From IMG/VR virus record IMGVR_UViG_3300028831_000183, positions 1-46,835 of that record: 46,835 bases of DNA; one strand, written 5' to 3'. The translations under genes were made by a program, and so were the position numbers. The DNA comes from a virus. Shown in pieces: positions 1 through 46,835 of the stretch (within the stretch, counting starts at the first letter, position 1; each line of letters opens with the position of its first letter). The notes beneath the pieces are model-generated. The model saw only the letters and a list, made by a program, of their open reading frames with translations, had not been told where the DNA came from and did not search any database.

Positions 1-141
1 GCCTTATCAACCTCGCTAATCGGCCTGTCTGTGGTAAGCCCGGCCATGGTTTCAAGGCCGCTCGCAAGGCCGCTAGAGCCAAGCGTGAAATCGATCAGCA
101 TCTTGCCACACTAGACGCGCAGATCAACAACTGGACAAGCC
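1..141. repeat. Terminal duplication, copy 1 (identical to 46695-46835)
   Basis: Read base by base: 1-141 equals 46695-46835 exactly. This indicates a circular assembly overlap or terminal redundancy. Confidence 0.95.
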
Positions 142-254
142 GCAATGGTAAGGCCGACAAGCAAGAGCGCGCGAAACGGTGGGAGAATTTCCAGCAAGCG
201 ATCCGCGCGTGGAACCCTGACACGCTGCTACGCCATCACCTCTTAGGTGCATAA
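1..254 (+). CDS. Hypothetical protein, 3' part of the junction-spanning ORF that starts at 46628
   Basis: The frame continues from 46628..46835 (codon phase starts at base 3). The TAA stop is at 252-254. The joined product is about 106 aa. Confidence 0.6.
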   Translation, partial: LINLANRPVCGKPGHGFKAARKAARAKREIDQHLATLDAQINNWTSRNGKADKQERAKRWENFQQAIRAWNPDTLLRHHLLGA

Positions 255-282
255 CACATCGGTCAGCAGAAACGCCAGCGCG

Positions 283-311
283 AAAGCCCCTACACTCAGG
301 TAGGGGTTTTT
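283..311. terminator. Bidirectional intrinsic terminator between convergent units
   Basis: Stem aaagcccctac (283-293) pairs with gtaggggttt (300-309), loop actcag, followed by a T5 run. An A-run sits on the other side. It lies between the plus ORF end (254) and the minus operon end. Confidence 0.7.
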
Positions 312-505
312 GCTTGCCGTCGCTTGTGAGCCTTCTGGCGGGCCTTAGCGCGGCGCTCTGCTCGTTGCGCATTGCTGTCAAAACCCTTTGCACGTTGTAC
401 GCGCGGACTGACATATCCGTAATCAATTCCGATCAATGGTCTCGGAAGTCCGACGCCGCGTATTGCTTTCTGCGCTAGCAAGCGCTCGTTGTCATCTGTA
501 TTCAT
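296..505 (-). CDS. Hypothetical small protein with a very basic C-terminus
   Basis: 69-aa ORF. Its ATG shares one base with the upstream stop (TGATG coupling at 505). The stop falls inside the terminator loop. No recognised domain. Confidence 0.35.
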   Translation of the reverse strand: MNTDDNERLLAQKAIRGVGLPRPLIGIDYGYVSPRVQRAKGFDSNAQRAERRAKARQKAHKRRQAKTPT

Positions 506-858
506 CAGTAAATCTCACACGGACAAACGGCTTCTTTCACAGGTACCGCAACAGGCCAAACGGTTTTATGTCCGTGTTCGTCGTATGTATCGTAATATCC
601 GAGTACAAGTAATCGACCTTGAAACTGCATAAACTTCGCGGTGGCATTGGGGTTAAGCGGTAGAGCTTTTTCCTCTGGGTTCGTGCCTTGCGGCGTATAC
701 TGCACAAGCCGGACAGATGTAACAGCGCCGGGCACCTTCGCAAAGAATAGATAGAAAATGCGACCGTCGCTATCGATCGCTACGGACATATCAACATTAT
801 CTGCAAGCGTGAAATTGGCTGGATATGGGATATGTATTACCTCCGGCGGAAACTGCAT
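505..858 (-). CDS. Hypothetical protein
   Basis: 117-aa ORF, 4 nt downstream of the holin gene on the same strand. No recognisable motif. Confidence 0.5.
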   Translation of the reverse strand: MQFPPEVIHIPYPANFTLADNVDMSVAIDSDGRIFYLFFAKVPGAVTSVRLVQYTPQGTNPEEKALPLNPNATAKFMQFQGRLLVLGYYDTYDEHGHKTVWPVAVPVKEAVCPCEIY

Positions 859-862
859 TGTT

Positions 863-1375
863 TTAGCCCTTCGCGCTATTTACATCTACATTTGACGCAG
901 TAGTTGTATCAGTAGACGTAAACGATAGCGGCGTAGTCATACGCTGCAAGTTATCGATGATCGAGCCAGTCAACGTCGTAACGATCATCGAAAATCCCAA
1001 ACTTGCAATCCCATCTTGGATCATCGGTGGCAAAAAGCCATCTAGGCCCAGTAATACCAAAATCCACACAAGCAAATAGCCTAATATGTAGGGTAACACA
1101 TTGCTTGCGTAGAACGTCGCAAGGCGTTGTATATCGAAGATGCGCAAGCGCAACGCACACATCACGCCTAACACAACGTCAACGAGGATAAATGCAAGGA
1201 TTGTACGTGTTTTGCTATCCTGCCCGAAACGGCGCAATACATCTGCAAATGTTTGTCCGTTTGTCGGCTCCGGCGTACCAAACCACAAGCCAATCGCCGT
1301 AAACGCGATAATTAGCACAACGGCAAGAATTGAATACGTATTCGGACCTAGTAGTGAATTATGGCGTGCTGTCAT
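863..1375 (-). CDS. Putative holin (four-TM, phage_holin_4-like)
   Basis: 170 aa with about 4 hydrophobic helices and a polar C-terminal tail. The pattern ILVDVVLGV...LRLRIFD resembles phage holin_4/tox-secretion holins. It lies in the same cassette as the amidase endolysin. Confidence 0.6.
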   Translation of the reverse strand: MTARHNSLLGPNTYSILAVVLIIAFTAIGLWFGTPEPTNGQTFADVLRRFGQDSKTRTILAFILVDVVLGVMCALRLRIFDIQRLATFYASNVLPYILGYLLVWILVLLGLDGFLPPMIQDGIASLGFSMIVTTLTGSIIDNLQRMTTPLSFTSTDTTTASNVDVNSAKG

Positions 1376-1379
1376 TGTT

Positions 1380-1724
1380 TTATCCTCCTATCAATGCTTC
1401 TATTAGATTTGCCCAATAGTCTAAAGTGTTTTCACTTTCACTTGCATTTGCTGCAACACGATCGGCTACATTATCATCATTTGTGCCTAAATACAGATGC
1501 TTCGGATTTACACATGTCGAATTATTGCACGTGTGCAGAACATGTTTATTACCTGTCGCGCCTTTGGCTATTTCGTATGCCACGCGATTTGCGCGCATTG
1601 TTGCACCGTTGACGCTTACAATACCATAACCTTTTTCATTCTTAGCGCCCTGCCATAACCAGCAAGTACTTGTTTTCTTGACCTTGCCCCAAAACCGCCC
1701 GATTGTATTTTTATCATATACCAT
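1380..1724 (-). CDS. HNH_3-type homing endonuclease
   Basis: 114 aa. Motif CWLWQG...GYG...NRVAYE...VLHTCNNSTCVNPKHLYLGT is typical of free-standing phage HNH (HNH_3) endonucleases. Confidence 0.8.
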   Translation of the reverse strand: MVYDKNTIGRFWGKVKKTSTCWLWQGAKNEKGYGIVSVNGATMRANRVAYEIAKGATGNKHVLHTCNNSTCVNPKHLYLGTNDDNVADRVAANASESENTLDYWANLIEALIGG

Positions 1725-1725
1725 A

Positions 1726-2496
1726 CTAGATAACCTGTTCTAACATACTAGGGTGATTAAGTACAAATCCTAATTCATCTGCCCGGTGTACGTACATATT
1801 GACGCCAGCATACGGCACTCCTGGTACTAAGTGGTCAACAGCAAATACAGTATTCGCTGGAATAACCGCAGTGCCATGCAATGCAACATTGCGATTATCT
1901 GCTCTAATCTCAGGACTTTCACGGACTTTGCAATTCACTTTCGTCTTAAAGTAAAGCATCTGGGGGATTGCAGCGTGATCGTCACGCCATTGCAGTAAAT
2001 GCGGAAACAATGTACCGGGACATTGTGTAGGCTTCCATTCCTTATGCCCTTTAACGTTAACAGTCAAAATCCCAAATTCACGCTGAAATGCTGGAATGAC
2101 GACGTTAAACAAACTATGCAATTGCGCTAATGTCGGTTGCTGATCGCCGCCAAGCGGGCAATGCCAGGCAATTGATTGTGTATTGCCGATAAAATTTCCA
2201 CAATGCCATAAAAGCGCAAGCCAGTCACGCAATTGCAAATTCAGCCCGTCGAAAAGTGTTGCGCCGTGATATTGTATACCGTCGCCGCCGCTTGCAGCAC
2301 CTAACGCGCCCGGTCGCATGTGATACGTTGCGTCGAATTGTAACTGCGCGATCTCACGCGATCGATCGCCAAACCCTGCGACCATCGGACCATTGTAGTG
2401 AATTGTAAAGTAACGCGTTACTTGTCGCGTGCCAATAGACCATTTTGCGCGCGGCATTTTGCTACGATAATCAAGGTACGGAAACGATAGTACCAT
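1726..2496 (-). CDS. Endolysin, N-acetylmuramoyl-L-alanine amidase (Amidase_2/PGRP) with a C-terminal binding domain
   Basis: 256 aa. Motifs HYNGP, WHCG...NTQSIAW and GHKEW..TQCPG are zinc-amidase motifs. The C-terminal roughly 70 aa look SH3-like. Confidence 0.8.
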   Translation of the reverse strand: MVLSFPYLDYRSKMPRAKWSIGTRQVTRYFTIHYNGPMVAGFGDRSREIAQLQFDATYHMRPGALGAASGGDGIQYHGATLFDGLNLQLRDWLALLWHCGNFIGNTQSIAWHCPLGGDQQPTLAQLHSLFNVVIPAFQREFGILTVNVKGHKEWKPTQCPGTLFPHLLQWRDDHAAIPQMLYFKTKVNCKVRESPEIRADNRNVALHGTAVIPANTVFAVDHLVPGVPYAGVNMYVHRADELGFVLNHPSMLEQVI

Positions 2497-2701
2497 CTAC
2501 GTAAACCTTCTGTAACGATACATATGCCATAACATATGTCGGCTGTACCTCGATTGCATTAACATAGTAGACGTACTGCACAACATGATCGTTCGTACGT
2601 ACATCGATTTGCATTTGCTGACCGTCTTTCAACATAGCATGTGGCAATTGCTCAGACGTAAGCAAATGGCCCGCTGTTTCTGTGTCATATATGTGTATCA
2701 T
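2471..2701 (-). CDS. Hypothetical protein
   Basis: The ORF track starts at a TTG (2752). The ATG at 2699-2701 has an AAGGA RBS and a TAATG overlap with the upstream stop, so the shorter 76-aa form is preferred. Confidence 0.45.
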   Translation of the reverse strand: MIHIYDTETAGHLLTSEQLPHAMLKDGQQMQIDVRTNDHVVQYVYYVNAIEVQPTYVMAYVSLQKVYVDGTIVSVP

Positions 2702-2916
2702 TACGTATCCTTTATCTTTGTCGCAGCGTATTCGATACGTGCCACTAAACAACGTTGCGTTGTACGATTATGAATTAGTGATGCAGCTTTCTTATCAGCA
2801 TCTTGCTGTGTAGCATACCTAAACGATTTCCAGCACTTTTTCGCGTCTTGATACATCACAATGTACGGACGTGCGATGCGTTCTATGCGTCCTATGTTAC
2901 GACGTTGATCTGGCAT
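2701..2916 (-). CDS. Hypothetical protein
   Basis: 71-aa ORF immediately downstream of the large terminase gene (2-nt gap). Confidence 0.45.
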   Translation of the reverse strand: MPDQRRNIGRIERIARPYIVMYQDAKKCWKSFRYATQQDADKKAASLIHNRTTQRCLVARIEYAATKIKDT

Positions 2917-2918
2917 AG

Positions 2919-4373
2919 CTAGATCGGAACAAACTGTTCCTCTGTATCAGGATAGTAAATTTCTTCTTGCTCATCTAATTCTTGCCCAATATTATCGACA
3001 AACGCGACAAGATAGCGCATGCTATCCATACCATGATCGTCTTTCTTGACAGGCTCTTCTTTTACCGGCTTTCCGTCCGCTGCTTTAGCCCAAACATAAC
3101 TCTCGATTTCATCGGCGGTACACGTCGGTTTATGGTTCTCAACCAGTTCAGGATCAACCTCAACTAATGCATCACGCATATACCGTATACGCGGCAGTCC
3201 GTCACCACGTAGACGCATACGCAGCTGGACAGCTTCTATACCAAGCTTGACGGGCTTAAAAGCGCGAATAGTTTCAAGTCCGTTCTTAGCGAGCGTTGCT
3301 CTATCTTCGGCATCATGATCAGCGATATATGCATATATTTCTTCTCGCTGCGGGTTAGGTATCGGTTGCGAACGACTATCAAGCAAAACATCACCATTAG
3401 CGTCCAATAGATACCATTTTTCCAATTGCTGTATCTGTTTCGCATGGTCGTCTACTAACCTTCCTGTCATGTATATCTCACGGTAGAGATATAATACATC
3501 GTCCGGTGAGAACGCCCACCACTGGCATACAAAAGGGTTATTATATCCAAAATCAATGCTAACAATACGTAACCAATCTAAGGGCGGATCGAACCAATCA
3601 CATAGGTGCTTCTCAGGATCATACTCATTGTAGATTGCGCCCTCAGCGCTTACCCAGAGGCCCTTGAAGAGCCTGAAAAAGCGAACACCGCTAAGATTAC
3701 CCAAAATTTCCATGACACGCTTACCAGCATCTGTAAGCACGCCTAGCGCATCGTATAATCGAGGATTATCTGTGTGAAACGACGGCAGCAGCTTGATTGA
3801 TTTGCGCTGCAAAATCCAATGATGCTGCGTTGCGGGATTGCAATCGCCTAGCACAAGAGTGTAGGGCGCGTTGCCTGCCCGGCCTGTCGCTCTAGTTGTT
3901 AAGGTCTCCCAATCGCCTAGCAAAAACTCTTCGACCTGATTGCCATATATAATGTCAAATTCACCAGATAGGAGCTTTTCTGCCTTGTCTAGTCCGTCAA
4001 CGTAAAGCCTTGATCCATTTGGATAATCATACCATTCTGGTTTTTGACCACCGAACGGCTTTACGTCGTTGCCTTTTAGATGAATAATCTTGGCGTAGGT
4101 ACGTAGTACAGTAGCAAATAATGATGCCCTCGTTTTCCTAACAATAATACCGACGCTCTTTGGATACTGCCGCAAGAACGTATCGACACGCCAGAGCGCC
4201 GCAAACGTTTTACCCGTTTCAGCCGGGCCTTGAATGATGATCTCAAAATCTTGAATTGTTTGGATTTCAAGCGCGCTACCTCGAAATTCCGGTTGTATCG
4301 CTTTCGCCGCTTGCAAGCTGCGGCGCCGCTGTTGCGCTAATCGTTGCGTTATCATCGGTCGATAGGATTTCAA
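2919..4373 (-). CDS. terL: Terminase large subunit
   Basis: 484 aa. Walker A-like QGPAETGKTF, then an ATPase half followed by an acidic nuclease half (IADHDAEDR, DDHGMDSMRY). Follows a small HTH protein. Confidence 0.85.
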   Translation of the reverse strand: MKSYRPMITQRLAQQRRRSLQAAKAIQPEFRGSALEIQTIQDFEIIIQGPAETGKTFAALWRVDTFLRQYPKSVGIIVRKTRASLFATVLRTYAKIIHLKGNDVKPFGGQKPEWYDYPNGSRLYVDGLDKAEKLLSGEFDIIYGNQVEEFLLGDWETLTTRATGRAGNAPYTLVLGDCNPATQHHWILQRKSIKLLPSFHTDNPRLYDALGVLTDAGKRVMEILGNLSGVRFFRLFKGLWVSAEGAIYNEYDPEKHLCDWFDPPLDWLRIVSIDFGYNNPFVCQWWAFSPDDVLYLYREIYMTGRLVDDHAKQIQQLEKWYLLDANGDVLLDSRSQPIPNPQREEIYAYIADHDAEDRATLAKNGLETIRAFKPVKLGIEAVQLRMRLRGDGLPRIRYMRDALVEVDPELVENHKPTCTADEIESYVWAKAADGKPVKEEPVKKDDHGMDSMRYLVAFVDNIGQELDEQEEIYYPDTEEQFVPI

Positions 4374-4824
4374 TTACCACTTCGTAAACGTCCGGTGGAA
4401 GTTTTCTTTGCAGCAAATCGAGCACACGTGTTAGCTCTTTAATCAAAAGCTGTTGTACCTGATCGCTTGCGCTATTGCGATAGGCTGGATTGCGCGCCGC
4501 AAGCATTGCAAGCAAGAGCCGATCGCTGTATTTCGTCGTTACCTGCTCTGAAATTAAATCGCCTTTGATGCTGTATTGCCGATACGTAGATGTAACACCG
4601 TCAACCGCGCGCTCGTGTGCAGTATCCTCTAGATACTCTGCGCCCTCTTGTAGTGCAGTCTCCCACCGCTCTTTAACCCACGCAAAATCTGGATCGTTTC
4701 GATACCGATACGCTGTTGCGCGCGATATACCGCTATCTTCACACGCTTTTCTAATCGACAAGCCCATCGATAGCGTATCAAAAAATTTGCGCCACTGTAG
4801 CGGTTGAACTGTCTCTAGTGCCAT
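4276..4824 (-). CDS. terS: Terminase small subunit (HTH)
   Basis: 182 aa. N-terminal HTH LSIRKACEDSGISRATAYRYRNDPDF. Lies directly upstream of terL and overlaps it. Confidence 0.6.
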   Translation of the reverse strand: MALETVQPLQWRKFFDTLSMGLSIRKACEDSGISRATAYRYRNDPDFAWVKERWETALQEGAEYLEDTAHERAVDGVTSTYRQYSIKGDLISEQVTTKYSDRLLLAMLAARNPAYRNSASDQVQQLLIKELTRVLDLLQRKLPPDVYEVVIEILSTDDNATISATAAPQLASGESDTTGISR

Positions 4825-4843
4825 TTTATCGAGGTGGTCTCAA

Positions 4844-5257
4844 TTAAGGTACTAAATGCAAAAGCTTGCCGATCCATTCAAGATACGGCAAGCCCGTAAC
4901 AAACCCTACAACAATCAACGCATAACGCGCACCACGCACTTGATTAATCAACGCCTCACGATGCGATTTGGCCTCATCTAATCGATTGTTGATTGCACCT
5001 ATCAATTTATTCTGATCCTGAATTTGTTGTGCCAATCCGACAAGATTTTGCTTCGGATTACCTCTCACTAGCTCATCAAGATCGCCGAACATCTGCTGCA
5101 ACACAATTACATCACGATTGAACTGCTTTAACATACCCGCTTGTATTTGTTGCTCCGATCGTACAGGCGCAATGCTATTTGTCCATTCGCGCTCAACAGC
5201 CTCACGAATGAGATAACGTAATACTGCGTTGTGATCGTCAGCTGGCTGGTTACTCAT
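4844..5257 (-). CDS. Hypothetical coiled-coil protein with a C-terminal TM helix
   Basis: 137 aa. Heptad-like central region and a hydrophobic tail, YALIVVGFVTGLPYLEWIGKLL. Confidence 0.5.
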   Translation of the reverse strand: MSNQPADDHNAVLRYLIREAVEREWTNSIAPVRSEQQIQAGMLKQFNRDVIVLQQMFGDLDELVRGNPKQNLVGLAQQIQDQNKLIGAINNRLDEAKSHREALINQVRGARYALIVVGFVTGLPYLEWIGKLLHLVP

Positions 5258-5576
5258 TGCTAAAGTATTGCATAACGAGCGCCGCTAACTCGTCTACCTT
5301 ATTTTCAACGGCCATAAATTGATTTGCTAGTGAATGCATGCGTTCGATAAGCTTTTCAATCTTTTCGCTTTCATTACGCTCGTTGTCTTTGAGACGTGAA
5401 ATTACAAGCGTTGAAAGCTCTTGGAAATCATCTTTTATCGTAGCATACACGTCTGATGTATGACGCAAGCGCGCATAAAACAATTCTCCCAGTTGACGAA
5501 TAAGCGTTGCACTTTCCTGCGTTGACGCTTGATCCGCTATTTCATAAAATTTGCGTAGTATTTCGTCGGCATTCAT
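5250..5576 (-). CDS. Hypothetical coiled-coil protein, first gene of the leftward operon
   Basis: 108-aa ORF that overlaps the next gene by 8 nt. No obvious SD sequence. Confidence 0.45.
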   Translation of the reverse strand: MNADEILRKFYEIADQASTQESATLIRQLGELFYARLRHTSDVYATIKDDFQELSTLVISRLKDNERNESEKIEKLIERMHSLANQFMAVENKVDELAALVMQYFSNE

Positions 5577-5702
5577 CGGCTAAAAATGTTTTGCGCTGTT
5601 TACACATGGGGGGCGTCATCAACGCCAGAGCCATGCCACCCCGAAGCTGATGCGCAACCGTGTATAAACAGCGCACGCAAAGAGAGGAGAAGTATCGAGC
5701 CT

Positions 5703-5731
5703 ATACTAGCACGATTTTTTAACTCCGTCAA
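5703..5731 (-). promoter_or_regulatory. Leftward promoter (class A): TTGACG-17-TGcTAGTAT
   Basis: On the minus strand the -35 TTGACG is at 5726-5731 and the -10 TAGTAT is at 5703-5708, preceded by TGc. The hexamers are the same as in the 11040 promoter. Confidence 0.6.
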
Positions 5732-5827
5732 CGTACAACCTGTAAAGGGCCTATTCATATACATGAAGGAAAAAAAAATTTTTTTTTTCTTACGTGTATG
5801 TAACCAGGCCCTTTACAGGTTGTACGT
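5731..5827. repeat. Perfect 21-bp inverted repeat flanking an A9T10 tract
   Basis: acgtacaacctgtaaagggcc (5731-5751) is the exact reverse complement of 5807-5827. The centre carries A9 (5770-5778) and T10 (5779-5788). The left arm abuts the leftward -35. Confidence 0.9.
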
Positions 5828-5898
5828 AGGTTTTTTGGCTTTCTAATGCGAAACTAGAACATAAATTCTGAGAGAAAGGTTAAAAAGTCTAAGAAATC

Positions 5899-5927
5899 TT
5901 GACACCAGACCCGATCTATGATACACT
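5899..5927 (+). promoter_or_regulatory. Rightward early promoter (class A): TTGACA-17-TGaTACACT
   Basis: -35 TTGACA at 5899-5904, 17-nt spacer, extended -10 TG (5919-5920), and TACACT at 5922-5927. Confidence 0.6.
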
Positions 5928-5933
5928 ATCGAA

Positions 5934-6100
5934 GCACGGCAAGGCTAGTTCCCCTTCCTGCTCCCTGCTGGCCCCCAGTTCCGCCAGCGACAACCAGCGG
6001 TCGTATGTAACGGTATCGGCCGCGATCATACATATGACCGCTGGTTGAAAAAATCGGTACATTGACAGCCCGTTACCTGTCAATGTACCGATTTGCATTT
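5934..6100 (+). ncRNA. Structured early leader or possible small RNA (two long hairpins, the second terminator-like)
   Basis: Hairpin 1 pairs 5991-6009 with 6029-6047 (19 bp, one G-U). Hairpin 2 pairs 6051-6068 with 6077-6094 (18 bp perfect) and is followed by gcattt. No credible ORF. Confidence 0.35.
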
Positions 6101-6121
6101 GTACGCAACAGGAGTAACACC

Positions 6122-6316
6122 ATGATTATAAAGACAACGTTTTCCCAATTATGTGCAGATGCGATTGCGTATAATCGTATCTATCTCCCACGAGATACCA
6201 AATATACTGTTTACGATTACATACGCAAAATGTACATCTACGGTCACGTGCAATTTGCTATATCGTACACACCCTTAATGCGCAGCTTCGCATTGTTGAC
6301 GCTAACCGATGTGTAA
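6122..6316 (+). CDS. Hypothetical small protein
   Basis: The ATG at 6122 is preceded by AGGAG at 8 nt. 64 aa. The longer track ORF (6062) would begin inside the hairpin. Confidence 0.45.
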   Translation: MIIKTTFSQLCADAIAYNRIYLPRDTKYTVYDYIRKMYIYGHVQFAISYTPLMRSFALLTLTDV

Positions 6317-6334
6317 ATGCGATAATGAAGGACT

Positions 6335-7147
6335 ATGACAGCAATAAAACATCTATCGCCGTTTCGTTACCCTGGGGGTAAAGAATGGTTTAAGCCATAT
6401 GTCAATGACTGGGCGCGTATGTGCGGCCCCTTTGATACGTTCGTTGATCTCTTTTCGGGCGGTTGCTCGATTGGCTTGCACGTAGCACAACAAAAGCTCG
6501 CAAGTCACGTTTTCCTAATCGAGCGTGATCCGCGCATAGCAGCATTTTTTCTTACGGCATTCACGGAGCCGCAGGAAATTATCGATCGCATACGTCGATT
6601 TGATTGCACGCCGCGTGCAGCTGAGCGTGTTTGTAATGACACGTCAACCCGTGCTGCAATTGGGTTTGCAGCGTTCCTCAGAAATCGGATCAATTTCGGT
6701 GGATTACAACACGGCGGCATGCTCAGATGGGGATATGACGGATTAGGAATACAATCCTGCTGGTATGCTGATACTTTGATCAAGCGCGTCAAAAACCTTT
6801 TCGCATTGCGTGATCGGATAACCTACCTCTGTGTTGACGCATTCGATTTTCTCTTAAATTTTCAGCAATCAGCACATGTGTTTATCGATCCGCCTTACCC
6901 TCTAAGCAATCGGCAATTATACACGTTCAATCATATCGATCACGCAAAATTGTTTGATACGCTCGCATTCAGAACCGATCTTGATTTTCTCATGACGTAC
7001 AACCAGGATCAAACAATTCTGGATTTGATTAAACAACACGGATTTAAGTACAAGCTTGTACCAATGCGCACGTTACGCGCTGAAAAGCGGTATGAATTAG
7101 TTATTCATCGTACATTTGCAAGAGGGGTAGCGCCATGCAAGTCCTAA
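6335..7147 (+). CDS. D12-class N6-adenine DNA methyltransferase (Dam-like)
   Basis: 270 aa. Motifs FRYPGGK (N-terminus), FVDLFSGGCS (SAM binding) and FIDPPY (catalytic DPPY). Confidence 0.85.
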   Translation: MTAIKHLSPFRYPGGKEWFKPYVNDWARMCGPFDTFVDLFSGGCSIGLHVAQQKLASHVFLIERDPRIAAFFLTAFTEPQEIIDRIRRFDCTPRAAERVCNDTSTRAAIGFAAFLRNRINFGGLQHGGMLRWGYDGLGIQSCWYADTLIKRVKNLFALRDRITYLCVDAFDFLLNFQQSAHVFIDPPYPLSNRQLYTFNHIDHAKLFDTLAFRTDLDFLMTYNQDQTILDLIKQHGFKYKLVPMRTLRAEKRYELVIHRTFARGVAPCKS

Positions 7148-7172
7148 CTCGGTCGTATACTCATTCCGTAGG

Positions 7173-7191
7173 TACCGCGTTAGCGGATCGC
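7173..7191 (+). promoter_or_regulatory. 19-nt 5'-UTR motif taccgcgttagcggatcgc, copy 1
   Basis: Exact repeat of 12346-12364. It ends 18 nt before the primase ATG and contains the ccgc/gcgg mini-hairpin. Confidence 0.5.
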
Positions 7192-7209
7192 GATTGTTAA
7201 GGATACATC

Positions 7210-9495
7210 ATGGCCTCTATCAACGATTACCTATCACTTGTGCATAAATATACGCCACCTAGCGCTGTTATCGGTCTATCTTCGATTGTGTCAACGCGTG
7301 TACACACACAATGGTTTCAACGTCAACACCTCGGCAAGTTAATCGAAGCAGCACTAGCGATCGGTAATAAGGCAAATGTGTATGTGCGTGTAACACCGCT
7401 AGCGAAACCGCCAAACTACGGACGTGGGTTAGAAAAGCACTCGATTGGATCGAGTGTACTATGGGTAGATTATGACAGTTACGACAATCCATTAAAAGGA
7501 TTGACCGATCTGCAAACGCTTGAAAAACCGCCCACAATGATCGTCAACAGCGGTAACGGCTTGCATGCCTATTGGAGCCTGAAACAATTCGAGACAGACC
7601 TAGACGCGATCAAATCGCGCAACTATGGCCTAATCTCTGCACTAAACAGCGGAAACACGTCAGACATAGCTGACAGCTGCTACGATCTTGCGCGTATCCT
7701 TCGATTGCCAGGCACGTACAACATCAAACGCGACAAGCCCCTTCTCTGCACGGTCGTTGATTACGATCCGTCACGTGTGTACGATCTGTCGGACTTCCCC
7801 GCTGTGTCGTGCCCTGAAAACGCGCTGGAAGTTTGGGATAGCTTACCGCTGCCCGGCGATTTTGCTGAAACGATCAAAGAGCGCGATCCGAAGCTATGGA
7901 AACGTATTTATAGCGATGCAAGCGCTCGCAAGCTCGATATACCCCTAAAAGCGAATGGATCAATCGACCGCAGTAGAAACGATGCATTTATCGCGATCCG
8001 CTTATTAGGACTTGGTTATCCACCCGAAACAATCCTATCTGTGTTGATGCATGATGAGTGGCTATCAGGAGATAAGTACCGCGAAACAAAACGCTACGAT
8101 TACGTAGTTATGACGGTCAATAAAGCCGTTCGATCGTTTAGCACGTCGGAAGATCGCTACTTCATTAAATCCGCATTTCTTGCAAGTAAACTGGTTGACG
8201 ATCTGAGTGCTGCGCATCAATTCATTTTTGTTGCAGAAAGATTATTCCGCTATGATAATGGCGTGTATCTTGCCGATGGCGAACAATGGGTAAAAGCGGA
8301 GATCGTCAAACGCTTGGGCCGCAGGTGGGATAAGCGACATAGCGACGGCGCCGTACGTTACGTTATCGACGGCGCACATACACCGCAAGAGAGTGTTAAT
8401 CAAATCACAGAACACGCAAATGTTCTAAACGGCATGTTGCACCTGCCGACGCTTGAATTACTACCGCATAGTCCGTCCTACCTTTCACTATCGCAAGTTC
8501 CTGTGACGTGGAACCCCGATGCAAATACGTCGGCAATCGACAAATTTGTGTCTGAAATTCTACCAGAAGATGCTATCCCTGTGTTTTGGGAGTTTTTTGG
8601 TAGTGCATTCATTACAGGCCGTTACTTTCCGAAGCATTTCCTTGTGTTGTGCGGTCCTGGTGACACAGGCAAGTCAAAACTACTTGAATTAATGGGCCGC
8701 TTTTATGGCAAGCGCAACATGAGTGCAACGCCGTTTCAGACCCTAGCAGATAATCAATTTGCTGCTGCAAGGCTATTCGGCAAGATGGTCAATCTCTTTA
8801 GCGATCTGTCACAATCGGAAGCCGGTAACGCGGATTTTATCAAAACGTTGACAGGAGACGACGTAATAACAGCCGAACGTAAGTTTAAGGAAGGTTTCGA
8901 ATTTAAATCAACCGCGCGGCTTGCGTTTACTGCTAATCACTTCCCAAAAGTAAAATCACCAGATGAATACTATTTTCGCCGCGCAATGCTTATCTGGTGC
9001 TCCAATCTCTTTGACAGGTCAAAAGCCGATCCCGCAATTGTCGATAAACTTTCGACACCTGAAAACTTTAGCGCGATCCTCTTACGCCTTGTACAAGGCT
9101 GGCAACGTTTGATCGCAAATAACGGCTTATCGGAAGCCGCAAGTATCGCACAAACGAATGCGGAATATCGTTTTCAGGCCGATACTGTTGCTGGTTTTTG
9201 GCATGCATGCCCATTCGATCCTGATGCGTCCGTTGATAAACAAACAGCGTACCAGGTTTATCGACAGGTGTGTCAAGCAGCAAACCGTAAAGAGGTTTCT
9301 GACGACCTATTCTACAAGCGCACAGCAGATATGTTAGAACGTCTTGGCATGCGATCAAGTCACGATATGATCAAACCAGCAACCTTAGATGCGGATCAAG
9401 TACGTCAATGGCGGTATCATGGGCGCAAAATGCCGCAATCAGCAACCCTGACGATTGCGCTCAATCCGCACTTAAACGGACATGGGGGTAACTAA
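7210..9495 (+). CDS. Bifunctional primase-polymerase / D5-P4-type replicative helicase
   Basis: 761 aa. PrimPol motif NSGNGLHAYW and LRLPGTYN in the N-terminal part. Walker A LCGPGDTGKSK in the C-terminal P4/D5-like helicase part. Confidence 0.8.
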   Translation: MASINDYLSLVHKYTPPSAVIGLSSIVSTRVHTQWFQRQHLGKLIEAALAIGNKANVYVRVTPLAKPPNYGRGLEKHSIGSSVLWVDYDSYDNPLKGLTDLQTLEKPPTMIVNSGNGLHAYWSLKQFETDLDAIKSRNYGLISALNSGNTSDIADSCYDLARILRLPGTYNIKRDKPLLCTVVDYDPSRVYDLSDFPAVSCPENALEVWDSLPLPGDFAETIKERDPKLWKRIYSDASARKLDIPLKANGSIDRSRNDAFIAIRLLGLGYPPETILSVLMHDEWLSGDKYRETKRYDYVVMTVNKAVRSFSTSEDRYFIKSAFLASKLVDDLSAAHQFIFVAERLFRYDNGVYLADGEQWVKAEIVKRLGRRWDKRHSDGAVRYVIDGAHTPQESVNQITEHANVLNGMLHLPTLELLPHSPSYLSLSQVPVTWNPDANTSAIDKFVSEILPEDAIPVFWEFFGSAFITGRYFPKHFLVLCGPGDTGKSKLLELMGRFYGKRNMSATPFQTLADNQFAAARLFGKMVNLFSDLSQSEAGNADFIKTLTGDDVITAERKFKEGFEFKSTARLAFTANHFPKVKSPDEYYFRRAMLIWCSNLFDRSKADPAIVDKLSTPENFSAILLRLVQGWQRLIANNGLSEAASIAQTNAEYRFQADTVAGFWHACPFDPDASVDKQTAYQVYRQVCQAANRKEVSDDLFYKRTADMLERLGMRSSHDMIKPATLDADQVRQWRYHGRKMPQSATLTIALNPHLNGHGGN

Positions 9496-9496
9496 A

Positions 9497-9952
9497 ATGT
9501 CAGCAAACAAGAGGCTGTTAGTGTATGGTACGACCATATGCACATGTTGCGACACAATGCAAGAATGCGTTACGCTTGACGCAATCGACTGGCGCTGTGT
9601 TGATAGCGCTGCATGCGCATATCGCATACGAACGCAAGCTAAGAAAGGAAATAATATGATTTCGCTTGATATTATCGCAGGGCGACATTATGCTTGGTTA
9701 TTAGAGATGGGCTATGTGCAAGATACAACGCCGCTCGAAATGTTAACACTTATTGTGTCAGAGATCGGAGAAGCCGCAAACGAGTGTAGATCGCGTAATC
9801 GCGTGCCAAGCGATCGTTTTGGGGAAGAACTAGCAGACATTGTGCTACGTGCGATCGGCATTATGCAGCATTACAATATTCCGATAGAAGAAACGATTAT
9901 CCGCAAGATGGGCACAAACGCAGAAAAGGGCAACAAAGGAAGGACAATATGA
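9497..9952 (+). CDS. MazG-like nucleotide pyrophosphohydrolase, possibly with a Cys-rich N-terminal extension
   Basis: EIGEAANE...EELADIVLRAIG matches the MazG EExxE/ExxD helices. An internal ATG at 9656 has a strong AAGGAAA RBS, so the MazG core may start there. Confidence 0.65.
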   Translation: MSANKRLLVYGTTICTCCDTMQECVTLDAIDWRCVDSAACAYRIRTQAKKGNNMISLDIIAGRHYAWLLEMGYVQDTTPLEMLTLIVSEIGEAANECRSRNRVPSDRFGEELADIVLRAIGIMQHYNIPIEETIIRKMGTNAEKGNKGRTI

Positions 9953-10308
9953 CTATAAACATCACACAAACCGCGCGTATGCCTAATGGAAATATCCTTG
10001 CATGGTTCGATAACGGCTGGTGTAAGGTATTCGAGGAAAATGAATGTACAACCTGCTGGCGCAAGGGCGGAACGCTAGAGCTTGACACAGACGGCGATGG
10101 CGTTTGGGCAATGCTAGTTATACGTTTCGATCCTTGCCCTGACTGTCTTGACAAAGGTTTGTGTCCTGGTTGCGGAAACAAAACGCTCAATATAATAGAG
10201 GAGAATATAGTGGAGCAAACATGTGTTATCTGTGATTGGCAATATAACAGTGACAGATTTTACCCTGAACCAGACTGCGCTTACTGGGATAATCCCTTAG
10301 CACATTAA
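9949..10308 (+). CDS. Hypothetical Cys-rich (zinc-ribbon-like) protein
   Basis: 119 aa. ATGA overlap with the upstream stop. CxxC pairs are present (CTTCW, CPDC, CPGC, CVIC). Confidence 0.5.
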   Translation: MTINITQTARMPNGNILAWFDNGWCKVFEENECTTCWRKGGTLELDTDGDGVWAMLVIRFDPCPDCLDKGLCPGCGNKTLNIIEENIVEQTCVICDWQYNSDRFYPEPDCAYWDNPLAH

Positions 10309-10319
10309 GAGGCATTATC

Positions 10320-10586
10320 ATGGGCACAAAAGAAGTACTCGATTGCCTATGGGCGATGTATCAGGAGAGTTATGCAAAACCGACACATTTTTTGCTCGAT
10401 CCAAGTCTAGTAAACCAGCTGCAACGAGATGGTAATTGGCCCGGTTACCCGATCCGTGTTGATATGACAAACGGTAACGTTACTGTGTTCGGCTTGCCTG
10501 TCCTTCCGGTCCTTGGAAGAAATTACCCCTTTCTAGCAATCGGGCATATCGTCATTGCTGAAGAGACTGTAAAGGATAAACGCTGA
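10320..10586 (+). CDS. Hypothetical protein
   Basis: 88-aa ORF with a GAGG-type RBS upstream. Confidence 0.5.
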   Translation: MGTKEVLDCLWAMYQESYAKPTHFLLDPSLVNQLQRDGNWPGYPIRVDMTNGNVTVFGLPVLPVLGRNYPFLAIGHIVIAEETVKDKR

Positions 10587-10782
10587 AAACGTGTAACGAA
10601 AGGGCGATTTAGGGCATTCTAATCCGGTGACGCTCTGTAAACGCTTTACACGCTCGATCGGCTACTATAGAAACCGCATCAGAAAGCCAAATACGTCCTA
10701 ACCCAATCTAACACAAGACAGGACTAGCCGATCAGCCAACTAGCGGCATCGCTGGCAAGCTCACACAGACCAGGAGACACGC

Positions 10783-11010
10783 ATGAGACTAGCATCTGCT
10801 GAACCGCTCTTGCTCACAAGCTGTGGTTGCCCGCTGGCGTTTGATCTCGTTGACGCTGACAGCCCCAGACCGCAACCGATCGTAGGACGCGCAACGTACA
10901 ACAAATGGCTGTCACGCAAAGGCGAGATTTGGTACGACGTATCCGCGCATATCGACGGACGAACGTACAACGGCTCGATTTGCATTCAAGCTAAAGAAAA
11001 ATTTAACTAA
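10783..11010 (+). CDS. Hypothetical protein
   Basis: 75-aa ORF with an AGGAG RBS 7 nt upstream. Confidence 0.45.
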   Translation: MRLASAEPLLLTSCGCPLAFDLVDADSPRPQPIVGRATYNKWLSRKGEIWYDVSAHIDGRTYNGSICIQAKEKFN

Positions 11011-11039
11011 ATCTTAACCAATATTAGTCAAAATTCCGC

Positions 11040-11068
11040 TTGACGATTTACGCGATCTATGTTAGTAT
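11040..11068 (+). promoter_or_regulatory. Class A promoter: TTGACG-17-TGtTAGTAT
   Basis: -35 at 11040-11045, 17-nt spacer, TG at 11060-11061, and -10 TAGTAT at 11063-11068. It fires into an ORF-free region. Confidence 0.6.
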
Positions 11069-11074
11069 ATGCAA

Positions 11075-11520
11075 AAGCAGAGAATGCGGAAACTACTGAG
11101 GCTGTAGTCAAGGTTGAACCTGAAATAAGCTAAGACCTAAAGGGGCAAGCAAAAGACCACCGCATTCATGATCGCTACCGCGCGAGAGCAAGAGAATGAT
11201 ACTAGGCAAGGTTACGGCCTACCTATATTGCGCAAGCTGTCAAGCACTTGCTCTACAGGCCGCAAGCCTGTGAAATGCAAACCTGATGCTAGGTAAGATA
11301 GTCGGTACTCCGCGATCCCCGCTAGGCGGAAACGTTTCGCGGAAAGCCCGGCCGGTAGCGATCACACCTGTACGTTGTCAGCAGAGATCAGCGCTCGCAT
11401 GGTAGACAAGCGCAATATGCAGTTGCCTTGCATACGTACAGCGCTCGCATCGTAACTATGTAGCATGGACGTGCGATCGGGCTATCATGAGGCAACGAGC
11501 GCTGATCTCTGCTGACAAAT
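11075..11520 (+). ncRNA. Candidate large structured RNA or long structured leader (class unknown)
   Basis: No ORF of 60 aa or more and no RBS-led small ORF. Perfect helices: 11082-11089/11160-11167 (8 bp), 11169-11180/11353-11364 (12 bp), 11185-11192/11247-11254 (8 bp) and 11375-11397/11496-11518 (23 bp), plus several local hairpins. Confidence 0.4.
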
Positions 11521-11551
11521 CAAACATCATTATTTTGAGAAAGGAAAGCAC

Positions 11552-12196
11552 ATGCCGCGCAGAACCCCTACACCAGAAATGGAACCGCCCGATGAGGTTA
11601 TCGGCTCCGATACGCCGCCACAAGAGGAAAATGGCGTCAATCCGCCGCCGTACGATGCAACGTGGGTTACTATCAAAGACGCAGCTGCGCGTGCTGGCGT
11701 CACTGGCCAAACTGTGCGCAACGCTTATCTGAAACACGAGGCGTTCAATGTGGTAGGCGAAACCGACGAAAGCGGCGCCGTACCCATCACACAGCGCTGG
11801 TTTTCCACCTTGATGGTCGATCAGTTTGGCAATGCGACCGACTATCCTGTTGTGTACCTCGATAGTGCTGCCGTTGATGCATGGATTGTAGCCAGGGCAG
11901 ACAAGCCATCTGTCGGCGTACGCAAGCCAAACGATCCGAAGCGCTATATCGTCCGTCTGACCGACGATCAGGCAACCGCGTACAACAATGGCGATTATGC
12001 ACTTGCGTTCGATCTCCCTGAAGGTGGTCGTGTAACACTCGAAACACCGCCGCAGTCGGTGCGCAAGAGCAAGAGCAAGAGCAAGAGCAAGAGCAAGAGC
12101 GCTAGCGCTGATCAGCCGACTGAAACCAATGGACAATCCGCAGAGCAAGTCCCACAAGGCGCATCGCTCTTTGACGTTGATCTAGTCGAAGCATAA
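11552..12196 (+). CDS. HTH DNA-binding protein (MerR/excisionase-like helix) with a (KS)6 tract
   Basis: 214 aa. WVTIKDAAARAGVTGQTVRNAY is a typical Xis/MerR-type HTH. Pro-rich N-terminus and a KSKSKSKSKSKS tract near the C-terminus. RBS GAAAGGAAAG. Confidence 0.6.
   Translation: MPRRTPTPEMEPPDEVIGSDTPPQEENGVNPPPYDATWVTIKDAAARAGVTGQTVRNAYLKHEAFNVVGETDESGAVPITQRWFSTLMVDQFGNATDYPVVYLDSAAVDAWIVARADKPSVGVRKPNDPKRYIVRLTDDQATAYNNGDYALAFDLPEGGRVTLETPPQSVRKSKSKSKSKSKSASADQPTETNGQSAEQVPQGASLFDVDLVEA
12065..12100 (+). repeat. Hexanucleotide tandem repeat (aagagc)x6
   Basis: Six perfect in-frame copies that encode (Lys-Ser)6. Confidence 0.95.
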
Positions 12197-12209
12197 AATC
12201 AAATCAGCG

Positions 12210-12254
12210 AAACGCCTATCACATAATTATTGGCTCTCGTGTGATAGGCGTTTT
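12210..12254 (+). terminator. Intrinsic terminator
   Basis: 14-bp stem, aaacgcctatcaca (12210-12223) with tgtgataggcgttt (12240-12253), running into TTTTgtcttt. Confidence 0.75.
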
Positions 12255-12295
12255 GTCTTTAACCAAATCCTAACGAAATCTTCATATTTTATCCC

Positions 12296-12325
12296 TAGAC
12301 AAAACCTACCTACTCGTGTTATACT
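12296..12325 (+). promoter_or_regulatory. Class B promoter: cTAGACA-N18-TGtTATACT
   Basis: TAGACA at 12296-12301, TG at 12317-12318, TATACT at 12320-12325. About 38/42 identical to the promoter at 27010. Confidence 0.6.
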
Positions 12326-12345
12326 TGCGTTGAAAGTTAATCGTT

Positions 12346-12364
12346 TACCGCGTTAGCGGATCGC
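12346..12364 (+). promoter_or_regulatory. 19-nt 5'-UTR motif taccgcgttagcggatcgc, copy 2
   Basis: Exact repeat of 7173-7191. It ends 19 nt before the ATG at 12384. Confidence 0.5.
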
Positions 12365-12383
12365 TCACACAGGAGCTAATACT

Positions 12384-13349
12384 ATGACAACCCCTCACAA
12401 GCACCGCCAGACCGTTATCGATCGCGCAATTTCCCAGGGCAAGACAATTTCCGATCACGACGTAAGCGTATCGCAAACCTTGAAAGAGGTTGCAATCGAT
12501 TTCGTACGTACGTACCAGGGAACCAATTCCTTTGTGCAGAGCATTGCTATCTATCTAGAGGATCGCGGCTCGCTTTCGCTTGCGCAGATGCGCGGCGCCT
12601 TGAATGTGATGGTAGGGGAGTACAAGGCCGAGCAACGCGTGCGTACGGCGCTAGTAGCTCCCAAATTCACCACGGCAGAGTACACACAGGCGCAAGCGTT
12701 GTACGGCGCTGAGGGACGGTCAGGGATCGATCGGCCCGCGTTCTACGTCGATATGGCAGCGTCAAAACCTCAGAAATCGGTTTACATTACAGAAACCGAT
12801 CCGGTACTGAAGCAAGCCGCATGGGAAGAGCGAAACGGCAAGATCGTACCAAACGGCACTTACACAGTGCCGATCAACAATGCTGGCGAGTATCGCGTGA
12901 TCAAGCTCCAAGATGCGCCTGAGAAATTCAACAAGCCCGCTGGTACGCAAATCGCCAGTTACCAATCAGGTAGCGATAACGAAAGCGACTATACAGGATT
13001 TGCGTTCGTCAACGGCGATCGGTACACCCTTTGGCGAAAATTCTCGCGCGCGCATATAATCGAGCATGCTCTGGTTAAGCTGCTTTCGACAGGCAAGCAT
13101 GCCGAATTTGGACGCTTGTGGGCGATGGAAGCTGGCGCGTGTTTTATCTGTGGTCGCAAGCTAACTGTTCCGATCAGCAAGAAAGCTGGTATCGGCCCAA
13201 TTTGCGCCGCAAACGTCGGTATCGACATTGTAGCACTTGCTACGCTCGCTGGCGACAAGGATCAAGCAATCGAGCAAAACGAACTACGCGACAAGATCGA
13301 TCGGCAAGCGAAAGCGCAAGCCGACATGGACGAACTATTCCCCCAGTAG
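12384..13349 (+). CDS. Hypothetical protein with a DUF6011-like C-terminal Cys motif
   Basis: 321 aa. CFICGRKLTVPISKKAGIGPICA matches the CxxCGRxLT...GIGPxC signature seen in phage DUF6011 proteins. Function unknown. Confidence 0.55.
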   Translation: MTTPHKHRQTVIDRAISQGKTISDHDVSVSQTLKEVAIDFVRTYQGTNSFVQSIAIYLEDRGSLSLAQMRGALNVMVGEYKAEQRVRTALVAPKFTTAEYTQAQALYGAEGRSGIDRPAFYVDMAASKPQKSVYITETDPVLKQAAWEERNGKIVPNGTYTVPINNAGEYRVIKLQDAPEKFNKPAGTQIASYQSGSDNESDYTGFAFVNGDRYTLWRKFSRAHIIEHALVKLLSTGKHAEFGRLWAMEAGACFICGRKLTVPISKKAGIGPICAANVGIDIVALATLAGDKDQAIEQNELRDKIDRQAKAQADMDELFPQ

Positions 13350-13361
13350 ACAAGCATATGT

Positions 13362-13392
13362 GCAGGGCGCTAGCCCGTACCTAGCGCCCTGC
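13362..13392 (+). terminator. GC-rich hairpin, terminator-like but without a U-tract
   Basis: 12-bp perfect stem, gcagggcgctag with ctagcgccctgc, loop cccgtac. Lies 12 nt after the stop at 13349. Confidence 0.45.
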
Positions 13393-13408
13393 TTGAAAGG
13401 ATAATACG

Positions 13409-13591
13409 ATGATAGTCGTTACTTTCTTGATCGTATTATTTTTTCCGCTAGGGTGGGGACCGTTATTTTGCTTATTACTAACTAGCGATCCTAAATACAG
13501 CGGGTATAAGCCGCTTAAGCGGAATGTGTTTTTCTACTTGTGGATTATCCAAGCGATCATTCTTACAGTACTAGTCAGGTACGTACACTAG
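13409..13591 (+). CDS. Small two-TM membrane protein
   Basis: 60 aa with two hydrophobic helices separated by a basic loop. Confidence 0.45.
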   Translation: MIVVTFLIVLFFPLGWGPLFCLLLTSDPKYSGYKPLKRNVFFYLWIIQAIILTVLVRYVH

Positions 13592-13616
13592 CGCCTTGCA
13601 AGAAAGGTAAATAAAC

Positions 13617-13826
13617 ATGGAAACTATACGTATAGATTTAGCTCCGCTTGTAGATCGCGATCTTGAGTACATTATACGCATCGCAGTTAGTAGTAACTCG
13701 TCTGAACTAAAAACAGATAAGACATCACAAACTGCAACGATTACAACGCCGTTAGCCGACATAGCGCAGCAAATTGCACATCGCTTGATAACGTGCGGTA
13801 TTGGTTTTACTTACATACCCCGTTAG
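13617..13826 (+). CDS. Hypothetical protein
   Basis: 69-aa ORF with an AAAGG RBS. Confidence 0.4.
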   Translation: METIRIDLAPLVDRDLEYIIRIAVSSNSSELKTDKTSQTATITTPLADIAQQIAHRLITCGIGFTYIPR

Positions 13827-13849
13827 GGGGATTACACAGGAGTGTTAAC

Positions 13850-14233
13850 ATGCCAGGCATTAGACGCGAAAATTGGAATGGTTCCAATTGGATACGCAAA
13901 GATAAGCGGCTGGCAATTTATCTTCGCGATCAGTTCCGATGTATCTATTGCAATCGCAATCTAGCTAACGTGCCCGCACGCGATCGTACGCTTGATCATG
14001 TGGTTCCAGTAGCAAGCGGCGGCGACAATGAGCCGACAAACCTCGTCACCTGCTGTACTCGATGCAACGAGCGTAAGGGTGACAAGAGCCTATGGGAGCA
14101 AGCAACCGATCCGCAAGTTGTCACGCGTGTCTGTGAAGCACTCGACCGCCCGATCAATCGAGCGCTTGCAAAAGCGATCCTTGACGGCACACTTGATCTA
14201 TCTGATGTGCTACAGAAAGTGAGCGTATCATGA
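13850..14233 (+). CDS. HNH endonuclease (classical HNHc)
   Basis: LDHVVPVASGGDNEPTNLVTCCTRCNERKGDK. The ATG at 13850 has an AGGAG RBS. The track ORF begins earlier, at 13793. Confidence 0.8.
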   Translation: MPGIRRENWNGSNWIRKDKRLAIYLRDQFRCIYCNRNLANVPARDRTLDHVVPVASGGDNEPTNLVTCCTRCNERKGDKSLWEQATDPQVVTRVCEALDRPINRALAKAILDGTLDLSDVLQKVSVS

Positions 14234-14436
14234 AGCTGTTTGTAGTTGAATTTAACGGTGTGTATTTGAGCGGATATGGTCTGATACTTGCACCAGACGA
14301 AGATGCAGCACGCCAGATGATCCCCAAAAACGGACTAGACGGCTACAAGCCAGAGGATAGCATGTCTGTTATCGATATAACTGATAAGCTACGAAAAAGT
14401 GGCGATCGATATTTAATTTGGGACGGCGATTACTAA
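14230..14436 (+). CDS. Hypothetical protein
   Basis: 68 aa. ATGA overlap with the HNH stop. Confidence 0.5.
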   Translation: MKLFVVEFNGVYLSGYGLILAPDEDAARQMIPKNGLDGYKPEDSMSVIDITDKLRKSGDRYLIWDGDY

Positions 14437-14459
14437 GCACAAGAAAGCGAGTAACATAC

Positions 14460-14669
14460 ATGTTCACAGCAATCGTTAACTATGTCAATGCTAGGTGCGA
14501 TCTCGCCGTCATACAGGCTACAGCGCCAAACGACAAACCGCGTGTAGACAGAGCGCTCGCACTTGTGCGCAAGACCGAGCTAGAGCTAGCTCAGTCTATA
14601 GCCGAACGTGATAACGACACAGCAAGCGGGCAGCTTGATCATCTAAGACACTTTCACGGTATCGGTTAA
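14460..14669 (+). CDS. Hypothetical protein
   Basis: 69 aa from the internal ATG. The track start at 14418 overlaps the previous gene. Confidence 0.4.
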   Translation: MFTAIVNYVNARCDLAVIQATAPNDKPRVDRALALVRKTELELAQSIAERDNDTASGQLDHLRHFHGIG

Positions 14670-14706
14670 TTACTGCGTTAGCAGTTTCTCATAGGAGTAA
14701 TGCATC

Positions 14707-15234
14707 ATGTGCCAAGATCGGCGCAAGAACAACCTGGCATACGTCATGCGACTAAAAGCGCAGCTTGCGCACCTGGAACAAGAAAATAAATCGCTCAGTA
14801 TATCACGCTGGTTTGGTTGTCTTAATCGAAACGGGCTAGATAAGGCGCTCGCCAAGCTCGATTTGACTGACACATGGTTGCTATTTCTTGACGTAGATTA
14901 TCTAAAAGCACTCAATAATCGTTTGGGCAAACCGCAAGCGGGCGCATTAATCAAGGCATGCATCAAGCCGCGTAGTGGCGACATTATTGGTACATTCGGT
15001 CAATGGTTTTCCGGTGACGAATTTGCTGGTGTTTTCTGGTCGAAAGCAGATGCAATCGGATATGCGCAGCGTACACAAATGCGTATGCATGCATACGGTA
15101 TTAGTGCTACGTTTGTTATTCTGCCGACAAGCTATCGCGTGACGCCTCACGTGACGCTCGATTATGCTGATGCGCTGTGTAACTACGTCAAGCAAGAGTT
15201 AAAGAAACGCGATTTGATTATCGTATTGGGGTAG
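14707..15234 (+). CDS. Minimal GGDEF-domain nucleotide cyclase (SGDEF variant) with an N-terminal coiled coil
   Basis: 175 aa. GCLNRNGL, LFLDVDYLKALNNRLG, FSGDEFAGVF and ISATFVI line up with GGDEF motifs (TGLxNR, DxDxFKxxND, GGDEF, SxG). AGGAG RBS at 9 nt. Confidence 0.7.
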   Translation: MCQDRRKNNLAYVMRLKAQLAHLEQENKSLSISRWFGCLNRNGLDKALAKLDLTDTWLLFLDVDYLKALNNRLGKPQAGALIKACIKPRSGDIIGTFGQWFSGDEFAGVFWSKADAIGYAQRTQMRMHAYGISATFVILPTSYRVTPHVTLDYADALCNYVKQELKKRDLIIVLG

Positions 15235-15236
15235 AA

Positions 15237-15689
15237 ATGAAATCACTACTTGTGTCTATTGATCCCGGTGGAACGACAGGTTTTTGTGTATTTCAATTTC
15301 CGTCTGGGATTATTACGGAAACATACGCAGTTCACACGGCACTAGAGGTACGTTTCAGCAATCGGCTCTGGTTTCGCTCTTTTTTTCTAAAATATCAGGA
15401 AGAGATAGGAATTATCTTACTAGAGCGCTTTAAGCTGTTTCGCAACCCTAAAACGATGGAAGCGCAAATCAATAGCGAATTTCCGAGTGTACGTATTATC
15501 GGTATTGTTGAAGCACAAGCGGAGATGTACGGATTGTTCGATCGTATTAGATTTCAAGAGCCGGGCGATCGAAAGTCTGCTAACATTCCACGCTATGACT
15601 GGGCAGCAGTAGGACCTAGTGACCATGTAAAAGATGCATATCGACACGCGCGCTACTACACACTAATGCATAGGGAGCAAGCATTGTGA
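15237..15689 (+). CDS. RuvC-like Holliday junction resolvase
   Basis: 150 aa. Motifs VSIDPGGTTGF (first catalytic Asp), LLERF (Glu) and HVKDAYRHARYY (C-terminal Asp/His). Confidence 0.7.
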   Translation: MKSLLVSIDPGGTTGFCVFQFPSGIITETYAVHTALEVRFSNRLWFRSFFLKYQEEIGIILLERFKLFRNPKTMEAQINSEFPSVRIIGIVEAQAEMYGLFDRIRFQEPGDRKSANIPRYDWAAVGPSDHVKDAYRHARYYTLMHREQAL

Positions 15690-15925
15690 GTAGTGAAATG
15701 CAACAGATACCGAAATACCGTGATACGGGTTTGCCGCGCTTAGGCTTTCTATTGTTAGATACAATACTGAAATATGGCAAACCTGTAGCCGTTCGCTGCG
15801 ATTATTGTGGTAAGACTTCCGGACCTTTTTTCTGCATTAGTGTCGGTTGTAGCATTGTACCGACGCCGTTTGCGACTGATATACATCATTTATATGTATC
15901 TCATTGTCAGGAGTGCATGCTGTGA
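15686..15925 (+). CDS. Hypothetical Cys-containing protein
   Basis: 79 aa. GTGA overlap with the RuvC stop and an AGGGAG RBS. Confidence 0.4.
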   Translation: MSSEMQQIPKYRDTGLPRLGFLLLDTILKYGKPVAVRCDYCGKTSGPFFCISVGCSIVPTPFATDIHHLYVSHCQECML

Positions 15926-17337
15926 AAACACTACGTATCTACCAAGAGGAGCCGTATTTTAAGGGTCTAGAAGAGAATTTCTTGCTTGCCGACGATCGCG
16001 GTTTGGGTAAAACGGTCGTTGCAGTTGAAATTGCTAAACGTGTAATGGAATATTTGTACAAACCAGCACTAATCATCGTTCCATTGCATCTAAAGCCCCA
16101 GTGGTGGCAAGAGGTCATCGATCAGGTACCTGATGCGATCGGTATGGATTTAGAGGCGTCAACTCCGTTACCGCAACCTTTTTCGAGCAAGAAGCCATTT
16201 TGGATCATTGCACACTATGAGAGTGTATTGCGGCATTTTAAGACGTTGCAAAAAACACAATGGGCGATTGTAGTAGTAGATGAAGCACACCGCATTAAAA
16301 ACAAAGACGCGCAACGCACAAAAGCGATTAAGCAAATCAAGGCGCGGCACAAGATTGCTCTAACTGGCACGCCGTACGATCGCAATCCGGCTGACATTTG
16401 GAGTATACTAAACTGGTTGCGACCCGATATATTCAAGTCATACTGGGACTTTTTCAGGGCGCATGTCGATTATGAAGGTGATCTAGGCGGCGCGAGAACA
16501 ATCAAAGGCGTACGCGATCCTGAGAAATTCACACGTGCTATCGGGCCGTATGTTATTCAACGCTCCAAACGTGACGTAGCTCCGCAACTGCCGCCCAAAA
16601 TCGAACAGTATATCGACGTACAGATGACAATGGTTCAGCAAGTTCTGTACGATCGTATACGCGAACTAGCGGAGATCGATCTAGCACGTGACGATGGATC
16701 AACGATGCTTGTACCTAATCATTTGGCGCGTATCCTTCGATTGCAACAAGCAGCTGTTGATCCGCGTTTGCTTGGATCAGATGAAAACGGTGGTAAAATC
16801 GATTGGTTGCTCCAATATGTCAACGATAATCCTAACGACACGCTTTTAGTGTTTACGCGCTTTCGAGATACGGCAATCCGTGTTGCACACTTACTAGGCA
16901 TACCACACTATATCGGTGGTAGCGTACTCGAAAACCCACAAGATCACCCGCGTATCGTTGCAACTATCGATGCTGCAAAAGAGGGCCTAAATCTGGGACA
17001 TATTTGGAATACCATTTTCCTCGATTGCCATTGGTCAAGCATTGCCATGACACAAGCAATCGATCGTACGGAACGCGATCTACAAGCGACGGAGCCACGT
17101 GTAATTATGTACCTGGAAGCTGTTGACGGACACGGGCAACCGACGATTGACAGCTTAGTACGGCAAACCCTAGAGGCTAAATGGTCAACTGTTGATCTAG
17201 TTAACGCTTGGTTAAAAGGGGATTTCGCTGGTCTGAAGGGTGCAACTGCACGCGATCTGCAATCCGACGCCGTAGCTGATGCCTGCGCTTTTCCGGCATT
17301 AGAAAGCCATAAAACTTACCTTGACGGACGGTCGTAA
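15922..17337 (+). CDS. SNF2/DEAD-like helicase
   Basis: Motifs LADDRGLGKT, VVVDEAHRIKN (DEAH), LTGTP and a helicase C-terminal QAIDRTER. The GTG at 15922 (AGGAG at 8 nt, GTGA overlap) is preferred over the TTG at 15904. Confidence 0.85.
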   Translation: MKTLRIYQEEPYFKGLEENFLLADDRGLGKTVVAVEIAKRVMEYLYKPALIIVPLHLKPQWWQEVIDQVPDAIGMDLEASTPLPQPFSSKKPFWIIAHYESVLRHFKTLQKTQWAIVVVDEAHRIKNKDAQRTKAIKQIKARHKIALTGTPYDRNPADIWSILNWLRPDIFKSYWDFFRAHVDYEGDLGGARTIKGVRDPEKFTRAIGPYVIQRSKRDVAPQLPPKIEQYIDVQMTMVQQVLYDRIRELAEIDLARDDGSTMLVPNHLARILRLQQAAVDPRLLGSDENGGKIDWLLQYVNDNPNDTLLVFTRFRDTAIRVAHLLGIPHYIGGSVLENPQDHPRIVATIDAAKEGLNLGHIWNTIFLDCHWSSIAMTQAIDRTERDLQATEPRVIMYLEAVDGHGQPTIDSLVRQTLEAKWSTVDLVNAWLKGDFAGLKGATARDLQSDAVADACAFPALESHKTYLDGRS

Positions 17338-17349
17338 CTATGCTATACT
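17321..17349 (+). promoter_or_regulatory. Class A promoter: TTGACG-17-TGcTATACT
   Basis: -35 at 17321-17326, 17-nt spacer, TG at 17341-17342, and TATACT at 17344-17349. It overlaps the SNF2 stop codon. Confidence 0.55.
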
Positions 17350-17391
17350 AGTCGCGATCGAAGTGATCGCAACACGAAAGGGGAACATGCC

Positions 17392-17772
17392 ATGCGAACC
17401 GATCCCGGAATTTTCCTAGCCGACGTCCCAGACACAAATGCGCCGCAGGTGCGCGTGCCAGATGTGTTGAAACGCGATCTTGTCACACCCGACACAATTG
17501 ACGCTAAGAAAGAACACCAAGCGCTCACAAGCCTTGCAAACAGCATTGAATTTCAAGAGTGGCAAGTACGTGATTACGCTGCGTCCGTGTACATGCTTAT
17601 TGACGGCGTAACGCGCGACGATGACTTAGTTGACCCAATTCTTGCACAAACCTATCAGGCGCTTGTAAAGGCCGCTCAACTACTCTCAGAAGGGCGAATG
17701 CATATCTACCGATATGCAAATAAGCTTGACGTGTTAGCACTTGCTGGGCGAGATACTGATCCTACCAAATAA
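17392..17772 (+). CDS. Hypothetical protein
   Basis: 126-aa ORF with a GGGGA RBS. Confidence 0.5.
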   Translation: MRTDPGIFLADVPDTNAPQVRVPDVLKRDLVTPDTIDAKKEHQALTSLANSIEFQEWQVRDYAASVYMLIDGVTRDDDLVDPILAQTYQALVKAAQLLSEGRMHIYRYANKLDVLALAGRDTDPTK

Positions 17773-17872
17773 CGGCTATTTGTTTGTACTGAGCCGTTTA
17801 GATACGGAAACAGAGCAAGCGGATCAAACGTGGAAATCGTCTATCGTGGCTTGCACTAACAGGAGTAGCGTA

Positions 17873-18232
17873 ATGTACAAGGAAATATCGGAACTAGTTA
17901 ACAAAACGCTTACAAGCGTTGTCAACAGTGATAACGAAGAGCTGATTTTTACGACGTTCACGGGCGAGAAGTACAAGCTGTACCATGAGCAAGATTGTTG
18001 TGAATACGTAACGATCGATGAGATCATAGGCGATCTTGACGATCTGGTCGGCGTACCTTTACGCATGGCGGAAGAGGTTAGTAACGAAGATGCGCCTGTG
18101 TTGACAGATGAAGAGTGTTACACATGGACGTTTTACAAGTTTGCTACCGTAAAGGGCTATGTAACCGTACGCTGGTTAGGTATATCTAACGGTTACTACT
18201 CCGAAAGTGTAGACTTTGCGCAAATATCCTAG
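17873..18232 (+). CDS. Hypothetical protein
   Basis: 119 aa from the ATG with an AGGAG RBS. The track start at 17741 overlaps the previous gene. Confidence 0.5.
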   Translation: MYKEISELVNKTLTSVVNSDNEELIFTTFTGEKYKLYHEQDCCEYVTIDEIIGDLDDLVGVPLRMAEEVSNEDAPVLTDEECYTWTFYKFATVKGYVTVRWLGISNGYYSESVDFAQIS

Positions 18233-18243
18233 GAGCGTCTAAC

Positions 18244-18429
18244 GTGTTTCAACCAATTAAAACCTGCTTCGATCAAATCGACGTACTGCTAATCATGGGA
18301 GTTGTTTTCATGTTCTCGAATTGGCTATGGTTAAACACGTTCAAGATACGCTATCGTTACGCTACGCTAGCAGTCACACTTGCGTTTGTGTTTCTTTTAT
18401 ACGTCCGTACGTTTGCGTTTGGGGGGTAG
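18244..18429 (+). CDS. Small membrane protein
   Basis: 61 aa, GTG start with an AGGAG RBS, two hydrophobic helices. Confidence 0.4.
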   Translation: MFQPIKTCFDQIDVLLIMGVVFMFSNWLWLNTFKIRYRYATLAVTLAFVFLLYVRTFAFGG

Positions 18430-18430
18430 C

Positions 18431-19498
18431 ATGCCTGATATACACATTTCTGATGTGCTCGTATTTAAGGATTGTCGCAGGAGATGGGACTTTTCATCGA
18501 TGCTGCGCCGCAATCTAACACCTGTTACGCCGTATGCGCCATTTTTTACAGGAACGGTAATACATGCTGCAATACGCTTGTTGTATTATTACGGCGAAAA
18601 TCCTGTCGGTGCGGTTGATCAAATTGTTGAGCATGAAACGTTCGAGTTACGTCGTGACTATCCGACAATATACACCGCAAATCTGCCGACAATCAACGAG
18701 CAAGCCGATTTGTGTAAGGGTATGCTAGCTCATTATCTACAATGGTCAAATGCATACAACGGACCATTTAACGATCGCGATCTAGACTTCGTGAACGTTG
18801 AACAATCTTTCGATGTGCCACTGCGAACAAATCGCAATTTTATCGCTCGCAACTTGCGCCTTGCAGGGCGATTTGACGGCGTAGTACGCAATCGGCAAGA
18901 TGACAAGCTCTATCTATGGGAGATCAAGACTACACAGCGATCGATAGCACAACGGATTAAGATGCTCGATCTAGAAGAGCAAGCCGACGCATACGCGCTA
19001 GCGGCGCAAGAAATCCTCAAAGAACCGATCGCGGGGATTATTTATACTATCCTCCGAAAAGCGCTCCCTGAAATGCCCGCAGTATTAAAAAACGGCTTGC
19101 TCTCGTTGAATAAGCAGATCGATACGACCGCAGAGCATTATTTGGGGGCAATCCGCGTACATCATACACATCGCGCAACACGCGATTTTATTGCACATTA
19201 CTACGGCGAATTCTTGCAGCACTTACTCGATAACGGCAAGCCGTTTTTTGAGCGTGTCATGATCCGCCGGTCGCAAGCGCAGCTAAAAGCGGCGCGTGAC
19301 GAATTGTACGCAGTTGCACGCGAGATGACAAATCCGCGTGTACCGATCTACCATCACGGTCAACCGGGATGTAATTGGTGCATTTTCCGAGAACCATGTC
19401 TAGCAATCCAAACAGGACAAATCGAATTTGCCGAACAGATGTTAGCGAATAATTACAAACAAAACACGTACCACTTGAAAGGTGACGAAGAACTATGA
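18431..19498 (+). CDS. PD-(D/E)XK nuclease, Cas4/RecB-like with Cys cluster
   Basis: 355 aa. GRFDGV...LWEIKT (D...ExK), one N-terminal Cys (FKDCRRRW) and a C-terminal CNWCIFREPC, as in Cas4-type Fe-S nucleases. Confidence 0.7.
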   Translation: MPDIHISDVLVFKDCRRRWDFSSMLRRNLTPVTPYAPFFTGTVIHAAIRLLYYYGENPVGAVDQIVEHETFELRRDYPTIYTANLPTINEQADLCKGMLAHYLQWSNAYNGPFNDRDLDFVNVEQSFDVPLRTNRNFIARNLRLAGRFDGVVRNRQDDKLYLWEIKTTQRSIAQRIKMLDLEEQADAYALAAQEILKEPIAGIIYTILRKALPEMPAVLKNGLLSLNKQIDTTAEHYLGAIRVHHTHRATRDFIAHYYGEFLQHLLDNGKPFFERVMIRRSQAQLKAARDELYAVAREMTNPRVPIYHHGQPGCNWCIFREPCLAIQTGQIEFAEQMLANNYKQNTYHLKGDEEL

Positions 19499-19585
19499 CA
19501 GTAGAAGAGAAGCGTCTAATTGCTATTTTTATTATTCTCAATATTATCCTACTTGTGCATAAACCATTCTAGTCAGGGCAACAAC

Positions 19586-20431
19586 ATGCAAATCGTCAAT
19601 CTAGATTACACAAAGTACCTTTCCGTGCTAGCGTACGGAAAGCCGGGGAGTGGAAAGACACATTTTCTTGGAACTGCATGCGACGATGACCGATCCTATC
19701 CTGTACTGCACGTTGACGTTTCAGGGAACCCTGAAACGCTTGCAAATCGACGTGATAGCACAAGCCCTAGGAAACTAGGGCGTGTACCATACGTCGTACG
19801 CTTGCAAAAGCTTTCCGAGCTTAACGTGATTTTCGATTGGTTTGACAAGGGGCAACCTGACAGTCACCCAATGGTTGCGAAGGGTTGTACACCAGGATAC
19901 AAAACATTGATATTTGACGGCGTAACGGCGATACAACGCCAATCGTTTAACGTCGTGCTAGGGCAAGATTTACAGCCCGGCGATGTGCCACTAAAGCCGG
20001 AATGGCCGACATACGCCGCCGTATTGCGTCAAATGCTCGTCATTGCATCGTGCTTCTTGCAACAGCTGCGTAATCGAAACATTCATGTCTTGGTTTCGTG
20101 TCTAGAGCACACAGATATACGCTACACGTCGCCTGGCATTGCTGCTACAGCGTACCAGTATACGGAGCCAGGCTTGCAAGGACAGGCCGTCACAGAGCTT
20201 CCGGGTGAAGCGCTTGCAGTGTTGCGCCTGTGCAATCGTGCAGCTGCGCAGATAGAAGTAATAAAAGCGCCTGAAATGCGCAATGCATACACGATTGCAC
20301 AACTGCGTGAAAATAGGTTTGTATATGCGAAGGATCAACACCACTTAGGCGGCATTTCAATCGGTGATAGCATTTACATGGGCGATCCGACAGTACCGAA
20401 ACTGTTAGACGCAATAGGAGCACAAGCATAG
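19586..20431 (+). CDS. AAA_24 / Sak4-like RecA-fold ATPase
   Basis: 281 aa. YGKPGSGKTHF lies close to the N-terminus and a Walker B-like LIFDGV follows. Followed by a DUF669-like gene, a common phage recombination pair. Confidence 0.65.
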   Translation: MQIVNLDYTKYLSVLAYGKPGSGKTHFLGTACDDDRSYPVLHVDVSGNPETLANRRDSTSPRKLGRVPYVVRLQKLSELNVIFDWFDKGQPDSHPMVAKGCTPGYKTLIFDGVTAIQRQSFNVVLGQDLQPGDVPLKPEWPTYAAVLRQMLVIASCFLQQLRNRNIHVLVSCLEHTDIRYTSPGIAATAYQYTEPGLQGQAVTELPGEALAVLRLCNRAAAQIEVIKAPEMRNAYTIAQLRENRFVYAKDQHHLGGISIGDSIYMGDPTVPKLLDAIGAQA

Positions 20432-20520
20432 CAGAAAGGTACCTATCGAAGCATAATCAAATGCGCGGCGCATGCAATAGCCGAAACTAAACAAAAACAC
20501 AACATAAACAGGAGTAAACA

Positions 20521-21045
20521 ATGTCATCTAAAAACAAACCGGAACCGATCGATCCAAGTCTCTTCGTTGATCCGATGGGCGGCGAAGATTATAAGGGTGA
20601 TGCTACCGATACGCCGGAAACGGGGTTCGTGATCGATTTCGCGAAAGTCCCGGACATTAGTGCGCCAGTACCAGCAGGGCAGTATGATGCAACAATCGTC
20701 AAGGCTGAAGCTGGCATAAGTAAAGCCGGCAATCCGATGATCAAGCTGCGCTGGCGCATTGATGACGACGGAGAATACTACCACCGGCAGATATTTGACA
20801 ACCTTGTCTTCACAGAGACCGCGCTATGGCGCGTGCGGCAGTTTCTCGCAGCGATCGGGTATGCCAGCGATTTCAAGGGTGAAATTAATCCCGAAAACTT
20901 GCTAGGCGAGAGTGCGATTATCGCACTCACAATCCAGGCAGGCGAAGGGATCAATCCTGAAACACAAGAGCCATATCCACCGCGCAACAGCATATCGAAG
21001 GTGTTACCACTTGGATCGCGGCGCAAAGTTGACGATCTGCTCTAA
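20521..21045 (+). CDS. DUF669-like protein (putative ssDNA-binding partner of AAA_24)
   Basis: 174 aa. The GQYDATIVKAE...GNPMIKLRWRI...LWRVRQFLAAIG pattern is typical of DUF669. AGGAG RBS. Confidence 0.55.
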   Translation: MSSKNKPEPIDPSLFVDPMGGEDYKGDATDTPETGFVIDFAKVPDISAPVPAGQYDATIVKAEAGISKAGNPMIKLRWRIDDDGEYYHRQIFDNLVFTETALWRVRQFLAAIGYASDFKGEINPENLLGESAIIALTIQAGEGINPETQEPYPPRNSISKVLPLGSRRKVDDLL

Positions 21046-21061
21046 TCGGTAGTCGGACTAG

Positions 21062-21101
21062 CGCGCGTGCTATACAAACGGCGGGCTGTATAGCACGCGC
21101 G
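21062..21101 (+). terminator. 15-bp perfect hairpin after the recombination genes (no U-tract)
   Basis: cgcgcgtgctataca (21062-21076) pairs with tgtatagcacgcgcg (21087-21101), with a 10-nt loop. Confidence 0.45.
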
Positions 21102-21117
21102 AGAAAGAAAATAGATT

Positions 21118-21372
21118 ATGAATGCTGCAAATGAATATTTTTTGTTTCGACAATTTGCAGAATTTGTGCCGTATATTGTAACTGATGCAGATGTAAATAT
21201 GCCAGTTTGCCCGTGTTGCGATCGGATAGATAACACAACACGCATGCGGCGAATAAATACCGCGTATCACAATGATAATGACAATTTGCTTGTGTCTTGC
21301 GCGGCGTGCTATCAAGAAACAATAGATTATTATGCCGAACTAGTAGCAGAGTATTGGGACGGTGTGCTATGA
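21118..21372 (+). CDS. Hypothetical zinc-finger-like protein
   Basis: 84 aa with CPCC...CAAC pairs. Its stop overlaps the next ATG (ATGA). Confidence 0.45.
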   Translation: MNAANEYFLFRQFAEFVPYIVTDADVNMPVCPCCDRIDNTTRMRRINTAYHNDNDNLLVSCAACYQETIDYYAELVAEYWDGVL

Positions 21373-22904
21373 GTAACAATGGATTGATTACCGTCAATCG
21401 ACAAGGTAGAGAAGCGTTTGACGATAACGAGCATGGATACGATGATAGTTACGTACGCGCGCAACGCGATTACAAGCCGCCGCTACTGCGTATGGTTGAT
21501 TTTCGTGTATACGCCGTTTTGGCAATCGCCGGCCTTACGTGTTTTGTCGTCTTTTTCATCATTTACTCGTTGTGGAAATGGCTCTACTGCATGCGCGTAG
21601 AACGCTACTACACGTGTCGGTCGCTAGATGCTGCGGAGCCGATCGGATTTGCCGTTGTATTTTTTCTGCCTATGCTACTTGTGTGTTTGCATCTAGGATT
21701 AAAATACTGGACACGAACGCGCTATGAAAACGCGCTGGCAAATAAAGCAAATCTTGTGCTTGATCGCTATGGGGATCAACAGCCGGCTGATCTTTTCGAT
21801 CGTCTTACAACGCCGCAAGTAGTAGCACTCCTATCCACGCGTTACGAAAGCGCAACAGTAATGGAAACTGCTATCGCGCGGCACAAAATGTATCGCGGCG
21901 TGAATGCGCTTTCGCTCTCGAATAGGACCGATAGCGGAAACACACAGCAAGTGCTTGACACGGACGCAGGCACAACGCTTGTGCCGCTAGAGCCAGACTT
22001 TTGGATACCGATCGCAAACGATCACCCGCATGTCATTCTAGCAGGTGCAACAGGGGAAGGAAAAACTGTCACGGCAAAAGCGATCCTACTGCCGCGTTTG
22101 CAAGCAAACGAATTGCTATTCGTGATCGATCCTCACTCATCGAATTGGTACGGTATTGCTGGACGCGGCGGCGGCGAAGATTGGCATGATGTGGTAAGCG
22201 CAATTAGTGATGTGTTTAACGAGTACAAATCGCGCATCAACGCGCGGCATCAGCATTTACTTGTAACAGAACAGGAAATGCCAGAAGATTATTTTACACG
22301 CTTAAATGTGCTGGTAGATGAAGCATTTTTGATTAAGGAAAATTTGGATCACGGCAGTAGAAAACAAGTTAACTATTGGACGCTGCTTGCTGAAATCATG
22401 GGTAGTGGCGCTCGGAAGATCGGCATATCGCTAATCCTTTTAACACAGACAGCGAATGTAGAGGATTTGGGTTTGTCAGGCCCTTTGCGCCGTAACTTTT
22501 TCCGCATTGCGCTCGATACACAATCAATCAGGCTTATGATCGCGCGAGAGGAAACCGATCACGCGCGCAAAGTGCAGCTATACGAAAGCTTGATCGGCAC
22601 GCAATACCCCGCAACATCAGAAATCGGCGGTCGTATTGAACTGCTAGACCGATCGGGCTTGCTCCCAATGGCTACACAGCATATAGATGCCAAATCCCGC
22701 CTATGGGCGCCGCCGTCCGTCCGTCCCGTAGGTGCAGAAAACGGACGGAACGGCGCCCAGCGGACGGACGGACGGAATATGATCGATCGCCTGGTCGAAC
22801 TCCGTAGTAAAGGAATTTCAAGAGAAGATGCGCGCTTGCAGCATGGGTTGATATTCGAGAATGCCGATTGGACGATTGCAGGACAGATTTTAGGAGAGGA
22901 TTAG
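21369..22904 (+). CDS. Membrane-anchored FtsK/SpoIIIE-like P-loop ATPase
   Basis: 511 aa from the ATG at 21369. Two or three N-terminal TM helices, Walker A LAGATGEGKT and Walker B VLVDEAF. Confidence 0.6.
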   Translation: MSNNGLITVNRQGREAFDDNEHGYDDSYVRAQRDYKPPLLRMVDFRVYAVLAIAGLTCFVVFFIIYSLWKWLYCMRVERYYTCRSLDAAEPIGFAVVFFLPMLLVCLHLGLKYWTRTRYENALANKANLVLDRYGDQQPADLFDRLTTPQVVALLSTRYESATVMETAIARHKMYRGVNALSLSNRTDSGNTQQVLDTDAGTTLVPLEPDFWIPIANDHPHVILAGATGEGKTVTAKAILLPRLQANELLFVIDPHSSNWYGIAGRGGGEDWHDVVSAISDVFNEYKSRINARHQHLLVTEQEMPEDYFTRLNVLVDEAFLIKENLDHGSRKQVNYWTLLAEIMGSGARKIGISLILLTQTANVEDLGLSGPLRRNFFRIALDTQSIRLMIAREETDHARKVQLYESLIGTQYPATSEIGGRIELLDRSGLLPMATQHIDAKSRLWAPPSVRPVGAENGRNGAQRTDGRNMIDRLVELRSKGISREDARLQHGLIFENADWTIAGQILGED

Positions 22905-22947
22905 AAAGCCTCAAAAGAGCTATTTGTGAGCTAACGGGGAGCTAACC

Positions 22948-23598
22948 ATGAGCTATGCAACAGCTACATTGCCAGCTAGGCGTATAATCGAAACCGGATA
23001 TAAAACGCTTGACAGTCTTCTCAAGATCGTTACAACTGTCACATGGATTGCCGTCCAAGTGCCATTACACGGTATTAAAATCTACATGCCTATGTTCCTG
23101 ATCAGTACAGCGGCGGCGTACGCGAGTGCTCAGTTTGCTGGGCACAGCGGCTTGTTCCCATTTCCGCTCGATTATATGCAAGCATTCGCGTACGAGTGGG
23201 TATATATCGGCACACTGGCAATGGTAGGTGTTAAGCGCGGTAGGTGGTACTACGTTGTACTAGGTGCCGGAGCGCTTACGGCAGTCATGTATATTACGAT
23301 GTACTCCGCATACCACTATGAATTAGCACAGCAAATCGATGCAATTCTACCCGAAAACGCGAGACCAGTTTGGCATATCTTAATCACACTTGTGTTAATA
23401 CTTGTGCATGCATTACCATTGACGTTTGTAAACGTCGTATATGGCTTGCTCATTCATCAACACAATCGGGAGATCGCAGACAAGCAACGCGAGATAGAAG
23501 CGCGGCATTACTGTCCATATGGTTGCGGTTACTGGTCGAAAAGTGAGCCAGCTGTGAGAGGGCACAAGGCGCAATGTTCAAAAAGACCGACAAACTAG
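22948..23598 (+). CDS. Polytopic membrane protein with a C-terminal Cys/His zinc-finger-like tail
   Basis: 216 aa with 5 or more hydrophobic helices. The tail reads HYCPYGCGYW...HKAQC. Confidence 0.5.
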   Translation: MSYATATLPARRIIETGYKTLDSLLKIVTTVTWIAVQVPLHGIKIYMPMFLISTAAAYASAQFAGHSGLFPFPLDYMQAFAYEWVYIGTLAMVGVKRGRWYYVVLGAGALTAVMYITMYSAYHYELAQQIDAILPENARPVWHILITLVLILVHALPLTFVNVVYGLLIHQHNREIADKQREIEARHYCPYGCGYWSKSEPAVRGHKAQCSKRPTN

Positions 23599-23612
23599 AG
23601 GAGCTAAAAAAG

Positions 23613-24008
23613 ATGGAAATTAATCGTATCTACCTGAAGGAAACAGGGTTAGCGATGTTTCTAGGCGGCGAAAGCCAGGTATCTGTTTTTCGCGCAATTG
23701 CTAAACGGCCGGGAGGAACGATTTTGCGTGCTGTAGCACGCGAATTACACCGCGACGGCAATAGTACAATCGCGTACACAACTATTGCAACACTCGCTAA
23801 TAAGCTATGCGACAAGGGCATATTGAGGCGAGAGAAGATAAACATGCACGCATACCGCTATCATGCACTTTTCACAGAGCAAGAAATTATTCGGCAAGGT
23901 ATTACATATGTATTTAGGCTCTTCGCAGACCAGTTCCCTAATGATCTAGAATATACGACTAAAACACTACTACACGATACAATGAAAGCAATGTTAAAGG
24001 GTGTGTGA
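23613..24008 (+). CDS. BlaI/MecI/CopY-like winged-helix transcriptional regulator
   Basis: 131 aa from the ATG with a GAGGAG RBS. AYTTIATLANKLCDKGILRREK...YRY matches the Penicillinase_R-family wing pattern. Confidence 0.55.
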   Translation: MEINRIYLKETGLAMFLGGESQVSVFRAIAKRPGGTILRAVARELHRDGNSTIAYTTIATLANKLCDKGILRREKINMHAYRYHALFTEQEIIRQGITYVFRLFADQFPNDLEYTTKTLLHDTMKAMLKGV

Positions 24009-24048
24009 ACGATACCCAAACTGTCTAGTCAAACCGCAGACAATTTAC

Positions 24049-24078
24049 TAGTTCGTGCGCAACGTCAAATGATATACA
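24049..24078 (+). promoter_or_regulatory. Class B-like promoter: acTAGTTC-N18-TGaTATACA
   Basis: TAG at 24049-24051, TG at 24070-24071, TATACA at 24073-24078. The TAG-to-(-10) distance (24 nt) is the same as at 12296 and 27010. Confidence 0.4.
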
Positions 24079-24117
24079 ATCGACTATGCGCATATATAGA
24101 GCAAAGGGCAAAAACAA

Positions 24118-24342
24118 GTGCCGATTTATAGAAAATTGTATATAGATCGTAATATCTCACCAGATGCGAAATCCGCATTAGCAAGAGATTTTAGGCGCAC
24201 AATATACTCCGAAATGTTACGACATAAGGGTATACGTGTAGCAGAGAACCATGTATTCATTATAACATCGACACATACTAAATTTACCCCACAGAAAATA
24301 ATCTATACATATGCTGCTACCATCATGGGGATTGCACAATGA
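24118..24342 (+). CDS. Hypothetical protein
   Basis: 74 aa with a GTG start. Its stop overlaps the polymerase ATG (ATGA). Confidence 0.4.
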   Translation: MPIYRKLYIDRNISPDAKSALARDFRRTIYSEMLRHKGIRVAENHVFIITSTHTKFTPQKIIYTYAATIMGIAQ

Positions 24343-26969
24343 TAGAGCCAAAAGCGCCGTACGCTGATTGCGTCCATTGCCCACTAGCCGATCGCCCTTG
24401 TGTGCCTTCGCACCTGCCCCCAGGTGCGTTTGTGCTGGTCGTAGGGGAAGCCCCAGGTGCAACCGAGGTACAGATGGGCCAGCCGTTTGTCGGACCTTCT
24501 GGGCAGCTTCTAGACCACATAGCGCGGTATGCAGGTATCGATCCTGCGTCAATCGGTCGTACAAATGCTGTGCTCTGTCGGCCGGCTGGAAATGCCGATC
24601 CGCCCGACAGTGCCGTAACAGCATGCGCGCCGCGCTTGGCACATGAGATAAATAGCGTATCTCCGCACGTTATTGTGCCGATGGGGAATATCGCGCTTGC
24701 TGCTGTTGATCGTCTCTCGCACGCTACAGCACATCTGCATGGATCGATCACGTCTAGGCGCGGAAAGTGGTACACTATAGCGCACTTCGATGTGCTGCCC
24801 GCGTATCACCCGGCATATGTGCTGCGTTCGCCGCAATATTTCCAAGATATGCTTAGTGACTTTCGCAAAGTGAGCAACCGTGTAAATCAGCGTGTAACTA
24901 AACCATTTAACACAAAGGACGTACGATATATCCCCTGCGATGCGTCAAATAAACATCGTGTGATTGAATACCTCAATCGCATGCCGGAAGGTGCAATACT
25001 TGCTTTCGACGTGGAAAGCGATCACCTGCAATGGTACGATACGCCAGCACAAGACGCTGCACAGGTACTAGCGCTTGGCGTGGCATGGCGACCTAACCAA
25101 GTAGTTGTCATTCCATTTGAGTTCATACTACATGCCAATCACTACGATGTATATCAAGCAGTGCAATCGGCGTTCGATCGTGGTAAACCTATTGCACACA
25201 ACGGTAAATTTGATCAACACAATCTAGATCATGGCGATATTAGCGTCACGCTTGCGTATGACACAATGCTAGCGCATTACGTGTTAGACGAAACAGGGAA
25301 GCATGGATTAAAAGGGCTTGTACAAGATTGGCTCGAATGCGAAGATGACTACGAATACAGATTGATCACGTCGTGGTTTGAGGAAAACAAAATCAAAAAA
25401 GAGGATCGCCGTTACGGACTAGTCCCAAAAGATCGCTTATATGAATATCTCGCAATCGACGTTGCTGCTACACTTGCACTTTGGCCGCTATTTAAGGCTC
25501 AATTGGAGCAAGAGCAATTGCTTGATTGGCCTTTCCTTAACGTTTTAACGCCAGTTGCAAACGCGATTGCTCATGTAGAGCAAAACGGCATCATGGTAGA
25601 CAAGCCCTATCTTGAAAAGGTAGGAGCACACGTAGATACTAAGATAGTAGAGCAAGCACAGACGATCCATGCAATAGTACAAGAGCGTTTATTGCTGTGG
25701 TTGCAAGCAGGTAACATTGTTGTACCTAAAGCAGATTGGATCAAGGATCGCACTACGTACGCGCGGTGTATCAGTCGCATGCGCAACGATTTCAATCCAG
25801 GATCGTGGCAGCAGGTACAAGTATTCCTGTACGATGTATTAAAACTGAGACATACAGCACGGCTCGGATATAAGACCGACGCGCGATCAACGCAGGAAGA
25901 AAATCTGCTTTCGCTCAAACCAAACGATACAAGCGGCTTTATTGATGCGCTCATGCACTATCGACGCTTGGAAAAGATACGAGGCACATACGTTAACAAA
26001 CTATTAGCAATGGCGGATATTGACGATCGCGTGCATATCAATTACCTCATTCATGGAACTGAGATCGGTCGATTGAGTGCAACAGATGCTCTGCATGGTA
26101 TTCCACGGCCGGGTGACGATGAATACGGCGCTGCTATTCGTGGCGCATTTATCGCGCGGCCAGGTCATGTATTGGTGATCGCGGATTTCTCACAAGCGGA
26201 GTTGCGGGTTTTTGCTGCCATGAGCAAAGAGCCGTTCTTGCTTTCGATATTCAACGAAAATCGCGATCCGCACGGGGAAGCATGCAAAATGCTATTTGAG
26301 GGCAACCAGCTTGTAGATGACGCAGCATACGATATGCTTACGCAGTCCTGGTACTGGCCTGACGACAAGCGTTATCAAGGCGTAAGAGACATTAGCAGCT
26401 ATTGGAAAGAACGACGTACGACCGCGAAAAATGTGGTTTTTGGAGGGCTTGTCTATCTAGGGGGGCCAAACGGGATCGCCGGCATGCTGGGGGGCAAGCT
26501 TACTGCTGCGCAAATCAAGCCAGTTTTGGATCGCATGCTTGCTCGTATGCCTACGGCTCGAAACTGGCAACAAGAGCAGTTCCGTTTTGCACGCTCACAC
26601 GGTTACGTGCAATCGCGTTTCGGTCGAAAGCGGCGATTTCCGATCATCACAGATGATAACTTTGACGAAATACGGAAAGCATCGGTACATATGCCGGTCG
26701 CTAGCGGTGCGAGCGATCTAACGTTGCTTTCGATTGTCGAATTAGACGCAGCCGGCTACAAGGTATGCGGCACATGGCACGACAGTATCATTTGCGAAGT
26801 GCCGATCGCACAAGCTGAAAGGTGTGCAAATTTTATGCTCAATACCATGACACACCTGGGAGAATATTGGTTTCCAGAGGTTGCATGGAAGGCTGATATT
26901 GAACGTCTTGCAGATGGTAGCTTTCCTACGCGCTGGTACTCAAAAATTCCCGATTTTACTATATCGTGA
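24339..26969 (+). CDS. Family 4 UDG-like domain fused to a family A DNA polymerase with 3'-5' exonuclease
   Basis: 876 aa. UDG part: CVHC, GEAPG...PFVGPSG, HPAYVLR. Exonuclease part: AFDVESD. PolA motifs: DFSQAELRV (A), RRTAKNVVFGGLVYLG (B), WHDSIICEV (C). Confidence 0.85.
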   Translation: MIEPKAPYADCVHCPLADRPCVPSHLPPGAFVLVVGEAPGATEVQMGQPFVGPSGQLLDHIARYAGIDPASIGRTNAVLCRPAGNADPPDSAVTACAPRLAHEINSVSPHVIVPMGNIALAAVDRLSHATAHLHGSITSRRGKWYTIAHFDVLPAYHPAYVLRSPQYFQDMLSDFRKVSNRVNQRVTKPFNTKDVRYIPCDASNKHRVIEYLNRMPEGAILAFDVESDHLQWYDTPAQDAAQVLALGVAWRPNQVVVIPFEFILHANHYDVYQAVQSAFDRGKPIAHNGKFDQHNLDHGDISVTLAYDTMLAHYVLDETGKHGLKGLVQDWLECEDDYEYRLITSWFEENKIKKEDRRYGLVPKDRLYEYLAIDVAATLALWPLFKAQLEQEQLLDWPFLNVLTPVANAIAHVEQNGIMVDKPYLEKVGAHVDTKIVEQAQTIHAIVQERLLLWLQAGNIVVPKADWIKDRTTYARCISRMRNDFNPGSWQQVQVFLYDVLKLRHTARLGYKTDARSTQEENLLSLKPNDTSGFIDALMHYRRLEKIRGTYVNKLLAMADIDDRVHINYLIHGTEIGRLSATDALHGIPRPGDDEYGAAIRGAFIARPGHVLVIADFSQAELRVFAAMSKEPFLLSIFNENRDPHGEACKMLFEGNQLVDDAAYDMLTQSWYWPDDKRYQGVRDISSYWKERRTTAKNVVFGGLVYLGGPNGIAGMLGGKLTAAQIKPVLDRMLARMPTARNWQQEQFRFARSHGYVQSRFGRKRRFPIITDDNFDEIRKASVHMPVASGASDLTLLSIVELDAAGYKVCGTWHDSIICEVPIAQAERCANFMLNTMTHLGEYWFPEVAWKADIERLADGSFPTRWYSKIPDFTIS

Positions 26970-27039
26970 AAAGACGATATTGCAACACGAAAACACATCG
27001 AAAAAATACTAGACAAAATCTACCTACCTGTGTTATACT
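26959..27039 (+). promoter_or_regulatory. Hairpin + class B promoter cassette, copy A
   Basis: The 24-nt ctatatcgtgaaaagacgatattg (26959-26982) is identical to 45477-45500 and forms a 7-bp hairpin. After 30 nt comes TAGACA (27010-27015), then N18, then TGtTATACT (27031-27039). Confidence 0.6.
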
Positions 27040-27082
27040 TGCGTTGCAAGGCTCGATAGGTTAGGCGAAAGGGTAAACTATC

Positions 27083-27469
27083 ATGAAGATCATCGCAACG
27101 CTTGGTAACGAGAGCCACACGTCAAGCATGAGCCGCGTTTACGCTAAAATCGGATCGGAGTACTTAGGCTACAGGCAAGCAAAGGCGCAAGAGCGCTTGC
27201 AGCATGATAAGCATCACTCTTGGGATCGGTTCGAGTTTGACTTGCCGGAAAGTACCGTCATAGAATTAACTGTGAAAGGCCAGGACGGCAATCGCGGCGC
27301 AAACCAGTATCGGTATATTGCACGGCTCCGCGTCGATAGTACTGCTGACGTGATTGAGGTTCGCGAGTACGCCGGGCCGGCTGGAGATAGGCCATGGCTG
27401 AAAGGTCGTCTATCGCTTGTTAGTGCGACGGCCGGGCAAACGCACGTAGACACAAATAGCGGCTTTTAA
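27083..27469 (+). CDS. Hypothetical protein
   Basis: 128-aa ORF, the first gene after the 27010 promoter. Confidence 0.5.
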   Translation: MKIIATLGNESHTSSMSRVYAKIGSEYLGYRQAKAQERLQHDKHHSWDRFEFDLPESTVIELTVKGQDGNRGANQYRYIARLRVDSTADVIEVREYAGPAGDRPWLKGRLSLVSATAGQTHVDTNSGF

Positions 27470-27508
27470 TTGTCCCGCCGTGCGGCGGGCAGGAAAGGAA
27501 ATGAGACA

Positions 27509-27790
27509 ATGGGTATCGAACAAGAGATCGCCGAACTAGAACAAGAGATCGCGCGGCTGTCGGAACGGGGAGAGGAGGGCTATTACGCCGTGGTGCGCTA
27601 CGGAACATCTGGCCTCGGAAGCTCCTACGGCTATGCTGAGGTTGTAGAGGTTGTAAGTGGACAACCAAAACCAAAAGAGGACCGAACCACAACGGTAAGC
27701 GGCCCGCATAGCAGGCAAGAGGCTGAGGCCATTGCGATAGACTGGGAAAGCGTCTGCGCAGCCTACCGTGCTTCGCAGGATAGGCGGTAA
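27509..27790 (+). CDS. Hypothetical protein with an N-terminal coiled coil
   Basis: 93 aa from the ATG with an AGGAAAGGAAA RBS. The track start at 27470 is a TTG. Confidence 0.45.
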   Translation: MGIEQEIAELEQEIARLSERGEEGYYAVVRYGTSGLGSSYGYAEVVEVVSGQPKPKEDRTTTVSGPHSRQEAEAIAIDWESVCAAYRASQDRR

Positions 27791-27802
27791 CACGGTTTAT
27801 TC

Positions 27803-27832
27803 AGGCCCCGGCGATCCCTTTCGCCGGGGCCT
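27803..27832. terminator. Bidirectional terminator hairpin between the convergent early and late arms
   Basis: 12-bp GC-rich perfect stem, aggccccggcga (27803-27814) with tcgccggggcct (27821-27832). Lies between the plus stop at 27790 and the minus stop at 27855. Confidence 0.7.
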
Positions 27833-27854
27833 TTATGCTGTAATAAAGCGGCTA

Positions 27855-28346
27855 CTATGTGATTAGCCGATCGATCCAAAATTCAGGTGAGTAATTTCCA
27901 GCGGCGGTAACGTTCAAGTTACCGCCGCTGTTTTGGAATACAACAAGCTCCGCATAATCTCCAGCTGTAAAAAAATAATCCGCTGTTACCTGCATAATAG
28001 ATACTTCCGTAGCGTGACTAACAGGATAGAGTACGAGCGCTAGTATCGTTGTGTTATTTAACACAATACGCGCTTGTCGCGATCCTGTTGCATTTGCCGC
28101 CCAAGCTATCGTGCCTGTTACGCGATAGTAGCCATCAAACGGGATTGTAAGACGCGACGTATTGCTAACAGTCGAATGAAATGCATCTGTGTCATATCGT
28201 TCGCTGTTAAATGTCAGCGCTGTAAGCGTTGCGGTTGTGATCGCAATATTCGCGCTGTTATAGACGCGCGCTCGTATGCCGCGTGGTACACTTACGGATT
28301 TTAATTCTTGTATGCGCTGATGTGCGGCGCTAATACTTGGCAGCAT
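27855..28346 (-). CDS. Putative receptor-binding tip protein with a C1q/TNF-like jelly-roll
   Basis: 163 aa, the last gene of the tail module. LTFNSERYDTDAFHS...RLTIPFDGYYRVTG resembles the C1q-domain pattern (FdxxxxNxGxxyd..tGxFtxPxxGxYxf). Confidence 0.4.
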   Translation of the reverse strand: MLPSISAAHQRIQELKSVSVPRGIRARVYNSANIAITTATLTALTFNSERYDTDAFHSTVSNTSRLTIPFDGYYRVTGTIAWAANATGSRQARIVLNNTTILALVLYPVSHATEVSIMQVTADYFFTAGDYAELVVFQNSGGNLNVTAAGNYSPEFWIDRLIT

Positions 28347-29485
28347 TATATATCTAGCATAGACACAGATACTTCTTCTTTACTGTCATGGTAAGTAAAT
28401 ATAATTTCATCAACATATTGCGCTACAGACACACCTGCAAAAACAGCTTTTACCTTATCACCTAAAAAGTAATCACGTTCTACTTGCGTTTTTTCTGTTT
28501 GGATCACGTCATACTGCAATACAGATCGATACCGCACTTCCTCTAGTTTAATTGCGCCTAATCCATCAAGGATCGTTGTATCTGTTCCGCTATTGCGCGC
28601 ATCAACAAACATTTCCATTCGATTTGTGCTACTGTAGTTTGTGCCATGTACTGCACGTTCTATGCGCGTCGGTCCGTCACCAGCGCCCCCTACAAACGCC
28701 ACTGTTCGCTCTTTCGAGCGTTCCATTGCAAGATGTGGATTACCCATATTATTATTTTCAACTGAAAAAATAACAGCGCTTGATCCTGTTGATCGGTCTG
28801 TATTTGCAATCCAATCGAAGCGAAACGTAGTAGCACCTGTGCGTGTTACCTTGAAATCGCCGCCAGCTGATGCAACGATCTTCTTTAATGCGTCAAGTAA
28901 ATTTTGATGAGAGATTTCAATCGAAAGCGTATTCCCACGTGCGCTATCGGTTTCGATCGAAAATCCTGTCATGGCACCGTCCTCTTTACGTCCGTTCGAT
29001 GCAAGTGAATTAGCGCCTAGATTTGTATCAACAAGCGTCTTTAGGATCGTTTCAGCTTTCGCTGCCGTGAATTTTGTGTAATTCGGCTTGCCAGCATAGT
29101 AATCTATATCGCGCCACATCAAAAAATGCTCGTAAGAAAATGCACGAGCTGTAAACGTCATTGGTTTGCGTGATTGTGTATCCCATTTAACGAATGCATC
29201 ACGGTATACGCCGTCGAATGATGTGTATTCTGCTATTCCACGTGAAAAGTCCGATCGGATAACCTCAATCTGATCTTTGTCGCTCAGTAGCGCAACATCA
29301 GGGTGATTATAGTTAAGTACAAAATCACACTGATGTACATCGTTGCGCTTCTTTCTCCACACAAGTGAGAGAAATCCATTATCGGCACTTTCGCCGGACG
29401 GAATATTGCGTCCCGCAGCTGTGATAATGGATTTTAATGCGCCCGTTGTACCGTTCTTGATTTTTATGTATGCTTCAGCTGCCAT
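28346..29485 (-). CDS. Tail/baseplate-associated protein (Sipho_Gp37-like by position)
   Basis: 379 aa, translationally coupled on both sides within the distal tail module. Confidence 0.45.
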   Translation of the reverse strand: MAAEAYIKIKNGTTGALKSIITAAGRNIPSGESADNGFLSLVWRKKRNDVHQCDFVLNYNHPDVALLSDKDQIEVIRSDFSRGIAEYTSFDGVYRDAFVKWDTQSRKPMTFTARAFSYEHFLMWRDIDYYAGKPNYTKFTAAKAETILKTLVDTNLGANSLASNGRKEDGAMTGFSIETDSARGNTLSIEISHQNLLDALKKIVASAGGDFKVTRTGATTFRFDWIANTDRSTGSSAVIFSVENNNMGNPHLAMERSKERTVAFVGGAGDGPTRIERAVHGTNYSSTNRMEMFVDARNSGTDTTILDGLGAIKLEEVRYRSVLQYDVIQTEKTQVERDYFLGDKVKAVFAGVSVAQYVDEIIFTYHDSKEEVSVSMLDI

Positions 29486-29985
29486 TAGCCTTGTGGATTG
29501 TTACTAACGTCAATTATTGGAAGATATGTACATTTAGTGCCATCTGTTATTGGTACCTGAATGACCGCTTCAGAATGCCGATTAGGCAAATCAGCAGCGA
29601 TATGTAATGCAATTGACGGATCGCATTTTGCAAGATTTGGTGCTTGCAATTGCACAAACATTGATACGGGGTACCCTACTTTAATAGGTATTTGGCAATC
29701 TAACTTTACAAGACTGGGGACACAATCGACAGGACCTAATGACGTGTCTTGCAAAATACCTGCAACATCTAATCGTACCCACGGCTCTGCTGTTGCAACG
29801 AGATGCATCGTTTCTGTAACCTCCGACGTACTATAAATATCAGCTACGTATGTTACTTCCTGATATGCAACAACTTGTCTAGGCTCTGCATGGCCGATAA
29901 TATTTAACACCGGTGCGGTTTCTTGTGCATGCGCTATAGTTGCGCATACTAGTACTAAGATAGCCAAGATCGTAAACTGTCTCAT
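29485..29985 (-). CDS. Hypothetical secreted protein (N-terminal signal peptide) inside the tail module
   Basis: 166 aa. MRQFTILAILVLVCATIAHA/QE looks like a Sec signal with an AxA cleavage site. Confidence 0.5.
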   Translation of the reverse strand: MRQFTILAILVLVCATIAHAQETAPVLNIIGHAEPRQVVAYQEVTYVADIYSTSEVTETMHLVATAEPWVRLDVAGILQDTSLGPVDCVPSLVKLDCQIPIKVGYPVSMFVQLQAPNLAKCDPSIALHIAADLPNRHSEAVIQVPITDGTKCTYLPIIDVSNNPQG

Positions 29986-29986
29986 G

Positions 29987-31090
29987 TTATTCAGGTCCTA
30001 TTGCTAACCAATCAAAAATAGCTTCCCCTGTAGCGGTAGGAAATCCACCGATAGGATTAACTTGACAGAAGAATTGATTTGCCGTATTCACATTGACAAT
30101 ATAATTCATTGGTTGATCGACTGTACAGTAACTTAAACCCCAAACAACGAGAGGTTCACCGCCAAATACCACAGGAAGATTGACAGTTGTTGATCCCGAA
30201 CCGCCAGATAGCACAACACGTGTTACTCCCGTTTGGAAACGTACATTTGTGGGCGTATATATAGTAGTGCCATATTGGCTCCAATCAGTAGCATCACCAC
30301 CAATACGACGAATTAACGCAGGTACACGATTGCCTACTTTCGTATCGTCTACGCTATCGGCGGCAAGCATTGCTAGCGTAATACCTAATGCTTTTACACG
30401 TAGCGTGTCGCTATTGATTTCAATTGAGCTATTATCGACGTTAACGGAAAGTGCAGTACCAGCTCCGCCAGCTAGGCCATTACCTGCTACTGCCGCCGCG
30501 AGTTTGGCAGCTGTTACACCTGCGTCCTTAATGCGCATAGAGCCGCTTGCAACTTCGAGTGTACTTGCATCTGCTGCCGTTGTATCGAGCATGCTTCCGG
30601 TGACAATTGTTCCGATACTCAAGTACACGCGCGCATCTGTAAGCGCAATCACGCCGCCTATTGTGATTGTACCTGTCGCTAGCGTAATCTCCCACGTAGT
30701 ACCGGCTGTTTGCGTTGCTGCTGGAATTGCAGCAACGCCGTCGCTATTCTTAACAACAACTGCCCTGACCGTCTGTGCTGCCCATGACGCGCGCAAAACG
30801 ACACGAAAGCCTGTCGTGCCAAGCGTAGGTGTTGTGATCGTCAACGGCAATGACGCCGTGTTTTTATAAAAAAAGCCATAGACAAACGCGGCGCCAGTAT
30901 CTACCGCGATCGGGCTAGCAGTCCCGGTTACAACAAGCTTGTTTCCTTTGCGTGGAATAACGCCGGCTGTCGTTTCGTTATCCGGCAAGTAGAAGTAACG
31001 GTGGTAATCAACCCAATTCGCTTGTGTATATCCACCGCTGGGACCATCGCCGGTACCAGTAGTGTTCCATAGCATGCTATCTTCGGCCAT
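29987..31090 (-). CDS. Tail fibre / tail spike-like protein
   Basis: 367 aa, Gly/Thr/Ala/Val-rich with beta-rich repeats. Lies between Dit and the distal tail proteins. Confidence 0.5.
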   Translation of the reverse strand: MAEDSMLWNTTGTGDGPSGGYTQANWVDYHRYFYLPDNETTAGVIPRKGNKLVVTGTASPIAVDTGAAFVYGFFYKNTASLPLTITTPTLGTTGFRVVLRASWAAQTVRAVVVKNSDGVAAIPAATQTAGTTWEITLATGTITIGGVIALTDARVYLSIGTIVTGSMLDTTAADASTLEVASGSMRIKDAGVTAAKLAAAVAGNGLAGGAGTALSVNVDNSSIEINSDTLRVKALGITLAMLAADSVDDTKVGNRVPALIRRIGGDATDWSQYGTTIYTPTNVRFQTGVTRVVLSGGSGSTTVNLPVVFGGEPLVVWGLSYCTVDQPMNYIVNVNTANQFFCQVNPIGGFPTATGEAIFDWLAIGPE

Positions 31091-31099
31091 GATGTACTC

Positions 31100-31987
31100 C
31101 TAAATACCGGCGTACCGATCGTAATATTGCATATATGCAGATGTTGCGCTATTTACACTTGATCCCGTTACCTGAATTGTATTGATCCCATGTGTAGCTA
31201 TAGGGTTCGCTTCTATCGCGAACGTAGCTAGTTGACTGTCAGTTGTCACTTCACCTGTGCGTAGATCAGTTGTTACGCCATCTTTGTACACAAACTTGCG
31301 TCCGTAGCGTAGATCGATCGTGTAATAGTGTGCATTTGCAATTGTTATGCCAGTAAGATCGATTTTCCTTCCAGTTGTTGTATTTGTGATCTTTGGATCG
31401 GTAATAGGGCCATTTATCACAATTAACGGGAATTCACGATATGTGCCGGCATACGTTAACACAACGGTCTGATTTAGCGTACTAGTTCCTACCGGGGTAG
31501 GAACAGGTGTCGGAACGGTGAATGCACTTCCCCCAGCCGCAAGAGCAAACGGAATGATATTTTGTACGGGATTGTACCATAAAGGATCAGGGCAACGTAA
31601 CGCAACGCCGGCTTTAAGCAGTTGTTCACTTACGAGATCGCGTCGCAAACCTGTATTACCCAAACAACGCGCAACGATTTCATATACTTTTCCGTTGTTA
31701 TACGTTATTCGTAGCTTGCCAAGCTGACTACTAGGCGCAAACATCGCATTAAATAGTGCCCTATTTGTTTCATGCGGAAATGCCGCTTTCGTACGTGCTT
31801 GAATAACCATTTGTATAACGCGCGGCTCTAGACGCATATCACGGTCTGTGTCACCGTCTTGTAGCGGTCCCTGCTCTGTAATAGGAGTAACGGCGGTATT
31901 ATCAATACCATCGATAGATACAACCTCGAAAGGCGAACTATCACTTAATTCATACGTGTCAACGCCGTAAACCCATTGATACTGCAC
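31100..31987 (-). CDS. Distal tail protein (Dit, Sipho_tail-like)
   Basis: 295 aa, immediately downstream of the tape measure gene, the canonical Dit position in siphoviruses. Confidence 0.6.
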   Translation of the reverse strand: MQYQWVYGVDTYELSDSSPFEVVSIDGIDNTAVTPITEQGPLQDGDTDRDMRLEPRVIQMVIQARTKAAFPHETNRALFNAMFAPSSQLGKLRITYNNGKVYEIVARCLGNTGLRRDLVSEQLLKAGVALRCPDPLWYNPVQNIIPFALAAGGSAFTVPTPVPTPVGTSTLNQTVVLTYAGTYREFPLIVINGPITDPKITNTTTGRKIDLTGITIANAHYYTIDLRYGRKFVYKDGVTTDLRTGEVTTDSQLATFAIEANPIATHGINTIQVTGSSVNSATSAYMQYYDRYAGI

Positions 31988-31992
31988 AGTCG

Positions 31993-34527
31993 TTACCCTG
32001 TAGGATTGATATTATTTAACATCGCTTGCATGCGGATTTCGTCCCGTAGTGTACGCTCATCTTGATGCCGATAGTTTCCTGTGATATTAAGATTTAAGCT
32101 GCCATTATTATTCTGATTTGCCGTATCGCGTAAACGATTTGCAATGTCGTTATTGCCATGGTTGTCACGTTGATTAACTACAGCGTCAAGATTGATACCC
32201 GAATTAAGATTATGTAACCCAGCGCTTAACTGTGCTACGGCAGTATTAGCTGTTAATGCCTGCGTATGAAATTGATTTAGCATGTTACCGGCATCTAATG
32301 CTGATTGCCCAATGGCGCTAAACCAATTCGCCATAGGTGGTGGTGAATGACCCTGCAACCAGTCTGGCACTTGAATGTTGTTTAACGCATCAGCAACCTT
32401 GTTGATCCAATCGATCGCCTTTGATACGGCATCGCTGATGAAATTAAACGCATCACGAATACCGTTAGCTGCACTTTGACCCGTCTCGAACGCAGGTTTA
32501 AGATGACTATCGATCGCCGCAACTACTGCCATAAACATAGGATTTAGTGTACCAAGAATGAAAAATGCAACGCTTTCAAGCGCTGGCTTAAATCCTCGAT
32601 TGATTACTTCATCATACAACTTTACAAATATCGGCACAATATACGTATTTATATAGTTCCATGCCACTTGCAACGCCGGTAAGATAACGTTTTGCCAGAC
32701 GGCCGCGAGCATGCGCAAGGCTAGACTTAGTGCTGCAATATTCACATTCACGAGTGCCTTAATAATCGGAATGATATATGCGTTCAAGAAGCCCCACACT
32801 GCCTGTAGTGCTGGCAAAAGTATATTTGTCCAGAAACTACTCAAGGCTTGGATCGCCGCTTCTAACGCGGCGATATGTGCGGTTACTAATGCTACTATGA
32901 TCGGTATAACATACGTGTTAATGAAAGACCACACAGCATTGAATGCAGGTATAAGCGTATTGTTAAGAAAATCAGATGCAGCTTGAATAGCTACAGGAAT
33001 GTTTGTTGTTAACCATGCAGATACAGCGGTAAAAGTAGGCAATAGGTATGTATTCCATATGTTCATTAGGATATCACGAATACCCATAAAATTTGTATTC
33101 CAAGCAGTATATAACAGCGCAACAGCGGCGCCGATTAGTGCAAGCGGTATCAACACAGGTGCGAGTGCCGCGATTGTAGCAATTGCTGCTGCGCCAGCTG
33201 CTGCTGCCCATGCGATAAACGTAGGTACAACTATCGTCACGAGGATTGCCGCCAAACCCGCGAGAATAGCATCAGCGTTTTGCTTTACAAAATCGCTAAA
33301 TGTAACAAGGCTATCATGTACTATTGCAAGTGCAGCACCTAGTTGCGGAAAGCCGTTATCTTGTACTGTAGCACTTAGGTTTGAGAAATCAGGTATTAAC
33401 GGTGTAACGATTTCTGCAATCCTTCCTAACAGTGTTGTTACCACGTCAAGGATTGGCTGTAAGAAGGTGCCTAATCCGCTGCCTAACTCAGTTATCGTAT
33501 CTAACCATGATGTGCCAAATGCTGTAGGATCGTTGCCCAATAGTATTTGTATTTCATCTGCAAATCCTTGTATAACAACACGTACTGTTTCAAATATACC
33601 GCTAAGCATATTCCACGCACTAATAGCGTTCGGTATGATTGTGTTACTAATATAATCGATTACTGACCCTACTCCAGATGCAAGCGTATCGGCAAAACTC
33701 GTAAGCATCGCTTGTGTGTCTGGTGATCCTAGAAATGTCAGTAATTCGCCTAGCTGCGTCTTAACTACGTCAAATATAGGTGCAGAAACGGTTCTAAGTG
33801 TACCAGATACCCAATCCTGTAAGTTGCTCATCATGCCCTCGAATGTAGCACTTTGAGCATTCATCATACCGCCGTATTTGTCTTGCATGAGCTTCAAGAC
33901 AACATTCATCGCTTTAGGTAACGGCGACAACAATGCCCCGGATTTATCAAACTCCAATCCCATCTTAGCGAGATCAGCTCTACTAGCAATGCCTAATTCA
34001 GCCATGCGCGAAATTGCCTCTCCAGTTGCGCCGGCTGAAAACTTTCCGAGTAGAAGTGACATTTCCTCGAACGATGATCCAGTGCCAGAGGCAACATCAC
34101 CTGCTATCGTTCTAATTTGCGCACCGCTGAAACCGAATTTCTTTGCGGCCTCTTCCGAGTGCAAACCGAAACCCTGTAAGATTTTATCGGCATTGACTAC
34201 TTCTGGTAACTCAAACGGCGTTTGCGCGCCAAACTTTGCTAAGTCCGCAAGGCGCTCTTTCGCTTTCTCCGTTGATCCAAGCAGTACCCCAAATTGCGTT
34301 TGATATCGCTCAAATTCTGCGTTACTAGCAACACCCTTTACAATACCGCCGATAGCTGCAATAACACCGCCAGCTGTAGCAGCAAGGCCCATCTTCATAG
34401 CACTGCCAAGAAAGCCCCCGATTTTGCTGCCAAAACCAGATGCTTTTGTCTCAGCTTGATCTAGCCCTTTGTCGTATTCTGAGGCGTCTAGTCCCAGTCC
34501 GACAAGCAATTTAGCGAGTGTTGTCAT
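31993..34527 (-). CDS. Tape measure protein
   Basis: 844 aa. Long helical protein rich in Ala/Gly/Leu with a hydrophobic central segment and repeated ...NTYIIPI..AL... units. Follows the G/GT chaperones. Confidence 0.85.
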   Translation of the reverse strand: MTTLAKLLVGLGLDASEYDKGLDQAETKASGFGSKIGGFLGSAMKMGLAATAGGVIAAIGGIVKGVASNAEFERYQTQFGVLLGSTEKAKERLADLAKFGAQTPFELPEVVNADKILQGFGLHSEEAAKKFGFSGAQIRTIAGDVASGTGSSFEEMSLLLGKFSAGATGEAISRMAELGIASRADLAKMGLEFDKSGALLSPLPKAMNVVLKLMQDKYGGMMNAQSATFEGMMSNLQDWVSGTLRTVSAPIFDVVKTQLGELLTFLGSPDTQAMLTSFADTLASGVGSVIDYISNTIIPNAISAWNMLSGIFETVRVVIQGFADEIQILLGNDPTAFGTSWLDTITELGSGLGTFLQPILDVVTTLLGRIAEIVTPLIPDFSNLSATVQDNGFPQLGAALAIVHDSLVTFSDFVKQNADAILAGLAAILVTIVVPTFIAWAAAAGAAAIATIAALAPVLIPLALIGAAVALLYTAWNTNFMGIRDILMNIWNTYLLPTFTAVSAWLTTNIPVAIQAASDFLNNTLIPAFNAVWSFINTYVIPIIVALVTAHIAALEAAIQALSSFWTNILLPALQAVWGFLNAYIIPIIKALVNVNIAALSLALRMLAAVWQNVILPALQVAWNYINTYIVPIFVKLYDEVINRGFKPALESVAFFILGTLNPMFMAVVAAIDSHLKPAFETGQSAANGIRDAFNFISDAVSKAIDWINKVADALNNIQVPDWLQGHSPPPMANWFSAIGQSALDAGNMLNQFHTQALTANTAVAQLSAGLHNLNSGINLDAVVNQRDNHGNNDIANRLRDTANQNNNGSLNLNITGNYRHQDERTLRDEIRMQAMLNNINPTG

Positions 34528-34548
34528 ACTATTAAAGAATCCGGTTGA

Positions 34549-35318
34549 TTATGTATCAACCGGATTTTTGCGTAAATCCTTGCCCCCAAATGCTACATTC
34601 AATGCTTCGACGATTGATAGTTGTTCTTCCCATGATTGTTTACGCCGTTTCCAGGAAGGAAAGAAATCGAGCGGTTTTACACGTCGCGCACTTTTCTTTT
34701 TGTTCGCATTAGCAACAACTGATGCAATTACTCCCGCGCGATAGTCCGCACGCGCATCGCCAAATGGCTCTACTTGGTAAAACGCTTTCCAATCTTCATA
34801 TTCCTTGCTTGTCATGCGCGATTGCAGTTCAGCAACCGTACACCCGCCTATTGCAAGCGTTAACTTGTACCAGAACCATTTACTACCATGCTCGGAAAAT
34901 TTGCGGCGTTTTCCTCGATTTGCGCCTCTGCCGCGTCTTCGTCTTTCGCGATTGCAGATAGTTCCATGATGGCATCGATAACAGCCTCTAGACCATCGGC
35001 AGGCTTGCTGCCAAGCTCTTTGAGATCGCTGTGATTATTTACATCGTACATCTGCGATCCGTCTGGATTAAGCAAGCCCATTGCAGCAAGGCGGGCACGA
35101 GCGCCTTTAAGCGTAAACTGTTGCGTTGTTTTCTTGCCCATGCCTGACACGCGCATAAGCGATTGCTCGTATATGTCGCGCTCGTCACCCATAAGGCCGC
35201 GTACAAGCACTTGCGGCATTTCATCTGAGGCTATGTCAGGTGTACGCCACGTCGGAACATCAACAATACGTGTACGCAGTTTTACTTCACTAACCTGCCG
35301 TCTGGTCATTAGGGGCAT
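34549..35318 (-). CDS. Tail assembly chaperone frameshift product (gpGT-like, -1 PRF at 34896-34902)
   Basis: Minus-strand A_AAT_TTT sits in the zero frame of gpG. The -1 frame translated by hand from the slip site is open through to the 88-aa ORF 34549..34815. Confidence 0.65.
34860..35318 (-). CDS. Tail assembly chaperone (gpG-like)
   Basis: 152 aa, between the major tail and tape measure genes. A slippery heptamer lies near its 3' end. Confidence 0.7.
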   Translation of the reverse strand: MPLMTRRQVSEVKLRTRIVDVPTWRTPDIASDEMPQVLVRGLMGDERDIYEQSLMRVSGMGKKTTQQFTLKGARARLAAMGLLNPDGSQMYDVNNHSDLKELGSKPADGLEAVIDAIMELSAIAKDEDAAEAQIEENAANFPSMVVNGSGTS

Positions 35319-35338
35319 GATCGATTACTCCTCTAAAA

Positions 35339-35752
35339 TTACGCTAGTGTAGGTTCGCCTGATACTTTTAACGTTACAGATGCAGATAATTTGTCGTCAA
35401 ATGGTTCGTCAGGCTCAAATCCCGTTACGATCGCGTCAAATGTCCATTGCGTATTATTTGTATCGGGGAATGTTACTACCCATGTAGAGATAGTAGTATC
35501 ATCGCTAAAATCGGCAAGAATGCCGGTAGCAGCATTATGTGTACTGTCAAAGGGCATAAAATTGAGGTCTATCGATACCTCTCCGCCATCTTTTAACCCT
35601 TTGATATATTCACGCCACATATTAGGCGATTTGTGATGTGTTGCTTCGATTGTATCGCGCGCGAGACCGGGACCGCCAATATGTGTAACTTCTGCGATCT
35701 CTACCCCGTCTCTGGTGATCGTTGTACCAAACGCATTGACAGCTTGGGACAT
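35339..35752 (-). CDS. Major tail (tube) protein
   Basis: 137 aa. TITRDGVEIAEVTHIGGPGLARDTIEATH... resembles TP901-1/phi13-type major tail proteins. Lies just upstream of the chaperones. Confidence 0.7.
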   Translation of the reverse strand: MSQAVNAFGTTITRDGVEIAEVTHIGGPGLARDTIEATHHKSPNMWREYIKGLKDGGEVSIDLNFMPFDSTHNAATGILADFSDDTTISTWVVTFPDTNNTQWTFDAIVTGFEPDEPFDDKLSASVTLKVSGEPTLA

Positions 35753-35793
35753 GGTTGTTACTCCTCAATTATGTACTTATGCTATCAACGCGC

Positions 35794-36168
35794 CTAGTCA
35801 TCGAACGCGGCGATTTTGATCGCGGCATTATTACCTTCACAGTACAGATAGCCATCTGATTGACGCCAGCCAGCGCGCTTAAAACGAAACACGGCATGCT
35901 CTGTCGCTTGTAGCGTATAAGGCCCTACGTCGCCTGTACGGCCATATTGATCAGCGACACTAGTAAATGTAACTGTATACGGATTTGCAGCATCACTATT
36001 CCAAACGATCACATTTAGCGGTTCTGTTGTGCCAAATTGGATTTGATTTCCACTACTCCCACTACTTCCGGTGACGGCAGTAAATGTCATATCAGCAAGA
36101 TTTGCCGATACAGGTAGGGACGGATATGACGGAATAGGTGTTGTTTTCACTAGCGTTGTGCGTGCCAT
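35794..36168 (-). CDS. Hypothetical structural protein
   Basis: 124-aa ORF between the tail terminator and the major tail gene, preceded by a 156-nt gap. Confidence 0.45.
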   Translation of the reverse strand: MARTTLVKTTPIPSYPSLPVSANLADMTFTAVTGSSGSSGNQIQFGTTEPLNVIVWNSDAANPYTVTFTSVADQYGRTGDVGPYTLQATEHAVFRFKRAGWRQSDGYLYCEGNNAAIKIAAFDD

Positions 36169-36324
36169 GTCGGTCCTCTTTTCTTACACGTTTACGGAAT
36201 AGCCCCTAGAACGCGCTGGGCGCCATTCCTAGCGCTTGTCATGCCTTCCATCTACCTTAGCCCTTCGCGTGCCAGCGTGCCAGCCTGACACAGCGGGTTC
36301 CTCGATATTGCGGAGCCGATCCTA

Positions 36325-36723
36325 TCAAGGCGCCGGGCGCAACCAGATATACAGATCGATCATGCGCTTGTAGGTTTTCGTCAGCGGCTCATAGTCATCT
36401 AAATCACCTGCAAACGTGACGCCGCCGATGTATTGATCAGCGTACACGCCGGTCAGACCGATATATGCCGCCTTAATTGTTTCGGCTATCGCATCAGCCT
36501 CGATCGCCGTCTTAGCATTTGGCGTAAATTGTACACGTACTTGTTCTAGCTTACTATCACCGCCGTGTGATCCTACTCGTTGCGGCGTGCTGATACGTTG
36601 AAATGTGTAGTATGGGTAGACTGGATTTTGCGGTGCGGTAATCGGGTATGCTCGGTTTCCGACCGCCGTTGTCAATCCTACCGATGCATTATGCATTTCG
36701 ACAAGTGCCGTGTACAAGCTCAC
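36325..36723 (-). CDS. Tail completion/terminator protein (DUF3168-like)
   Basis: 132 aa. Assigned from position and from the N-terminal pattern ...VGNRAYPITAPQNPVYPYYTFQRIS. Confidence 0.5.
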   Translation of the reverse strand: MSLYTALVEMHNASVGLTTAVGNRAYPITAPQNPVYPYYTFQRISTPQRVGSHGGDSKLEQVRVQFTPNAKTAIEADAIAETIKAAYIGLTGVYADQYIGGVTFAGDLDDYEPLTKTYKRMIDLYIWLRPAP

Positions 36724-37124
36724 AAGAGTGCCATTAAAATATCACGCAAAGAGGCACGCATTTCGTCAATTGCATCTGCTTTTTTTTCATCGAATGCAGG
36801 TCGAAAGTGTGGTTTCGGCGGCTGATGGTATGTGCGGCCCAAACTATCTATGTCGTTAAATCCAAATTCAAGGCGCCTAGCTTGCGGCTGATTTGTGCCC
36901 ACTACACCTTCGCAGTATCCATCACGTTCTACAGCAATTTCTGTGTTAACTGCGCGTCGATACGTACCTGTAAGAAACGGAGCTAATTCAACAACACGAT
37001 TTTTAATTGGCTGTAATCCAGCAGTAACAGCATTGCGTAAAGTGCTAGCCTGCGAAAGCTTATCAAGCTTCTTGAACGCCGCAAGTACTTCTTTCTCATT
37101 CTTTACGTACATTGACGGCGGCAT
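36720..37124 (-). CDS. HK97 gp10-like head-tail joining protein
   Basis: 134 aa. 4-nt overlap with the downstream gene and 1-nt overlap with the upstream gene. Assigned from position and size. Confidence 0.5.
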   Translation of the reverse strand: MPPSMYVKNEKEVLAAFKKLDKLSQASTLRNAVTAGLQPIKNRVVELAPFLTGTYRRAVNTEIAVERDGYCEGVVGTNQPQARRLEFGFNDIDSLGRTYHQPPKPHFRPAFDEKKADAIDEMRASLRDILMALL

Positions 37125-37495
37125 TACGATACCTTTTCACAAGTGAGATACGTTGCTGTTTCATGATCGTCGTGTGCCACACGAATGATGTTATAGATCA
37201 CTTCATCAACGAACGCTTGATCTGCCTGTGTAATTTGCGGGTAGAAACCCTGCAAGCCGATCAACCATTGATTTAGCTCTACAACTTGCATTCGCTGGCG
37301 CGTTTCCGCACCCTGCGCCGGTTGCACATAGCATGGAATAGCTTGTAAATCTTTATTTGCAACAAATGTCTCGATTGGCTGATTTGCGGCATCTTGCGTT
37401 GTTGTTAAATTTCCGATCGCACAAAGTGACGGATAAAAGCCTTGCAACGATTGCATAAGCAGGGGGTGAATAATCGGTTCTTCTGACAATTTCAT
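37124..37495 (-). CDS. Head closure / head-tail adaptor protein
   Basis: 123 aa, overlap-coupled, in connector-module position. Confidence 0.45.
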   Translation of the reverse strand: MKLSEEPIIHPLLMQSLQGFYPSLCAIGNLTTTQDAANQPIETFVANKDLQAIPCYVQPAQGAETRQRMQVVELNQWLIGLQGFYPQITQADQAFVDEVIYNIIRVAHDDHETATYLTCEKVS

Positions 37496-37893
37496 GAGCG
37501 CAGCAAATCGTTTAAGATAATATCGCGATAAACTGTGTCGTCATCTGGCATGTTCCACTCTGCAATATCAAATCCGGTTTCGTCATTTGCAGCGTCAATA
37601 TCTGATTGCTCCTGTTTCACTTCGTCTCGTAATGCTTTTGCCTGTGCCCGAAATTCCGCCGCTAACGCAGCACCGTTCGTAGACAAGCCCATGTTCGTGA
37701 TGACTTTTTGGATATAAGCTTGTCTAGCAGCAACGACCATTAATACACGCGCCGCCGCGAGTTTAATGTGTCCTTCCTGCGCATAAAATGCCAATAGCTC
37801 TTCATCTTGAAAAATAGGATTATCAGTATCATCACCAAACGTATTTAAGCGTATTTTACCCTCATTTGTTGTTAAGATGTACGTTGCGGTCAT
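37492..37893 (-). CDS. Head-tail connector (gp6-like) protein
   Basis: 133 aa, overlap-coupled, in connector-module position. Confidence 0.45.
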   Translation of the reverse strand: MTATYILTTNEGKIRLNTFGDDTDNPIFQDEELLAFYAQEGHIKLAAARVLMVVAARQAYIQKVITNMGLSTNGAALAAEFRAQAKALRDEVKQEQSDIDAANDETGFDIAEWNMPDDDTVYRDIILNDLLRS

Positions 37894-38069
37894 GATTTCT
37901 TTTGCGATGATACTGATTTAGCTGCTGTATTAGACGCTTGCTGCGACCGTCTTGTCAAGCTTTCCATAAGCTCGTTTAACCTGCACAGTTCTTCTAACAC
38001 AGCAACTAAATACACGTCCGTGCTATACACAGGTTCAGGTAGCCGATATTTTTTCTTCCCTAGCGGCAT
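37890..38069 (-). CDS. Small hypothetical protein (59 aa, below the ORF-track cut-off)
   Basis: Hand translation gives MPLGKKKYRLPEPVYSTDVYLVAVLEELCRLNELMESLTRRSQQASNTAAKSVSSQKKS. TAATG overlap upstream and ATGA overlap downstream. Confidence 0.5.
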   Translation of the reverse strand: MPLGKKKYRLPEPVYSTDVYLVAVLEELCRLNELMESLTRRSQQASNTAAKSVSSQKKS

Positions 38070-38392
38070 TATTTCGTCGTTTTAGGTGCCTGCGCCTGTG
38101 TAGCTTGTGCAGGTCGTTCTACCTTTTCAGGTGTACCAGACGCAGGTATCTGACTTTCGCGCGTTGCTAAGCGTGCATTGCTTTCACGCATAGCCACGCG
38201 TACATCGCTTTCAGACTGACGTTGCGCATCTAGCTCTGCACGTAGTCGCGCGTTCTCCTCTTGCAACGCTACCGCGTCGGTTGCTGGCCTATTCGCCGCA
38301 TCAATTTCCTTCTGAAACATGCGCCGCAACTGACCTAGCTGATTGACTATTATTGTCAGCTGTTCGTTGACGCTTTCGTAATTGACTGGCAT
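38069..38392 (-). CDS. Hypothetical coiled-coil protein
   Basis: 107-aa ORF after the capsid gene. Its AGGAG RBS is embedded in a hairpin. Confidence 0.5.
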   Translation of the reverse strand: MPVNYESVNEQLTIIVNQLGQLRRMFQKEIDAANRPATDAVALQEENARLRAELDAQRQSESDVRVAMRESNARLATRESQIPASGTPEKVERPAQATQAQAPKTTK

Positions 38393-38473
38393 CGTATTAT
38401 CTCCTATGTGATAGGAGATATGCTACCTATGCCGGCAAGATAGCATATCCCACTACACTCTAATAGGGGCTAA

Positions 38474-39658
38474 TTAAGAGCCGCTACCGTTACTTGCGAC
38501 GCTCGCAAGCGGATCGATGATAATACCGCCGTAGCAATGACGAATTTTATAATCGATGCTATCGTCATCGAATGAACCTTGCATTGGATCAACTAATCCA
38601 CCACCACCGATACGAATAGCATCAGGGGATTTCATGAAAAGCTGCGGTGTTTCGTATCCTTGCAAAAAAGCTGCCTCAAATAACGGCTTTCCGACCGACG
38701 CAGAAGCATGCAGATACCACGCTGTTGCCCCATGTGTTGTGTCAATCATTTCCAATGTCGGATTGACAACGAGCGTAACGTTACTACGCATCCAATTGTT
38801 CGTTAAGATGCGCTGATCAGCACTGTCGGCTCCAATGATGATCTGCGTTGCGTTCAAGATGTTTTGCGCAATCAACGTCAGCGACGGCGGGACTTCGAGT
38901 ATAACAGCCTCGATCATGATTGGTTCGCCGCTTATAGGATCACGCTGCTTGTAGAGCACGGTAAACCCATCTTGCAATCCGAGGATCGAAAGTGCTGGGT
39001 TATTTGCTACCGCACCATTAGCTTGATTGATAATGTTTTTGTTCGTGTTACTGTAGACAGTTGATCGCGGCCCAGTTGACGATACATACAACGAAGTGAA
39101 GTAGTACTGCTCGCTACGCACAGCGGCGCGGCCAAAACGGATAGGCGTATCTTTAAGCTTATTCGTTACATCGTTGACCATCGCTTCCCAGCTGAATGGC
39201 ATACGCCGTCCATACTTTTTAATTTTGTAGGTAAGCGGGCTTATTTCGTCAAGTGACGCAGCAGGATACAGCGCAAGCTCTTTTACTTCCTCTAGTCGTG
39301 TATCGCCACCAAACGGATCGTAGTCGCGTTGCACAAGCCGGAAATCAGGGACGGTGACAACCTTTGCGATCGCTCGCCATGTTGCAGGCCACTCGCGATA
39401 ACTTGCAAGCGTTTGACGTTGAATGATTGTTCCAAACAACAACGGAAAATCCGACGTAGACATAGCCTCTTGCAAGTGATAACGCGGAATTTGTCCCGTA
39501 TAGATGCCATGCAAGAAACGGACGGTTTCAACAAGGCGCCGTTGAAATCGTGGATCGCGTACGTTTCCACGCGACACGTTGAAACCTTCACGTGCATACA
39601 AGCGTTGAATAGACGCATCACGCGCGCTGATAGTATCGATCAATTCTAGCAATTCCAT
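38474..39658 (-). CDS. Major capsid protein
   Basis: 394 aa. Lies after the scaffold- and decoration-like genes. Strong AGGAG RBS, followed by hairpins. Size and position are typical of HK97-fold capsid proteins. Confidence 0.7.
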   Translation of the reverse strand: MELLELIDTISARDASIQRLYAREGFNVSRGNVRDPRFQRRLVETVRFLHGIYTGQIPRYHLQEAMSTSDFPLLFGTIIQRQTLASYREWPATWRAIAKVVTVPDFRLVQRDYDPFGGDTRLEEVKELALYPAASLDEISPLTYKIKKYGRRMPFSWEAMVNDVTNKLKDTPIRFGRAAVRSEQYYFTSLYVSSTGPRSTVYSNTNKNIINQANGAVANNPALSILGLQDGFTVLYKQRDPISGEPIMIEAVILEVPPSLTLIAQNILNATQIIIGADSADQRILTNNWMRSNVTLVVNPTLEMIDTTHGATAWYLHASASVGKPLFEAAFLQGYETPQLFMKSPDAIRIGGGGLVDPMQGSFDDDSIDYKIRHCYGGIIIDPLASVASNGSGS

Positions 39659-39697
39659 GTTGTACTCCTATTTGCGCGCGTGATCGCGCATTTATAT

Positions 39698-40627
39698 CTA
39701 CTTGCGGGTATATTCGATCCAAGCAGCGTACAGCCAAATTGCATCTGTCGTATGTGCGCCTGGCACAAGCGAGATATTCAGAAACCCCGGCGGATCGGCT
39801 AAATCAGCCGCCGCAATTACTGCGCTATATTCTGTCAACGCAGCTGTAGCGATTGCAGCGGTAGCGTTACCGGCTTCCGTATCGCCTACACCGTCAAACA
39901 TCTGCACATCTACGGTTACTGTATTATCGGTATTCGTATCCTTGCCGACCATGAGATGTACTTCTAGGTTTGCGGTGCCGTCAAGATCGGGCGGTTTCGG
40001 CACTGGCGGAAATTGTACCTCGACCGACGAACTAGCGGCCCAAATCACACGTAGCGCCTTGTCAGTTGCACCGTTGACGCGCTGAAATGACGGCGCCGTA
40101 TTGCCATCAAGTAGCATACCTTCTGACGTGTTACCGATTACGTTCGCTGCAATGATCCGCAACGATCCAATATCGAGCGGAATAAAACCAGTTGCAAGCG
40201 TATCAGTAAGTTTTGCCGCTGTAACCGCGTCATCGCTAAGTGAAGAAGTACCAAACGGCGCCGCACTACCAGCCGGCATATGCAATACGCGGATCGTATC
40301 AGTTGAGCCGCTAGAAACTGCTTCTAGCGCCTTTCCCCAAAAATATCCGCTCGCTTTCTTCGATAGCGGCGGTGTATCTGCATCGACGTAGAAAATATCG
40401 TCATATTTCGCAATAGCGCTATTACCGCTATCATTAACGGCTTTAACGCTCATGTCATAGACAACCAGCCCGATTTGCACCGTTGTATCGCCGGCGGCGT
40501 CTTCAGACGTTTCTGCAATGCCGGTAATTGTACCAGCACGAACCGGATCACCACTTACTGGTGACATAGGATGCGTTACAGCAAGCGAGAGCTTATCAGC
40601 CGGATCGAAAATCTCATTTGTTGACAT
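39698..40627 (-). CDS. Head decoration-like protein (DUF2190-like N-terminus with a long extension)
   Basis: 309 aa. The N-terminal roughly 90 aa (DPVRAGTITGIAET...VYDMSVKA) resemble DUF2190 capsid-associated proteins. Lies immediately upstream of the capsid gene. Confidence 0.45.
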   Translation of the reverse strand: MSTNEIFDPADKLSLAVTHPMSPVSGDPVRAGTITGIAETSEDAAGDTTVQIGLVVYDMSVKAVNDSGNSAIAKYDDIFYVDADTPPLSKKASGYFWGKALEAVSSGSTDTIRVLHMPAGSAAPFGTSSLSDDAVTAAKLTDTLATGFIPLDIGSLRIIAANVIGNTSEGMLLDGNTAPSFQRVNGATDKALRVIWAASSSVEVQFPPVPKPPDLDGTANLEVHLMVGKDTNTDNTVTVDVQMFDGVGDTEAGNATAAIATAALTEYSAVIAAADLADPPGFLNISLVPGAHTTDAIWLYAAWIEYTRK

Positions 40628-40682
40628 GTGTAGTCTCCCTTATCACATCTGGGGGCAACAGCATCAGCGCCGGCCCATCGAT

Positions 40683-42215
40683 TTATCGACCGCGCGCCGC
40701 TATCTTTGCTGCGCTTTCACTCATGCCAAATGAGAGCGGATCGGCAAACATCGCTTCTAGTTCCTTGTCGTACGCTTCTAGCTGTTTTGTAGGATCGCTT
40801 TCCGTAATCGGATCAACCGATCCAAATCCAGTAATCCCCCCTAACCCAAACGATGCGCCTAGTTGCTGTGCATATTGTAATTCCGCGTCAAGTGCTGCCT
40901 TGATTTGCGCCATGAATGCCGTCACGTCAACAGCGTCACGGCTTTCGACAAGCGGGGCACTAGCAGGTAGTGATGCGATCAGTTTTGCCTTGATAGGCGC
41001 TGGAACGCCGGTTAGTTGATCAAAATACGCTTGTACGATCGTTGCGGCGGCTTGACGCGCGTTTGTCTCGCGAATTACAGTCAATCCAGACGTAAGCGTT
41101 TGTACTGTTTCGCGCAACGCTGCTAGTTCTTCGGCCATGCTCATAGTATCATCTCCTGTTTGCGCGTTGCGCGCACTTTCAATCAATGGTAACACTTTTC
41201 CGCCAGCACCAGCAAGTGTTACATAGTCAACACTTTTAGCGCTCGTTATAGCTTCGATAATAGGCCCCTTGAAATCGCCTATCTGACCAATGCGCGCTTT
41301 TCCTGATGCGCGTATCGATGTACCGATCTCAGGGGCAATTACATCTAACGTTGACGCAAATGTAGGATTTACCTTCGCACGCGCGTATAGGCCCGGCCCG
41401 GCATCTTTTCCAGATGCATCGCGGTATCTATCTAGCCAGTACGCATCTTCGACAAGCGTTGATCCTATTTTTTCAACACTGCCCTCTGGCCGTGCGCTTT
41501 CCTCTTGCGGCGTCGGGTGATCAATGAAGTTATGCATACCCTTCGTGAAGACTTTAGGTCCGTCACGTTTGAGCACCTCTTGTGTGTAATATCCACTTGA
41601 TCCCTTGCCAGGTGCGATCAGTTTGAGCATGACTGTACCATCTTTTGACACAGCTTTCTCTACAAGCTGCACAGGTACGGTATCTTCGATTAACGCGGTT
41701 TCGGAGAGACTTTCGGAGGTTGACACAGGGGCAATATATGTTACCTTGCGCACAACACTTTGCGGTGTACCAAGAGTTACAACGCCGTTAGGCGACACAG
41801 CAAAATCGGTCTGAAAATACCCACCGCTGTAACCTTTACGGTAGACGAAATAGCCTTGATCCTCGTACACATCTGCTATGTACGTGTCATATCCGCTACC
41901 GCCCATCTGTTGCGTTAAAGCAGCTTGCAACAAAGACATTGTGTCTGATTGATTAAATGTGCCAGCTTCTTTAGCTGGCGCGTCTTTTGTTTTTGTTCGG
42001 GTAGGATCGTCGTCTTCTGTTTCTTCGTCGTCAAGCAAATCGCTTGTAGTTGCTTGCGCACGTACAGATCGCAACACCTGTACTAGCGCTTTTGCAGCTT
42101 GACGCAGTAAGTTTTCGTGTTTCGAGTTTAACGTACGACCTAATTCAGTAAGCGCAATATCTTCGCTTGCCGGTCGCGCGTTTTCGATCAATACTATGTC
42201 AAACAGGTATGACAT
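40683..42215 (-). CDS. Scaffolding and/or prohead protease-like protein
   Basis: 510 aa. Acidic linker (DDEETEDDD), a central globular part and a helical Ala-rich C-terminus. Lies between the MuF-like and capsid genes. Confidence 0.4.
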   Translation of the reverse strand: MSYLFDIVLIENARPASEDIALTELGRTLNSKHENLLRQAAKALVQVLRSVRAQATTSDLLDDEETEDDDPTRTKTKDAPAKEAGTFNQSDTMSLLQAALTQQMGGSGYDTYIADVYEDQGYFVYRKGYSGGYFQTDFAVSPNGVVTLGTPQSVVRKVTYIAPVSTSESLSETALIEDTVPVQLVEKAVSKDGTVMLKLIAPGKGSSGYYTQEVLKRDGPKVFTKGMHNFIDHPTPQEESARPEGSVEKIGSTLVEDAYWLDRYRDASGKDAGPGLYARAKVNPTFASTLDVIAPEIGTSIRASGKARIGQIGDFKGPIIEAITSAKSVDYVTLAGAGGKVLPLIESARNAQTGDDTMSMAEELAALRETVQTLTSGLTVIRETNARQAAATIVQAYFDQLTGVPAPIKAKLIASLPASAPLVESRDAVDVTAFMAQIKAALDAELQYAQQLGASFGLGGITGFGSVDPITESDPTKQLEAYDKELEAMFADPLSFGMSESAAKIAARGR

Positions 42216-42382
42216 TACTTAGCCTTTAAGCGCATCATTTCGTACGCTTCTAATGCTTGCGCTATACGTAGTGGTATATCTGCATTGTTAGGGTACTCTT
42301 TACTCAAAAGCGCATCTGTAGCTTTAAATTGCGCTTTCGTACGTGTAGAAAGAATTTTATCAATTAACTGATCTACGGTCAT
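42215..42382 (-). CDS. Small hypothetical protein (55 aa, below the ORF-track cut-off)
   Basis: Hand translation gives MTVDQLIDKILSTRTKAQFKATDALLSKEYPNNADIPLRIAQALEAYEMMRLKAK. ATGA overlap with the MuF stop and TAATG overlap with the next start. Confidence 0.5.
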   Translation of the reverse strand: MTVDQLIDKILSTRTKAQFKATDALLSKEYPNNADIPLRIAQALEAYEMMRLKAK

Positions 42383-43836
42383 TGGAGTACCTTATTTAGA
42401 GCTAAAAATTTCGTGCGTGCTTCATCGCCTTTAGGAAATTTCTTCTTGTATGCGTTACGTAGGTATTGCTTTCGATCGTCACATGTTTTGCTTAGCATAG
42501 ATGTGTAGAATGTTTCGTGATCGATCTCTAGTTCGTCAAGTGCGCTATTTAACGGCTTAATCCATCGATCATAGTAAGGGTGCTCTACAAATTCTTTCTC
42601 GAATAGTGCTTGATCAACGAATGAGTAATTGACGCTCTTTGCAATGCTAATCGCATGTAACTGCGCGTTTGCTTCGATAATTGCTTCTTCCCACCCTAAA
42701 CCCTCCAAATTAAAATCGCGTGTACCCTTTGAGCGCGAGTGTAGTAACTCGTGAATTAATGCCTTAAAGCGTTCGTCTTGTGCCGCTTTTTGCGTATACT
42801 TTGTACTTAGCGAAAGCTTTCCGGTAGCAGGATCATATAGACCCATTGCACGCATATCAACATTTGCGATCTGCTTATTCCAAAATGAACTAGTACTAGG
42901 AAATGCATCACCAATCGCATTGTTAACGTCAACTGCGTTTTGCTCATTGAAATCGTAAGGTACAAACTTTTGTGGTTTAATTTTCGCAACAGGTTGCGGT
43001 TCTGCAACAACTTTAATCCGCTGGTACTGCTCTACACATCGGCAACCTGGAAAACGTAAAGGGTGCATATCGCCGGACAAATGTGCTTGATTTAATGGTA
43101 TCCAATTTTGCGCTTGGTTATTCTTACAGCCGTCTGAAACCCTCAGGTCGCCTACAGTTAGCCAGTGCTTTTCCATCTGCACGCCGCTATCCTGAACGGC
43201 TTGCATCGATGCATGGCTCCCAGCAGCATAACCATTTCCCAATTCCGTGACGGCGATCAGTCGCGACCTAGAACGTGTGTTCTTGTCCGAACCTTCTGCA
43301 TACTGTCGAAATCGCGTGCGGATCGCACTGGCGATCGTCGTGTAGCTTTCGCCGTTTTCGATACCTGCTCGTAATAGATTTCTTATGTCCTGTTTTGTGA
43401 AATCGTCTATGCCAGTAATCTGATCGCTGCCATATTGCTGAATATACGCCGCCGCGCGCGGATTGTCAAGCTTAAATGAAATTTTTATTCCTGTTTCAGA
43501 TAGCTGATTTACGCTGCCCAAAAGCAATGTATTTTTGTACGATTGTGTTAATGCGTCAAGCATATCAACGCTTGTTGCTTGCGTTGCATCGTCAAATATA
43601 GCATCAAATTGGTTGCTTATCGCATCTTCTTTAAGCAATGATCTAATAGGCGACAATGCACGAACTAACGCATTGCCTTGACGAACAAAAAGCGTACCTA
43701 TTTGCGCATCTAGTTTCGCAATAGGTTTTGCTAGTACATCAGTAGCGATCAGCTTACGTCGTTTTGCCGCTTCCGTTAAGCGATGTAATGCTGTTTCGGC
43801 CTGTGTTATGCTGCTTATGAGTGCCGAGTAGCTCAA
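42379..43836 (-). CDS. MuF / SPP1 gp7-like head morphogenesis protein with a C-terminal HExxH domain
   Basis: 485 aa. MuF core: RLIAVTELGNGY...HWLTVGD...PGCRC. The C-terminal roughly 200 aa carry ALIHELLHS (HExxH), with GWEE about 20 residues later. Confidence 0.75.
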   Translation of the reverse strand: MSYSALISSITQAETALHRLTEAAKRRKLIATDVLAKPIAKLDAQIGTLFVRQGNALVRALSPIRSLLKEDAISNQFDAIFDDATQATSVDMLDALTQSYKNTLLLGSVNQLSETGIKISFKLDNPRAAAYIQQYGSDQITGIDDFTKQDIRNLLRAGIENGESYTTIASAIRTRFRQYAEGSDKNTRSRSRLIAVTELGNGYAAGSHASMQAVQDSGVQMEKHWLTVGDLRVSDGCKNNQAQNWIPLNQAHLSGDMHPLRFPGCRCVEQYQRIKVVAEPQPVAKIKPQKFVPYDFNEQNAVDVNNAIGDAFPSTSSFWNKQIANVDMRAMGLYDPATGKLSLSTKYTQKAAQDERFKALIHELLHSRSKGTRDFNLEGLGWEEAIIEANAQLHAISIAKSVNYSFVDQALFEKEFVEHPYYDRWIKPLNSALDELEIDHETFYTSMLSKTCDDRKQYLRNAYKKKFPKGDEARTKFLALNKVLQ

Positions 43837-45472
43837 TCAAACTTTCTTTCACATTCACAAGTGCTTCCTGTACGCCTTGCGCAGCTTGCATGAGATCGTT
43901 TGCTAGTTGATCCTCTGGTGCTTGTGTCGGTTCTGGTGCTATCGGATTGCCATCGGCATCTAGCGGATAGAGTTTATCAAGAATTTCGTCTATATCATTC
44001 TCCCCTAACGCTGTAAGGAACATACGCGCTAGCAATCGATCGTCATTTAAGATAGACGGCGTTGCACCGTCAAGCGTAGCAGCTGTCTTTACAGCCGTTA
44101 CATATTGTGTTAAATCATGTTCAATTACAGACGGAAAATCTATGTCAACATGTGTATTCACACCTTCTGACCATTCTATTACATCTTCGTTGTATTCGTT
44201 TTTTACAATCGTCGCAATACCGGATTGCTGAATACGTCCTTTAGACGCGCGTACACTGCAATATATAATAAATCCGATAATTGCATGGTATACAAATGCC
44301 CACAACGCCTGTCGATTGACAAATCCTAATTCCGTAGGGCGATCTAGGCTCTTTGCAGTTGCAAGCGTACCTACCGACACGTCGCCTAAAAACGTTTCAG
44401 GAATGCCGAAAGCAGCACAAACCATTAACAATAATCGCCGTCCGTCTTCTGCACTTGTTGTTGCCCCAGCCGTCCTTATCACGTCAACGTCGGCTTGTGA
44501 TACGCCTTCCGGCGTTTGCGAGCGTATAAAGCTACTACCCGCTGCGGGCGGCGGATTTTTTTCGCTTGTCGTCTTACTAATCGTCGTTGCGATCTTTGTT
44601 TTCGTTTTAGCGATCCCTGCTTGACCGCCGCTTGTTGTTATTTTCAACGCAAACCTTGCATACACTTGCATCAGTGTAGCCCAATTCGCAAGGAATTTCG
44701 TGTATGTTTTCGCCCAGAAAATGCCCGATAAGACTTCTGGTACACCAAATTTCCAATCGCTAAACCCACCTATTTTTACATGATACACAGGAATGTTGAT
44801 TATCTCTGTGTCGCCTATCTGTTTTGGCATAGATGCTGGTTTGTAATTCCAATCAGGATAGTATGCCATACGCTCTTTTGTTTCTGTTTCTCCAGTTTGC
44901 AGGTTTGTTGTTATCTCTGCCCATTGACGACGATAGAACCATACTTCTTTTTTATCGCCGGGGTTACAAATCATGTCCGTTACTTCGTCAACCGGAATGC
45001 TGCGTATGCGTACGCGCCCGGTTAACGGGTGAACAATGAATGCAAAAAAGATATTACCATCAACTTGTAGCTCTATCTCTTTCTGAATACGCGCTGGCTG
45101 CGATGTAATCTCAACCTGATTACGCAAATCGTCTAGAAATTCTTGGATCAGATCGTTGATTATGTCATCTTTTGCAGAGATGTTGACGCCTCTACCCCAA
45201 ACGTAATCTGACTTGACAGTAACGCCACGATTGATAAGCGGATTTTGGAGGTACATCAAACGCGCCATACTACCGATCGCCATAAGTCCTTGACGCGAGA
45301 GTTGTTGATCCTCAGCTGCCGCGCCGATGTTGATCCAATCGCGATCCTCCCTGATAAAATCCTCTAGCTCCGCTAGGCGTTCTGACAGGTAGCGATCACG
45401 CGCCGATGGATTGATCCAAATCGGCACACCGTTATCGCCTATTTCTTGTAGTGTGTAATTATTATCGCTCAT
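43754..45472 (-). CDS. Portal protein
   Basis: 572 aa. First gene of the late operon and followed by the MuF-like gene (SPP1-type order). Confidence 0.75.
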   Translation of the reverse strand: MSDNNYTLQEIGDNGVPIWINPSARDRYLSERLAELEDFIREDRDWINIGAAAEDQQLSRQGLMAIGSMARLMYLQNPLINRGVTVKSDYVWGRGVNISAKDDIINDLIQEFLDDLRNQVEITSQPARIQKEIELQVDGNIFFAFIVHPLTGRVRIRSIPVDEVTDMICNPGDKKEVWFYRRQWAEITTNLQTGETETKERMAYYPDWNYKPASMPKQIGDTEIINIPVYHVKIGGFSDWKFGVPEVLSGIFWAKTYTKFLANWATLMQVYARFALKITTSGGQAGIAKTKTKIATTISKTTSEKNPPPAAGSSFIRSQTPEGVSQADVDVIRTAGATTSAEDGRRLLLMVCAAFGIPETFLGDVSVGTLATAKSLDRPTELGFVNRQALWAFVYHAIIGFIIYCSVRASKGRIQQSGIATIVKNEYNEDVIEWSEGVNTHVDIDFPSVIEHDLTQYVTAVKTAATLDGATPSILNDDRLLARMFLTALGENDIDEILDKLYPLDADGNPIAPEPTQAPEDQLANDLMQAAQGVQEALVNVKESLIELLGTHKQHNTGRNSITSLNGSGKTT

Positions 45473-45476
45473 AGTG

Positions 45477-45556
45477 CTATATCGTGAAAAGACGATATTG
45501 AAACGCGAAATTACACGTTTTCAATACTAGCGTCTATCTGCGATCCATGATATACT
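45477..45556 (+). promoter_or_regulatory. Hairpin + class B promoter cassette, copy B
   Basis: 45477-45500 is identical to 26959-26982. A 30-nt spacer of the same length follows, then TAGCGT (45528-45533), N17 and TGaTATACT (45548-45556). Lies in the divergent gap next to the portal start. Confidence 0.55.
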
Positions 45557-45609
45557 ACGTTTGTCCGATAGACGATCGGACAGTTTACACGCTTCAGGAG
45601 CAAGCCCGT

Positions 45610-45825
45610 ATGAAAACAGAAACCTACGATGCAATCATGGCCCACCGCGATCAGATGATCTCTGTTCACACAGATACAAGCGCGCTACACATCGCAATCT
45701 TCGCAAGTCACGTTGACACAATCAAGGATATTGTCACGATCGCGCGTGCTGCCGGTTTGCGTGTCAAGAAAAACGTAATCGACAAAGGCGCGCCTGACGC
45801 TGAAACGCATCTCTCTATTCACTAG
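45610..45825 (+). CDS. Hypothetical protein
   Basis: 71 aa from the ATG with an AGGAG RBS. The track start at 45547 would overlap the promoter. Confidence 0.45.
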   Translation: MKTETYDAIMAHRDQMISVHTDTSALHIAIFASHVDTIKDIVTIARAAGLRVKKNVIDKGAPDAETHLSIH

Positions 45826-45855
45826 TTACCTCGTTAGAGGATAGGAGCAAATCCC

Positions 45856-46197
45856 ATGTACCACTTCGACAAGCCCATCAAAAAGATCGCCGCCGAAATT
45901 CGCAAGCTCGCAGACAGCTTAAAGATCGATAACATTCCACTCACCAGAAAGCGTAGCAAAGAATACGCTATCTACGTATCTGATGTGCCCTACCCAATTG
46001 GCACCCTGTACGTCACCTGTGGCCTGAACGACTACTACAGCGATCCTTACATTACCGTCAAGGCTGAGCTATTTGACGACAAGGGACGCAACAATACGAT
46101 CGGCATCGAAGATCAGACCACAGACGGCATCGCTTTTGCTATCGGCTTCACATGTGGTACTGCCATGTTTCGTCAACCGCGTTATCAGAACCACTAG
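45856..46197 (+). CDS. Hypothetical protein
   Basis: 113-aa ORF with a TAGGAG RBS. Confidence 0.5.
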   Translation: MYHFDKPIKKIAAEIRKLADSLKIDNIPLTRKRSKEYAIYVSDVPYPIGTLYVTCGLNDYYSDPYITVKAELFDDKGRNNTIGIEDQTTDGIAFAIGFTCGTAMFRQPRYQNH

Positions 46198-46209
46198 GAG
46201 CAACCGACC

Positions 46210-46392
46210 ATGGAAAAACAGATTAACGCTTGGCTCAAAAAGTATGGCCCGCAGTGTAACGATGCCGATTTCGGTTATGACGAAGATCAGATGTATGACG
46301 ATCTTTGCTACGACCTAGAAGTCAAAGGTGACGACTATCGCACCAGGGAGCAGGTTGTCAAACTCATTCGTGAGTATATTCGTACACATTAG
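46210..46392 (+). CDS. Hypothetical protein
   Basis: 60-aa acidic ORF with a TAGGAG RBS. Confidence 0.45.
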   Translation: MEKQINAWLKKYGPQCNDADFGYDEDQMYDDLCYDLEVKGDDYRTREQVVKLIREYIRTH

Positions 46393-46424
46393 CTACTGCG
46401 CTAGCAGACAAGAAAGGATCACCA

Positions 46425-46631
46425 ATGGATCAACTAGTTATCGACGTAGACGGCAATCGCCAAGCTGTTGTGCGTTTTAAGGGCGGATACAGGATCGGGT
46501 ACAAAACCGTCAGTGCCGCTATCAAAAACGCCGCTAGGCATGTTGCGCAATTCCCCGATAGCTACGATCCCAATCCGATCGTTGTAACTGCCGCCGCTGC
46601 CGCTCGTTTAGTAGAGGAGCCTAGATCATGA
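46425..46631 (+). CDS. Hypothetical protein
   Basis: 68-aa ORF with an AAAGGA RBS. Confidence 0.45.
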   Translation: MDQLVIDVDGNRQAVVRFKGGYRIGYKTVSAAIKNAARHVAQFPDSYDPNPIVVTAAAAARLVEEPRS

Positions 46632-46835
46632 ACTACAAGGAAACCGTCAACACGTTCGCCACCCAGTGGTGTGAGCTTGTCATCGAGCAAGAGCGCCTTA
46701 TCAACCTCGCTAATCGGCCTGTCTGTGGTAAGCCCGGCCATGGTTTCAAGGCCGCTCGCAAGGCCGCTAGAGCCAAGCGTGAAATCGATCAGCATCTTGC
46801 CACACTAGACGCGCAGATCAACAACTGGACAAGCC
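46628..46835 (+). CDS. Hypothetical protein, 5' part of the junction-spanning ORF (continues at 142..254)
   Basis: ATGA overlap with the previous stop. The frame is open to the window end and continues through the duplicated 141 bp to the stop at 252-254. Confidence 0.6.
   Translation, partial: MNYKETVNTFATQWCELVIEQERLINLANRPVCGKPGHGFKAARKAARAKREIDQHLATLDAQINNWTS
46695..46835. repeat. Terminal duplication, copy 2 (identical to 1-141)
   Basis: Exact 141-nt match to the start of the window. Confidence 0.95.

Follow-up and report, generated by a model that had tools for sequence, protein, structure and literature searches.

Positions 11011 to 11551 of the 46,835-nt stretch of phage DNA analysed here (hereafter the window) very probably specify, as far as the comparison of related sequences can tell, a functional structured leader RNA on the + strand. 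This RNA seems to represent a new family, one whose mosaic architecture is unusual. Judged from the alignment of related loci, these mosaic leaders form a family that had not been described before; it is found at one locus and belongs to soil phages of a rare siphovirus-like clade, among which modules, even single hairpins, have evidently been gained, lost and re-ordered. Our literature search returned no description of such leaders. The names used below for the modules (A, B, C, D, E and F) are our own labels.

The first 141 nt of the window are the same as its last 141 nt, so that the window represents a closed genome of 46.7 kb. Its - strand carries the genes for the terminase, the portal protein, the head protease/capsid and the tape measure protein, and the + strand those for a Dam-like methyltransferase, a D5/DUF5906 primase-helicase, a MazG-like protein, an SNF2 helicase, a PD-(D/E)XK nuclease, a DUF669 protein and a family A polymerase. 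Two of these proteins, the primase-helicase and the polymerase, were compared with those of isolated phages and reached an amino-acid identity of at most 31%, and a blastn search with positions 10000-13000 against GenBank phages gave no match. The non-coding region 11011-11551 is adjoined by the replication genes, and a 75-aa gene taken from the list of open reading frames (10783-11010, + strand) provides the locus with a syntenic anchor: its product has 11 homologues, each of them encoded immediately 5' of the non-coding gap. Since an independent soil metagenome contig (L027) matches the window at every base of the region, an assembly artefact is excluded. Within the genome, positions 11011-11455 form the longest stretch without an open reading frame of at least 60 aa in any of the six frames, and in this sense the region is indeed the largest ORF-free gap, as had been proposed in the preliminary description of this DNA; the divergent region at 5577-6122 is about as long and probably also gene-free. 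The small ORF starting with the ATG at 11168 lacks a Shine-Dalgarno sequence, as had been remarked, and comprises 42 aa instead of the 40 aa given earlier.

The region can be read as the 5' leader of a transcription unit that comprises one gene, because a promoter lies upstream, no terminator precedes the ATG, and a terminator follows the gene. A promoter scan confirmed the previously noticed, near-consensus sigma-70-type promoter with an extended -10 element (TTGACG, 17 nt, TGtTAGTAT; 11040-11068, + strand) that points into the gap, and from it we infer a transcription start at about position 11075. Positions ~11075-11551 are consequently predicted to be the 5' untranslated leader, ~477 nt in length, of the gene at 11552-12196. 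The 12 distinct related intergenic regions all keep the arrangement TTGnnn, 17-nt spacer, TGnTAnnnT, with TTG, TG and TA...T being invariant, and the first structured element of these 12 relatives begins a few nucleotides from the inferred start site. Between the promoter and the ATG, the window contains no hairpin followed by a U-run. An intrinsic terminator, an 18-bp hairpin followed by UUUUGUCUUU, is present at 12207-12265 on the + strand (RNAfold of 12197-12383, z = -3.7); placed directly 3' of the gene, it closes the transcription unit of leader and gene. Hence, the original proposal of a promoter-driven structured RNA of roughly 450 nt is borne out, apart from the fact that this RNA appears to be the 5' leader of the gene at 11552 and not a stand-alone RNA. 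Its 3' end is an A/U-rich linker (11519-11551, + strand) in which we read the Shine-Dalgarno sequence AAGGA (11541-45). This linker has a pairing probability of 0.36, versus 0.65 for the body of the leader, and the relatives share this layout; a conserved helix that would mask the ribosome-binding site was not found, and the site is not clearly sequestered. The other early promoter of this genome (5899-5927) also has a leader with a terminator-like hairpin, which is conserved in the related locus L001.

The gene served by this leader (11552-12196, + strand; list of open reading frames) encodes a protein of 214 aa whose N-terminus is disordered and whose C-terminal tail, LFDVxL, is conserved. 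The protein family is rare; at E-values up to 1e-3, we found 19 representatives among 1.84 billion proteins. Searches of the protein against PDB, Pfam and NCBIfam yielded no match, and sub-threshold matches to HTH_17/MerR were found with distant relatives only. An AlphaFold2 model of low confidence, with a pLDDT of 56, gave weak, non-significant fold matches that comprised MerR, BldC and excisionase types only. The protein is therefore probably of the MerR/Xis-type HTH class as judged from these models, and the label of an HTH gene attached to it in the preliminary description is a plausible, putative one.

Three closing helices had been recognised at 11082-89/11160-67 (8 bp), 11169-80/11353-64 (12 bp) and 11375-97/11496-518 (23 bp); these coordinates are correct, and the inner elements at 11185-92/11247-54, 11255-71 and 11309-43 read as described. 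In 300 dinucleotide shuffles of positions 11069-11551, perfect inverted repeats reached 12 bp in 1.3% of the cases and never exceeded this length, while 8 inverted repeats of at least 8 bp were observed versus 1.4 expected per shuffle. The 12-bp and the 23-bp helices are beyond chance. What had been said of all helices, namely that they are very unlikely to arise by chance, consequently applies to these two; single 8-bp helices are at chance level and constitute no evidence, because of the number of such repeats expected in each shuffle. The fold z-score of the whole leader was -7.0 on the + strand and -5.4 on the - strand, and values of -4.9 and -7.5 were obtained for 11169-11364 and 11375-11518, respectively. 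When the window is considered alone, both strands fold almost equally well. The single nested fold that had been envisaged gives way to three independent modules, and support is found for the 12-bp-closed and the 23-bp-closed domains. A genome-wide structure scan with 150-nt windows was blind to these long-range helices; it revealed other structured spots.

Comparative data allow the RNA to be assigned to the + strand, since the distribution of G-U pairs, the alignment fold energies and the promoter agree with each other. The alignment of module A folds with -53.8 kcal/mol on the + strand versus -47.6 kcal/mol on the - strand, and the corresponding values for module B are -33.4 and -29.0 kcal/mol. 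Module A contains 38 G-U pairs on the + strand versus 11 on the - strand, and two of these pairs are invariant. Four GNRA/UNCG loops are present on the + strand and none on the - strand, numbers that are too small to carry weight. The region can be regarded as non-coding because no small ORF is conserved and because indels are not multiples of three: the 95 small ORFs present in the homologous regions showed no peptide similarity, their best match having an E-value of 0.03 over 8 aa, and the length differences of the modules do not follow the triplet rule. Thus, no protein-coding frame is kept by the homologues. A match to a known RNA class had not been recognised before, and our database searches concur with this. 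Rfam 15 gave zero matches over the window at gathering thresholds; in E-value mode, positions 10900-11700 yielded only a chance match to a miRNA (E = 1.8), and nine related loci gave zero matches at E-values up to 1. ARAGORN detected no tRNA or tmRNA in the window.

The downstream protein led us to three homologues, and protein hits, a metagenome scan and contig look-ups together provided 12 distinct syntenic loci in addition to that of the window. In all 12 distinct relatives, a non-coding gap of 285-634 nt separates the equivalent two genes. The leaders residing in these gaps are mosaics of the modules A, B, C, D and F, which are closed by long-range helices. Module C (L004, L011 and L015) and module F (L004 and L011) are each closed by a helix of their own. 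No module or element is universal, and depending on the phage, the first module is E, A, B, F or another one. The hairpin that represents P5 in L001 recurs in L002 and L013, inserted between P2 and P3. Despite the identity of the 73-aa proteins encoded by L012 and L013, the leaders of these two loci differ by an inserted hairpin and by a different P5. Collection of the homologous intergenic regions and inspection of their covariation, as had been suggested at the outset, established that the 12-bp-closed and the 23-bp-closed domains have homologues with compensatory changes. Scans of IMG/VR for the downstream protein, the 75-aa protein and strings of modules A, B, C and D retrieved a single true match, L022/L026, which corresponds to the L004 phage; the D arm is absent from IMG/VR. 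Six further IMG/VR matches to the module B pattern are located in coding DNA and were dismissed as chance. The GTDB genomes, scanned for the downstream protein family and the module B pattern, gave no match.

Module A is an RNA element of ~180 nt, represented in 8 distinct relatives, in which P1 closes a junction formed with P2, P3 and P4-P5. It carries the invariant nucleotides AAAUGCA, AUAAUUGGUAC and GAAGCCCAAUCA (also given as AAAUGCA, AUUGGUAC and GAAGCCC), and P5 is a variable peripheral hairpin. In its alignment, 96% of the cells are paired, versus 25-43% when the partners are slid; changes on both sides affect 6 pairs only, the eight sequences being close to one another. Module A combines covarying helices with invariant junction nucleotides, as expected of a riboswitch-type aptamer, and these motifs are kept in the window. 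There, the 12-bp-closed domain (11169-11364, + strand) represents a divergent version, A', which is supported by its fold z-score and by a covariance model, R1. The seed of R1 consisted of the 8 module A sequences from relatives, with the window left out. Over the 46.8-kb window, R1 had a sole match, at 11248-11361 on the + strand, with 24.2 bits and an E-value of ~7e-5, a rough figure as it derives from a short calibration. This match retains AAAUGCAA, AUAGUCGGUAC and AAAGCCC.

All elements of A' lie on the + strand. The 12-bp helix P1 (11169-80/11353-64) encloses P2a (11185-92/11247-54), a hairpin (11255-71), the junction AAAUGCAA (11273-80), P3 (11281-85/11290-94), P4 with its arms GUCGG/CCGGC (11301-05/11348-52), the trinucleotide UAC (11306-08), P5 with an inner hairpin (11309-14/11338-43) and AAGC (11344-47). 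The P4 helix of the family, AUUGG/CCAAU, is converted in the window into GUCGG/CCGGC through two double changes and one U-G; for P5, 6/6 pairs remain paired relative to the family, and 4/6 have changed on both sides. The P1 of the window is a different 12-bp helix that occupies a topological place equivalent to that of the module A P1. In the relatives, the P1 arms are partly palindromic (CAACC-N6-GGTTG), whereas those of the window are non-palindromic. Collectively, the aligned sequences depict A' as a multi-way junction with invariant junction nucleotides. Complementarity of AAAUGCAA to TTGCATTT at position 6095, in the early leader, is not conserved in L001 and was treated as a chance event.

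Module B measures ~105 nt, comprises P1-P4 and has the invariant loops AAAGCUUGU and AUCAGGGGAGCAAG. It is present in 5 relatives that span all three protein clades, where it takes up differing positions. Changes on both sides are found in 18/36 of its pairs, a value that was matched in 0/500 shuffles, and 94% of the cells in its alignment are paired versus 28-41% with slid partners.

Module D (11375-11518, + strand) was delineated through an inverted-repeat search, its fold z-score and its presence in L005. Its perfect 23-bp closing helix (11375-97/11496-518) is extended by ~8 further pairs beyond a 6-nt bulge, so that a near-continuous duplex of ~30 bp results; it surrounds a branched interior of ~98 nt and ends 33 nt before the ATG. 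The closest relative, L005, possesses the D helix at the equivalent place (1145-67/1263-85), and the 3' arm of D is also found on the incomplete contig L003. Between the window and L005, 19/23 pairs of the helix are identical, 3 are changed on both sides and 1 G-C pair has turned into G-U on the + strand; this comparison involves two informative sequences only, in which concerted changes at two half-sites bound by a protein might pass for compensation. Between the two, conservation is higher in the arms of the D helix than in its interior. RNase III cleaves duplexes of at least about 20 bp in phage leaders and in rRNA stalks. Module D offers a duplex of that length between the promoter and the ribosome-binding site, and by analogy we infer a candidate site of the type that would be a textbook substrate of the host enzyme; chances that processing by RNase III takes place at module D appear evenly balanced to us.

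The remaining part of the leader, the 5' domain E (11082-11167, + strand), in which the 8-bp closing helix 11082-89/11160-67 surrounds a hairpin at 11092-11108, is an orphan. The fold z-score of 11076-11168 (-1.8) is not significant, and neither blastn nor the module B covariance model revealed a homologue in the relatives. The notion that this 8-bp-closed domain is a structured RNA thus finds no support in our data. Its assignment to module B was considered and rejected, as the module B model failed to match it, also with the filters switched off.

The explanation that in our judgment accounts best for these data overall, and to which we give a guarded preference, is that of a modular structured leader that is cut by RNase III at module D and whose modules bind partners. 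The modules would fold co-transcriptionally, and they should do so independently of each other, as each of them is closed by its own long-range helix. Host RNase III would then cut the 23-bp D helix in the manner known from the lambda N leader, T7 early RNA and the rRNA stalks, thereby separating the upstream structured RNA from the mRNA and setting the stability and translation of the latter. A protein, RNA polymerase or a small ligand may be bound specifically at the conserved module junctions, and the expression of the downstream gene would be timed in this way; specific partners are implied because the junctions of modules A and B are invariant. That the main role of the leader lies in cis-regulation or in the stability of the downstream gene is a plausible but tentative assignment, given somewhat less than even weight by us, and action of released modules in trans, though conceivable, appears unlikely. 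As no module is universal, none of them can be essential for the expression of the downstream gene, and for such non-universal modules an accessory role or one in trans fits at least as well as cis-regulation.

A variant of these considerations regards the locus as a cassette site for trans-acting RNAs, from which modules would be excised, for instance to serve as ligand-binding aptamers or as decoys or inhibitors directed at a host defence or host factor, the downstream gene merely using the common promoter. We consider this rather unlikely. It would explain the mosaic content and its quick turnover (L012 vs. L013), the presence of module B at differing positions in three clades, the invariant nucleotides in loops and junctions, and the resemblance of the closing helices to rRNA-type processing stalks; it is at odds with the confinement of the modules to one 5' UTR in the genomes searched, with the lack of a module that ends with a terminator, and with the restriction to module D of helices that reach the length required for canonical cleavage by RNase III. 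Conversely, the leader might act strictly in cis, either as an antiterminator similar to HK022 put or in a riboswitch-like fashion, to permit readthrough of the terminator at ~12207 into DUF6011, HNH and replication genes. Structured RNA does adjoin the promoter in all relatives, a strong terminator is located directly 3' of the gene, the leader of the promoter at 5899-5927 likewise has its terminator-like hairpin conserved in L001, and module A is aptamer-like, with its P1-closed junction, invariant junction nucleotides and variable peripheral hairpin. However, conservation would be expected of an RNA polymerase-binding element, and no module is common to all phages. A put-type leader would have a conserved element of ~70 nt directly after the promoter in all members; here, it is the promoter-proximal position that is conserved. 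Moreover, the leader of the window contains no riboswitch expression platform, as we found no helix competing with P1 that would form a terminator or sequester the Shine-Dalgarno sequence, and no riboswitch or leader family in Rfam was matched. We therefore rate this model as improbable. The weakly paired ribosome-binding region, with no conserved masking helix found, and the lack of a universal module weaken a simple riboswitch or put-like model and, at the same time, keep the trans-acting cassette alive.

Two further explanations place the function of the region in the DNA, and both strike us as very improbable. The modules could be selfish elements similar to MITEs or Correia elements, or paired operator sites, with closing helices that have no function as RNA. 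They are indeed units of 90-200 nt with perfect inverted repeats at their ends, their presence and position vary among relatives, the arms of D are more conserved than its interior, and the P1 arms of module A are partly palindromic in relatives. Against this stand their occurrence as one copy per genome, with none elsewhere in the window, in the related loci or in IMG/VR, and none of module B in GTDB, as well as the lack of target-site duplications beside the modules, the covariation of internal helices with G-U pairs, the invariance of unpaired junctions and the non-palindromic P1 arms of the window. In addition, the window and L005 have D at an equivalent position in spite of a diverged interior, a sign of vertical descent. 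The second explanation, an origin of replication for the neighbouring primase-helicase, possibly a transcript-primed one of the R-loop or RNA II type, had been put forward in the preliminary description as an alternative to a structured RNA. In ColE1 RNA II, the T7 primary origin and the T4 R-loop origins, a promoter fires into the origin. The promoter of the window reads into the region in like manner, the replication genes are close by, and the long perfect inverted repeats and two AGCGCTCGCAT boxes would not be out of place in an origin. Seven GATC sites are present as had been counted, but they are not enriched over the genome, whose density is 8.2 per kb and in which 20% of the 541-nt windows contain at least seven sites. 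The AGCGCTCGCAT box occurs in the window as two direct copies and one partial inverted copy; in L005 it is found in the two helix arms only and is not reiterated. The G+C content of the region (0.50-0.58) exceeds that of the genome (0.47), and an AT-rich element is absent. The cumulative GC skew has its minimum at ~7-8 kb and its maximum at ~28 kb, tracks gene orientation and gives no signal at 11 kb. An iteron/DnaA-type origin, for which at least three boxes conserved among relatives would be required, was rejected on these grounds (non-conserved boxes, no AT-rich element, ordinary GATC density, no skew switch), and the origin proposal as a whole is not supported by them; branched helices with G-U pairs specific to the + strand and with compensatory changes also speak against it. 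Within the divergent, gene-free region, a palindrome of 48 nt at 5731-5827, with A9/T10 at its centre, looks more like an origin than positions 11011-11551 do.

The modular leader that we favour shares traits with several known systems without being identical to any of them. As in the lambda N leader and at the RNase III sites of T7 early mRNA (R0.3-R1.3), a long duplex is placed between the promoter and the ribosome-binding site. Unlike these simple hairpins, with which there is no sequence similarity, the D duplex closes a branched interior of ~98 nt and is one of several unrelated modules, and its cleavage is putative. The processing stalks of 16S and 23S rRNA likewise join the ends of domains through long-range helices, with several domains in tandem per transcript, but the domains considered here comprise 90-200 nt and are situated in an mRNA leader, and D alone attains the canonical RNase III length. 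In HK022 put, EAR and the LoaP leaders, structured RNA lies beside the promoter of a phage operon with downstream terminators; put, however, is a conserved two-hairpin element of ~70 nt, whereas the leaders described here extend over 220-570 nt, consist of variable modules and contain no universal element. Structured leaders and large non-coding RNAs are already known in phages. GOLLD, ROOL and the orphan motifs of Rfam are, like the RNA considered here, large multi-helix phage RNAs recognised through covariation; GOLLD and ROOL are stand-alone genes with a fixed architecture, in contrast to 5' leaders with shuffled modules and no match in Rfam. Tandem arrays of independent modules that are duplicated, lost and re-ordered are also a trait of flavivirus 3' UTRs (xrRNA, dumbbell and stem-loop), an analogy that is limited to architecture, since the type of virus, the end of the RNA and the biology differ. 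Correia elements and bacterial MITEs are short units that are bounded by inverted repeats and co-transcribed with a downstream gene, and their hairpins are substrates of RNase III; unlike them, the modules are single-copy, lack target-site duplications and have internal helices that covary. To our knowledge, there is no earlier description of a leader that is composed of five or more unrelated modules, supported by covariation and recombining between close relatives.

At a minimum, our analysis annotates a conserved transcription unit in an uncultured lineage of soil phages without a close isolate. If the modules bind specific partners, several new RNA folds would be added to those known, and modules A (~180 nt) and B (~105 nt) lend themselves to structure probing and to pull-downs of ligands or proteins. 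One can go further and view the locus as a dedicated 'RNA cassette site', a promoter-driven slot that swaps helix-insulated, independently folding modules (A, B, C, D, F and others). This proposal is a speculative and unlikely one in our own estimate; under it, each module may represent a new functional class of RNA (an aptamer/riboswitch, or a decoy for a protein or a defence system) that is freed by processing. Modules that bind specific partners would also show that phages diversify RNA elements through cassette exchange as they do with anti-defence genes, and, if the locus is indeed a cassette site, the shuffling of modules would be the counterpart, at the level of RNA, of the hot-spots for anti-defence genes.

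The window contains a second promoter, TTGACAccagacccGATCTATGATACACT, in the region 5899-6122, and this promoter is of the same class as that at 11040-11068, which drives the leader of the 214-aa gene. It is followed by a leader of its own of approximately 190 nt (z = -9), within which a hairpin of 19 bp (5991-6047) and a perfect hairpin of 18 bp (6051-6094) are positioned, the latter leading into UUUGCAUUUG. Together with UUUGCAUUUG, this hairpin resembles a terminator that precedes the first gene, the ATG of which is found at position 6123. The same layout of promoter and leader is present in L001, a contig of a related phage.

The divergent region in which this promoter resides (5577-6122) is probably free of genes and holds a palindrome (5731-5827; 48 nt, 85% palindromic) centered on an A9/T10 tract. 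With a z-score of about -10 in the 150-nt scan, the palindrome represents the strongest local structure signal of the genome, and we consider it a candidate for an origin or an operator. Fold z-scores between -5 and -8, calculated in 150-nt windows with only 12 shuffles each, were obtained for 13276-13500, 19651-19875, 27826-27975, 34426-34575 and 38326-38475; some of these five spots are likely gene-end terminators.

At the 3' end of the 214-aa gene, a predicted promoter (TTGACG, 17 nt, TAAAAT; 12171-12199) is situated directly 5' of the strong terminator hairpin behind this gene. The span 12171-12265 is, besides 5899-6122, another case of a promoter with a terminator-like structure straight after it. 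The members of the 214-aa protein family themselves, both in the window (where this end is encoded at 12155-12196) and among the homologues, end in an invariant acidic C-terminal motif, LFDV-x-L-x-E, that is preceded by a low-complexity linker, consisting of KS repeats in the window protein. This end resembles a short partner-binding tail.

Helix-closed elements also occur outside the leader in some relatives, since L002 carries, 5' of its 73-aa gene, a perfect 19-bp long-range helix at 451-538, GAATTCCGCATTGTGATGC/GCATCACAATGCGGAATTC, that encloses about 50 nt. Two of the RNA modules shuffled among the leaders of the relatives, C and F, are missing from the window. Module C extends from GACUAGCAnGGGGGAUCAUAC to GUAUGCUGCUAGAAUACGGUACCCC (2676-2880 in L004; also in L011 and L015) and may form a GGGG/CCCC pseudoknot, while module F of L004 and L011 is closed by covarying helices of 10-12 bp, CAACCGCAAC/GUUGCGGUUG versus ACAACCACAGG/CCUGUGGUUGU. 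For a further module, B, the invariant G-U pairs of helix P3 and the covariation in P1 argue for a function as the + strand. However, when read as the - strand, its P2 hairpin and the conserved A-run become a hairpin followed by AUUUUUGA (L001 5928-5950; L004, L011 and L014), an arrangement that looks like an intrinsic terminator; in addition to its favored + strand function, module B might conceivably serve as a block to antisense transcription.

The first 141 nt of the window (1-141) are identical to the last (46695-46835), and the genome is therefore closed or terminally redundant, with a size of 46,694 bp. It is that of a siphovirus-like phage, and the two window proteins that we compared share at most 31% amino-acid identity with those of isolated phages. 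GATC occurs across this genome at twice the expected frequency, and a gene for a D12-class adenine methyltransferase is present at 6335-7147. Three promoters, two in the window (GATC at 5913 and 11054) and one in L005, its closest relative at the leader locus (about 905), carry a GATC at the matching position of their spacers in the context CGATC(T/C)ATG(A/T)TA. All three may be methylation-sensitive promoters.

Follow-up and report, generated by a model that had tools for sequence, protein, structure and literature searches.

The window analysed here, a stretch of 46,835 nucleotides covering positions 1 to 46,835 of IMG/VR virus record IMGVR_UViG_3300028831_000183, carries a gene for a small, stand-alone protein whose homology to GGDEF enzymes is established. 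We propose, with a probability of roughly 0.55, that this protein is a dinucleotide cyclase acting on the host, held as a dimer by its own N-terminal zipper, independent of any sensory input and limited by feedback, and that its product is most likely c-di-GMP, made with a loosened purine selectivity. An earlier reading, made from the letters alone (the sequence-only reading), had reported a phage-encoded, minimal protein of the GGDEF type at positions 14707-15234, and the present analysis confirms this observation.

GGDEF enzymes, the activity of SGDEF variants, activation through coiled coils, changes of specificity of the Hypr type and annotated GGDEF genes in phages are all already known. 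What is new here is the minimal zipper-SGDE family itself, its near-invariant RxxD motif, an apparently phage-restricted variant combining Lys75, Gln99 and a residue other than Asp at position 79, and the accessory status of the gene in a defined phage lineage.

The gene and its start codon

The gene is an open reading frame of 175 codons, and its features are collected in Table 1. The JGI gene call (P0001) is shorter, with 162 aa, and begins 13 codons later, at Met14. The 175-aa start is favoured over the Met14 start because of the position of an AGGAG in front of the first ATG, and because the residues N-terminal of Met14 are kept in the homologues, as seen in the alignment of the first-search set (see below). 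The landmarks named in the sequence-only reading are all found: LDVD corresponds to residues 61-64 (nt 14887-14898), it is followed by Asn70, and the codons tcc ggt gac gaa ttt, read at nt 15010-15024, encode SGDEF.

Table 1. Features of the zipper-SGDEF gene, of the protein that it encodes and of the neighbouring genes (positions in the window).
Feature	Position	Strand	Basis
HNH endonuclease gene, upstream edge of the variable slot	13793..14233	+	PHROG HNH families, E 2.6e-16
Shine-Dalgarno-like AGGAG	14693..14697	+	9 nt 5' of the ATG at 14707; direct sequence reading
Zipper-SGDEF protein gene (GGDEF-family palm domain)	14707..15234	+	ORF of 175 codons
Predicted dimerisation zipper helix with a/d heptad repeat, residues 10-30	14734..14796	+	AF2 helix 10-29 and a/d pattern of the family
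SRWFGCLNRN, counterpart of the canonical entry motif DxLTGLxNR	14803..14832	+	conservation in the close family
Asp62-Val-Asp64, metal-binding DxD (Asp62 equivalent to PleD D327)	14890..14898	+	aligns with DVD/DID of solved cyclases
Asn70, sugar-face base contact (PleD N335, GacA N339)	14914..14916	+	170/170; role from PMC6456294
Lys75 to Gly79; Gly79 at the Watson-Crick-face position (PleD D344, GacA S348)	14929..14943	+	conservation and covariation
Arg89-Ser-Gly-Asp92 (RxxD), putative allosteric product-inhibition (I) site	14971..14982	+	near-invariance, alignment
Gln99, in place of the conserved Arg of the canonical R-x-GGDEF	15001..15003	+	Q 62/170, R 84/170
SGDEF hairpin turn; Asp104 Mg ligand, Glu105 general base	15010..15024	+	conservation, AF2; roles from PMC6456294
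Lys162 to Arg168, presumed phosphate-binding basic pair (equivalent to PleD K442/R446)	15190..15210	+	position in the C-terminal helix
RuvC-type-fold protein gene (150 aa), downstream neighbour	15237..15689	+	AF2 pLDDT 95.3, Foldseek
SNF2-family helicase gene on the downstream side of the slot	15904..17337	+	phrog_62, E 3e-79; syntenic in all sister phages

The protein belongs to the GGDEF family

When the window protein is searched alone, it stays below the thresholds of both GGDEF profiles, with 15.8 bits (E 0.012) against PF00990, whose gathering score is 23.8, and 20.1 bits (E 4e-4) against TIGR00254, whose cut-off is 37.4. With phmmer, its matches in the PDB have an E of 0.23 or worse, and its motif reads SGDEF instead of the GG[D/E]EF signature. 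Since the single sequence is sub-threshold, the significance of the GGDEF assignment comes from the family profile and from the fold.

The first homologue search retrieved 22 homologues, which form, together with the window's own gene call, a set of 23 proteins, all of 126-183 aa, in whose alignment GQWFSGDEF is invariant. The profile of this alignment matches 42 chains of the PDB, which are GGDEF cyclases only, the best being DosC (E 8e-6). PF00990 is matched at E<=0.1 by 20 of the 23 members, with a best value of 8.3e-7, and a cellular member of the family clears its threshold with 25.6 bits. The match is far beyond what chance would give, because the motif and the catalytic residues are invariant over 170 homologues.

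The AlphaFold2 model of the window protein is a confident one (pLDDT 88.3, pTM 0.79). It shows an N-terminal helix (residues 10-29) and a palm in which the turn S102-G103-D104 joins the strands 94-101 and 105-110 as a beta-hairpin. When this model is compared with the PDB by Foldseek, the best 50 matches are all GGDEF cyclases, with E values down to 2.8e-8; the coiled-coil or stalk enzymes SiaD, WspR, GCN4-WspR and DgcB come first, and a Hypr GGDEF enzyme of Geobacter (6d9m) is also among the matches. A profile search with PF00990 and a structure prediction had been suggested as checks, and the lack of any significant HMM or fold match as a refutation; the claim is not refuted in this way, the family profile and the model both matching GGDEF cyclases only.

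In a library of viral structures, the best matches are uncharacterised "diguanylate cyclases" of Bacillus phage SP-15, of phage G (gp350) and of Bordetella phage CN1. These proteins have a GGDEF fold and some are equally small (146-183 aa), but they share just 16-22% identity with the window protein over the structural alignment. In the literature searched, no published activity was found for any of these three proteins or for any member of the present family.

A neighbouring superfamily branch had to be considered, as the Cas10-Cmr2_palm2 profile (PF22335) is also touched by 14 of the 23 members, with a best E of 2.6e-5. The protein would then be an mCpol or a Cas10-like cyclic (oligo)adenylate synthase instead of a GGDEF enzyme, and minimal, stand-alone palm cyclases do exist in that branch, such as Panoptes OptS, where Ser or Asn tunes the choice of the base. 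This membership is nevertheless extremely improbable, and we reject it: the matches to PF00990 are both stronger and more frequent, and neither the 42 PDB chains matched by sequence nor the top 50 fold matches include any Cas10 or mCpol structure. Moreover, mCpol proteins are largely without the GGDEF motif, form tetramers, make 2',3'-linked products and have an effector gene as their partner. The window protein shows none of these traits: xGDE is invariant in its family, and no linked effector gene stands beside it.

A predicted N-terminal zipper runs straight into the palm

In the 170 homologues, positions 13, 16, 20, 23, 27 and 30 are occupied by L, I, V, M or F in 68-83% of cases, against 5-26% for the intervening positions. 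This a/d pattern extends over three to four heptads and directly abuts the entry motif of the domain. Within the close family, this motif has F36, C38 and L39 without exception and G37 almost without exception. One homologue has an insertion of exactly seven residues in its zipper. Asn27 of the window protein occupies an a position, and an Asn at an a position is also found in the GCN4 zipper. The conserved heptads (residues 13-30), together with the predicted helix, would provide the means of forming the homodimer that catalysis requires. A short coiled coil followed by a bare GGDEF palm, as described in the sequence-only reading, is thus borne out by the heptad pattern, the AF2 helix, the family profile and the Foldseek matches, which all agree.

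SiaD of P. aeruginosa (7e6g), WspR (3bre), the fusion GCN4-WspR (3i5c) and DgcB of Caulobacter (6ttr) head the structural matches (E 3e-8 to 9e-8, TMq 0.61-0.70), and they likewise have a helical dimerisation element leading straight into the GGDEF palm. In common with the window protein, they have an RxxD and the residues that contact the metals, the phosphates and the sugar face. The coiled-coil cyclases carry a regulatory input, such as the binding of SiaC or a Rec domain, with the exception of the artificial GCN4 fusion, whereas the N-terminus of the window protein is a zipper alone. As its heptad zipper runs into the palm, its architecture is the natural counterpart of the engineered GCN4-WspR protein. 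The active sites differ as well: the coiled-coil cyclases have GG[D/E]EF, an Asp as base reader and an Arg before the motif, while the window protein has SGDEF, Gly79, Gln99 and, in addition, Lys75.

The catalytic residues and a putative I-site are conserved

Residue conservation was counted over 170 aligned members of the family. D62, N70, G103, D104 and E105 are invariant (170/170), and D64 (166/170), S102 (156/170), R41 (154/170), K162 (163/170) and R/K168 (152/170) are nearly so. In GacA, Mg is bound by Asp374, while Glu375 acts as general base across the dimer (PMC6456294). The acidic set of a diguanylate cyclase is present in the window protein as D62, D104 and E105, and so is, judging by position, its phosphate-binding Lys/Arg pair.

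The sequence-only reading had seen a variant active site in SGDEF. The motif is indeed there, but it is not peculiar to this protein: as Ser is found in 156 of the 170 members, SGDEF marks a large family, cellular members included, and is not a lesion. The diguanylate cyclase ECA3270 of Pectobacterium atrosepticum, which has a natural SGDEF motif, is reported to be catalytically active, the motif being compatible with the synthesis of c-di-GMP (PMC3974145); what links it to the window protein is this shared motif.

The sequence-only reading had also seen no I-site. On this point it has to be corrected, because almost all members of the family have an RxxD at R89-D92 (R89 in 167/170, D or E92 in 162/170), and this motif is aligned by HMMER, with a two-residue gap following, with the RxxD I-sites of DosC and of two other solved cyclases, 9p6j and DgcR. 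In the AF2 model, it immediately precedes the first strand of the hairpin (94-101). The spacing between RxxD and SGDEF is 9 residues, or 7 in the shorter members, against 5 in the canonical arrangement. The presence of RxxD suggests a feedback by c-di-GMP, although it does not fix the identity of the product, as the I-site of GacA binds c-di-GMP while the product of this enzyme is cGAMP (PMC6456294). The idea of a constitutive cyclase has to be qualified in the same way: the presumed zipper dimer would require no sensory input, but given the RxxD the enzyme would probably be product-limited rather than unrestrained.

The near-invariance of RxxD could also be understood in another manner, if the protein were catalytically dead and served to sequester host c-di-GMP or a defence signal by means of this motif, perhaps with half an active site, like a sponge. 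It is well established that phages use sponges against cyclic nucleotides, and the window protein has low profile scores and no longer has the first Gly of the signature. We nonetheless consider such a binder improbable: over 170 sequences, there would be no reason to conserve both metal ligands and the general base together with the Lys and Arg for the phosphates and the sugar-face Asn, the protein would have no need to follow the rule of GGDEF and not GGEEF (see below), and SGDEF enzymes can be active. The conservation of the whole catalytic set argues instead for a cyclase.

The base-recognition position is labile

GGDEF enzymes of the Hypr type, such as GacA of Geobacter (5VS9/6d9m) and Bd0367 of Bdellovibrio, make 3',3'-cGAMP. 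In GacA, Ser348, which corresponds to Asp344 of PleD, contacts the Watson-Crick face of the base, and Asn339 contacts the sugar face (PMC6456294). A further determinant is a cross-dimer Arg that 94% of cyclases possess and that biases the choice towards guanine (PMC6456294). Finally, the enzymes with Ser or Thr at the reader position have GGDE[F/Y] exclusively, whereas the centre of the motif is 57% D and 43% E in those with Asp (PMC6456294).

In the sequence-only reading, a Gly had been aligned with the guanine-reading Asp344 of PleD. The same residue is found here: it is Gly79 (nt 14941-14943), and HMMER puts its column against the GD of 'WGHNTGD' in DosC. Of the pair by which a diguanylate cyclase recognises guanine, the window protein consequently has Asn70, with Gly79 at the place of the Asp. 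Over the 170 members, the states of position 79 are N (77), D (48), S (40), G (4) and T (1), so that the Gly of the window protein is a rare state at a labile position. Lys75 stands where the usual residue is His, and positions 75, 79 and 99 covary. Two clades can be told apart on this basis. In the clade of the window protein (about 63 members), K75 and Q99 go together with Ser, Asn or Gly at position 79, never with Asp, and the motif is SGDEF; its sister clade has Y/H75, R99 and Asp or Asn at position 79, with the motif SGDE[ILF]. In a distance tree, neighbouring members of the window clade alternate between S and N, and Gly has three independent origins, S, N and G thus being interchanged between close relatives.

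When the window protein is compared with Hypr enzymes, the likenesses are a reader other than Asp, a central Asp in the motif and a putative I-site. The centre of SGDEF is Asp in 170/170 members, as demanded by the Goldilocks rule for enzymes whose reader is not Asp (GGDEF, never GGEEF). The differences are as clear. The Hypr reader is Ser or Thr, against Gly79 in the window protein, even though Ser is found in 40/170 relatives, among them many of the closest; where Hypr enzymes have Tyr, Ser, Ala or Gln in place of the cross-dimer Arg, the window protein keeps Arg41, provided that the mapping of this residue, made by motif position and by the start of the helix, is correct; the window protein is without a Rec domain, and the first Gly of its motif is replaced by Ser.

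The same fold and mechanism could therefore yield 3',3'-cGAMP, c-di-AMP or a mixture as the main product, by which the phage would hijack or jam a different host pathway of signalling or defence. The absence of Asp at position 79 across the whole window clade, where S/N/G covaries with K75 and Q99, is in line with such a change, as is the agreement of the motif-centre Asp with the rule for Ser-type enzymes. A Ser at the reader position permits the use of ATP in GacA (PMC6456294), and Ser and Asn tune the choice between adenine and guanine in the related mCpol enzymes; the interchange of S, N and G among close relatives would, besides, suit a rapid functional divergence. An altered product is for all that unlikely, if quite conceivable. 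The guanine-biasing Arg41, which Hypr enzymes replace, is kept in 154/170 members, and its retention argues against a full switch of the Hypr type; the commonest state at position 79, Asn, is associated with guanine recognition; and a phage making cGAMP would probably run the risk of setting off CBASS-type effectors of its own host. What had been claimed about the base position hence stands in part: the change from Asp to Gly is real, whereas there is no strong indication of a different product, which is nevertheless possible, Gly being rare at a labile position and Arg41 being retained.

A more far-reaching possibility, which we regard as doubtful, is that the K75/Q99 phage clade has abandoned the synthesis of c-di-GMP, and that the rapid switching between S, N and G at position 79 sets the product of each phage (cGAMP, c-di-AMP or mixed products), to be used as an offensive or a decoy signal.

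The gene is accessory cargo in the replication arm of a siphovirus lineage

The window is a tailed-phage genome with genes for terminase, portal, capsid protease, tape measure, a lambda-like tail tube, amidase and holin, and without any tRNA; its source is an uncultivated siphovirus lineage. Its replication arm comprises primase, HNH, SNF2 helicase, PD-(D/E)XK exonuclease, Sak4/AAA_24 and family A polymerase genes. The SGDEF gene was rightly placed in this replication/recombination arm, as it lies among the primase, HNH, RuvC-like, SNF2 and polymerase genes. Its downstream neighbour, designated as RuvC in the sequence-only reading, has neither a Pfam match nor a PDB sequence match, but the designation is correct at the level of the fold: Foldseek matches its model to RuvC of T. 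thermophilus (E 3e-7, TM 0.65), and also to RuvC of E. coli and to poxvirus resolvases. D9, E63, H130 and D133 of this RuvC-like protein are invariant.

The order of genes, namely HNH, small ORFs, SGDEF, RuvC-like, a small ORF and SNF2, recurs on four related contigs, the longest of 49 kb, and the syntenic phages with the SGDEF gene are five in number (the window, L001, L002, L005 and L006). Three other contigs of 45-46 kb (L068-L070) are syntenic and keep the whole module, but their slot holds only small, unrelated ORFs; the SGDEF gene is absent from their 10-kb loci, as judged by tblastn and by the family HMM on six-frame translations. The HNH flank is common to sister phages with and without the gene. 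As the same slot is filled in five syntenic phages and is without the gene in three, we conclude that the gene is accessory cargo and not a replication factor.

This result bears on the last of the alternatives, in which the palm would serve DNA replication or recombination of the phage, for instance as a small nucleotidyltransferase or a priming factor. The gene does lie between the primase gene on one side and the RuvC-like and helicase genes on the other, with which it appears to be co-transcribed; the palms of GGDEF, Cas10 and Thg1 proteins share ancestry with those of polymerases, and the Cas10 palm2 model is touched by 14 of the 23 members. A replication enzyme is however very improbable, and this reading is rejected on the following grounds: (i) the gene is dispensable, the three syntenic sisters that lack it keeping the whole module, (ii) its contexts are unrelated in other phages, and in bacteria they are sugar-nucleotide operons, (iii) all the specific substrate-binding residues of GGDEF enzymes are retained, and (iv) the 50 best structural matches are cyclases, not polymerases.

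A scan for promoters and terminators around the gene gave nothing better than shuffled sequence, so that an independent, moron-type transcription unit is not claimed; the gene appears to be co-transcribed with the replication arm. No PilZ, EAL, HD-GYP or other recognisable cyclic-nucleotide partner is encoded in the approximately 60 ORFs of the window that were scanned, 42 of which were covered by an additional scan for these three domains, and beyond ordinary synteny no conserved partner or effector gene accompanies the SGDEF gene in the phage lineage. As a component of a known defence system the gene was rejected, PADLOC giving only a BrxC match at chance level.

Proposed mechanism, product and significance

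If the protein is a cyclase as proposed, its zipper, of about three heptads, would hold two palm domains together, so that no sensory input would be needed. Each palm would bind one purine NTP, with Asp62/Asp64 and Asp104 for the metals, Lys162/Arg168 for the phosphates and Asn70 for the sugar face, and Glu105 of one subunit would activate the 3'-OH of the nucleotide held in the partner subunit. The RxxD (Arg89-Asp92) would probably bind the product and so cap the output. Expression alongside the replication genes would then raise the level of a cyclic dinucleotide in the infected cell. As no receptor was recognised among the phage ORFs scanned, this product would have to act on host effectors, for example those of motility, surface polysaccharide or receptor display, and superinfection exclusion is a further trait that it may change.

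We infer that c-di-GMP is the most likely product, because the guanine-favouring Arg41, Asn70 and the putative I-site are retained, and the cellular relatives (see below) are in keeping with it. The purine selectivity is probably loosened, since Gly79 cannot read the Watson-Crick face. c-di-GMP is not assured, as the three replacements His to Lys75, Asp to Gly79 and Arg to Gln99 differ from the canonical residues and covary.

Phages are known to degrade, to sequester or to indirectly perturb the cyclic-nucleotide signals of bacteria. We found no published case of a phage making such a signal with a GGDEF enzyme of its own; the literature found on phage-encoded GGDEF enzymes consists only of a phage peptide that binds the host YfiN and of the Panoptes mCpol work. 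The present family provides a very small, input-free candidate cyclase with which the idea of a phage-made signal can be tested. If it is active, phages could rewrite how an infected host decides on motility, biofilm or the sugars of its surface, and the protein could serve as a compact genetic tool to raise cyclic dinucleotide levels. The variants with Ser, Asn, Gly or Asp at the reader position that occur in nature, with the two changes coupled to them, are suited to the study of nucleotide choice by GGDEF enzymes. Should the K75/Q99 clade have left c-di-GMP, it would represent a family of virus-encoded second-messenger synthases diversifying in an arms race against signalling or nucleotide-based immunity.

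The family in phages and in bacteria

An exhaustive profile search retrieved at least 234 clusters (50% identity) at E<=1e-10, 28 of them at E<=1e-30, almost all of 140-200 aa. Stand-alone zipper-SGDE proteins, of 150-190 aa, are thus a large family of minimal proteins. No cultivated relative of the window phage was found: megablast of the region gave no match, a tblastn search with the protein gave none in isolated phages or in plasmids, and the DNA polymerase of the window phage has at most 27% identity to that of any isolate.

With narrow-clade patterns, the window clade was found on one IMG/VR contig (L003) and in zero of 185,579 species genomes, and the K75/Q99 variant appears to be phage-restricted within the data searched. 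The Y/H75-R99 clade was found on 10 IMG/VR contigs. The ORFs of nine of these contigs and of L003 were scanned, and they include integrases, terminases, capsid genes, polymerases and MazG, in varied contexts. The distribution of the family among phages, a survey of which had been suggested in the sequence-only reading, is that of SGDE proteins encoded on viral contigs and also in bacteria, the window clade being found on phage contigs only.

In bacteria, the Y/H75-R99 clade was found at 50 loci, in cyanobacteria, Latescibacterota, Gemmatimonadota, Planctomycetota and Chloroflexota. These copies are mostly stand-alone ORFs of 150-175 aa. The minimal zipper-SGDE cyclase would accordingly be an existing cellular design that phages carry too. 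In Gemmatimonadota and Latescibacterota, the gene lies neither in a prophage nor in a defence island but in a conserved chromosomal operon encoding an NTP-transferase, a GHMP kinase, the SGDE protein and a GlcNAc 2-epimerase, and sugar-nucleotide operons are a typical setting of c-di-GMP control.

Genome and variable slot of the phage

The window (1-46835) seems to cover nearly the whole genome of a siphovirus from a lineage not yet cultivated. The synteny of its replication module is common to several metagenomic contigs of 45-49 kb, and its family A DNA polymerase shares at most 27% identity with the polymerase of any isolated phage. There are no tRNA genes in the window, and no integrase was found among the ORFs scanned.

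The region between the HNH and RuvC-like genes, at positions 14230-14706 of the window and at the same place in three syntenic sister phages devoid of the SGDEF gene (L068-L070), is a variable cargo slot. Its content differs from one sister phage to another and consists of small ORFs of 61-106 aa, accompanied or not by the SGDEF gene. None of these small ORFs, either in the window or in L068-L070, gave any family match.

Cellular relatives and coiled coil of the SGDEF family

In Gemmatimonadota and Latescibacterota, SGDE proteins of 163-168 aa are encoded within a conserved operon (positions 1982-6009 of bacterial locus L051; also in L031, L034 and L047), together with an NTP-transferase, a galactokinase-like GHMP kinase and a member of the GlcNAc 2-epimerase family. 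Such an operon setting suggests that, in these two phyla, a sugar-nucleotide pathway has a minimal cyclase of its own coupled to it.

One SGDE gene occurs twice in the data, once within a viral region of IMG/VR and once in the genome of Iningainema tapete BLCC-T55, a cyanobacterium in culture, where it corresponds to a 214-aa ORF on a contig of 264,967 bp (loci L008 and L018). It is a candidate prophage-borne copy, and this strain offers an organism in which such a copy is open to study.

Concerning the N-terminal helix of the family, homologue P0004 carries an insertion of exactly 7 residues (columns 36-42 of alignment A1, built from the first homologue search). The heptad register is therefore kept, which is what a true coiled coil should show.

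Other genes of the window

Further features of the window and their supporting matches
Feature	Window position	Match or model
C-terminal DUF6011 motif protein	12384-13349	
RuvC-type resolvase fold, 150-aa protein	15237-15689	Predicted model, pLDDT 95
DUF7448 ORF	17741-18232	Strong match, E 6e-27
535-aa ORF	21297-22904	Weak hits only, to the terminase large subunit and FtsK-like ATPases, E about 1e-4
Polymerase, 876 aa	24339-26969	

The RuvC-like protein matched nothing in Pfam and PDB sequence searches and belongs to a PHROG of unknown function (phrog_1981); residues D9, E63, H130 and D133 are invariant in it. The modelled fold could give phrog_1981 an annotation.

The product encoded at the position of the DUF6011 motif protein varies widely in length among sister phages, from 320 to 522 aa. 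In sister phage L002 (from 20350-20522 onward), the polymerase gene encodes a single 868-aa protein in which a UDG domain is united with 3'-5' exonuclease and family A polymerase domains, and the polymerase of the window is probably the same fusion. The 535-aa ORF lies in the replication arm and is distinct from the real terminase, located at window positions 2919-4373. Finally, the DUF7448 ORF adjoins a PD-(D/E)XK exonuclease gene, an arrangement also seen in one or more of the sister phages, among them L070.
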